Source: a virus (taxonomy: Duplodnaviria > Heunggongvirae > Uroviricota > Caudoviricetes). From it: a DNA stretch of 18,555 nucleotides. Where the stretch lies: positions 1-18,555 of the IMG/VR virus record IMGVR_UViG_2630968500_000002, one strand, 5' to 3'. The notes under the pieces were generated by a model, which did not search any database, had not been told where the DNA came from, and saw nothing but the letters and a program-made list of their open reading frames with translations. The number at the start of each line of letters is the position of its first letter. Within the stretch, counting starts at the first letter, position 1. Below are positions 1 to 18,555 of this stretch, piece after piece. Position numbers and translations under genes: made by a program.

Positions 1-36
1 GACGTAAACCAAACCTTAATCGGGAGATACTGCACT

Positions 37-279
37 ATGAGCACTGATATTTCAATTCGTGTACCAAAAGAGATGGCTACGCCTGCAGAGTTCGCGGAAT
101 GGGAAGGTATCTCCCGCGGCTCCGTGTATCAAAAAATTCACCATGGTCAGCTTGCTAAATACATGGTCAAGAAAGAAAAAAACAAAGGCCGCGTAAGTCT
201 GCGTTATTTAATGTACAAAACCGATCAGGTCCGTGAATCCCTCGGTCATTCCAACTTCCGCGTCATTGTTGGTAAGTGA
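37..279 (+). CDS. Cox/Apl-like small DNA-binding regulator or excisionase (putative), first gene of the early lytic operon
   Basis: 80 aa ORF with GGGAGA RBS about 9 nt upstream of ATG; basic protein with a helix-turn-helix-like segment (AEFAEWEGISRGSVYQKI); lies immediately upstream of a CII-like gene, as apl does in phage 186. Function inferred from position and size only. Confidence 0.45.
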   Translation: MSTDISIRVPKEMATPAEFAEWEGISRGSVYQKIHHGQLAKYMVKKEKNKGRVSLRYLMYKTDQVRESLGHSNFRVIVGK

Positions 280-311
280 GTTCAATTATGAGAACTTTCT
301 AAGGGGATAGC

Positions 312-821
312 ATGTTTGATTATAAGATTTCCAAACACCCGCATTTTGATGAAGCCTGTAGAGCTTTTGCACTTCGTCACAATATGGCGAAGCTGGCAGA
401 ACGTGCAGGAATGAATGTCCAGACTCTGCGAAACAAACTCAACCCAGATCAACCGCATCAGCTCAATGCGCCAGAAATCTGGCTGCTTACCGATCTGACT
501 GAAGATTCAACGCTGATAGATGGTTTTCTGGCACAGATTCACTGCCTGCCATGTGTACCGATTAATGAGGTAGCAAAAGAGAAACTGCCGCATTACGTCA
601 TGAGTGCAACCGCAGAGATCGGGCGTGTTGCTGCAGGTGCGGTATCTGGCGATGTAAAAACCAGTGCAGGTCGTCGTGATGCTATCAGCAGCATTAACTC
701 TGTAACACGACTGATGGCGCTGGCTGCTGTTTCACTGCAGGCCCGTTTACAGGCTAACCCTGCGATGGCGAGTGCAGTTGATACCGTGACTGGCCTCGGT
801 GCTTCATTCGGTTTGCTGTGA
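312..821 (+). CDS. cII: Phage regulatory protein CII (186 CII / CP76-like)
   Basis: 169 aa ORF, same length as 186 CII as I recall it; N-terminal region MFDYKISKHPHFDEACRAFALRHNMAKLAERAGMNVQTLRNKLNP resembles the 186 CII family HTH region from memory; positioned second in the early operon. Confidence 0.65.
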   Translation: MFDYKISKHPHFDEACRAFALRHNMAKLAERAGMNVQTLRNKLNPDQPHQLNAPEIWLLTDLTEDSTLIDGFLAQIHCLPCVPINEVAKEKLPHYVMSATAEIGRVAAGAVSGDVKTSAGRRDAISSINSVTRLMALAAVSLQARLQANPAMASAVDTVTGLGASFGLL

Positions 822-828
822 GGTGCTT

Positions 829-1029
829 ATGCTTACGAAAGAACCATCATTTGCATCGCTGCTGGTTAAACAAAGCCCGGCAATGCACTACGGTCACGGC
901 TGGATCATGGGTGAGGATGGTAAACGCTGGCATCCGTGCCGTTCACAAGATGAATTGCTGGCAGAACTATCTACGAAAAAACGGGGGAACAAATGGCTAT
1001 TGAAGGCGCTGCGGCGACTGTTCCATTAA
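829..1029 (+). CDS. Hypothetical early protein (66 aa)
   Basis: ATG at 829 preceded by GAGGTG RBS; the ORF-track start at 799 has no RBS. Compact early-operon context. Function unknown. Confidence 0.45.
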   Translation: MLTKEPSFASLLVKQSPAMHYGHGWIMGEDGKRWHPCRSQDELLAELSTKKRGNKWLLKALRRLFH

Positions 1030-1334
1030 GCCCCGGTGAACGCCTGAATGGACTTAATCATATTGCGGAGTTAAGGGCGAAAGTTTTTGGTCTTAATATT
1101 GAGTCAGAGCTTGAACGGTTTATTAAAGATATGCGTGATCCACGGGATATTAATAGCGAACAAAATAAACGGGCACTGGCTGCCATATTCTTTATGGCAA
1201 AAATTCCAGCTGAACGTCATAGCATCAGCATTAATGAGCTGACCACTGACGAAAAGCGGGAGTTGATTAAAGCAATGAATCATTTTCGTGCAGTGGTGAG
1301 CTTATTTCCCAGACGGCTAACCATGCCGAATTAA
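993..1334 (+). CDS. Hypothetical early protein (113 aa)
   Basis: ATG at 993 preceded by GGGGGAA RBS; overlaps the previous gene by 37 nt in a different frame; no alternative in-frame start downstream. Confidence 0.55.
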   Translation: MAIEGAAATVPLSPGERLNGLNHIAELRAKVFGLNIESELERFIKDMRDPRDINSEQNKRALAAIFFMAKIPAERHSISINELTTDEKRELIKAMNHFRAVVSLFPRRLTMPN

Positions 1335-1401
1335 CCAACTAATGAAATTAATGGCGTAAACCCGCCGGGCATCCCTTTATCTAAATTCAGGAGTATTGAT
1401 T

Positions 1402-1635
1402 ATGCGTAATATTGAAACCCTCACGACTAAAACCGGACCGGATGACGCAGGGCTAAATATTTTACTGACAGAGGCTCGTCTGGAAGAACGCCGGGCAAGG
1501 GCTGAAGCAATGGCTGCCCGCCTTGATAGTCTTGCGTGTCATATCACATCCCGCCAGCTAAACCACGTCGAAGCGGCAGAACTGCTGCGTGTGACCGCTG
1601 AAGCAATCCAGAACGAAGCGCAGGAGATCCACTAA
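1402..1635 (+). CDS. Small early protein, DUF2732-like (P2-family conserved hypothetical)
   Basis: AGGAG at 1388-1392 followed by ATG at 1402; the ORF-track start at 1396 is TTG. Stop TAA overlaps the next start (TAATG at 1633-1637). Family assignment is from memory and uncertain. Confidence 0.55.
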   Translation: MRNIETLTTKTGPDDAGLNILLTEARLEERRARAEAMAARLDSLACHITSRQLNHVEAAELLRVTAEAIQNEAQEIH

Positions 1636-1862
1636 TGGCTGATGCAATGGATCTCGTACAGCAGCGCGTTGAAGAAGAACGCCAGCGCCATATTCGTGCT
1701 GCCCGTGCCAAAACACCGGGCGTGTCTCGCGTGCTTTGCATTGAATGTGAAGTGCCAATTCCGCCAGCACGCCGCCGCGCCATTCCTGGAGTGCAGCTTT
1801 GCATTACCTGTCAGGAAATCGCAGAGCTGAAAGGCAAACATTACAACGGAGGTGCTGTATGA
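1635..1862 (+). CDS. TraR/DksA-family C4-type zinc-finger protein
   Basis: 75 aa with two CxxC pairs (CIECEV ... CITCQE) in the typical DksA/TraR spacing; start overlaps the upstream stop and the stop overlaps the dam start (ATGA), indicating translational coupling. Confidence 0.7.
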   Translation: MADAMDLVQQRVEEERQRHIRAARAKTPGVSRVLCIECEVPIPPARRRAIPGVQLCITCQEIAELKGKHYNGGAV

Positions 1863-2716
1863 GCACCATCCTGAAATGGGCGGGAAATAAAACCGCAATT
1901 ATGTCCGAACTGAAAAAACACCTTCCTGCTGGCCCGCGACTGGTTGAACCTTTCGCGGGTTCCTGTGCAGTGATGATGGAGACGGAGTACCCCAGCTATC
2001 TTGTTGCGGATATTAATCCTGATTTAATCAACCTCTATAAAAAGGTTGCTGCTGATTGTGAATCGTTTATATCTCGCGCCAGAGTTTTATTTGAGATCGC
2101 AAACAGGGAGGTGGCTTATTACAACATAAGGCAGGAGTTTAATTACTCAACTGAAATTACTGATTTCATGAAAGCGGTATATTTCCTGTATCTCAATCGT
2201 CACGGTTACCGTGGTTTATGTCGCTATAACAAGAGCGGGCATTTCAACATTCCCTACGGTAATTATAAAAATCCGTATTTCCCTGAAAAAGAAATTCGCG
2301 CATTTGCAGAAAAAGCCCAGCGGGCAACGTTTATCTGCGCCAGCTTTGATGAAACGCTGGCGATGTTGAAGGCGGGGGATGTGGTGTATTGCGATCCGCC
2401 GTATGACGGTACGTTTTCCGGTTATCACACTGACGGTTTCACTGAAGATGACCAGTATCACCTTGCATCCGTTCTTGAACATCGGTCATCAGAAGGACAT
2501 CCGGTCATTGTTTCTAACAGTGACACATCCCTGATCCGTTCGCTGTATCGCAATTTTACTCACCACTATATCAAGGTAAAACGCAGCATCGGTGTGGCAG
2601 CTGGCGAGGGTAAATCAGCAACAGAAATCATTGCTGTTTCCGGGCCGCGCTGCTGGGTGGGATTTGATTATTCGCGTGGCGTGGATAGTTCTGCCGTGTA
2701 CGGAGTACGTGCATGA
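1859..2716 (+). CDS. dam: DNA adenine methyltransferase (Dam-like, GATC-type N6-adenine MTase)
   Basis: N-terminus [15 protein letters not shown]....LVEPFAGS and a DPPY catalytic motif (VYCDPPYDG) are hallmarks of Dam-family MTases. ATG at 1859 with GGAGGTG RBS; the ORF-track start at 1799 is an upstream extension. 285 aa. Confidence 0.85.
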
Positions 2717-5127
2717 GTCATGCCGATATGAACAACTGCAGCGGCGTTAACGAGGTCGCCGCAGCATTCTCATGGAACAGCCCGAAAAAGGCTATTAACC
2801 CTTATCTGGACCCGGCGGAAGTTGCGCCGGTTTCTGCGCTTTCAAACCTGATCACTCTGTACGCTACCGATAACGAGCAGGAACAGCTGCGCCGCGAGGC
2901 ACTGAGTGATCAGGTCTGGGAGCGTTATTTCTTTAATGAATCCCGTGATCCTGTCCAACGCGAAATGGAGCAGGATAAGCTTATTAGCCGGGCAAAGCTG
3001 GCGCATGAGCAGCAGCGTTTTAATCCAGACATGGTCATTCTGGCGGACGTTAACGCCCAGCCTTCCCATATCAGCAAGCCGCTGATGCAACGTATTGAAT
3101 ACTTCAGCAGACTGGGCAGGCCAAAGGCTTATTCCCGCTATTTGCGTAAGACGATTAAGCCATGTCTGGAACGGCTGGAGCATGTACGCGACAGTCAGCT
3201 ATCCACTTCTTTTCGCTTTATGGCAAGCCATGAAGGGCTGGACGGCCTGCTGATTCTGCCTGAAATGAGTCAGGATCAGGTAAAACGCCTGTCCACCCTG
3301 GTAGCTGCGCATATGAGCATGTGCCTTGATGCCGCTTGTGGCGATTTGTATGCCACCGATGATGTTAAGCCAGAAGAAATCCGCAAGACATGGGAAAAGG
3401 TAGCAGCGGAAACCCTGCGACTGGATGTCATACCGCCTGCGTTTGAGCAACTTCGTCGGAAAAGAAACCGCCGCAAACCCGTGCCCTATGAACTCATTCC
3501 GGGTTCGCTGGCGCGTATGTTGTGCGCCGACTGGTGGTATCGGAAATTATGGAAGATGCGTTGCGAATGGCGGGAAGAGCAGTTGCGTGCTGTCTGCCTG
3601 GTCAGCAAAAAAGCATCTCCCTATGTTAGCTATGAAGCCGTGATGCATAAACGTGAGCAGCGCCGCAAGTCACTGGAGTTTTTCCGTTCTCATGAACTGG
3701 TGAACGAAGACGGCGACACGCTGGACATGGAGGATGTGGTAAACGCCAGCAGCAGCAACCCTGCGCATCGCCGCAATGAGATGATGGCCTGTGTTAAAGG
3801 TCTGGAGCTTATCGCGGAAATGCGCGGTGACTGCGCCGTTTTCTACACCATCACCTGTCCGTCACGTTTCCATTCCACGCTAAATAACGGCAGGCCCAAC
3901 CCGACCTGGACAAATGCGACGGTAAGACAAAGCAGCGATTATCTGGTCGGCATGTTTGCTGCATTTCGTAAGGCTATGCATAAAGCCGGGTTGCGCTGGT
4001 ATGGCGTGCGGGTGGCTGAGCCTCATCATGACGGCACCGTTCACTGGCACCTATTGTGTTTCATGCGCAAAAAAGACCGCCGCGCCATCACTGCATTACT
4101 GCGTAAGTTTGCCATCCGTGAAGACCGCGAGGAGCTGGGCAATAACACGGAGCCACGCTTTAAGTCTGAGCCGATAAACCCGCGCAAAGGAACGCCGACA
4201 AGCTACATCGCGAAATACATCAGTAAGAACATTGACGGGCGTGGTCTGGCTGGCGAGATCAGTAAGGAAACGGGTAAATCCTTGCGTGATAACGCTGAAT
4301 ACGTTAATGCCTGGGCGTCTCTGCATCGTGTACAGCAATTCCGCTTCTTTGGTATTCCGGGACGTCAGGCTTACCGTGAACTTCGCTTGCTGGCTGGTCA
4401 GGTGGCAAGGCAACAGGGTGACAAAAAAGCAGGTGCGCCGGTACTGGATAACCCGCGTCTTGATGCCATTCTGGCTGCTGCTGATGCTGGTTGTTTTGCT
4501 ACCTACATCATGAAGCAGGGCGGCGTACTGGTTCCCCGTAAATATCACCTCATCAGAACCGCTTATGAAATCAACGAAGAGCCGACCGCCTATGGCGATC
4601 ACGGTATTCGTATTTATGGCATCTGGTCACCAATTGCAGAGGGCAAGATCTGCACTCATGCAGTGAAGTGGAAAATGGTTCGTAAAGCCGTTGACGTTCA
4701 GGAGGCGGCAGCCGACCAGGGCGCTTGCGCCCCTTGGACTCGTGGCAATAACTGTCCCCTTGCTGAAAATTTGAACCAACAAGGGAAAGACAAATCAGCT
4801 GATGGGGATACCAGGACGGACATTACCCGCATGGATGACAAGGAGTTGCACGATTACCTGCACAGTATGAGCAAAAAAGAGCGCCGGGAACTGGCTGCAA
4901 GGTTACGCCTGGTGAAACCGAAACGGCGTAAAGACTACAAACAGCGAATTACAGACCATCAGCGACAGCAGCTAGTCTATGAACTGAAGTCCAGAGGATT
5001 TAATGGCAGCGAGAAAGAGGTCGATTTACTCCTTCGCGGCGGCAGTATTCCGTCAGGAGCAGGCCTGCGTATCTTCTATCGGAACCAGCGTTTGCAGGAA
5101 GATGATAAGTGGCGAAACCTGTATTAA
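2713..5127 (+). CDS. A: Replication initiation endonuclease A (rolling-circle Rep, P2 gpA-like)
   Basis: 804 aa; HUH-like motif VHWHLLCF and a two-tyrosine active-site motif [10 protein letters not shown] typical of P2 gpA / phiX174 A-type rolling-circle initiators; start overlaps the dam stop (ATGA at 2713-2716). Confidence 0.85.
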
Positions 5128-5219
5128 TTACGCGGGTTAACAATTCGTGCTCTTAATAATACCAGGCATATCAGGCTAATGAACGTAAAAAAACGTTTTA
5201 CATCAGTAAGATTATTATA

Positions 5220-5239
5220 TACTGTAAATATAAACAGTG
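5220..5239 (+). promoter_or_regulatory. LexA operator (SOS box) upstream of the tum-like module
   Basis: TACTGTAAATATAAACAGTG read directly: CTGT, then an 8-nt AT-rich spacer, then ACAG. Matches the E. coli LexA box consensus TACTGT(AT)4ACAGTA; located about 42 nt upstream of the ATG at 5281. Confidence 0.7.
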
Positions 5240-5280
5240 GTTATGTATACAGTATTGCTTGTGGTGTCATAGGAGGAAAG

Positions 5281-5469
5281 ATGCAGGACTATTTTTTGGA
5301 GTCTTTGAAGCTCCAGCGCATTGATTTTTTTCTTAAGCTTGTAGCGGCTAGTGAGTGTAGTGATGAAGAGAAGGGGCTGGCTTTGCAGTGGGTTTCTGAA
5401 CTGACAGATGAACTCATGGCAAAAATCAGAACCCACGAATACAACCGCTCAATGGATGTCATCAGCTGA
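5281..5469 (+). CDS. Small protein (62 aa) cotranscribed with the DinI-like gene; possible N-terminal Tum antirepressor-like moiety
   Basis: ATG at 5281 preceded by AGGAGGAAAG RBS; the ORF-track start at 5179 would place the LexA box inside the coding region, so the downstream start is preferred. Acidic protein, no recognised domain. Confidence 0.5.
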   Translation: MQDYFLESLKLQRIDFFLKLVAASECSDEEKGLALQWVSELTDELMAKIRTHEYNRSMDVIS

Positions 5470-5479
5470 GGTGACCTTT

Positions 5480-5713
5480 ATGCGCATTGAAATAATGATC
5501 GATAAAGAGCAGAAGATTAGCCAGTCTACCCTGGACGCCCTTGAATCCGAGCTTTACCGCAATCTGCGCCCCCTGTATCCCAAAACGGTAATTCGCATCC
5601 GCAAAGGTAGCTCTAACGGTGTGGAACTGACCGGACTGCAACTGGACGAAGAAAGAAAACAAGTGATGAAGATTATGCAGAAGGTGTGGGAAGACGACAG
5701 CTGGCTGCATTAA
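5480..5713 (+). CDS. DinI-family protein (DNA-damage-inducible protein I-like; Tum C-terminal-domain-like)
   Basis: 77 aa starting MRIEIMIDK...LDALESEL...WEDDSWL, which aligns by eye with E. coli DinI (MRIEVTIAK...IDALAGEL...WESADDW); GAGGTGA RBS before ATG 5480; LexA box upstream of the two-gene unit. Confidence 0.8.
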   Translation: MRIEIMIDKEQKISQSTLDALESELYRNLRPLYPKTVIRIRKGSSNGVELTGLQLDEERKQVMKIMQKVWEDDSWLH

Positions 5714-5719
5714 GAAAAG

Positions 5720-5760
5720 TTGCTGGCGTCTGAACTTGGTTCTGGCGTCAGCAAGGTTGA
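5720..5760. terminator. Putative hairpin terminator between the convergent DinI-like and secreted-protein genes
   Basis: Inverted repeat TTGCTGGCGTC (5720-5730) / GGCGTCAGCAA (5744-5754), with an A-tract upstream on the + strand (equivalent to a T-tract on the - strand). Confidence 0.4.
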
Positions 5761-5872
5761 ACAACGAGTACAGTGAGGCGTTAGGTGTGGCGTTTATTTG
5801 ATGAGTGAACGCCCGTTCTGCGACAGGTTCGGAGATTAAGGTTGAAACTACGGGCAAAATACCATCTTTTTC

Positions 5873-6298
5873 CTACTTAATTGAGTCCAGTAACAAGTTA
5901 CAGTTACTCTCATTGTAGAGAGAACGAGCAATTAGTGTTACCTGCTTTCCATTCATTCCCGGCTTATCCCATAACACAGCTTCTTGCGACGCCACAAATT
6001 CAGCATAATCAATTATGCGTTGTTCGTGATCTGGTTCCTCATAGCCAAAGTATGAGAGCGCATCGTTGTAAGCGTGGTAAGCTGCTTTCTGTAATATCTT
6101 GATATCGGCTGTAGGTACTAGCTCCGTGTAGCTAGGATCTAATTGTGTGCTACTGCCATAGAATGCACATGAAAGGTAAGATATTGATTTCTGTTGAGCT
6201 TTAGTTCCTTTCTCATAGTTTTTAGCTGTTACCGCCTGAACTGGGACGCTAACAAAGCTTGTAACCAGAATTAAAATTAATACGTAAAAGCTTTTCAT
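5873..6298 (-). CDS. Secreted/periplasmic protein of unknown function (cargo/moron gene)
   Basis: 141 aa; N-terminal signal peptide MKSFYVLILILVTSFVSVPVQA with AxA-type cleavage context (VQA/VT); GAGGT RBS 5 nt upstream on the - strand. Low GC (21 G+C in the 60 nt at 6181-6240) against about 60% in the structural genes. Transcribed opposite to the flanking phage genes. Confidence 0.7.
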   Translation of the reverse strand: MKSFYVLILILVTSFVSVPVQAVTAKNYEKGTKAQQKSISYLSCAFYGSSTQLDPSYTELVPTADIKILQKAAYHAYNDALSYFGYEEPDHEQRIIDYAEFVASQEAVLWDKPGMNGKQVTLIARSLYNESNCNLLLDSIK

Positions 6299-6571
6299 TT
6301 TGACCTCAGCCGAAACGTTAGAGAGACTATCGAAATTTGTAAAACCCGTGGCGATTCAGTTTGAGATCCTCCCCCTTACATGATTTTTAATCAAATATAT
6401 GCTTTTGTAAGCATACCTGTTAACCGAATTATTTATTTTTAGAGATCTTCCGACATACTGATTATGCCCGCTGAGGAGTTCACCTTGCGTAAAGTCCGAT
6501 TCGCTTTACTCGTCTGTGCATGTCTATGCTGCATGAGATTGCATGATCGTTTGAGGATCGTTTTTGCTAAG

Positions 6572-6595
6572 GCCCCCCAGAACTGGCGGGCTTTT
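6572..6595 (+). terminator. Putative GC-rich hairpin plus T-tract (terminator-like) in the cos-proximal intergenic region
   Basis: GCCCCCCAG..CTGGCGGGC stem with one mismatch, followed by TTTT; could instead be part of the cos packaging region. Confidence 0.3.
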
Positions 6596-6640
6596 GCGTA
6601 GATCATGCTCCTGCATGAAAACCACTACATAAAGCGGGCA

Positions 6641-6659
6641 GGCGTGGCGGGGATACGAG
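6641..6659. other. Candidate cos (cohesive end) site of the P2/186-type phage genome
   Basis: GGCGTGGCGGGGATACGAG; the first 13 nt are identical to the 19-nt cohesive-end sequence of 186 as I recall it (GGCGTGGCGGGGAAAGCAT; P2 is GGCGAGGCGGGGAAAGCAC). Lies between the end of the early/accessory region and the portal gene, as expected for cos. Confidence 0.4.
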
Positions 6660-6738
6660 CGCGCGCAAACATGTTTACTTGCAATTAATGTAGATATATT
6701 CTGAAATTGATAACTTACACATGAAAGGAGACGTGAGA

Positions 6739-6930
6739 GTGGCAAAATATACACCGGGCCAGAAAGTAAAACATGCAACAGGACATGGTCCAATCATGGT
6801 AATTGATCACTACCAATCGGCTACAATGGCAGTTTGTACGTGGTTTATTGGTGCTAAGAACCAGCGCGGAGTTTTTCATGAAGATACTCTAGTTTTATTT
6901 GTTCCAAAAGCTGAGAGTGATGATGAATGA
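6739..6930 (+). CDS. DUF2158/YodC-like small protein (63 aa)
   Basis: AGGAG at 6726-6730 then GTG at 6739, which is better RBS spacing than the ORF-track ATG at 6721. Sequence AKYTPGQKVKHATGHGPIMVIDHY fits the YodC/DUF2158 pattern (GD.V.LKSGGP.MTV) as recalled. Stop overlaps the downstream gene. Confidence 0.55.
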   Translation: MAKYTPGQKVKHATGHGPIMVIDHYQSATMAVCTWFIGAKNQRGVFHEDTLVLFVPKAESDDE

Positions 6931-7189
6931 TTCTCTGATAAAAATAGTTGACTGGATGGTTAATACCACTCGTTCTAATGGTGTGTTGTATCAGTCCGAG
7001 GTTGTTGAATTTCTAATCAATGACTTTGGGGACGAGTTCATCAAAACTAATGAGAATGGTAATTACGCTATAAGCAGTACTGTGCTAGCAAATTTTAGAA
7101 AGGCTAGCAAAGACGATATAGTTTGGGATCGTGAACAGTTAGCTTGGCGTTTACGCAATGAAAGCGATTTACCCGGACGGATGCAGTAG
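6920..7189 (+). CDS. Hypothetical small protein (about 89 aa), translationally coupled to the DUF2158-like gene
   Basis: ATG ATG at 6920/6923 overlapping the upstream stop (GATGATGAATGA); no recognised domain; followed by a terminator hairpin. Confidence 0.55.
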   Translation: MMNDSLIKIVDWMVNTTRSNGVLYQSEVVEFLINDFGDEFIKTNENGNYAISSTVLANFRKASKDDIVWDREQLAWRLRNESDLPGRMQ

Positions 7190-7206
7190 AGATAATACAG
7201 ATAATA

Positions 7207-7247
7207 GTGAACAAGCTGATAATTTCAACTTGTTCACTTCTTTTTTA
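7207..7247. terminator. Putative bidirectional rho-independent terminator between the small-gene pair and portal gene Q
   Basis: Inverted repeat GTGAACAAG (7207-7215) / CTTGTTCAC (7229-7237), followed by TTCTTTTTT on the + strand; lies just downstream of the Q stop on the - strand. Confidence 0.6.
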
Positions 7248-8288
7248 TGACTGATTATTTTCTAAGCCATAATATTCAAATTTGACTACCTCTTCATCTA
7301 ACCATTCATTAATTTCGGCAATGCGTTTTTGTAAAGGCATCAGTTCATTCCGAACAAATACCCGGCTGGCTTTCTCCACATCCCCAAACCCCCCTACATT
7401 ATTAGGCATAATCCCCATCATCTGCGGCGGCACTCGGTGTGCTGCCATCATGTCGTCCCGGCTCACGTTCTTGATATTCAGAAACTCATCCTTCGCCGCG
7501 ACTTCTGACAACGGGATGATCTGAAGCCCGTCCTTTTTGCCGTTAGGCGAGTACATAAACAGATTGCGGAAGTTACCTGGTCCTTTGGCGCTTTTCATCG
7601 CATTGCGGAGGTTGTTCACATCCTCCTGGTTTTGCGCGGCATCGGTCATGTACATGATGAAGCCTGCATGACTGCCGTTAATGTAATACTTTCGACGGAA
7701 CAGCGTGGCGGACTCGTTGAGCAGGGCAGACGGAATTGCAGAAAGATAACCGGGCAGGCCGTAGATCTCCTGATTAATATCTGGTTCCATTAGATGAAAA
7801 ATGCTGCCTTTCGTGAACTGATACGGCTGGGTTGTCATACCGTATTGCACAAACCAGTAGGTATCCAGGTCTAACCCGCGTCGGGTGTATTTTGCCAGCG
7901 CAGGCTCAAGGGCGATAACTTCACCGAATCGGTTCGTGCGTTTCTCCAGGTAGGCGTTACCAAATACCAGATAGTCCTGCACAAAACGCGAAAAAGCCTG
8001 CTGGCTGAGCAGCGGATGAGGGATATAGGTACTGGTCAGAATGTTGCACTTTACTGCAATCGGGGAACTGTGATGCACGGCGGCGCGGAAGGTGCGCGCC
8101 AGTCCGTCAAAGCTGACGGGCGGCTCATACCAACGGTCCATCTGTACGCATTCCACATAGTCCAGCAGTTCACGGCGGTCCAGAACAGGAACGGGATCGC
8201 CGAAGCTGAATGCTTCGGCTGTAGTTTGACTTTTAAGCTGGATCTTTTTCGTCGCCGCAGCTCGGTTCTTCTTACTCTTTCCCATCAA
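7245..8288 (-). CDS. Q: Portal (capsid portal) protein, P2 gpQ-like
   Basis: 347 aa (P2 Q is of similar size as recalled); divergent from O-N-M-L and directly downstream of the terminase ATPase gene on the same strand, the canonical P2 Q-P arrangement. Confidence 0.85.
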   Translation of the reverse strand: MMGKSKKNRAAATKKIQLKSQTTAEAFSFGDPVPVLDRRELLDYVECVQMDRWYEPPVSFDGLARTFRAAVHHSSPIAVKCNILTSTYIPHPLLSQQAFSRFVQDYLVFGNAYLEKRTNRFGEVIALEPALAKYTRRGLDLDTYWFVQYGMTTQPYQFTKGSIFHLMEPDINQEIYGLPGYLSAIPSALLNESATLFRRKYYINGSHAGFIMYMTDAAQNQEDVNNLRNAMKSAKGPGNFRNLFMYSPNGKKDGLQIIPLSEVAAKDEFLNIKNVSRDDMMAAHRVPPQMMGIMPNNVGGFGDVEKASRVFVRNELMPLQKRIAEINEWLDEEVVKFEYYGLENNQS

Positions 8289-10051
8289 AAAATCTCCACA
8301 ATATTGCTGGTATTGGCGGATTCGCCCTGCAGCGGTTCGTTAAACAGTGCGTGCATCGTTGCCCATGCCAGATCGGCGTGGCTGGCTTCTTCGCTGCGGC
8401 TGGCTTCATAGGTCGGGCGGTTGCCACTGGCGGTGGTGGCGCGACGGATTGCCATAAATGACTGCGCAATGTCGGTATGTCCGGCGTCAAACTCCAGACG
8501 GCGGTGGCTGATAATGTCGTAGGCCTTGAGTACCAGGGCGTTTTTAACGTTGGGGTTGTAGACAAACTCCCGGACGGCAGGAAAGAACGCTTTCACGTTC
8601 TCGTAAACCCCGTGACCAACGCCGGTTGAGTCGATGCCGATGTAGGTCACGTTGTACTGCTCGGTCAGTTTTTTGATTGCGTCAGCCTGGGCGCGGAAGT
8701 CCATCCCGCGCCACTGGTGACGCTCAAGAATGCGGAACTTACCGCCCGGCACGGCTGGCGGTGCCACCACCACGCATCCGGCGCTGTCGCCGTTCTGCGT
8801 ACCTTTTGCCGGGTCATAACCGATCCACACTTCGCGCCAGCCAAACGGGCGCAGGGCCAGAGCATGAAAGTCGGTCCAGACTTCCCAACTGTCCACCATG
8901 CACGCCTGCAGCTCGCTGAGCGGAAACACGGACGCGAGATCGTCCACAAACTCGCACATCAGTAGGTTCTGGTATTCGTCCGGGCTGTACTCCATGCGCA
9001 ACTGGTCGAGGTCGAACAGGTTACAGCCGCCGCGCACCGCATCTTCCACAGTGACTATCTGGCGGTACTGCCCGTCTGCGCACAGCAGGCCGGGGGCCAG
9101 ATTGCTGTGGGACAGGTCGATGTCCACCTTATCGGCTTTGTTGCGCCCACGATTGAACAGCGCACCGGACCAGAACGGATAAGCACTGTGAGTCAGGCTG
9201 GATGGCGTGGAAAAATAGGTTTGTCGCCATTTTTTGTGAATAGCCATACCGGAAGCCACTTTGCGCAGCTCCTGGAATTTCGGTATCCAGAAATATTCAT
9301 CCAGATACAGGTTGCCGTGATAACTCTGGGCAGTGCGGGCATTGGTGCCGAGGAAGTAAAGCGTGGCCCCGTTAGGAAGCACCATCGGATCGCCTTTCAA
9401 CTCCACCTCCACTTCTTTGGCGAAGTCGATGATGTACTGCTTAAAGACGTGGGCCTGTGCCTTGCTGGCGGAAAGGAAAATCTGGTTACGTCCGGTAAGC
9501 AGGGCGTCAATCAGGGCTTCACGGGCAAAGTAAAAGGTCGCGCCGATCTGGCGTGACTTCAGCAGGTTGCGGATGCGGTTGGCTTTTCCGGCTTCCCACC
9601 AGTGGCGCTGGTAGTTGAACATGGAGGAATGGAAGATTTCTTCCAGCTTCTCAATCTGCTCATCGGTGAAAACATTCTTTTCCGGCTGACGGCGCGGGCC
9701 TTTGTTGCGGTTGGCGACGTTAGGGTTTAAGTCGGCTTCGTTGCCGCCATTGTTAAACTTGCCGATCCGCGCGTGGCGCTCCGACTGGCGCGCCAGCAGG
9801 TCAATCTCTTTGAAATCTTTCCCTTCTTTGTGCTCCTTCATAATGAGCTGGCAGTAGCGTGCGGCGGTGGTGAGCTGCATCTGATCCAGCGGCCCATAGT
9901 CACCCCACTTGTCGCGTTTTTTCCAGCTGTGAACAGTTGCAACTTTCTCGCCCAGCATTTCAGCAATGCGGGCGACGCGGTATCCCTGAAAGTACAGCAG
10001 CATGGCCTGCCGACGGGGATCGAGATCTGCGGGTGTCAGTGTGGTGTTCAT
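8285..10051 (-). CDS. P: Terminase ATPase (large) subunit, P2 gpP-like
   Basis: 588 aa, matching P2 gpP size as recalled; its stop overlaps the Q start; divergent from the scaffold gene O across a late-promoter region. Confidence 0.9.
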   Translation of the reverse strand: MNTTLTPADLDPRRQAMLLYFQGYRVARIAEMLGEKVATVHSWKKRDKWGDYGPLDQMQLTTAARYCQLIMKEHKEGKDFKEIDLLARQSERHARIGKFNNGGNEADLNPNVANRNKGPRRQPEKNVFTDEQIEKLEEIFHSSMFNYQRHWWEAGKANRIRNLLKSRQIGATFYFAREALIDALLTGRNQIFLSASKAQAHVFKQYIIDFAKEVEVELKGDPMVLPNGATLYFLGTNARTAQSYHGNLYLDEYFWIPKFQELRKVASGMAIHKKWRQTYFSTPSSLTHSAYPFWSGALFNRGRNKADKVDIDLSHSNLAPGLLCADGQYRQIVTVEDAVRGGCNLFDLDQLRMEYSPDEYQNLLMCEFVDDLASVFPLSELQACMVDSWEVWTDFHALALRPFGWREVWIGYDPAKGTQNGDSAGCVVVAPPAVPGGKFRILERHQWRGMDFRAQADAIKKLTEQYNVTYIGIDSTGVGHGVYENVKAFFPAVREFVYNPNVKNALVLKAYDIISHRRLEFDAGHTDIAQSFMAIRRATTASGNRPTYEASRSEEASHADLAWATMHALFNEPLQGESANTSNIVEIF

Positions 10052-10087
10052 GGCACAAACCTACAGCCTTGAATGAAGGCTTTCCCC

Positions 10088-10105
10088 GCCTGCGGTTTGT
10101 GTGGT
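10088..10105. promoter_or_regulatory. Candidate late-promoter activator site (TGT-N12-ACA) in the divergent P/O control region
   Basis: TGTGTGGTTGTCGGTACA read directly. P2/186 late promoters activated by Ogr/B carry a TGT-N12-ACA dyad centred near -55; this site lies about 95 nt upstream of the O start codon. Confidence 0.45.
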
Positions 10106-10193
10106 TGTCGGTACAAATACCGCGCATTGTTTCACTGCCCCCATCACCGCAACCATAAGGCTCCAGTAAGTTTTTTCTAACGGAGCACGGCTC

Positions 10194-11027
10194 ATGACAG
10201 TGAAAGCAAAGCGTTTTCGCATCGGGGTGGAAGGTGCCACCACCGACGGACGCGAAATCCAGCGTGAATGGCTGGAACAGATGGCAGCCAGCTACAACCC
10301 GGCGGTGTATACCGCGCTGATTAACCTTGAGCACATCAAGTCTTATCTGCCGGACAGCACCTTTAACCGCTACGGCAAGGTGACGGCGCTGTTTGCTGAA
10401 GAAATCACGGAAGGTCCGCTGGCAGGCAAGATGGCGCTGTATGCCGACGTTGAGCCAACGGAATCCCTGGTGGAACTGGTGAAAAAAGGCCAGAAATTAT
10501 TCACCTCTATGGAAGTCAGCCCGAAGTTTGCTGATACGGGCAAAGCCTACCTGGTCGGCCTGGCTGCCACTGATGACCCTGCCAGTCTGGGCACTGAAAT
10601 GCTGACATTCAGCGCCAGTGCAGCCCATAACCCGCTGGCAAACCGCAAGCAGAATCCCGCCAATCTCTTTACCGCCGCAGAGGAAACGGTGATCGAACTG
10701 GAAGAAATCCAGGAGGACAAGCCGTCCCTGTTTGCCCGCGTCACGGCACTGTTCACCAAAAAAGAGCAGTCCGACGATGCCCGGTTCTCTGATGTGCATA
10801 AGGCCGTGGAGCTGGTCGCCACTGAGCAGCAAAACCTGAGCGCACGCACCGAAAAATCCCTGTCTGAGCAGGAAGAACGTCTGTCTGAGCTGGAGACTGC
10901 CCTGCAGGCACAGCAGACCGCCTTTAACGAACTGGTGAATAAGCTGAGTCATGAAGACAGCCGCCAGGACTACCGCCAGCGTGCAACAGGCGGTAACGCC
11001 CCCGCTGACACTCTGACCAATTGCTGA
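10194..11027 (+). CDS. O: Capsid scaffolding protein, P2 gpO-like
   Basis: 277 aa; CGGAG RBS 8 nt upstream of the ATG; first gene of the rightward late operon preceding the major capsid gene; acidic coiled-coil-rich C-terminal half typical of scaffold proteins. Confidence 0.85.
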   Translation: MTVKAKRFRIGVEGATTDGREIQREWLEQMAASYNPAVYTALINLEHIKSYLPDSTFNRYGKVTALFAEEITEGPLAGKMALYADVEPTESLVELVKKGQKLFTSMEVSPKFADTGKAYLVGLAATDDPASLGTEMLTFSASAAHNPLANRKQNPANLFTAAEETVIELEEIQEDKPSLFARVTALFTKKEQSDDARFSDVHKAVELVATEQQNLSARTEKSLSEQEERLSELETALQAQQTAFNELVNKLSHEDSRQDYRQRATGGNAPADTLTNC

Positions 11028-11043
11028 TGGAGCACAAAACCCG

Positions 11044-12102
11044 ATGAAGAAGAATACCCGCTTTGCTTTTAACGCTTACCTGCAGCAGCTGGCGCGTCTG
11101 AACGGTGTGGCCGTTGAAGAACTGTCCAGCAAGTTCACTGTAGAGCCGTCTGTGCAGCAGACGCTGGAAGATCAGATCCAGCAGTCCGCCGCATTCCTGA
11201 CGCTGATTAACGTCACGCCAGTGACTGAGCAGTCTGGTCAGTTGCTGGGGCTGGGTGTTGGCAGCACCATTGCCGGAACCACTGATACCACAGCTAAAGA
11301 GCGTGAGCCTGTCGATCCGACGCTGATGGTCGATGTGGAATATAAATGCGAGCAGACTAACTTTGACACGGTGCTGACCTACGCGAAGCTGGACCTGTGG
11401 GCGAAGTTTCAGGATTTCCAGGTGCGTATCCGTGACGCCATCGTGAAACGTCAGGCACTGGACCGCATCATGATCGGCTTTAACGGCGTGAAGCGTGCGA
11501 AAACCTCCAACCGTAGCGAAAACCCGCTGCTGCAGGATGTGAACAAAGGCTGGCTGCAGAAAATCCGTGAAGATGCACCGGATCACGTCATGGGCAGCAC
11601 CACCACGGGCGGTGAAACCACACCGGGTGCGGTGAAAGTCGGTAAAGGTGGCGAATATGCCAACCTGGACGCAGTGGTGATGGATGCCGTCAATGAGCTT
11701 ATCGACGTGGTCTACCAGGACGATGACGATCTGGTGGTGATTTGCGGTCGTGAACTGCTGTCTGACAAGTATTTCCCGCTGGTCAACAAAGAGCAGGAAA
11801 ACAGTGAAAAACTGGCTGCCGATATGATCATCAGCCAGAAACGCATGGGTGGCCTGCAGGCCGTGCGTGCGCCGTTCTTCCCGCCGAATGCGCTGCTGAT
11901 CACCCGTCTGGATAACCTGTCCATCTACTGGCAGGAAGACACCCGCCGCCGTTCAGTTATCGACAACCCGAAACGTGACCGGATTGAAAACTTTGAATCC
12001 GTTAACGAAGCCTATGTGGTTGAGGACTACCGCTGCGCCGCACTGGTGGAAAACATCCAGATTGGTGACTTCAGCGCCGCCGCAGCAGAAACCGGAGCGT
12101 AA
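11044..12102 (+). CDS. N: Major capsid protein, P2 gpN-like
   Basis: 352 aa, immediately downstream of the scaffold gene; size and position match P2 N. Confidence 0.9.
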   Translation: MKKNTRFAFNAYLQQLARLNGVAVEELSSKFTVEPSVQQTLEDQIQQSAAFLTLINVTPVTEQSGQLLGLGVGSTIAGTTDTTAKEREPVDPTLMVDVEYKCEQTNFDTVLTYAKLDLWAKFQDFQVRIRDAIVKRQALDRIMIGFNGVKRAKTSNRSENPLLQDVNKGWLQKIREDAPDHVMGSTTTGGETTPGAVKVGKGGEYANLDAVVMDAVNELIDVVYQDDDDLVVICGRELLSDKYFPLVNKEQENSEKLAADMIISQKRMGGLQAVRAPFFPPNALLITRLDNLSIYWQEDTRRRSVIDNPKRDRIENFESVNEAYVVEDYRCAALVENIQIGDFSAAAAETGA

Positions 12103-12105
12103 TTC

Positions 12106-12756
12106 ATGAGCCTGAGTCCCGCACGGCAGCATCGCCTGCGCGTTCAGGCTGAACAGGCCGCTCGCGAGGGTGGCAGTGTTCGCCACGCGTCGGGCTATGA
12201 CCTGATGCTGCTGCAACTGGCGGAAGACCGCCGCCGTCTCAAGGGCGTTCAGTCCACGGTCAAAAAAGCGGAAATCAAGGTGGAGCTGCTGCCGAAGTAC
12301 GCCGCCTGGGCGGAGGGCGTCCTGGCTGCCGGAGGCGCTCAACAGGATGACGTGCTGATGTACGTGATGCTGTGGCGCATTGATGCCGGAGATTATGCCG
12401 GGGCGCTGGAGATCGGGCGTCATGCCCTGCGTCATGGCTGGGTGATGCCGCTGGGTAACCGCAACGTGCAGACCGTGCTGGCAGAGGAAATGGCAGATGC
12501 AGCGCAGAGCGCAATGCTTGCCGCCACCGACTTTGATGCCGATCTGTTACTGCAGACGCTGGAGCTGACAGACGGTCTGGATATGCCGGACCAGTCACGG
12601 GCGCGTCTGCATAAAGCGATTGGCGCTGTCCTGAGTGAAAGCAATCCGGCTTCCGCCCTTAATCATCTCAACCATGCGTTACAGCTCGATCCCCGCTGTG
12701 GCGTGAAAAAAGACAAACAGCAGCTGGAGCGCAGACTGCGCAATGACAGCCGCTGA
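12106..12756 (+). CDS. M: Terminase endonuclease (small) subunit, P2 gpM-like
   Basis: 216 aa following N by 3 nt with a GGAG RBS; position matches P2 M. Confidence 0.8.
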   Translation: MSLSPARQHRLRVQAEQAAREGGSVRHASGYDLMLLQLAEDRRRLKGVQSTVKKAEIKVELLPKYAAWAEGVLAAGGAQQDDVLMYVMLWRIDAGDYAGALEIGRHALRHGWVMPLGNRNVQTVLAEEMADAAQSAMLAATDFDADLLLQTLELTDGLDMPDQSRARLHKAIGAVLSESNPASALNHLNHALQLDPRCGVKKDKQQLERRLRNDSR

Positions 12757-12851
12757 CAGAACGTGCCCCCGCGCACGGGCGGCACGGGGTGGCGAAAGGC
12801 ACTGCCACATCAAAATCCCGTCCACCGCCCTCTATTTCAGGAGAAAGCAGC

Positions 12852-13316
12852 ATGAAGTTTGTTGCGCCAGAACAGGCACCGGAACAGGCGGAAATCATCA
12901 GAAATACGCCGTTCTGGCCTGATGTGGACCTGTCGGAGTTTCGCTGTGTCATGCGCACTGACGGCACGGTGACGCAGCCGCGTTTAAAGCAGGTTGCCCT
13001 GTCGGCAATTTCGGAGGTCAACGCAGAGCTGTATGAGTTTCGCAGACGTCAGCAGATGCTGGGATATGCCTCGCTGGCAGAGGTTCCGGCGGAACAGCTG
13101 GACGGCAAAAGTGAGCGCATTCATCACTATTTCAACGCGGTTTACTGCTGGGCACGCGCCATGCTCAACGAGCGTTATCAGGACTATGACGCCACGGCAT
13201 CCGGTGTGAAGCGGGGCGAGGAACTGGCGGAAGCAAGCGGTGATTTGTGGCGTGACGCCCGCTGGGCCATCAGCCGGGTGCAGGATGCGCCGCACTGCAC
13301 AGTGGAGCTTATCTGA
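12852..13316 (+). CDS. L: Head completion/stabilisation protein, P2 gpL-like
   Basis: ATG at 12852 with AGGAGAAAG RBS; the ORF-track start at 12789 is an upstream extension. About 155 aa; stop overlaps the X start (TGATG). Confidence 0.8.
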   Translation: MKFVAPEQAPEQAEIIRNTPFWPDVDLSEFRCVMRTDGTVTQPRLKQVALSAISEVNAELYEFRRRQQMLGYASLAEVPAEQLDGKSERIHHYFNAVYCWARAMLNERYQDYDATASGVKRGEELAEASGDLWRDARWAISRVQDAPHCTVELI

Positions 13317-13519
13317 TGAAAGTGCGTGCGCATCAGTATGACACGGTGGACGCGCTTTGCTGGCGTCATTACGGGCGCACGCAGGGTGTCACGGAGCAGG
13401 TACTGAAGGCAAATCCGGGGCTTGCCGAATACGGCCCCTTTTTACCTCACGGGCTGCAGGTGGAGCTGCCGGACATTCCGACAACCACCACCGTGCAGAC
13501 CGTCCAGCTATGGGACTGA
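13316..13519 (+). CDS. X: Tail protein X, P2 gpX-like
   Basis: 67 aa, same size as P2 gpX as recalled; located between L and the lysis cassette. Confidence 0.8.
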   Translation: MKVRAHQYDTVDALCWRHYGRTQGVTEQVLKANPGLAEYGPFLPHGLQVELPDIPTTTTVQTVQLWD

Positions 13520-13522
13520 ATT

Positions 13523-13738
13523 ATGACGCTTGAGCGAATCAGCGCCTTTATCACGTATTGCATCGCCGTCGTGCTGGCCTGGCTGGGCGATTTGTCCATC
13601 AAGGATGCCTCAACGCTGGGCGGCCTGATGATTGGTGTACTGATGCTGGCTATCAACTGGTACTACAAACACAAAGCCTACCAGCTTCTGCGCGACGGGC
13701 AGATCTCGCGGGAGGACTATGAATCCATCAATCGTTAA
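13523..13738 (+). CDS. Holin (small two-TM, pinholin-like)
   Basis: 71 aa with two hydrophobic segments (ISAFITYCIAVVLAWLG and LGGLMIGVLMLAINWYY) and a charged C-terminus; immediately upstream of and overlapping a SAR endolysin gene. Confidence 0.7.
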   Translation: MTLERISAFITYCIAVVLAWLGDLSIKDASTLGGLMIGVLMLAINWYYKHKAYQLLRDGQISREDYESINR

Positions 13739-14231
13739 ACGCTGCCTTGTCGGGGCCGTGCTGGCTATTGCTGCCACGCTGCCGGGTTTTCAGCAGCTTC
13801 ACACCTCCGTGGAGGGGCTGAAACTGATTGCTGATTACGAAGGCTGTCGTCTGCAGCCGTATCAGTGCAGCGCGGGTGTCTGGACCGACGGCATTGGTAA
13901 TACGTCGGGCGTCATTCCCGGCAAAACCATTACGGAGCGACAGGCAGCAGAAGGGCTGATCTCCAACGTGCTGCGTGTGGAGCGGGCGCTGGAAAGGTGT
14001 GTGAAGCAACAGCCGCCGCAGAAGGTGTATGACGCTGCGGTGTCGTTTGCCTTCAACGTGGGAACGGGCAATGCCTGCAGTTCCACACTGGTGAAATTAC
14101 TCAATCAGCGGCGCTGGGCGGATGCGTGCCGACAGTTGCCGCGCTGGGTTTATGTGAAAGGTGTTTTTAATCAGGGGCTGGATAACCGCCGTGCGCGGGA
14201 GATGGCCTGGTGCTTACAGGGAGCAAACTGA
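13719..14231 (+). CDS. SAR endolysin (T4-lysozyme-like muramidase with N-terminal signal-anchor-release domain)
   Basis: N-terminal G/A-rich weakly hydrophobic segment CLVGAVLAIAATLPGF, then an E-x8-D-x5-T catalytic triad (EGLKLIADYEGCRLQ...WTDGIGNT), as in phage 21 R-type SAR lysozymes; GGGAGGA RBS; 170 aa. Confidence 0.85.
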   Translation: MNPSIVKRCLVGAVLAIAATLPGFQQLHTSVEGLKLIADYEGCRLQPYQCSAGVWTDGIGNTSGVIPGKTITERQAAEGLISNVLRVERALERCVKQQPPQKVYDAAVSFAFNVGTGNACSSTLVKLLNQRRWADACRQLPRWVYVKGVFNQGLDNRRAREMAWCLQGAN

Positions 14232-14232
14232 A

Positions 14233-14610
14233 ATGAAAAAGAAAGTAATCAGCGGGCTGTTTCTGATGTTATGGATGGCGCTGTTGATCGCAGCAATGGT
14301 GTATCCACAGGGGATTTTTCCGGTACTGGCAGCGTCCGGTGTCTGGGTAGCCTGTCTGCTGACATGGGCGGTAATTCCGGTAGCACTGGCTGCGTTAATT
14401 AAGAACGGCCCGCTCTGGCAGGAGTTGAGGGCATCTTTGCTAAAGACCATTACCCGAAAAGAAAACGTATTTATCAGCTGGGTGATGCGATTGCTGATTG
14501 TCGTAAGTTTTGCCTGGACGGGGTGGGCTATTACCCTGGTCTTTTATCTGCTGACCGTTATTGCCTTCTGGATGATCCGTAATCAGATTGCGCAACAGGT
14601 AGCAGCATGA
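14233..14610 (+). CDS. lysA: LysA-like membrane protein (lysis timing/holin accessory)
   Basis: 125 aa, multiple hydrophobic helices; follows the endolysin as lysA does in P2. Confidence 0.6.
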   Translation: MKKKVISGLFLMLWMALLIAAMVYPQGIFPVLAASGVWVACLLTWAVIPVALAALIKNGPLWQELRASLLKTITRKENVFISWVMRLLIVVSFAWTGWAITLVFYLLTVIAFWMIRNQIAQQVAA

Positions 14611-15035
14611 ACCGGTTGCTGCTGGTTGTGCTGGCGTTATTACTGGCGGCGCTGGGCTGGCAGACGTGGCGGCTGGCTGATGCCAGCCAGACCATCAGCA
14701 CGCAGGCAGACGAGCTTCGGAGCAAAAGCCAGGCACTGGCAAAGAGCAACAGCCAGCTTATCAGCCTGTCCATTCTGACTGAAACCAATAACCGGGAGCA
14801 GGCGCGGCTCTATGCCGAAGCAGAACAGACCAGTGTACTGCTGAGACAACGACAACACCGGATTGAGGAACTGAAACGTGAGAACGAGGATTTACGCCGC
14901 TGGGCTGATACTCCTGTGCCTGCTGACATTATCCGGCTGCGGGAACGCCCCACACTCACCGGAGGTGCAGCTTACCGTCAGTGGTTGTCCGCGAGTGACG
15001 CCGTGTCGGCTGGGGCAGGCAGCGCCGCGCACTAA
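14607..15035 (+). CDS. lysB: LysB-like inner-membrane spanin (i-spanin, Rz-like)
   Basis: 142 aa; N-terminal TM (LLLVVLALLLAALGW) and coiled-coil periplasmic domain; contains the embedded start of an o-spanin gene in the +1 frame. Confidence 0.8.
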   Translation: MNRLLLVVLALLLAALGWQTWRLADASQTISTQADELRSKSQALAKSNSQLISLSILTETNNREQARLYAEAEQTSVLLRQRQHRIEELKRENEDLRRWADTPVPADIIRLRERPTLTGGAAYRQWLSASDAVSAGAGSAAH

Positions 15036-15168
15036 CGGTGACCTGAACGCGTTGCTGGATGAAACGGAGGCCGCCTGGGCGGTCTGTGCAGACAAAGTGG
15101 ACATGATTATTGCGTGTCAGGAGCGAAACAGTGAACAAACCACAATCCCTGCGCCACGCCCTCAATAA
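14878..15168 (+). CDS. lysC: LysC-like outer-membrane lipoprotein spanin (o-spanin, Rz1-like)
   Basis: GTG start at 14878 with GAGGAA RBS; lipobox LTLSGC after a hydrophobic signal; Pro-rich C-terminus; starts inside lysB in another frame and extends past it. 96 aa. Confidence 0.75.
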   Translation: MRTRIYAAGLILLCLLTLSGCGNAPHSPEVQLTVSGCPRVTPCRLGQAAPRTNGDLNALLDETEAAWAVCADKVDMIIACQERNSEQTTIPAPRPQ

Positions 15169-15562
15169 AGCGGTGCCTTATGTCCGCAATAACCCGGACA
15201 AACTGCATCTGTTTGTGGATAACGGTTCGCTGGTTGCCACGGGGGCCAGCTCCATGTCATGGGAGTACCGCTATACCCTGAACGTGGTGATAGAGGATTT
15301 CAGCGGCGACCAGAATCTGCTGATGGCCCCGGTTTTACTGTGGCTTCGGGATAACCAGCCCGATGCCATCTATAACCCGGCGTTACGGGAAAAGCTATTC
15401 ACCTTTGAGGTGGATATTTTGCGCAACGATGTCTGTGATATCAGCCTTAACCTGCAACTGACGGAACGTGTGCTGGTCAGTACTGACGGCAGTGTGTCGA
15501 GCGTTGAAGCTGTAGCAGAACCCGATGAACCTGAAGAAATGTGGACGGTGAAACGTGGCTGA
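15131..15562 (+). CDS. R: Tail completion protein R, P2 gpR-like
   Basis: GTG at 15131 preceded by AGGAG (15119-15123); the ORF-track TTG start at 15110 is less likely. About 143 aa; position after the lysis genes matches P2. Confidence 0.75.
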   Translation: MNKPQSLRHALNKAVPYVRNNPDKLHLFVDNGSLVATGASSMSWEYRYTLNVVIEDFSGDQNLLMAPVLLWLRDNQPDAIYNPALREKLFTFEVDILRNDVCDISLNLQLTERVLVSTDGSVSSVEAVAEPDEPEEMWTVKRG

Positions 15563-16001
15563 ACTGCAGAAGGTGGACGACTGGCTGAGTGCCTTGCTGG
15601 CGAATCTGGAACCAGCCACGAGAAGCCGCATGATGCGCCAGCTGGCGCAGGAACTGCGCCGGACACAGCAGCAGAATATCAGGATGCAGCGCAATCCAGA
15701 TGGCAGCAGTTATGAACCGCGCAGGGTAACAGCACGCAGCAAAAAAGGCCGCATCAAACGTCAGATGTTTGCAAAGCTGCGCACCACAAAATACCTGAAA
15801 ACTGCCGCCAGCGCCGACTCTGCCAGCGTACAGTTTGAAGGCAAGGTGCAGCGTATTGCCCGTGTTCACCATTACGGCCTGCGCGATCGCGTCAGTCGCA
15901 AAGGACCGGAAGTGCGTTATGCAGAGCGGCGGTTGCTTGGTATCAATAACAAGATGCAGTCTGTCATTGGAGATATATTGCATCAGTGGCTGTTTAAATG
16001 A
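15555..16001 (+). CDS. S: Tail completion protein S, P2 gpS-like
   Basis: 148 aa, GTG start overlapping the R stop; last gene of the O-operon-equivalent in P2 order. Confidence 0.75.
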   Translation: MAELQKVDDWLSALLANLEPATRSRMMRQLAQELRRTQQQNIRMQRNPDGSSYEPRRVTARSKKGRIKRQMFAKLRTTKYLKTAASADSASVQFEGKVQRIARVHHYGLRDRVSRKGPEVRYAERRLLGINNKMQSVIGDILHQWLFK

Positions 16002-16027
16002 GCCAACTAATTTGGTTAATCTAATTT

Positions 16028-16063
16028 ATTCGTTGTTAACGAATATCATATTTTTAATTTTTT
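16028..16063 (+). terminator. Putative rho-independent terminator at the end of the late operon after S
   Basis: Hairpin ATTCGTT-GTT-AACGAAT (16028-16044) followed by a T-rich tract (ATTTTTAATTTTTTA). Confidence 0.45.
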
Positions 16064-16861
16064 ATGGATATGCTCCATCCCTAAATTAGATATCTCTTTT
16101 TTTAGCTGGGTTTCACTTGCAGTTATCCAGTTTTTTCCACAGTTTGGTAGAAGCATCTCGCTACTTGACGGATTGATAAGTTTTACTTTTTCATTCTTTA
16201 TAATTTTGTTTTTCAAATAACTTTTACTTATTAAGGCTGATTTTTCAGTTATAACGAGATAAAAAAATATGCTTCCAAAAAATATACCTTTTAAAATAAT
16301 ACCGCTGCGTAACAGAACAGGGTCATTTTTGGTTATTCTCATTTTAAAGGGAGAGCAAAGGTTGTCTTCACTTGTAGGTATATTAAGTTCGCTTTTTTGC
16401 TCGTCAGTAAGTTTAAGAGGCATGAGCAGTCCAGCGAAGAGCATGACATCTTTTTCTGAAGGCAAAGGTTCTCCGCGGAGAATATAATCTTTATATGCGC
16501 CAAAAATATGTGTGGATGGATCATTGACCGCGCTTGCCGAGTTGTAAGAAATTTTCATTAACCAGCGTAGCAATAAATGATAATCATAAGTTATAGTCGT
16601 TTGTGTCTTTAGATAAAGTTGGGTTAAGAAACCGTTTCTGGCTAAAAACTGACTTCCATAATCATCTAAAAAACTTAATGCTCCACCATTGCATGTTTTA
16701 CAAACATCGGCAATTGTTGCCTCACCACCAATTATATCATTTGCTCTCTCGTTCCAGCCTATAAAACGATCTCCAGATTCTTTTTGATATTTATATATAA
16801 ATTTAGGGATAATATGTTCTCTTTCTATTATTCCATCTTGTTCGCAATATCTGCAGTGCAT
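16046..16861 (-). CDS. HNH-nuclease-domain protein (His-Me finger with two CxxC zinc knuckles) plus uncharacterised C-terminal domain; cargo/moron gene
   Basis: 271 aa; N-terminus carries C3-x2-C6, H16 (EREHIIPK), N37/N41 and C54-x2-C57-N58, the arrangement of zinc-stabilised HNH endonucleases. GGAG RBS on the - strand. Very AT-rich (13 G+C in the 60 nt at 16201-16260), opposite in orientation to the flanking tail genes, inserted between late operons. Confidence 0.8.
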   Translation of the reverse strand: MHCRYCEQDGIIEREHIIPKFIYKYQKESGDRFIGWNERANDIIGGEATIADVCKTCNGGALSFLDDYGSQFLARNGFLTQLYLKTQTTITYDYHLLLRWLMKISYNSASAVNDPSTHIFGAYKDYILRGEPLPSEKDVMLFAGLLMPLKLTDEQKSELNIPTSEDNLCSPFKMRITKNDPVLLRSGIILKGIFFGSIFFYLVITEKSALISKSYLKNKIIKNEKVKLINPSSSEMLLPNCGKNWITASETQLKKEISNLGMEHIHKKLKI

Positions 16862-16905
16862 TATTTTCTCCGTTGATTTTATTTATCGTTAATTTTCAGT
16901 TGTAA

Positions 16906-16923
16906 TGTGCCATCCATCATACA
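16906..16923. promoter_or_regulatory. Candidate late-promoter activator site (TGT-N12-ACA) upstream of V
   Basis: TGTGCCATCCATCATACA read directly; matches the P2-family late-promoter dyad; about 50 nt upstream of the V start codon, which is closer than the canonical spacing. Confidence 0.4.
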
Positions 16924-16968
16924 ACGGTATGTTATCGACTGAAATTCCATTTAGTTTAACATTTTTAC

Positions 16969-17547
16969 ATGAACGCACAATTAACCGAAATCATGCGCCT
17001 TATCACCAACCTGATCCGCACTGGGGTAGTCACCGAAGTGGACAGGGAAAACTGGCTTTGCCGAGTGAAAACGGGCGACCTTGAAACTAACTGGATCAGT
17101 TGGCTGACGCTGCGTGCAGGAAATGCCCGGACATGGTGGCGACCATCGGAAGGTGAGCAGGTGGTGCTGCTGAGTCTGGGCGGTAATCTGGAAACCGCGT
17201 TTGCCCTGCCTGCGGTCTACTCAAACCAGTTTCCGCCACCTTCAGGCTCTGAGGACGGCAACGTGACGGAATACCCGGACGGCGGCTGGTTTGAATACGA
17301 ACCCGCCACCGGGCGCTGGTATGTCAGGGGCATCAAATCAATGGTCATTGAGGCCGCTGACAATATCACCCTGAAAACCAGTGAGTTTGTGCTGGAGGCT
17401 GACCGCACGCGTATTAACAGCGAAGTGGTGATCAATGGTGGCGTTACCCAGGGCGGCGGAGCGATGAGCTCTAACGGGATTGTGGTTGATGCGCATCAGC
17501 ATACTGGCGTCCTGAAAGGCGGCGATACAACCGGAGGCCCGGTATGA
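16969..17547 (+). CDS. V: Baseplate assembly protein V (baseplate spike), P2 gpV-like
   Basis: 192 aa; N-terminal region resembles P2 gpV as recalled (..IRTG..VE.D...RCRV.TG...T.W..WLT.RAG..RTWW.PS.GEQV); first gene of the V-W-J baseplate block. Confidence 0.85.
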   Translation: MNAQLTEIMRLITNLIRTGVVTEVDRENWLCRVKTGDLETNWISWLTLRAGNARTWWRPSEGEQVVLLSLGGNLETAFALPAVYSNQFPPPSGSEDGNVTEYPDGGWFEYEPATGRWYVRGIKSMVIEAADNITLKTSEFVLEADRTRINSEVVINGGVTQGGGAMSSNGIVVDAHQHTGVLKGGDTTGGPV

Positions 17548-17903
17548 CGCTTTATAGCGGGATGAACAATACCAGCGGCAAAGTCATTACTGATATTGAT
17601 CATCTGCGCCAGTCGGTGCGGGACATTCTGCTGACACCGCAGGGTAGCCGTATTGCCCGCCGTGAATATGGTTCCCTGCTGTCGGCACTGATAGACCAGC
17701 CACAAAATCCGGCGTTACGCCTGCAGGTCATGTCGGCAGTGTATGTGGCGCTGAGTCGCTGGGAGCCACGGCTGACGCTGGATTCCATCACCATCAACAG
17801 CCATTTTGACGGTTCAATGGTGGTGGAGCTGAGCGGGCGGCGTAATAACGGTGTGCCTGTTTCCCTTTCCGTATCAACAGGAGCAGAGAATGGCAGTGAT
17901 TGA
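17544..17903 (+). CDS. W: Baseplate wedge protein W (gp25/GPW-like)
   Basis: 119 aa; GGAGG RBS; start overlaps the V stop; position between V and J matches P2. Confidence 0.85.
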   Translation: MTLYSGMNNTSGKVITDIDHLRQSVRDILLTPQGSRIARREYGSLLSALIDQPQNPALRLQVMSAVYVALSRWEPRLTLDSITINSHFDGSMVVELSGRRNNGVPVSLSVSTGAENGSD

Positions 17904-18555
17904 CCTTTCGCAGTTGCCTGCGCCGCAGATTGTGGATGTGCCGGACTTTGAGACGCTGCTTGCCGAACGCAAGGCCGAATTTGTTGCGCTTCATCCGAAA
18001 GATGAGCAGGAAGCAGTGATCCGCACGCTGGAACTGGAATCTGAACCCGTCACCAAATTGCTGCAGGAGAACGCTTACCGTGAGTTGCTTCTGCGCCAGC
18101 GCATTAACGAAGCCGCGCAGGCTGTGATGGTGGCTTACGCGATGGGCAGCGATCTTGACCAGCTCGCTGCCAACTACAACGTGAAACGCCTGACGGTGAC
18201 GCCTGCTGATAATGACGCTGTGCCGCCCGTTGCAGCTGTGATGGAAAGCGATGAAGCGTTACGCCTGCGTGTGCCTGCAGCCTTTGAAGGGCTTTCAGTT
18301 GCGGGGCCAACTGCAGCTTATGAATTTCATGCCCGAAGCGCCGACGGTCGGGTGGCGGATGCCAGTGCAACCAGCCCGGCACCTGCAGAGGTGGTGCTGA
18401 CTGTCCTTAGCCGCGAAGGCGATGGAACTGCAGAAAAAGACCTGCTGGACGTGGTGGAAAAAGCTCTGAACAGTGAGAACGTCCGCCCGGTGGCTGACCG
18501 TCTTACGGTTCGCAGCGCAGAAATCATCCCGTATCGCGTGGAAGCCACCATTTTT
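17890..18555 (+). CDS. J: Baseplate assembly protein J (partial, 3' end beyond the window)
   Basis: Open frame from ATG 17890 (GAGCAGAGA upstream) to the window end with no stop, 222 codons; overlaps the W stop. Not in the ORF track because it runs off the window. P2 J follows W. Confidence 0.8.
   Translation, partial: MAVIDLSQLPAPQIVDVPDFETLLAERKAEFVALHPKDEQEAVIRTLELESEPVTKLLQENAYRELLLRQRINEAAQAVMVAYAMGSDLDQLAANYNVKRLTVTPADNDAVPPVAAVMESDEALRLRVPAAFEGLSVAGPTAAYEFHARSADGRVADASATSPAPAEVVLTVLSREGDGTAEKDLLDVVEKALNSENVRPVADRLTVRSAEIIPYRVEATIF

Follow-up and report, generated by a model that had tools for sequence, protein, structure and literature searches.

A split tum module behind a predicted double SOS box in a P2/186-like prophage of Escherichia coli

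In phage 186, it is well established that LexA represses the promoter p95 and that Tum sequesters the repressor CI (Lamont 1989; Brumby 1996; Shearwin 1998). Tum of 186 is a single 146-aa protein, in which an N-terminal antirepressor moiety is fused to a DinI-like moiety, and translation from an internal GTG additionally yields the DinI-like part by itself. Lemire, Figueroa-Bossi, and Bossi (PLoS Genet 2011, PMC3121763) described Tum as resembling an antirepressor fused to DinI and reported that tum is split by a stop codon in the phages Fels-2 and PSP3. According to a personal communication quoted in the same article (PMC3121763), and thus available only at second hand, the upstream of the two PSP3 genes carries the antirepressor activity. 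The database record of PSP3 (AY135486 / NC_005340) describes tumA as 'similar to 5' end 186 tum; UV induction of prophage' and tumB as 'similar to dinI and 3' end of 186 tum'. Lemire et al. 2011 (PMC3121763) credit Bunny, Liu, and Roth (2002) with noting the split of tum in Fels-2, and the title of the 2002 paper states that lexA null mutations are lethal in Salmonella because of Fels-2. The Fels-2 operon STM2726-2728 is among the operons whose expression changes after exposure to the mutagen MX.

A comparable pairing is found in the prophages Gifsy-1, -2, and -3, in whose LexA-repressed operons a DinI homologue is accompanied by a small antirepressor, encoded by gfoA, gftA, or gfhA (PMC3121763). 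The Gifsy antirepressor inactivates a non-cleavable repressor by binding to it, and non-polar deletions of dinI in Gifsy prophages have no effect on induction (PMC3121763). The Gifsy operons differ from the module described below in that dinI comes first, the reverse of the order found here, and in that they belong to lambdoid phages with an unrelated repressor family.

The existence and the logic of such a module are already established for 186, PSP3, and Fels-2. To these, the locus analysed here would make modest additions, which come from sequence comparison: a predicted double SOS box, stand-alone genes for putative TumA proteins, and a pattern in which one TumA allele appears to accompany many CI alleles.

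The prophage and its closest relatives

The window, by which we mean the whole stretch of 18,555 nucleotides that was analysed, is a P2/186-like (Peduoviridae) prophage. Small early genes and a Dam methylase gene lie between Fil and gpA, the SOS module is situated between gpA and a short variable stretch, and past this stretch the portal and terminase genes follow on the opposite strand, from position 7245. The features to which we refer are as follows:

37-279: Apl/Cox-like excisionase gene, which opens the window
312-821: CII gene (Pfam PF06892)
after CII: Fil gene (Pfam PF10893)
2713-5127: gene A, encoding the replication endonuclease gpA, which precedes the SOS module
5197-5713: SOS module
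5197-5202, + strand: -35 hexamer TTTACA, assigned by homology to 186 p95
5220-5239, + strand: predicted LexA box 1, TACTGTAAATATAAACAGTG
5235-5254, + strand: predicted LexA box 2, CAGTGGTTATGTATACAGTA
5272-5276, + strand: Shine-Dalgarno sequence of ORF1, GGAGG, 4 nt before the ATG
5281-5469, + strand: ORF1, tumA-like, candidate antirepressor gene, 62 aa (ATG at 5281, stop at 5467-5469)
5468-5474, + strand: Shine-Dalgarno sequence of ORF2, GAGGTGA, overlapping the TGA stop of ORF1
5480-5713, + strand: ORF2, tumB/DinI-like gene, 77 aa (ATG at 5480), in a frame different from that of ORF1
5720-5754, + strand: 15-bp hairpin without a U-tract, found by RNA folding just after ORF2; a possible transcript end
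5873-6298, opposite strand: next gene after the module

A position after gpA is the layout common to 186, Fels-2, PSP3, and six other phages. A prophage of E. coli 300709 is 99.5% identical to the window across positions 1-10995. The CI gene lies just outside the window; in the 300709 prophage, it encodes a 210-aa CI of the 186 type, which is 96% identical to the CI of Klebsiella phage Kp4846-2. A PADLOC search returned zero matches for ORF1, ORF2, and three cargo ORFs.

The module is a split form of the 186 tum gene, of the kind already known from Fels-2 and PSP3. ORF1 is 98% identical to STM2728 of Fels-2, which is annotated as 'hypothetical protein', and ORF2 is 100% identical to STM2726.1, which is annotated as 'DinI family protein; similar to TumB of PsP3'. 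The promoter and the double SOS box of Fels-2 differ little from those of the window, and the position after gpA, the 10-nt spacer between the two ORFs, and their frame relation are the same. Fels-2 is a prophage of Salmonella Typhimurium LT2, whereas the host here is E. coli; the cargo genes downstream differ, and the Fels-2 CI is only 58% identical to the CI that accompanies the module in the 300709 prophage.

PSP3 resembles the window in that its tum follows gene A and a LexA box and is split into two cistrons, and its TumB is 78% identical to ORF2, whereas its TumA is only 22% identical to ORF1. Moreover, PSP3 has a single LexA box where the window has two, and its tumA and tumB share one frame, with a TAG and one codon between them, whereas the ORFs of the window lie in different frames. 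In 186, the genomic position is the same, the LexA box likewise lies over a TACTGT -10, and a TT(T/C)ACA -35 is found 17-18 nt upstream. Unlike the window with its two cistrons, 186 has the two moieties fused; its LexA box is single, and a third gene, orf97, follows downstream. Taken with the evidence presented below, the locus is very probably the SOS operon of a Fels-2-type P2/186 phage (Peduoviridae) with a split tum.

Predicted LexA sites and a p95-like promoter

An earlier reading of this DNA, made from its letters alone (the sequence-only reading), had proposed a near-consensus LexA operator about 42 nt upstream of a two-gene unit. The operator was recovered as box 1, which scores 17/20 against the consensus. 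TACTGTAAATATAAACAGTG is the only CTGT-N8-ACAG in the 18.5 kb of the window and the sole match in it to the LexA consensus TACTGTATATATATACAGTA at three or fewer mismatches. The placement upstream of the two genes also holds, with an exact distance of 41 nt between the end of box 1 and the ATG of ORF1. What the same reading had stated of 186, namely a LexA-repressed tum gene at the equivalent position with a DinI-like C-terminal part, is likewise correct: tum follows gene A, a LexA site covers the -10 of p95, and the C-terminal half of Tum is DinI-like.

The first six bases of box 1, TACTGT, would serve as the -10 of the promoter, with the TTTACA hexamer 17 nt upstream as its -35. A generic sigma-70 promoter scan called no promoter at the module, because the predicted promoter (TTTACA-17-TACTGT) copies 186 p95, of which the -10, TACTGT, is weak. 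The annotated SOS promoter p95 itself reads TTCACA-18-TACTGT, and its geometry is the same as that of the window promoter.

An alignment of upstream sequences from six Fels-2-type phages with diverged flanks was read as a footprint. The conserved blocks are TTTACA, box 1, the ribosome-binding site, and GTGG(T/A)TAT-N4-TACAGT at 5237-5253. Specifically, the TTTACA -35 is unchanged in all six phages, whose flanks differ, and the sequence AGGAGG is invariant. The fourth block falls within box 2, which shares 5 nt with box 1 and scores 15/20 against the LexA consensus, its right half being perfect; its half-sites GTGG.TAT and TACAGT are invariant in the six phages, and the central 4 nt vary. The sequence-only reading had missed this second box, which overlaps the first. 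Across a wider set of related loci from several genera, a TACTGT-N8-ACAGT box is found upstream of a TumA-like ORF in nine of nine cases, and the box is single in the other six relatives (186, PSP3, ESSI-2, ev129, ENT90, and the Yersinia YenM phages).

These observations bear on the possibility that the LexA-like palindrome is a chance, non-functional match and that the two genes are transcribed by read-through from the early operon, of which gene A is the last gene. The silence of the sigma-70 scan agrees with such read-through, as does the outcome of a consensus terminator scan, which called nothing at the module and nothing between gene A and ORF1. Yet none of 200 shuffles of the window gave any match within 3 mismatches of TACTGTATATATATACAGTA, box 1, the -35, and box 2 are all conserved where the flanks diverge, an equivalent LexA box recurs in the nine loci, and the same weak -10 belongs to the annotated SOS promoter of 186. 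Read-through behind a fortuitous palindrome is thus scarcely credible.

Taken together, the two predicted LexA sites make up a double SOS box of the colicin type, with overlap. When plasmids were searched with the operator sequence, many small mobilizable plasmids matched, and in the one that was inspected, the matching stretch is 43 nt upstream of the colicin N gene. The 37-nt operator closely resembles the colicin N promoter (AACTGTATATAAAACCAGTGGTTATGTGTACAGTATT in ColN and TACTGTAAATATAAACAGTGGTTATGTATACAGTATT in the window). The design with overlapping SOS boxes is thus common to the window and to colicin operators (e.g. those of colicins N and E1), with the ColN sequence nearly the same. 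The colicin operators drive a toxin gene, whereas the operator of the window would drive a candidate prophage antirepressor; in addition, box 1 of the window overlaps the -10, whereas the ColN boxes lie just downstream of it. At colicin double SOS boxes, two LexA dimers are bound and there is no detectable basal expression (PMC2994835). By analogy, very tight repression without basal expression would be expected of the double operator described here.

For the SOS operon reading, the sequence, the precedent of 186, and that of the colicins together suggest how the module would be held in check. In the lysogen, host LexA would occupy the two overlapping SOS boxes, which cover the -10 and the start region of the p95-like promoter, and both genes would be kept tightly off. 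DNA damage would lead to activation of RecA and self-cleavage of LexA, upon which the promoter would fire.

ORF1 and ORF2 as counterparts of the two parts of Tum

The sequence-only reading had called two ORFs of 62 and 77 aa in different frames, the second of them preceded by its own GAGGTGA ribosome-binding site and encoding a DinI-like product, and it stands in all these respects. A 96-aa version of ORF1 beginning at an ATG at 5179 was dismissed, as it would start upstream of the promoter and operator.

ORF2 matches the Pfam DinI family (PF06183) over profile positions 1-63 of 63 with an E-value of 6.6e-23 and 81.3 bits (cut-off of 24.2), and the structure of E. coli DinI (1GHH) matches it with an E-value of 2.7e-6. 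Its score of 42.7 bits is below the cut-off of 111 bits of the NCBIfam equivalog model for chromosomal DinI (NF007893), and ORF2 is therefore DinI-like rather than an orthologue of the host DinI. It is about 41-42% identical to residues 71-146 of 186 Tum, and the ORF2-like stretch of Tum starts exactly at the internal GTG that gives rise to the 76-aa 'truncated Tum' product. The pN/pS ratio of ORF2 (0-0.14) indicates purifying selection. In the C-terminal helix of ORF2, lysines occupy the positions of two glutamates of E. coli DinI, and binding of ORF2 to RecA is therefore plausible but not assured. ORF2 would most likely act on the host RecA filament and tune the SOS signal, and it would probably be dispensable for derepression itself.

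ORF1 falls in PHROG 698 ('unknown function') with an E-value of 3.6e-38, and searches of Pfam and NCBIfam gave no family for it. It is also under purifying selection, as its pN/pS is 0.08-0.16 in comparisons with relatives in which about 50% of synonymous sites have changed. An AlphaFold model of ORF1, based on an alignment of 30 sequences, is a two-helix hairpin (helices at residues 2-23 and 28-61; pLDDT of 90). A sequence search of the PDB with the ORF1 family profile gave no match, and a Foldseek comparison of the model with the PDB returned generic helical hairpins only, none at E <= 0.001.

The relationship of ORF1 to the N-terminal part of 186 Tum appears remote but consistent. Direct BLASTP comparisons of ORF1 with 186 Tum and with PSP3 TumA gave no match. 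As PSP3 TumA and 186 Tum also lack a BLASTP match to each other, the N-terminal moiety of Tum evidently evolves fast. In a single comparison by phmmer, ORF1 and 186 Tum score 14.3 bits. An hhalign comparison of a narrow ORF1 family with a narrow 186-type family places columns 4-43 of the one on columns 4-43 of the other, with no offset (P of 0.001); the shallowness of the two profiles limits the hhalign probability to only 21%.

Other Peduoviridae provide a series of intermediate sequences, graded in their similarity to ORF1: small ORFs that lie after gene A and are preceded by a LexA box. The counterpart in Escherichia phage ESSI2_ev129 has 51% identity to ORF1, and that in Cronobacter phage ESSI-2 has 43%. 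The protein of Yersinia phage YenM_324 is intermediate, with 32% identity to ORF1 (BLASTP) and 42-45% identity to the N-terminus of 186 Tum. The core shared along the series is ...(Q/E)R(I/V).(L/F)...(L/M).A...C.....(I/L)AL.W(I/V).E(L/I)... We built a family HMM from the ORF1 relatives together with the ESSI-2 and ev129 proteins and searched with it 771 six-frame ORFs from ten loci. Among these 771 ORFs, the model picks out only ORFs that lie behind a LexA box: those of YenM_324 (E-value of 2e-9), YenM_06.16-2 (7e-6), 186 (Tum, 1.4e-4), and Erwinia phage ENT90 (6e-3), the next score having an E-value of 2.4. PSP3 TumA is an outlier and is at noise level in this search (E-value of 2.9). These comparisons support ORF1 as a putative remote homologue of the N-terminal part of 186 Tum.

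The sequence-only reading had left a choice between a Tum that is naturally split and a DinI-like modulator accompanied by a distinct small antirepressor, and had proposed a check of collinearity with 186 Tum. In the alignments, ORF1 falls on residues 4-43 of Tum (by profile-profile comparison) and ORF2 on residues 71-145. Of the two options, the split Tum is thus the one retained, and the distinct antirepressor is set aside.

In a full scan of 1.84 billion representative proteins, the ORF1 family comprises 88 representative clusters, nearly all of them stand-alone proteins of 50-100 aa. The N-terminal part of the 186 type is also widespread as a stand-alone 'Tum protein' of 63-78 aa. The fused arrangement of 186 is therefore one state among several and not the rule.

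A different way of arriving at a Tum-like product would be recoding at the ORF1 stop, by a +1 frameshift or by readthrough, which would join the two ORFs into a protein of 143 aa. A +1 shift at the TGA at 5467-5469 would read EVTF and then continue into ORF2, the product would have about the size of 186 Tum, and the shared frame of PSP3 tumA and tumB is in keeping with such a fusion. Related loci, however, show that the spacer between the two ORFs varies in length, being 10 nt in the window, 11 nt in SopEPhi, 12 nt in Yersinia MLG42, and 11 nt in Klebsiella ST437phi4.1. The two ORFs thus do not keep a constant relative frame, which makes a recoding fusion unlikely. Furthermore, neither a slippery codon nor an upstream Shine-Dalgarno sequence of the prfB type is found at the ORF1 stop, ORF2 has a Shine-Dalgarno sequence and an ATG of its own, and none of the 88 clusters of the ORF1 family contains a member fused to a DinI domain. 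The purine-rich block before the ORF2 ATG is kept in the 10-12 nt spacers of the relatives. We therefore regard recoding as highly improbable and treat the module as two separately translated cistrons.

TumA, CI, and the distribution of the module

With the two cistrons taken as a split tum, the last step of the proposed induction would be carried out by ORF1. Homology, the annotation of PSP3 tumA, and the literature suggest that ORF1 would bind the 186-type CI, that the lytic promoter would then no longer be held, and that the prophage would induce. Biology of the 186 type, inducible by the SOS response, had been predicted by the sequence-only reading, and it fits both the early genes (Apl/Cox-like, CII, and Fil) and the published case of Fels-2.

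The two products differ in how well they are conserved. Between PSP3 and the window, TumB is 78% and TumA 22% conserved, which fits a constant host target (RecA) for TumB and a variable phage target (CI) for TumA. In addition, a TumA-like gene stands behind a LexA box with no DinI-like gene in five phages (ESSI-2, ESSI2_ev129, ENT90, YenM_324, and YenM_06.16-2), and the small protein is therefore the indispensable part.

The same allele of TumA occurs with dissimilar repressors. Phages whose ORF1 is 98-100% identical to that of the window have CI proteins that are only 36-63% identical (to the Fels-2 CI). This divergence is located mostly in the linker and the C-terminal domain (23-58% identity). 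The N-terminal DNA-binding domain is 59-82% identical and includes the invariant block SKST.A.R..RD.FPA.W.IQC.LETG. The CI proteins found with this shared TumA are Fels-2-type repressors whose C-terminal oligomerisation domains are strongly divergent.

The presence of one ORF1 allele beside divergent CI proteins is unexpected for a specific antirepressor. It is therefore a point in favour of the view that ORF1 is not an antirepressor at all and that the module is an SOS-induced cassette that modulates the host (RecA or cell physiology), with prophage induction depending on something elsewhere. The lack of a Pfam family, of a solved relative, and of an informative fold match for ORF1, together with its RefSeq label of hypothetical protein, is also compatible with that view. 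Nevertheless, the CI proteins paired with identical ORF1 share the conserved N-terminal domain, which could be their common target; ORF1 and the antirepressor half of 186 Tum are homologous, remote as the relationship appears; and TumA-like genes retain the LexA box and their position even where the DinI gene is absent. Fels-2, blamed for lexA-null lethality in the title cited above (Bunny, Liu, and Roth 2002), carries the same module. On balance, a purely host-directed cassette is unlikely, and we continue with ORF1 as a candidate antirepressor.

If ORF1 acts on CI, covariation between the two proteins may point to the domain concerned. Among eleven phages, TumA identity is correlated with the identity of the CI N-terminal domain (Mantel rho = 0.80, p = 2e-4), and its correlation with the identity of the C-terminal domain is not significant (rho = 0.20, p = 0.12). 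A linkage control with eight phages shows that TumA identity also follows that of the adjacent gpA (rho = 0.65), and that no such relation to gpA holds for the CI N-terminal domain (rho = 0.20). Between 186 and PSP3, gpA is 85% identical, TumA 29%, and the CI N-terminal domain 36%. These comparisons suggest, without being conclusive, that TumA may act on the N-terminal DNA-binding domain of CI; the covariation of TumA and CI may also be due to linkage.

We tentatively extend this suggestion to a scenario that is possible, though on present evidence rather doubtful, in which one near-invariant TumA docks on the CI N-terminal domain and so inactivates the whole range of these Fels-2-type CI repressors, and in which an SOS response gated by the unusually tight double LexA operator cross-induces P2-like prophages residing in the same cell in E. 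coli, Klebsiella, and Salmonella.

The module is present in 1125 of 5426 complete E. coli genomes (about a fifth), and it is also found in many phages of Klebsiella and Salmonella. RefSeq still lists ORF1 as 'hypothetical protein', PHROGs gives 'unknown function' for it, and the 62-aa gene could be named a TumA-like antirepressor gene; the value of the present findings is mainly in such annotation. The double SOS box and the association of one TumA allele with many CI alleles may merit follow-up. For the P2/186-like prophages that are common in these bacteria, the module would decide whether they wake after DNA damage, such as that caused by fluoroquinolones.

Occurrence and annotation of the SOS module

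When window positions 5130-5760 were compared with RefSeq E. coli, 1125 of the 5426 complete genomes proved to carry the SOS module, comprising the TumA-like ORF1 and the DinI-like ORF2. Throughout RefSeq E. coli, ORF1 is annotated as a 'hypothetical protein', and in one Klebsiella phage record it is labelled a 'levan regulatory domain protein'.

The E. coli 300709 chromosome carries a prophage that is near-identical to that of the window and from which most late genes are gone; the genes for its scaffold and tape-measure proteins appear in the annotation as partial pseudogenes. The ssrA (tmRNA) gene adjoins the tail-gene end of this prophage, and an 'anti-phage dCTP deaminase' gene lies immediately past its integrase.

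Part of the region upstream of the module was also observed in the Klebsiella pneumoniae 'plasmid' p1878-9k (NZ_CP072999.1), a circular record of 9.1 kb that has the terminal part of gpA together with the promoter and its box 1, the first of the window's two overlapping LexA boxes. In p1878-9k (1501-1544), likeness to the window ends at the junction of box 1 and box 2, and a gene for a group II intron reverse transcriptase is located approximately 360 nt beyond the end of similarity. The operator of p1878-9k may have been interrupted by an intron or another insertion.

Hairpin and cargo genes downstream of the SOS operon

Directly 3' of ORF2, the window contains a strong hairpin without a U-tract, on which a terminator scan made no call. 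Farther downstream, a variable cargo stretch (5873-7189) separates the SOS operon from the portal gene. The features of this region are as follows:

5720-5754: strong 15-bp hairpin
5873-6298, minus strand: 141-aa protein, PHROG 7437, unknown function
6721-6930: 69-aa ORF, weak DUF2158 match
6899-7189: 96-aa DUF6953 protein

None of the three cargo ORFs has a PADLOC match. In relatives, the cargo position is occupied by other genes, among them one for a Hypoth_Ymh-domain protein in 813R9. Unlike the window, Fels-2 lacks the hairpin; its sequence departs from the window's straight after the ORF2 stop, and its two ORFs at the cargo position are different.

TumA-like genes and their CI repressors

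In five Peduoviridae phages (ESSI-2, ESSI2_ev129, ENT90, YenM_324 and YenM_06.16-2), a LexA box and a small TumA-like ORF are situated downstream of gene A, with no DinI-like gene in any of them; in ESSI-2 and YenM_324 this ORF is wholly unannotated.

In the cI frames of PSP3 and Klebsiella phage ST11-VIM1phi8.4, the N-terminal helix-turn-helix domain is encoded twice in tandem, ahead of the C-terminal domain. The annotated PSP3 cI (286 aa; locus L017, 101-961) covers both copies. In ST11-VIM1phi8.4, both copies fall within a 316-aa open frame, and the annotated cI CDS (locus L015, 250-1023) starts within the first of them.

In phages that share an identical TumA (CI genes at loci L010-L016), this one allele is coupled with widely differing CI repressors, and their C-terminal domains account for most of the differences. 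Where TumA itself diverges, it does so in step with the N-terminal domain of CI.

Follow-up and report, generated by a model that had tools for sequence, protein, structure and literature searches.

A mobile single-gene cassette next to cos in a P2-like Escherichia coli prophage encodes a probably exported helical protein

The gene found at positions 5873–6298 of the window (the whole 18,555-nucleotide stretch of viral DNA analysed here, IMG/VR record IMGVR_UViG_2630968500_000002) is a single-gene prophage moron, a mobile piece of hotspot cargo that has no conserved partner. Its features, as read from the sequence, are those of a gene that probably encodes an exported, disulfide-bonded helical protein. 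As a single gene, it makes a reasonable candidate for a mechanism of protection in the periplasm. The source prophage of the window is P2-like (186-type), and the E. coli G5 prophage is 99.98% identical to the window.

The cassette gene and its position beside cos

The gene, its ribosome binding site and the landmarks that surround them are the following:

5873–6298, minus strand: coding sequence of a 141-aa precursor with an ATG start and its stop codon at 5873–5875 (open reading frame list and RefSeq)
6304–6307, minus strand: Shine-Dalgarno-like GAGG, 5 nt before the ATG (read from the sequence; kept in the Klebsiella versions)
5480–5713, plus strand: DinI-like gene, last of the early operon and convergent with the cassette gene (Pfam DinI, E 1.3e-22; RefSeq)
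5785–6515, no strand: cargo cassette of 731 bp, absent from a related P2-like phage (homology blocks)
6516–6668, no strand: conserved cos-proximal backbone, right end of the linear phage genome (homology)
6641–6659, plus strand: cos cohesive-end sequence GGCGTGGCGGGGATACGAG, 14 of 19 positions identical to P2 cosR and preceded by the same AAGCGGGC motif

The minus-strand reading frame of 141 codons reported in a first-pass annotation of this DNA exists exactly as described there, and RefSeq names its product in E. coli G5 WP_047602246.1, “hypothetical protein”. The dN/dS ratio calculated against orthologues at 75–89% identity is 0.16–0.29, and the frame 5873–6298 is therefore that of a gene under purifying selection. 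It is a real gene and not a chance open reading frame; the profile of its family reaches relatives with identities as low as 24%. The GC content of the gene is 40.1% (GC3 38.7%) as compared to 51.6% in the window and 55–57% in the terminase and capsid genes. Its low GC had been noted before from a count of 21 G+C in the 60 nucleotides at 6181–6240, which is correct. Close alleles carry no signal of diversifying selection and no excess of amino-acid change, and the lack of such an excess counts against a role in defence.

Backbone homology to phage 500465-1 and to Klebsiella phage ST15-OXA48phi14.1 covers only positions 5000–5784 and 6516–6668. Since the homology blocks stop at 5784 and resume at 6516, the gene sits in a discrete cassette whose 731 bp are replaced in phage 500465-1 by a spacing of just 7 nt between the flanking blocks. 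The gene had been described as divergently transcribed. This holds only relative to the small plus-strand genes found across cos, whereas it is convergent with the gpA/DinI early operon. The order along the window is gpA (2713–5127), the cassette gene (5873–6298), cos (6641–6659) and the portal gene gpQ (7245–8288). The cassette gene thus lies between gpA and gpQ and adjoins cos, which is the definition of the gpA–gpQ hotspot. The content of this interval is variable, as expected of a hotspot: the gene is absent from 500465-1 and other genes take its place in ST15-OXA48phi14.1. TIR-domain genes are found in the gpA–portal region of both phages.

The gpA–gpQ interval was reported as a defence hotspot with 1,650 gene arrangements in 18,150 occurrences, in which the old–tin genes and three of eight further cloned P2 systems provided protection (Rousset et al. 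2022; PMC9122126). Table S5A of that work lists the allele WP_000834899 at least 32 times, only as “hypothetical”, with neighbours that vary and include, for example, HIRAN or DUF262/DUF1524 proteins (PMC9122126). We checked by identity that WP_000834899 is the common allele of the protein studied here, which is therefore already catalogued in the literature as an uncharacterised hypothetical. A full-text literature search found no mention of WP_047602246, WP_000834899 or phrog_7437. Protection was also observed for six of eight randomly chosen unknown loci of P4 satellites, while machine learning classes only 15–32% of the unknown proteins of the P2 hotspot as antiviral (PMC13586616). The latter proportion is a second point against a role in defence.

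The position of the gene had been proposed to be equivalent to that of old and tin of P2, and the comparison bears this out. The P2 genes also fall between cos and the replication gene region, have the same orientation with respect to cos and are read leftward; their annotated transcript starts ~150 nt inside cosR. They are likewise non-essential cargo that differs between related phages, and the cassette gene is accessory cargo beside cos. The gene products are different: P2 Old (ATPase/nuclease) and Tin are cytoplasmic, whereas the cassette protein is predicted to be exported and is unrelated to them in sequence.

Other variable genes were observed in the vicinity. Cos and the portal gene are separated by two small low-GC genes on the plus strand (6721–7189), one weakly DUF2158-like and the other a DUF6953 gene. 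In a comparison of 34 IMG/VR loci (L002–L035) the pair is shared only by L007, and there is therefore a second cargo sub-slot on the left side of cos that varies independently. Between gpA and the DinI-like gene there is a small plus-strand gene at 5179–5469 (5281–5469 in RefSeq, WP_001154434) that matches phrog_698. Nearly all relatives have this gene with the hotspot, even Klebsiella phages devoid of DinI. Just outside the int end of the prophage in E. coli G5, and abutting it, is an “anti-phage dCTP deaminase” pseudogene with a frameshift (L001, 2783–4537). A second low-GC island (33.7%) in the segment 15900–17000 holds a minus-strand ORF (16046–16861) in the P2 orf30 slot between the tail S-like gene and baseplate gene V. 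Its 271-aa product has a sub-threshold HNH_5 match and no PADLOC match.

Predicted export, cysteine pair and fold

Three segments of the coding sequence carry the features relevant for the predicted location and structure of the protein:

6233–6298, minus strand: codons 1–22, Sec-type signal peptide MKSFYVLILILVTSFVSVPVQA with predicted signal peptidase I cleavage after A22 (n/h/c layout)
6167–6169, minus strand: codon of Cys44, in predicted helix 1, invariant in the family
5900–5902, minus strand: codon of Cys133, which opens the last predicted helix within the motif LYxESNCxLLL and occurs in all full-length members

The precursor starts with MKSFYVLILILVTSFVSVPVQA, followed by VT after the predicted cleavage site. 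This leader has one basic residue, an uncharged hydrophobic run of 18 residues (S3–V20), the junction V-Q-A22/V23 and no lipobox. Removal of the signal peptide would occur after Ala22, leaving a predicted mature protein of 119 aa with a mass of 13.4 kDa and a pI of 5.1. The proposal of a Sec-type signal peptide is supported by a rule-based check of 22 family members (the cassette protein and 21 others): the n-, h- and c-region layout is found in all 22, and a small-residue −3/−1 site without a lipobox is present in the cassette protein and the other members examined, with the exception of the truncated variant P0005, the only one that has a lipobox match. P0005 (from Enterobacter roggenkampii) displays a lipobox-like LSAC in its leader, and its C-terminus is cut short so that the second conserved cysteine is missing; this could be a lipoprotein or else a variant in decay.

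Each full-length member has exactly two conserved cysteines in its mature part, spaced by 82–92 residues. A disulfide between two cysteines of the cassette protein had been suggested before. Cys44 stands, as does the presence of a second cysteine, but the latter residue is at position 133, not 134. We infer that Cys44 and Cys133 are joined by a disulfide. W110 is also invariant in the family, and further conserved polar or aromatic residues are Y41, Y98, E100, Q105, Y128 and N132.

Structure prediction, which had been proposed as a check, yielded a confident AlphaFold2 model (pLDDT 89, pTM 0.77) from an alignment of 16 sequences. The model is that of a five-helix bundle with predicted helices at residues 25–50, 63–83, 91–110, 120–130 and 133–140. 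The signal peptide is its sole low-confidence part (pLDDT ~57–60 at residues 1–20 versus above 90 in the body). No convincing structural relative of this five-helix model was found.

Upstream region, family and genomic contexts

Two features overlap in the segment upstream of the initiation codon:

6394–6423, minus strand: promoter-like site TTAACA-18 nt-TATATT, ~95 nt upstream of the ATG (sigma-70 consensus scan, 10 of 12 positions)
6299–6405, minus strand: decayed 3′ end of an upstream partner gene, now 5′ untranslated region (blastn to the Hafnia locus L047)

Six promoter-like sites were seen in the region when 5.0 are expected by chance, and therefore the match TTAACA-18-TATATT is not significant alone. 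Related hexamers are found in two Klebsiella P2-like phages, TTAACA/TATGTT in one and CTAACA/TATGTT in the other. A perfect 6+4+6 palindrome, ATGCTTACAAAAGCAT (6399–6414, minus strand), is placed in the spacer of the promoter-like site and recurs in one Klebsiella copy of the two; it may represent an operator or have arisen by chance. The promoter-like match and the analogy to P2 old/tin suggest that the gene may be expressed in the lysogen. No intrinsic terminator was identified downstream of the gene, where the fold z-score is −0.09, although homologues in other phages do have terminators composed of a hairpin and a T-run. An Rfam search of the region gave no non-coding RNA family.

The homology between the window and L047 spans the 107 nt upstream of the ATG, running from within the upstream gene through the cassette gene. 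The frame of the partner gene is interrupted by in-frame stops in the window and is intact in Hafnia. What survives in the E. coli/Klebsiella cassette is therefore the second gene of a module of two. A pseudogenised remnant in the upstream 107 nt and the lack of a terminator are what one would expect if the cassette gene itself were a functionless leftover of the module whose first gene has decayed. We consider this very improbable in view of the dN/dS of 0.16–0.29, of a reading frame that is uninterrupted in all 28 E. coli-type loci of IMG/VR that were checked and in the 101 complete genomes, and of at least two cases in which the gene was retained while its partner was not (P2-like phages and a different type of prophage).

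The partner protein has 215–219 aa, with two N-terminal transmembrane helices and a C-terminal domain of ~165 aa, and belongs to a small, unannotated family (loci L047, 7333–7980; L035, 1861–2520; L054, 6001–6660). The Hafnia and K. aerogenes proteins are 29% identical (E 3e-18) and the gene of each directly precedes a homologue of the cassette gene. The partner is also encoded alone in Enterobacter chromosomes beside HEPN_LA2681 and SIR2-like genes, a setting that resembles a defence island. Elsewhere it is followed by a different downstream gene, and most members of the cassette-gene family have no partner. An obligatory partnership was rejected on these grounds; the association is therefore facultative and a toxin–immunity relation between the two proteins is unlikely.

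The family is small. A word-indexed search of 5.8 billion proteins found only seven clusters, and an exhaustive profile search of 1.84 billion representatives gave 17 matches, of which ~14 are relatives of 126–168 aa at 24–41% identity; three others (P0019–P0021, 433–1585 aa) are long proteins matched in multiple stretches and are probably spurious. All named members come from Enterobacterales: E. coli, E. albertii, Salmonella, Klebsiella aerogenes, Citrobacter, Enterobacter, Hafnia, Lelliottia and Scandinavium. Its carriers among complete E. coli genomes number 101 of 5426 (~2%) and come from humans, livestock and water. The protein is a full-length match to PHROG 7437 (E 1.8e-97, residues 1–141 on profile positions 1–141), which distant family members match as well (E about 1e-14). 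This PHROG is without annotation, so that membership names the family and explains nothing. In a collection of 15 billion proteins the names given to family members are all “hypothetical” save one evidently spurious label.

Searches in Pfam, NCBIfam and PADLOC models gave no match to the protein. At E-values up to 10 there was no shared Pfam match for any of 16 members and no match of PDB sequences to the family profile. The homology searches, also proposed earlier as a check, revealed no homology to a housekeeping protein. No match to the cassette protein or to a distant member was obtained by tblastn against 50,697 deposited phage genome records. The family also went undetected in two pattern scans that covered 185,579 species with one genome each, and it is thus never core.

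Copies that are at least 88% identical always occupy the same P2-like slot (31 IMG/VR loci). More distant homologues are encoded in the following contexts:

P2-like phage of Hafnia, in the slot flanked by tail gene S and baseplate gene V: 76% identity to the window protein
Last gene of a prophage, beyond GpJ-like and tail-spike genes, beside the trp operon: 75% identity
K. aerogenes prophage, adjoining the integrase gene, in a row of small exported proteins: ~34% identity
Early (replication/recombination-type) region of another phage: 35–36% identity
End of a Citrobacter prophage: 25% identity (BLASTP)
IncFIB non-mobilizable plasmids of ~105–230 kb, of which the one examined has phage genes: ~30% identity for that one
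Salmonella plasmid of 84 kb, amid IS elements and a mer operon: ~22% identity
Resolvase-bearing element: ~30% identity
Chromosomal islet, 1 kb from an orphan Imm35 gene: ~24% identity

Homologues are thus found in ~10 unrelated accessory positions, including two different P2-like slots and a resistance plasmid, almost always alone, and their carriers are nearly all temperate phages. An all-against-all comparison of neighbours identified the facultative 215-aa protein as the only recurrent partner. There being no other recurrent neighbour, the gene moves as a solo unit, mostly on temperate phages.

Some of these loci have further features of their own. In the Hafnia P2-like phage (L047) the S–V slot holds the homologue, its membrane partner and a NucS-like protein. 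In K. aerogenes an operon-like row of four small signal-peptide proteins is encoded beside the integrase gene (L035, 2577–4229, equivalent to L045, 8001–9635). One of the four, of 157 aa, ends in the LYxxxNCDLL motif of the family. It was considered as a paralogue, but the likeness is confined to 18 C-terminal residues, with an hhalign probability of 22%.

Several of these contexts are classical moron positions, such as the prophage end beyond the tail-spike gene, the site of the lambdoid fitness and virulence genes bor, lom and sodC. Together with the homologues carried by plasmids and the spread of the gene over 101 of 5426 complete E. coli genomes from human, livestock and water sources, such positions would suit a lysogenic-conversion factor that alters host physiology or interactions, for instance as a periplasmic protein of the stress or chaperone type, by binding a ligand or a metal, or by modulating an enzyme of the envelope. 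The conserved residues Y41, Y98, E100, Q105, W110, Y128 and N132 could then form a ligand site. The protein has, however, no similarity in sequence or fold to a known periplasmic chaperone, binding protein or virulence factor, it is never core in the scans of 185,579 species, and no link to a pathotype was found. We regard a conversion factor of this kind as unlikely.

Candidate functions of the probably exported protein

The cassette gene shares with the classical morons in the sense of Juhala and Hendrix (lambda bor and lom, phi80 cor) the organization as a compositionally distinct single-gene insertion in a conserved backbone, its presence or absence among relatives, a promoter-like site and an envelope-located product, the latter a prediction in the present case. 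It differs from them in that bor and cor encode lipoproteins and lom a protein of the outer membrane, whereas the cassette protein has neither a lipobox nor barrel features, and no terminator was identified for its gene. A soluble periplasmic protein without lipobox or beta-barrel features would be a poor candidate for a mask of an outer-membrane receptor. Receptor masking, exclusion and virulence had been put forward as possible functions; none of them is assigned by database, structure or context, and no known defence model matches the protein.

Two groups of proteins have a comparable build. Spackle of phage T4 (gp61.3) is made with a 22-residue leader, has a 75-aa mature helical bundle stapled by a Cys29–Cys81 disulfide, inhibits the gp5 tail lysozyme and keeps out superinfecting phage (PMC7677548). 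Common to Spackle and the cassette protein are the leader of 22 residues and the small, soluble periplasmic helical bundle, which in the latter are predicted features, as well as one disulfide that connects the N-terminal to the C-terminal helix (inferred for the cassette protein) and the coding by a single gene that acts alone. Homology to Spackle was rejected: hhalign of the family profile against T4 Sp gave a probability of 3% with only the leader aligned, and the two proteins do not have the same fold. The second group is Tai4/Rap, inhibitors of type VI amidases that have a cleaved leader, 5–6 helices, ~13 kDa and a conserved disulfide between the N- and C-terminal helices. Here the spacing of the cysteines is 60 residues, compared to 89 in the cassette protein, which is carried by phages and not by T6SS loci. 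The structural score between them is not above background and there is no sequence match in Pfam or the PDB.

The build common to Spackle and Tai4/Rap favours a stoichiometric periplasmic inhibitor of an incoming component. Since temperate phages make up nearly all the carriers and the slot is a hotspot of defence genes, superinfection exclusion is ranked first among the functions of such an inhibitor. The reading that we tentatively prefer, based on these analogies, is that the protein may be a periplasmic, disulfide-stapled binder that blocks a component of an incoming phage. The cassette, a self-contained accessory gene, would be transcribed leftward from a point just inside cos, in the manner of P2 old/tin. 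The protein would be exported by the Sec pathway, with removal of the signal peptide after Ala22, and the 13-kDa mature protein would fold in the periplasm as a five-helix bundle whose helix 1 is tied to the C-terminal helix by Cys44–Cys133. It would then act alone as a stoichiometric binder, its bound partner being most likely a component of the superinfecting phage that must function in the periplasm, for example a tail-associated enzyme that hydrolyses the cell wall or a part of the DNA-ejection apparatus. Binding of this component would exclude competing phages from the lysogen. It is conceivable, though doubtful, that the protein is the first representative of a new family of temperate-phage exclusion or immunity proteins that are soluble in the periplasm. 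It would then be a disulfide-stapled helical inhibitor which resembles Spackle or Tai4, is unrelated to both and neutralises an incoming component that degrades the cell wall or crosses the envelope. Its solo cassette would have spread among P2-like phages, other prophage types, plasmids with phage genes and further plasmids of Enterobacterales.

The resemblance to Tai4/Rap could also point to orphan immunity, in which the protein would counter an interbacterial toxin with a periplasmic site of action (a type VI amidase, another cell-wall or membrane effector, or a bacteriocin). The prophage would in that case shield its host from neighbouring cells as Tai4/Rap neutralise Tae4. No effector or T6SS gene adjoins the homologue in ~12 copies examined. 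We place orphan immunity second, level with a conversion factor of host physiology, and judge it similarly unlikely.

The periplasm is also a site of lysis control: T4 RI is a periplasmic protein with this function. The cassette protein might accordingly serve the lytic cycle of the phage itself, in the timing of lysis or the protection against lysis from without, rather than the lysogen. The lysis-control roles of the periplasmic proteins Spackle and RI provide a precedent, and in two phages the homologue follows a membrane protein with a periplasmic domain. This possibility appears improbable to us given that the gene is far from the lysis cassette (13523–15035), on the strand opposite to the early and late operons, is absent from closely related and evidently functional phages, and is present on a non-phage plasmid.

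The preferred reading, a periplasmic binder that would exclude superinfecting phages, would add to a poorly populated category. To our knowledge, the phage-defence genes known from P2 and P4 hotspots are almost all cytoplasmic, and soluble periplasmic blockers of phage entry come down to essentially one protein of a virulent phage, T4 Spackle. Present in ~2% of complete E. coli genomes and mobile among temperate elements, the cassette gene is a cheap single-gene candidate for protection against phages or toxins at the level of the envelope. If it proves inactive in such protection, it marks a class of hotspot cargo outside defence, which would matter to studies that presume unknown hotspot genes to be antiviral.

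Follow-up and report, generated by a model that had tools for sequence, protein, structure and literature searches.

The gpA-gpQ interval of P2-like phages, next to cos, is a published defence hotspot, in which P2 carries old and tin (Rousset et al. 2022, PMC9122126; NAR 2026, PMC13586616). Non-defence cargo is also present in the hotspot (PMC9122126). In toxin-first type II toxin-antitoxin operons such as higBA, hicAB and mqsRA, two small genes overlap and are translated together, and the second one encodes a protein with a DNA-binding-type fold; these operons are carried by mobile elements and have a conserved upstream region with a palindrome. The defence regulators BrxR and CapW are proteins of approximately 290 amino acids in which a wHTH domain is combined with WYL and WCX domains, encoded upstream of large systems, and Thoeris includes ThsB-type TIR proteins with variable C-terminal domains. 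DUF2158 is also found as the solo E. coli core gene yodC, which is regulated by RpoS; no function for DUF2158/YodC was found in the papers on DUF2158 and YodC.

Here we analysed two small genes (ORF1 and ORF2) in an 18,555-nucleotide stretch of viral DNA (IMG/VR record IMGVR_UViG_2630968500_000002, referred to as the window), where they occupy the interval from cos to the portal gene stop codon of a 186/P2-like E. coli prophage. Like known cargo of the gpA-gpQ hotspot, this cassette sits in the A-to-Q interval by cos and shows similarly high turnover. In contrast to that cargo it is situated between cos and Q, a segment that is gene-free in P2 and 186, and the pair has no recognised defence domain. 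It shares with the toxin-first operons all of the features listed above, while differing from them in that neither protein resembles any known toxin or antitoxin family, that DUF6953 (the family of ORF2) is commonly encoded alone, and that DUF2158 (the family of ORF1) is also a harmless-looking core gene.

Results

The cassette is located between cos and the portal gene

Alignment of the window at 6641-6659 matched the annotated 19-nt cohesive ends (cosL) of both P2 and 186, followed by a common GCGCGC, in agreement with the cos site proposed there by the first-pass annotation. This cos core is identical in prophages of E. coli HS and K. michiganensis, and homology to the E. coli HS prophage ends directly past 6666. 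With gpA encoded at 2713-5127, the positions of gpA and the portal gene place the pair within the gpA-gpQ interval, in a segment that is variable among related prophages. The distance from cos to the portal stop codon is 186-195 nt in P2 and 186, compared with 604 nt here. Comparison of the annotated genomes bore out the earlier statement that P2 has no gene between cos and Q; the same holds for 186, and in both phages only a terminator is found at this place.

Table 1. Features of the cos-portal interval (positions in the window)
Feature	Position	Strand	Description
cos core	6641-6666		19-nt cohesive-end sequence GGCGTGGCGGGGATACGAG plus conserved GCGCGC; left boundary of cargo
Promoter-like block	6674-6702	+	TTTACT-17 nt-TATTCT, TGTTTACTTGCAATnAATGTAGnTATATTCT; near-invariant in three orthologous loci
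ORF1 Shine-Dalgarno	6724-6730	+	AAAGGAG; conserved, with constant spacing to GTG, in three orthologous loci
ORF1	6739-6930	+	GTG start, 63 aa; divergent DUF2158/YodC-like small beta protein with acidic C-terminal tail (ESDDE)
ORF1 stop/ORF2 start overlap	6920-6930	+	ATGATGAATGA; translational-coupling site, read directly from the sequence
ORF2	6920-7189	+	DUF6953 winged-helix protein (predicted fold); start at ATG 6920 (89 aa) or ATG 6923 (88 aa)
Terminator hairpin	7206-7246		14-bp stem (7206-7238), then TCTTTTTT on the + strand
Portal gene	7245-8288	-	homologue of P2 Q / 186 W (Pfam Phage_portal and RefSeq annotation); right boundary of cargo slot

Among 5426 complete E. coli genomes, eight contained the pair and 1269 the cos flank. 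The GC content of the pair (0.37-0.41) is lower than that of the phage core (0.50-0.63). ORF2 was absent from all 50,697 GenBank phage records searched with tblastn, and a canonical DUF2158 query against GenBank phages gave matches in a few unrelated phages only. Both proteins are listed as "hypothetical" for NZ_CP025903 in a published table of hotspot contents (Rousset 2022, supplementary file 6; PMC9122126). Cargo to the left of cos differs by carrier: the window encodes a 141-aa secreted protein there, whereas KL53 has DUF4145 and DS26-1 has HipA plus HIRAN. The hotspot cargo of the K. michiganensis prophages consists of the pair plus one conserved 61-aa ORF and nothing else.

A moron is an autonomous transcription unit that has entered a phage genome between existing genes. 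The cassette has the terminator hairpin and the low GC content of such a unit, and its putative promoter, while a weak match to consensus, is strongly conserved. The low GC content, the break in homology after cos, the small fraction of cos-flank genomes that carry the pair, the empty site in P2 and 186 and the hotspot position together support the proposal that the pair is acquired cargo, probably a rare, horizontally acquired moron placed directly to the right of cos in a 186-like prophage. In two of the eight E. coli carriers an IS element was found in ORF1 or its promoter block (in DS26-1, ISEc47 is inserted at 6691-6701, inside the block), which possibly reflects a cost of expressing the pair.

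ORF1 and ORF2 are translationally coupled and under purifying selection

Both ORFs proved to be real and to overlap on the + strand in the manner first described (GATGATGAATGA, with the ORF1 TGA at 6928-6930). The length of the overlap is 11 or 8 nt, depending on whether ORF2 starts at ATG 6920 or ATG 6923; the Klebsiella orthologue, whose junction reads ATGAGTGA, keeps only the second ATG. The suggestion that the genes are translated as a unit is strengthened by distant loci, where, across phyla, the two genes recur in this order and either overlap by 4 nt or are at most 7 nt apart. Among three diverged orthologous loci (coding dS 0.9-2.2), dN/dS was 0.03-0.08 for both genes, and approximately 0.05 for ORF1, indicating strong purifying selection.

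The region upstream of ORF1 contains the promoter-like block, which is near-invariant despite this level of synonymous divergence and overlaps an imperfect palindrome (TTACTTGCAATTAA, 6675-6688). A consensus promoter scan found no strong site and did not call the block. The earlier claim that the pair has its own promoter is favoured by conservation and not by consensus, and we infer that the block is the promoter, and possibly the operator, of the pair. Downstream, the hairpin lies 6 nt beyond the portal stop codon on the - strand; P2 and 186 have their annotated terminators, tQ and tW, at the equivalent place. The stem of the hairpin is preserved by a compensatory change in K. michiganensis. 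The hairpin had been described as bidirectional. The hairpin and TCTTTTTT agree with termination on the + strand, while the tail on the - strand is merely A/T-rich, such that bidirectionality is plausible. No Rfam RNA family was detected within the window.

ORF1 is a divergent member of the DUF2158 family

The reading frame of ORF1 was initially listed from ATG 6721 (6721-6930). While the frame is correct, this ATG is not conserved in one orthologous locus (L010), whereas a Shine-Dalgarno sequence (AAAGGAGAC) 8 nt upstream of GTG 6739 and the GTG itself are conserved; the product is therefore most likely the 63-aa protein, as annotated in RefSeq (WP_024169233). ORF1 scored 19.5-19.7 bits against Pfam DUF2158 (PF09926; E 7e-4 to 8e-4), below the gathering threshold of 22.3 bits, and matched PHROG 3261 with an E value of 1e-7 in a profile search. 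Against an HMM built from DUF2158 proteins encoded upstream of distant DUF6953 genes the E value was 2e-22. ORF1 aligned over its full length with 14 of these distant partner proteins, keeping G7, V10, G15, G17, P18, M20, W35, F36, G38, K40 and F46, all of which except M20 are invariant in the alignment; PF09926 was matched by all 17 aligned proteins of the ORF1/DUF2158 set. The motif residues and the partner HMM establish the initial assignment of ORF1 as DUF2158/YodC-like, though its Pfam score falls under the threshold.

Compared to E. coli YodC, ORF1 has the family motif set (G-x-x-V...G-G-P-x-M...W-F-x-G-x-K...F) and differs in its divergence (19.7 bits against the 22.3-bit cut-off), in a one-residue insertion within the SGGP motif, and in its location on a prophage, in a coupled pair with DUF6953. 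No catalytic motif is recognisable in DUF2158. An AF2 model of ORF1, for which the alignment was limited to near-identical sequences, contained five strands at low confidence (pLDDT 59); the model was poor and was therefore not used for fold searches.

ORF2 is a DUF6953 protein with a predicted winged-helix fold

ORF2 read from ATG 6920 corresponds to RefSeq WP_096997786 (89 aa), named DUF6953 family protein. Its match to Pfam DUF6953 (PF22266) scored 84.7 bits against a threshold of 27 bits (E 5e-24) and covered positions 4-73 of the 74-position profile. The product had been described as an unknown protein of 89 aa; its family is now identified. A literature search found no paper naming DUF6953 or PF22266.

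The structure of ORF2 was confidently predicted to be a winged helix. The closest solved structures to the DUF6953 model were the wHTH domains of BrxR and CapW; sequence identity was 8-16%, and the resemblance is therefore one of generic winged-helix fold only. Foldseek searches of PDB and viral BFVD returned nothing beyond generic winged-helix matches (E > 0.01), and sequence searches of solved structures found no match for either DUF6953 or DUF2158. Both DUF6953 and the BrxR/CapW regulators are linked to immune effectors. In contrast to those multidomain proteins, DUF6953 is a bare domain (approximately 90 aa), characterised by a conserved NxNGNxAI hairpin and by a D-x-PGR-x-Q tail. Conserved basic residues of the family are R60, R71, R77 and R79; ORF2 itself is acidic (pI 4.6).

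DUF2158 and DUF6953 form a recurrent operon

Word-indexed homologue searches returned close enterobacterial relatives only, while an exhaustive representative search returned 639 clusters. Genomic loci were scanned with a 15-sequence subset of a 69-sequence alignment. In 15 of 40 genomic loci, distributed over five phyla, the gene directly upstream of DUF6953 and in the same orientation encoded DUF2158, which was the sole recurrent neighbour of DUF6953 in these 40 loci. All four distant viral contigs showed the same arrangement, as did at least four plasmids, from Thiothrix, Aeromonas, Phaeobacter and Cupriavidus. Half of the 18 distant pairs had an ATGA or GTGA overlap at the junction, and one natural DUF2158-DUF2158-DUF6953 fusion protein was identified. 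As a new finding of this analysis, the two families constitute a conserved operon, with DUF2158 first, that is present on phages, plasmids and chromosomes of at least five phyla.

All-against-all clustering of flanking ORFs gave only DUF2158 and antisense shadows, with no third conserved neighbour, and a Pfam scan of 150 flanking ORFs found no dominant family. The neighbours of the module elsewhere are heterogeneous, often housekeeping and only occasionally defence-related, and some chromosomal sites have no phage genes nearby. In one distant viral contig (L063), large ORFs judged terminase-like by sequence alone are oriented divergently from the pair. In 25 of the 40 genomic loci DUF6953 was solo, lacking a coupled ORF upstream; elsewhere its other upstream partners include unknown proteins of 197 aa and 91 aa. 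Because of these solo DUF6953 genes and of solo yodC, neither family appears to be obligately paired or obviously toxic.

DUF6953 is joined to effector-type partners

A metagenomic protein (P0016) fuses DUF6953 to a ThsB1-like TIR domain (Pfam TIR_2, 3e-19; PADLOC ThsB, 2e-54); it is encoded on a single 1-kb contig with 1.9x coverage. P0016 resembles the Thoeris ThsB-type TIR proteins in joining a TIR domain to a further domain, here DUF6953, and it suggests that an immune protein can have DUF6953 as its sensor or non-catalytic part; in contrast to Thoeris, the window itself encodes neither a TIR domain nor ThsA. In inovirus prophages of E. coli and Klebsiella, a REase_DpnII-MboI protein (Pfam 7e-59; PADLOC Aga_Helical-REase, 1e-34, and PDC-S35) is encoded 10 nt upstream of DUF6953, and this pair was found in 24 E. 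coli genomes; in the E. coli inovirus the two proteins are WP_001527023 and WP_001527024. A weak HEPN_Swt1 fusion to DUF6953 was also detected. The TIR, HEPN and DUF2158 fusions each occur on one metagenomic contig of 1-2 kb, a length at which no neighbouring genes are visible.

Searches of Pfam, NCBIfam and PADLOC gave no match of ORF1 or ORF2 to a model of a toxin, an antitoxin or a defence system. In PADLOC-DB 2.0 the sole match of ORF2, to JukA (E 0.033), is at noise level, and ORF1 had none. The pair belongs to no toxin-antitoxin or defence family described so far. As in type II toxin-antitoxin loci, it consists of two adjacent small genes with an 8- or 11-nt overlap, and the junction is conserved in 18 distant pairs; obligate co-occurrence of the partners was not observed. 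A classical toxin-antitoxin pair was rejected on the absence of a toxin family match and the existence of solo DUF6953 and DUF2158 genes.

Discussion

The architecture of the pair had been read as that of a toxin-antitoxin, superinfection-exclusion or anti-defence module. Position in the hotspot, carriage by mobile elements, TIR, REase and HEPN-like partners and the IS disruptions speak for a role of this kind, whereas the lack of a family match and the solo genes speak against it. We tentatively favour, at a little short of an even chance, a conflict module of defence or toxin-antitoxin-like type, with DUF6953 as a shared binding or regulatory partner; among the readings considered it is the most likely, because DUF6953 occurs with interchangeable effector-type partners and DUF2158 would stand in the effector slot. 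In this model the pair would be expressed from the prophage as a small inter-element conflict module. ORF1 and ORF2 would be made together in similar amounts, as translational coupling implies, and would act as a complex. DUF6953 would be a binding, regulatory or sensor partner recurring with several partners, most likely contacting nucleic acid through conserved basic residues of helix 3 and the wing, and would restrain or direct its partner. Elsewhere that partner may be a ThsB-like TIR, a REase-fold nuclease or a HEPN-like domain; in this cassette DUF2158 would take its place. The outcome could be anti-phage exclusion or abortive infection, or the action of a toxin-first toxin-antitoxin-like pair.

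The same cassette could instead be a moron that contributes to lysogenic conversion or fitness without toxin or anti-phage activity, in which a DNA-binding DUF6953 regulator accompanies a YodC-like stress or stationary-phase accessory protein. We consider this unlikely, yet a serious contender. In its favour are the winged helix with its four conserved arginines, the palindrome in the conserved promoter block, which could act as an operator for autoregulation, and the membership of yodC, a non-toxic core gene, in the RpoS regulon; the frequent solo occurrence of DUF6953, the heterogeneous and often housekeeping neighbours and the absence of a defence model match also fit. However, a pI of 4.6 is unusually acidic for a simple repressor, and such a role sits poorly with the strong association of the module with mobile elements and the P2 defence hotspot, with the TIR, REase and HEPN-like effectors to which DUF6953 is fused or next to which it lies, and with IS disruption in a quarter of the carriers. 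A regulatory DUF6953 is also central to an anti-defence operon of the acr-aca type, where the upstream small protein would inhibit the immunity of the host or of a rival element and DUF6953 would be the conserved autorepressor. This role would explain why DUF6953 is paired with different upstream genes (DUF2158, or the 197-aa and 91-aa proteins), and the gene order, in which a conserved wHTH protein comes after a small protein, the distribution over phages, inoviruses and plasmids, and the conserved palindromic promoter block all accord with it. We regard it as quite improbable, as DUF2158 is conserved across phyla and is a core chromosomal gene, unlike the fast-evolving, narrow-range Acr proteins; moreover, partners that are nucleases or TIR domains are effectors and not inhibitors, and the module also occurs at chromosomal sites without nearby phage genes.

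Two further explanations carry far less weight. Location between cos and the portal gene, together with the terminase-like ORFs beside the pair in the viral contig mentioned above, might indicate that the pair assists this phage lineage in packaging its DNA or assembling its heads. We judge this very improbable and rejected it on the rarity of the pair and its non-phage contexts: only eight of the 1269 E. coli genomes sharing the cos flank carry it, it is missing from P2, 186 and the GenBank phage records searched, plasmids, inovirus prophages and chromosomes without packaging genes also encode the module, and in the window it is transcribed convergently to the late operon from its own signals. 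Spurious or decaying ORFs without function are less probable still. Their small size, the sub-threshold Pfam score of ORF1 and the IS insertions might suggest as much, but both genes match family-level profiles, the operon is kept across phyla and the fold prediction for ORF2 is confident; purifying selection on both genes led us to reject this explanation.

Returning to the conflict-module model, a broader and rather doubtful proposal is that DUF2158-DUF6953 is the commonest form of an unrecognised, multi-phylum group of minimal two-component conflict systems, in which DUF6953 is the shared sensor or antitoxin and the effectors are interchangeable. If this is true, the DUF2158 barrel would represent a new type of effector, very small in size, and the many DUF6953 genes that stand alone would be orphan neutralisers or decoys. 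If the pair is inactive, it would be ordinary unknown cargo of a known hotspot. The gpA-gpQ interval is a productive source of new anti-phage systems, and the pair is one uncharacterised occupant of it. Its recurrence on phages, inoviruses, plasmids and chromosomes of several phyla makes the pair a testable candidate for a new phage-conflict module and not a lineage-specific oddity, and the DUF2158 and DUF6953 families gain a concrete, cheaply testable hypothesis that would extend to E. coli yodC.

Gene starts and signals of the pair

The window represents a prophage of the 186/P2-like type (Peduoviridae). Around the pair, 661 bases of it recur at 100% identity in three complete E. coli chromosomes, whose RefSeq annotation there reads 'hypothetical protein', 'DUF6953 family protein' and 'phage portal protein'. 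The first-pass annotation had placed two overlapping small genes between a candidate cos site and the portal gene Q, and both open reading frames exist. In alignment, the proposed cos corresponds to the 19-nt cohesive ends annotated for P2 and 186, and all three continue with GCGCGC. P2 indeed has no gene between cos and Q, as had been supposed: the cos-to-portal-stop distance is 604 nt in the window versus 186-195 nt in P2 and 186, where this interval holds a terminator alone.

Gene starts and constraint were assessed by comparing three diverged orthologous loci (the window, K. michiganensis L007 and E. coli L010). Conservation does not extend to the ATG at 6721, formerly taken as the ORF1 start, but does cover the GTG at 6739 and the AAAGGAGAC ahead of it; ORF1 is thus 63 aa long, as in RefSeq. 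The 11-nt overlap originally described holds if ORF2 starts at its first ATG, but the second (6923) is the sole conserved one, giving an overlap with the ORF1 stop of 8 nt. Among these loci dS in the pair's genes is 0.9-2.2, with synonymous sites near saturation, and dN/dS is 0.03-0.08 for both ORFs. Judged by sequence comparison, ORF1 and ORF2 are real, constrained genes.

The three loci are nearly identical over a TTTACT-17-TATTCT block, and a consensus scan called no strong sigma-70 promoter. The hairpin has a 14-bp stem, followed by TCTTTTTT on the + strand, and a compensatory change in Klebsiella preserves its pairing. A perfect 10-bp palindrome, AAACATGTTT, abuts the cos core on the right, at the cargo start, and is only partly retained in Klebsiella (AAGCATGTTT).

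Features of the prophage and of one inovirus locus. Positions refer to the window unless another source is named.
Feature	Position	Strand	Source
CII-like regulator	312-821	+	
Dam-type methylase	1799-2716	+	
Replication gene A	2713-5127	+	
DinI-like gene	within 5408-5713	+	
141-aa ORF	5873-6298	-	
cos	6641-6659		
Palindrome	6667-6676		
TTTACT-17-TATTCT block	6674-6702		
ISEc47 insertion	6691-6701 (equivalent)		E. coli DS26-1 (L067)
ORF1 (DUF2158)	6739-6930	+	
IS1 insertion	6842-6851 (equivalent)		E. coli KL53 (L066)
ORF2 (DUF6953)	6920 or 6923-7189	+	
Hairpin	7206-7238		
Portal	7245-8288	-	
Terminase	8285-10051	-	
Scaffold gpO	10194-11027	+	
Capsid gpN	11044-12102	+	
270-aa ORF	16046-16861	-	
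Baseplate gpV	16969-17547	+	
REase + DUF6953 pair	3178-4249		K. pneumoniae plasmid NZ_CP132684 (L073)

The pair is acquired cargo in a P2 hotspot

That the pair is acquired cargo, as had been proposed, is borne out by several observations. Its GC content is 0.37-0.41, versus 0.50-0.63 in the phage core, and homology to the E. coli HS prophage, in which an unrelated 463-aa gene occupies the same slot, ends directly after the cos core. Among 5426 complete E. coli genomes the cos flank is present in 1269 and the pair in 8. Moreover, the gpA-gpQ interval is a published P2 defence hotspot (PMC9122126; PMC13586616). We conclude that the cassette was horizontally acquired into a known hypervariable slot.

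Prophages of Klebsiella and Enterobacter and a second E. coli lineage carry, at the same position, orthologues with 79-88% identity. Supplementary file 6 of PMC9122126, its hotspot table, lists both RefSeq proteins of the pair under 'hypothetical', and no sign of their curation or testing was found. The cargo left of cos, on the gene A side, differs among carriers (a 141-aa secreted protein in the window, DUF4145 in KL53, HipA and HIRAN in DS26-1, two unknown genes in E. coli L010), and the slot on the portal side therefore behaves as its own module. In two of the eight E. coli carriers an IS disrupts the cassette upstream of an intact DUF6953 gene, with IS1 inside ORF1 in KL53 and ISEc47 within the conserved promoter-like block in DS26-1, which is weakly consistent with an expression cost.

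The 141-aa protein (WP_000834899), in the left-of-cos part of the hotspot, has a clear N-terminal signal peptide, matches PHROG 7437 (1.8e-97) and had no match in a Pfam search; in the Rousset 2022 hotspot table (supplementary file 6) it turns up again with different partners (HIRAN, DUF262/DUF1524). The 270-aa ORF, oriented against the late genes and placed shortly before baseplate gene V, has a weak HNH_5 hit as its sole match and looks like a second cargo slot within the tail region. In E. coli 300709 (L001, NZ_CP025903) the prophage is truncated past the scaffold gene and abuts ssrA, and an 'anti-phage dCTP deaminase' gene lies beside its integrase end.

DUF2158 and DUF6953 form a widespread coupled module

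ORF2 belongs clearly to Pfam DUF6953 (84.7 bits) and to PHROG 10782. An exhaustive HMMER search gave 639 DUF6953 clusters at 50% identity, mostly stand-alone proteins of about 90 aa, with the consensus W-M...L-Y-Q...F-G..F.Y.N.N-G-N.A-I...V-L..F-R-K.....V-V-W.R....W-R.R...D.P-G-R.Q. The AlphaFold2 model of ORF2, built from the family alignment, is confident (pLDDT 93.6) with topology H-b-H-(b-hairpin)-H-b-b; by fold assignment, and not as a claim of family membership, the predicted structure is a winged helix. A literature search found DUF6953 mentioned in no paper. One subgroup (proteins P0071, P0081, P0092, P0105, P0109, P0125, P0138, P0141 and P0148) carries long acidic, repeat-rich N-terminal extensions ending in a conserved P-(E/P)-P-D-P-N-L-T right before the domain, and P0061, P0133 and P0143 have N-terminal zinc ribbons.

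ORF1 scores 19.7 bits against Pfam DUF2158, under the 22.3-bit cut-off. Over its full length it can be aligned to canonical DUF2158 proteins, and it retains all their invariant residues and scores 2e-22 against a profile made from these proteins; its predicted five beta strands are unreliable (pLDDT 59). Neither ORF has a PADLOC or NCBIfam match.

A pattern scan with one genome per species yielded 40 DUF6953 loci spread over many phyla. In 15 (Pseudomonadota, Myxococcota, Acidobacteriota, Verrucomicrobiota and Planctomycetota) the gene directly upstream, in the same orientation, encodes a canonical DUF2158 protein, and the remaining 25 have no coupled upstream ORF. All-against-all clustering of flanking ORFs identified DUF2158 as the only recurrent neighbour. 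The same order is found in all four distant viral-contig matches and on plasmids of Thiothrix, Aeromonas, Phaeobacter and Cupriavidus, in which RefSeq's own name for the upstream gene is DUF2158. Of 18 distant pairs, 9 have a stop-start overlap of the form ATGA or GTGA, and most others have a gap of 2-7 nt; co-translation, suggested earlier from the overlap, thus emerges as a feature that the module conserves. In one metagenomic protein, known from a single short contig, two DUF2158 domains and DUF6953 share one frame. Flanking genes are heterogeneous, including integrases, excisionase-type HTH proteins, TrwB and a transposase, Abi_alpha, AIPR, HipA_C and PIN, and plain housekeeping genes. The pair is an apparently self-contained, translationally coupled cassette and belongs to a module travelling on many kinds of mobile elements.

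Four loci in Rhodobacterales and Sneathiella have a third small ORF (62-110 aa) directly after DUF6953, conserved among L046, L047 and L051 and placed in L078 by annotated position alone. In Phaeobacter the module adjoins an 'abortive infection family' gene and a Panacea-domain gene.

DUF6953 also has other partners. In P0016 it is fused to a ThsB1-like TIR domain (Pfam TIR_2 3e-19; PADLOC ThsB 2e-54) and in P0159 to a weak Swt1-type HEPN; since each fusion lies on a single short contig, these are leads rather than proof. In filamentous (inovirus) prophages of E. coli and Klebsiella a second, different DUF6953 gene follows, after 10 nt, the gene of a 264-aa protein. The C-terminus of this protein carries an REase_DpnII-MboI domain (7e-59) and in PADLOC matches Argonaute-associated Helical-REase effectors (Aga_Helical-REase); its N-terminus matches candidate system PDC-S35. 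This pair is present in 24 E. coli genomes (chromosomes). At two further loci unrelated unknown proteins of 197 aa and 91 aa, the latter with a faint Cas2-like match, lie directly upstream.

Possible functions of the module

Coupling, conserved adjacency and natural fusion all imply that ORF1 and ORF2 would work as a complex. DUF6953 recurs beside or fused with effector-type domains and is modelled as a winged helix with a conserved basic helix-3 and wing, which suggests that it may be a shared binding, regulatory or sensor component; DUF2158 would occupy the position where effectors sit. Taken with the hotspot position, these points tentatively favour a conflict function, which could be exclusion, abortive infection or a toxin-first toxin-antitoxin-like pair. 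A classical toxin-antitoxin pair is disfavoured by the lack of any known toxin or antitoxin family among the matches, the frequency of solo DUF6953 genes, the benign-looking core DUF2158 gene yodC and the lack of a catalytic motif.

DUF2158 has been described solely as YodC, a small RpoS-dependent protein with no assigned function. A non-conflict regulator or stress moron is conceivable but rather unlikely. An anti-defence operon of the acr-aca kind appears improbable, and a packaging accessory, in a pair that so few carriers of the cos flank share, very improbable; spurious ORFs are scarcely credible in genes under such constraint. A broader, speculative form of the conflict reading would make DUF6953 the component common to a new family of minimal conflict systems.

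Unknown cargo at the P2 hotspot is no surprise to a specialist, and accessory cargo of this kind, possibly a small defence or toxin-antitoxin-like system, is already known there. The DUF2158-DUF6953 module in particular is undescribed, both domains being DUFs. What is new is that it is conserved across phyla and that its effector partners are swapped, and these observations make the module testable.

Follow-up and report, generated by a model that had tools for sequence, protein, structure and literature searches.

Why does a P2-like (Wadgaonvirus-like, Peduoviridae) prophage of Escherichia coli carry, between two of its late operons, a lone AT-rich gene that is read against the tail genes, and what does the encoded protein do? 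We addressed this question in the window, i.e., the whole stretch of 18,555 nucleotides that was analyzed, in which the interval between tail genes S and V contains the following features.

15555..16001, plus strand: tail-completion gene S (ORF, 148 aa), the final gene of the upstream late operon
15945..16001, plus strand: cassette-specific 3' end of S, the last ~19 codons after ...AERRLLG, forming the left end of the cassette
16027..16045, plus strand: weak hairpin with an 8-bp stem and a 3-nt loop, followed by a U-rich run (RNAfold dG -5.6 kcal/mol)
16046..16861, minus strand: HNH-family gene (ORF, 271 aa, ATG start), RefSeq WP_001748178.1, named "hypothetical protein" by PGAP
16457..16861, minus strand: codons 1-135 of the HNH gene, the predicted conserved catalytic half (85-sequence alignment, AlphaFold models, HNH_5 match)
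16049..16456, minus strand: codons 136-271 of the HNH gene, a more variable alpha/beta half with no recognizable domain (alignment)
16868..16905, minus strand: candidate signals of the HNH gene read from the sequence, TTACAA (16905-16900), an 18-nt spacer and TAAAAT (16881-16876)
16906..16923, plus strand: TGT-N12-ACA dyad, the Ogr-type activator site of the V late promoter (sequence TGTGCCATCCATCATACA)
16969..17547, plus strand: baseplate gene V (ORF, 192 aa), which opens the next late operon and whose ATG is the right end of the cassette

Of the two genes that frame the interval, S encodes a protein that shares 90-100% identity with its counterparts in related phages, and V one that shares 94-99% identity with those on 80 viral contigs. 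PGAP labels the two genes "phage virion morphogenesis protein" and "phage baseplate assembly protein V", respectively, and the Pfam profiles Phage_tail_S and Phage_base_V match the equivalent S and V genes of a related locus. The initial annotation of this DNA had placed a minus-strand ORF of 271 aa in the S-V interval, and this is what we found, with S ending at position 16001 and V starting at 16969. The G+C counts given with it were also exact (13 of 60 nt at 16201-16260 against 37 of 60 nt at 11221-11280); over longer stretches, the G+C content is 33.7% in the HNH gene and 33.0% in the cassette versus 52.7% in the remaining window. Within the cassette the ORF is flanked by only 44 bp and 107 bp, and no conserved partner gene of the family was found across the homolog loci. 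Position, flanks and base composition thus bear out the description of a cargo that consists of one AT-rich gene on the opposite strand. In both halves of the gene dN/dS is 0.10 (measured against a homolog of 87% identity) and the identical protein is present on 260 public contigs, indicating that the ORF is a real and intact gene under purifying selection. Among 5426 complete E. coli genomes the HNH cassette occurs in 10, in which the gene is intact in 9 and frameshifted in 1; these carriers belong to the approximately 912 E. coli genomes that have this backbone.

To place the gene in context, the S-V junction was compared across 79 near-identical backbones (V at least 94% identical). The slot is empty in 61 of them and filled in 18, with cargos of approximately 10 size classes that all have a G+C content of 31-37%. 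Hence the slot is variable and the HNH gene is not universally conserved at this position. The dominant allele is an empty cassette of 68 bp. Cargos of the filled slots include AriA and AriB (PARIS), an AIPR/AbiU protein, a SIR2_2/ThsA-like protein and a GmrSD_N/NsnA-like protein with a Schlafen domain, and the sister backbones that carry these defence genes are approximately 95% identical. The S-V slot is therefore a true hotspot, and the earlier proposal that inter-operon positions of such prophages are loaded with anti-phage cargo holds for this very slot. Defence genes known from hotspots of P2-like phages include Old, Tin, Rst_DUF4238, PARIS, AbiU and others (Rousset et al. 2022, PMC9122126; NAR 2026, PMC13586616), and the 2026 survey mentions less populated hotspots "within the tail genes" (NAR 2026, PMC13586616). 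Less attention has been paid to the S-V slot than to gpA-Q and Z/fun, two other hotspots of P2. The HNH gene resembles P2-like hotspot cargo in being a small, AT-rich and swappable cassette between conserved genes, often with a single gene, but its product matches none of the defence families described there.

The build of the cassette illustrates how a hotspot is compatible with a location between two late operons that are both essential. At both the nucleotide and the protein level, similarity to phages with an empty slot or another cargo stops at the 3' end of S, and on the right side similarity to other cassettes restarts at ATGAACGCACAA. The end of S and the start of V are thus the limits within which the cassette recombines. 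Each cargo type has a private AT-rich S tail of ~19 codons in which the pattern xN(D)xxxxxxxxLxxWLxx is kept. The TGT-N12-ACA dyad, which had been reported at 16906-16923 and is indeed there, lies inside the cassette, and each cassette supplies one itself: at all 13 loci examined, whatever the cargo, such a dyad is located 63-66 nt upstream of the V ATG within otherwise unrelated sequence, a recurrence far beyond chance. In the record of P2 this is the position given for the pV activator site. Because each cassette has its own S end and Ogr-type activator site, tail assembly is preserved when one cargo replaces another. The hairpin downstream of S, previously given as 16028-16044, is real but weak and was missed by a consensus terminator scan; it is probably the terminator of the S operon, and a terminator is annotated at the corresponding position of P2. 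P2 in fact presents the same layout throughout, with S, a terminator, a nonessential AT-rich opposite-strand ORF of approximately 260-270 aa (Orf30), the pV activator site and V. Orf30, however, is a multi-pass membrane protein, whereas the cargo of the window is predicted to be a soluble HNH protein. We also considered Orf30 as a distant homolog and rejected it (hhalign probability of 0.3% against the family profile). Searches of the HNH cassette and of the cargo of locus L058 against Rfam gave no match. Upstream of the HNH gene the scan detected no consensus σ70 promoter, the TTACAA/TAAAAT candidate being below the scan threshold, and a candidate Shine-Dalgarno sequence (GGAG, 16871-16868) lies 6 nt ahead of the ATG. 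From the sequence only, we infer that these elements could serve as expression signals of the gene.

The initial annotation had recognized a complete zinc-knuckle HNH motif near the N-terminus, and all its elements (C3xxC6, E13-R-E-H16-IIPK and C54xxC57-N58) were found. In the alignment used to assess conservation, which contains 85 diverged family members, residues C6, E15, H16, D52, C54, C57 and N58 are invariant and C3 is conserved in at least 90% of the sequences. The two CxxC pairs, C3/C6 and C54/C57, make up the Cys4 zinc site of the zinc subgroup, and the arrangement of the remaining residues is that of a His-Me finger, with the catalytic His16 at the end of strand beta-1, the acidic residue E15 before it and N58 on the next helix. 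The beta-beta-alpha elements of the site are visible in the AlphaFold model, and both models that we analyzed place strands at residues 12-16 and 49-54 and helices at 55-59 and 94-111. The N-terminal half also contains a basic helix with conserved positions R99, K103, N107 and R110. The only profile that touches the protein is Pfam HNH_5 (PF14279), which models approximately 56 residues and matches it with 20.3 bits, under the gathering score of 27.5; across the family this profile matches 43 of the 85 members at E ≤ 1e-3, with a best value of 2.6e-7. A classification of His-Me finger proteins (PMC5714182) contains a "group 8", a small bacterial group that has HNH_5 only and no assigned function. 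Altogether, sequence and models indicate that the protein carries a complete His-Me finger (HNH) site, from which nuclease activity is predicted.

The C-terminal half had been described as lacking a recognized domain, and it matches nothing curated or solved: searches of this half with Pfam, NCBIfam and PADLOC gave no match in the 85 family members. Both AlphaFold models (pLDDT 81 and 95, pTM 0.85 and 0.92, respectively) show one compact alpha/beta fold. A separable sensor domain, one of the options that had been proposed for this part, is therefore not evident in the predicted fold, in which domain boundaries were judged from overall compactness. The long hydrophobic stretch noted before does exist (residues 187-204 have a Kyte-Doolittle score of 1.98, like that of a membrane helix), but in both models it is a beta-hairpin in the core of the protein, with an invariant G196-S197 turn, and we therefore rejected its reading as a membrane anchor. 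Many family representatives align only to the N-terminal 130-220 positions, and variants of approximately 430 aa carry an extra C-terminal domain for which no PDB sequence match was found. A Foldseek search of the PDB with the first model (pLDDT 81) returned nothing below an E value of 0.05, PDB sequence searches with the single protein and with the profile detected no relative, and the sole match in a BFVD fold search, likewise run with the first model, was an uncharacterized Myoviridae protein. The HNH site is thus embedded in a confidently predicted fold without a solved relative.

The family to which the protein belongs comprises approximately 860 clusters at 50% identity, spread over Proteobacteria, Bacillota and Planctomycetota. 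PADLOC v2.0.0 (5027 models) produced no match for the HNH protein and none for the 85 relatives, so the check proposed earlier identified no described defence family; NCBIfam gave no match for either, and the 85 relatives hit only HNH_5 when PADLOC, Pfam and NCBIfam were considered together. PHROGs returned weak matches only, to groups of unknown function, and a search of a database of 5.8 billion proteins with the family profile yielded no names other than "hypothetical protein" or "HNH endonuclease". No match was obtained by tblastn of the protein against 50,697 phage records. Contigs were scanned with a profile built from an alignment of 11 sequences. We found no paper on the family; accession WP_001748178.1 does not appear in the main texts and was not found in the available parts of the DefensePredictor supplements. 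Searches of Pfam, the PDB and PADLOC likewise revealed no characterized homing endonuclease or restriction enzyme among its relatives.

These results, taken with the position of the gene, led us to the interpretation that the gene is cargo of the S-V hotspot whose product is most likely an anti-phage nuclease acting as a single protein, a reading that we hold with modest confidence. By analogy, it is a good candidate for a defence gene in that known anti-phage systems take up the same exchangeable slot in related phages. If the gene is transcribed from a weak promoter of its own, in the direction opposite to the late operons, the protein could be produced in the lysogen. As the cassette is too short to hold a partner or antitoxin gene as well, the HNH protein itself would have to tell self from invader. 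In this scheme the conserved N-terminal half, with the HNH site and the basic helix (R99/K103/N107/R110), would bind and cut DNA, and the C-terminal half could act in one of two ways: it may confine cutting to a feature of the incoming phage DNA, as in type IV-like or structure-dependent restriction, or it may restrain the nuclease until a phage cue is perceived, which would be an abortive-infection mechanism with the fused sensor-effector logic of CapRel. Because 9 of the 10 E. coli copies are intact and there is no neighbouring antidote, we prefer direct targeting of the invading DNA, although only slightly.

Known nucleases suited to a comparison are McrA-like type IV enzymes, HNH restriction enzymes that lack a partner methylase, and HNH type II enzymes such as KpnI. 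Like these, the protein encoded in the S-V slot is one polypeptide chain with a Cys4-zinc HNH site, and by analogy it could cleave foreign DNA directly; unlike them, it has the HNH site at the N-terminus and contains no SRA, EVE, SBD or other reader domain. Sequence, Pfam and fold searches revealed no known modified-DNA reader or sensor domain. The protein matches no PADLOC REase model and no solved restriction enzyme in sequence or fold, and no gene for a cognate methyltransferase adjoins it inside the cassette. Septu PtuB, Zorya II ZorE and retron HNH proteins work with an ATPase or another partner, whereas the HNH cassette has a single gene without PADLOC match or conserved neighbour. More tentatively, and with a confidence that falls a little short of even, we propose that the protein is the founding member of an undescribed family of single-protein immune nucleases (the approximately 860 clusters) in which the C-terminal half gates or directs the HNH site, and that the family is an ancient, recurrent tenant of P2-like hotspots, present in the S-V slot since before the split between enterobacterial and distant Peduoviridae. 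If defensive, the family would add to the bacterial immune repertoire a compact, partner-less nuclease of 271 aa with a fold not seen before, and would offer a direct route to how a lone HNH enzyme distinguishes phage from host DNA.

The distribution of homologs bears on this proposal and on its rivals. Among the relatives on viral contigs, 13 of 23 are in the S-V slot, and family members occupy this slot in P2-like phages whose S and V are just 30-50% identical to those of the window. Pairwise identities of the HNH protein correlate with those of V, W and R (rho of 0.84, 0.85 and 0.94, respectively) as V does with W (0.83). The gene is therefore a recurrent S-V tenant that broadly co-diverges with P2-like backbones. 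Of the foreign origin proposed initially, the AT-rich composition stands but a one-off import does not. Outside the slot, one homolog is found at the gpA-ogr/portal hotspot in a P2-like prophage of Aeromonas, which has DarTG as well, and another adjoins gpD and a merged AriAB-like gene in a P2-like prophage. Others are located in Tn7-like cargo with GmrSD, Eco57I, HicAB and HEPN genes, in a Halomonas island with RVT_1, QatABCD and DUF4238, in a Brenneria integrase island with a DCD-domain gene, and next to another RVT_1. This comparison is a gene listing, in which the pooled neighbours outside phages include ordinary metabolic genes too.

That the HNH gene tracks the backbone as structural genes do could equally mean that it serves the phage. 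It would then be an accessory nuclease that helps the phage itself, for example to compete with P4-like satellites or with P2-like phages that share its host or superinfect it, in counter-defence, or in degradation of host or competitor DNA in the lytic cycle; protection of the lysogen would not be its main role. The recurrence of the family at the S-V junction of distant P2-like phages fits such a function, and the correlations of 0.84-0.94 suggest long residence in the phage lineage. However, the gene is dispensable, given the 61 empty slots and the 10 carriers among approximately 912 backbone-bearing E. coli genomes; it belongs to neither late operon and is read in the opposite direction; its relatives sit among defence genes in non-phage settings; and the HNH and backbone trees are locally incongruent, with L013 and L014 sharing 62% identity in HNH and 67% in V, and L014 and L015 45% in HNH and 94% in V. 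We therefore consider this explanation unlikely, and regard anti-phage defence as the better account.

A free-standing HNH homing endonuclease, formerly named as the main alternative, would cut the S-V junction of phages without the gene and be copied there by repair, with the private S tail conferring target-site immunity. Several observations agree with this: the HNH catalytic site, the intergenic location between conserved genes with presence/absence polymorphism among near-identical phages, the recurrence of the family at the S-V junction of P2-like phages that have diverged widely, and the changed S 3' end adjoining the insertion. The HNH chemistry and the sporadic intergenic location are also shared with I-HmuI and the T4 Mob family. 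Yet the boundaries, the private S tail and the private dyad are common to all cargo types (PARIS, SIR2, AbiU and others), including non-nuclease cargo, and so are a property of the hotspot and not of the HNH gene. Moreover, and again different from I-HmuI and Mob genes, homologs are found in many unrelated insertion contexts (at gpA-ogr, beside gpD, in Tn7 cargo and in chromosomal islands) and the gene is antisense to phage late transcription. The 85 members contain no NUMOD, IENR1 or HTH modules according to Pfam, no characterized homing relative was detected in Pfam or the PDB, and the empty allele dominates in the 79 backbones. Shared cassette boundaries and the multiple other insertion contexts thus weaken this alternative to the point of being very improbable.

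Least credible is the view of the gene as a passenger, selfish or neutral (an addiction gene resembling a toxin, or a moron retained only for the S tail and V promoter that the cassette has to supply, with no adaptive nuclease function in this host), which would accommodate the one frameshifted E. coli copy, the lack of a consensus promoter in the scan and the shielding from deletion that a linked gene could gain from the cassette's essential S end and pV dyad, but conflicts with strong purifying selection along the whole gene, with the invariant catalytic residues in a large family over several phyla, and with the predominance of the 68-bp empty cassettes, which means that the phage needs no cargo to keep S and pV.

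The anti-phage reading of the HNH gene also draws attention to the rest of the slot. At least 4 further S-V cargo genes of unknown function in this lineage are candidates too, and one S-V cargo, of 857 bp, encodes a membrane protein of 268 aa.

The initial annotation had described a 271-aa ORF of foreign composition on the minus strand between the tail genes S and V, followed by a TGT-N12-ACA late-promoter dyad. We confirmed the ORF (hereafter the HNH gene), the dyad at 16906-16923 and the composition, which is exactly as counted (13 G+C in the 60 nt at 16201-16260 and 37 in the 60 nt at 11221-11280); the GC content is 33.7% in the HNH gene and 52.7% in the remaining window.

The HNH gene and its neighbours (names of S and V products from the annotation of a 100%-identical E. 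coli prophage)
15555-16001: S, upstream neighbour, 'phage virion morphogenesis protein'
16046-16861, minus strand: HNH gene, 271-aa ORF
16969-17547: V, other neighbour, 'phage baseplate assembly protein V'

The terminator hairpin proposed 3' of S does exist and is followed by a U-rich run, but it is weak (8-bp stem, dG -5.6 kcal/mol) and was not picked up by a consensus scan. A consensus promoter scan found none for the HNH gene; by eye, its upstream region contains TTACAA-18-TAAAAT and a GGAG 6 nt 5' of the ATG. No Rfam element was found in the cassette. Judging only from its orientation, we infer that the gene is expressed in the lysogen. Compared with an 87%-identical homolog in the S-V slot of another P2-like phage (L003), the HNH gene has a dN/dS of 0.10 (0.14 in the N-terminal and 0.07 in the C-terminal half), and it is a real gene under selection. 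An identical protein, always named 'hypothetical protein', is encoded by 260 public contigs of E. coli and Salmonella. Among 5426 complete E. coli genomes, the prophage backbone is present in 912 (coverage at least 80%) and the cassette in 10 (identity at least 99.7%). In E. coli G5 a frameshift splits the gene into two ORFs (locus L135, 402-1215), and in strain 2024CK-00475 an IS1 element at the end of S truncates the annotated S and lies between it and an intact HNH gene (locus L136, 399-1096).

The flanking regions in the window share 95-96% identity with P2-like phages of Klebsiella and Escherichia (Wadgaonvirus, Peduoviridae), which do not carry the HNH gene. As the initial annotation had anticipated, the S-V slot is variable across related phages and holds anti-phage cargo in sister phages: among 79 viral contigs with V at least 94% identical, the junction is empty (about 68 bp) in 61 and filled in 18, with about 10 size classes of cargo, all of 31-37% GC.

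Cargo of the S-V slot in compared loci
L123 2797-4900: PARIS (AriA + AriB)
L099 3162-4862: AIPR/AbiU protein
L092 3694-4923: SIR2_2/ThsA-like protein
L064 2947-4761: GmrSD_N/NsnA-like protein with a Schlafen domain
L067 4039-4953: 304-aa protein, no PADLOC or meaningful Pfam match
L070 3764-4945: 393-aa protein, no PADLOC or meaningful Pfam match
L002 1608-3119: 503-aa P-loop protein, no PADLOC or meaningful Pfam match
L066 4475-4915: 146-aa membrane protein, no PADLOC or meaningful Pfam match
L058 2062-2868, minus strand (also L059, L069, L116 and L120): 268-aa membrane protein

The 304-, 393-, 503- and 146-aa proteins are further candidate defence genes. The 268-aa membrane protein is the commonest cargo (5 of the 79 contigs) and its gene extends about 59 nt into the 3' end of S; the protein resembles Orf30 of P2 in length and topology, although the similarity is marginal (BLASTP E 0.084). 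With all cargo types, backbone similarity ends after '...AERRLLG' of S, near 15945, and returns at the start codon of V. The last ~19 residues of S are specific to each cassette, AT-rich in coding sequence, and conform to a conserved helix-like pattern; each cassette also has its own TGT-N12-ACA dyad 63-66 nt 5' of the V ATG (13 of 13 loci). Because every cassette brings a private S tail and a private dyad (seen in the window at 15945-16968 and at the S-V junction of loci L001, L002, L058, L064, L066, L067, L070, L092, L099 and L123), the hotspot swaps whole units, each made up of an S tail, the cargo and the V promoter. The arrangement is the same in P2, where the pV activator site is annotated and the cargo is the unrelated membrane protein Orf30. 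The main P2 hotspots in the literature are gpA-Q and Z/fun, and less populated hotspots within tail genes were reported in a 2026 survey (NAR 2026, PMC13586616).

The HNH motif is complete in the protein (C3xxC6, E15-H16, C54xxC57-N58), and the remainder is indeed of unrecognised type, with no annotated relative in Pfam, NCBIfam, PADLOC, the PDB or Foldseek searches. Pfam returned HNH_5 alone, below threshold (20.3 bits, cut-off 27.5), PADLOC and NCBIfam gave no match, and PHROGs gave weak matches to groups of unknown function. A word-indexed search found only 11 clusters of relatives, whereas searching exhaustively with a profile yielded 858 representatives at E <= 1e-3 (593 at E <= 1e-10), mostly of 260-330 aa and aligned over almost their full length; many others align at positions 1-150 or 1-220 only. 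In an alignment of 85 members, C6, E15, H16, D52, C54, C57, N58, L62, D66 and K103 are invariant and C3, R99, N107 and R110 almost so, which yields a complete His-Me finger of the acidic-His...Asn type together with a Cys4 zinc site and a basic helix that is conserved. No other Pfam, NCBIfam or PADLOC family matched these 85 members, and a second large search, made with the family profile, returned only the names 'hypothetical protein' and 'HNH endonuclease'. AlphaFold2 models from 11 sequences (pLDDT 81.3, pTM 0.85) and 85 sequences (pLDDT 95.1, pTM 0.92) have the same order of secondary structures, and the protein is modelled as single, compact and alpha/beta. A membrane helix at 187-204 was ruled out despite a Kyte-Doolittle value of 1.98, since both models predict a beta-hairpin there, with the invariant G196-S197 at the turn. 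Foldseek against the PDB gave no significant match, PDB searches by sequence and by profile found no relative, and the sole match in BFVD was one uncharacterized Myoviridae protein. Members of about 430 aa (representatives P0088, P0092, P0101, P0109 and P0146) have an extra domain of roughly 180 aa at the C-terminus, in which a GYxDDxRELYEIxEV...FPYW motif is conserved and which has no sequence relative in the PDB.

Family members with 87% down to 26% identity occupy the S-V slot of many P2-like phages, where the flanking S and V are down to 30-50% identical. Across pairs of loci, HNH identity is correlated with the identity of V, W, S and R (rho 0.84, 0.85, 0.66 and 0.94; V vs W 0.83), a correlation used only qualitatively because the p-values are non-independent, and local swaps are clear. 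Together these patterns point to an old, recurrent tenant of the slot with some exchange. Two slot loci hold a second gene: in L017 (4726-6807) the homolog is accompanied by a 332-aa DUF6896 protein, both on the strand of S and V, and in L008 (1190-2639) a 200-aa multi-pass membrane protein is encoded directly upstream. Relatives were also found elsewhere, as follows.

Relatives of the HNH gene outside the slot
Aeromonas P2-like prophage: in the gpA-ogr/portal hotspot, with DarT + Macro in the same prophage
Next to gpD and a merged AriAB-like gene
Tn7-like cargo with GmrSD, Eco57I, HicAB and HEPN genes
Halomonas island with RVT_1, QatABCD, a BrxL fragment and DUF4238
Brenneria integrase island with a DCD-domain gene
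Next to RVT_1 or an IS110 transposase

Among the neighbours pooled from 30 non-slot loci are integrases, resolvases, TnsD/TniQ, type I RM, AbiEii and AriA-like genes, and also metabolic genes; no partner gene is conserved across these loci.

We consider the family a well-supported candidate for a new family of single-gene defence nucleases in a confirmed hotspot. A role serving the phage itself is improbable, and is retained because the HNH gene co-diverges with backbone genes. A free-standing homing endonuclease, the main alternative in the initial annotation, is disfavoured: the junction features are a property of the hotspot, family members are inserted in many different contexts, no homing-type DNA-binding modules occur among the 85 members, and the empty S-V allele dominates. 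That the gene is a neutral passenger is unlikely, given its selection and the predominance of empty 68-bp junctions. As a defence nuclease without a partner, the HNH protein would itself have to discriminate self from invader; the conserved N-terminal half is predicted to be the catalytic and DNA-binding part, and the more variable C-terminal half is a candidate specificity or gating module. Its general kind is already known and its fold is uncharacterized. Many comparable candidates exist, but the HNH protein is compact and widespread, has no structural match and could be tested at once.

Elsewhere in the window, a 305-aa ORF directly upstream of the replication gene (1799-2716) corresponds in position and length to the DNA adenine methylase annotated (285 aa) in the related prophage of E. 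coli EA7; the ORF seems to be part of the backbone and not of the cassette, and is therefore probably unrelated to the HNH gene. The gpA-portal (old/tin) hotspot (5128-7244) also has a lowered GC content (39-46%) and contains short ORFs only, one of which (5873-6298, minus strand) encodes a 141-aa protein whose start resembles a signal peptide; in related E. coli prophages this hotspot carries TIR, AIPR, DUF262, P-loop or PIN genes.
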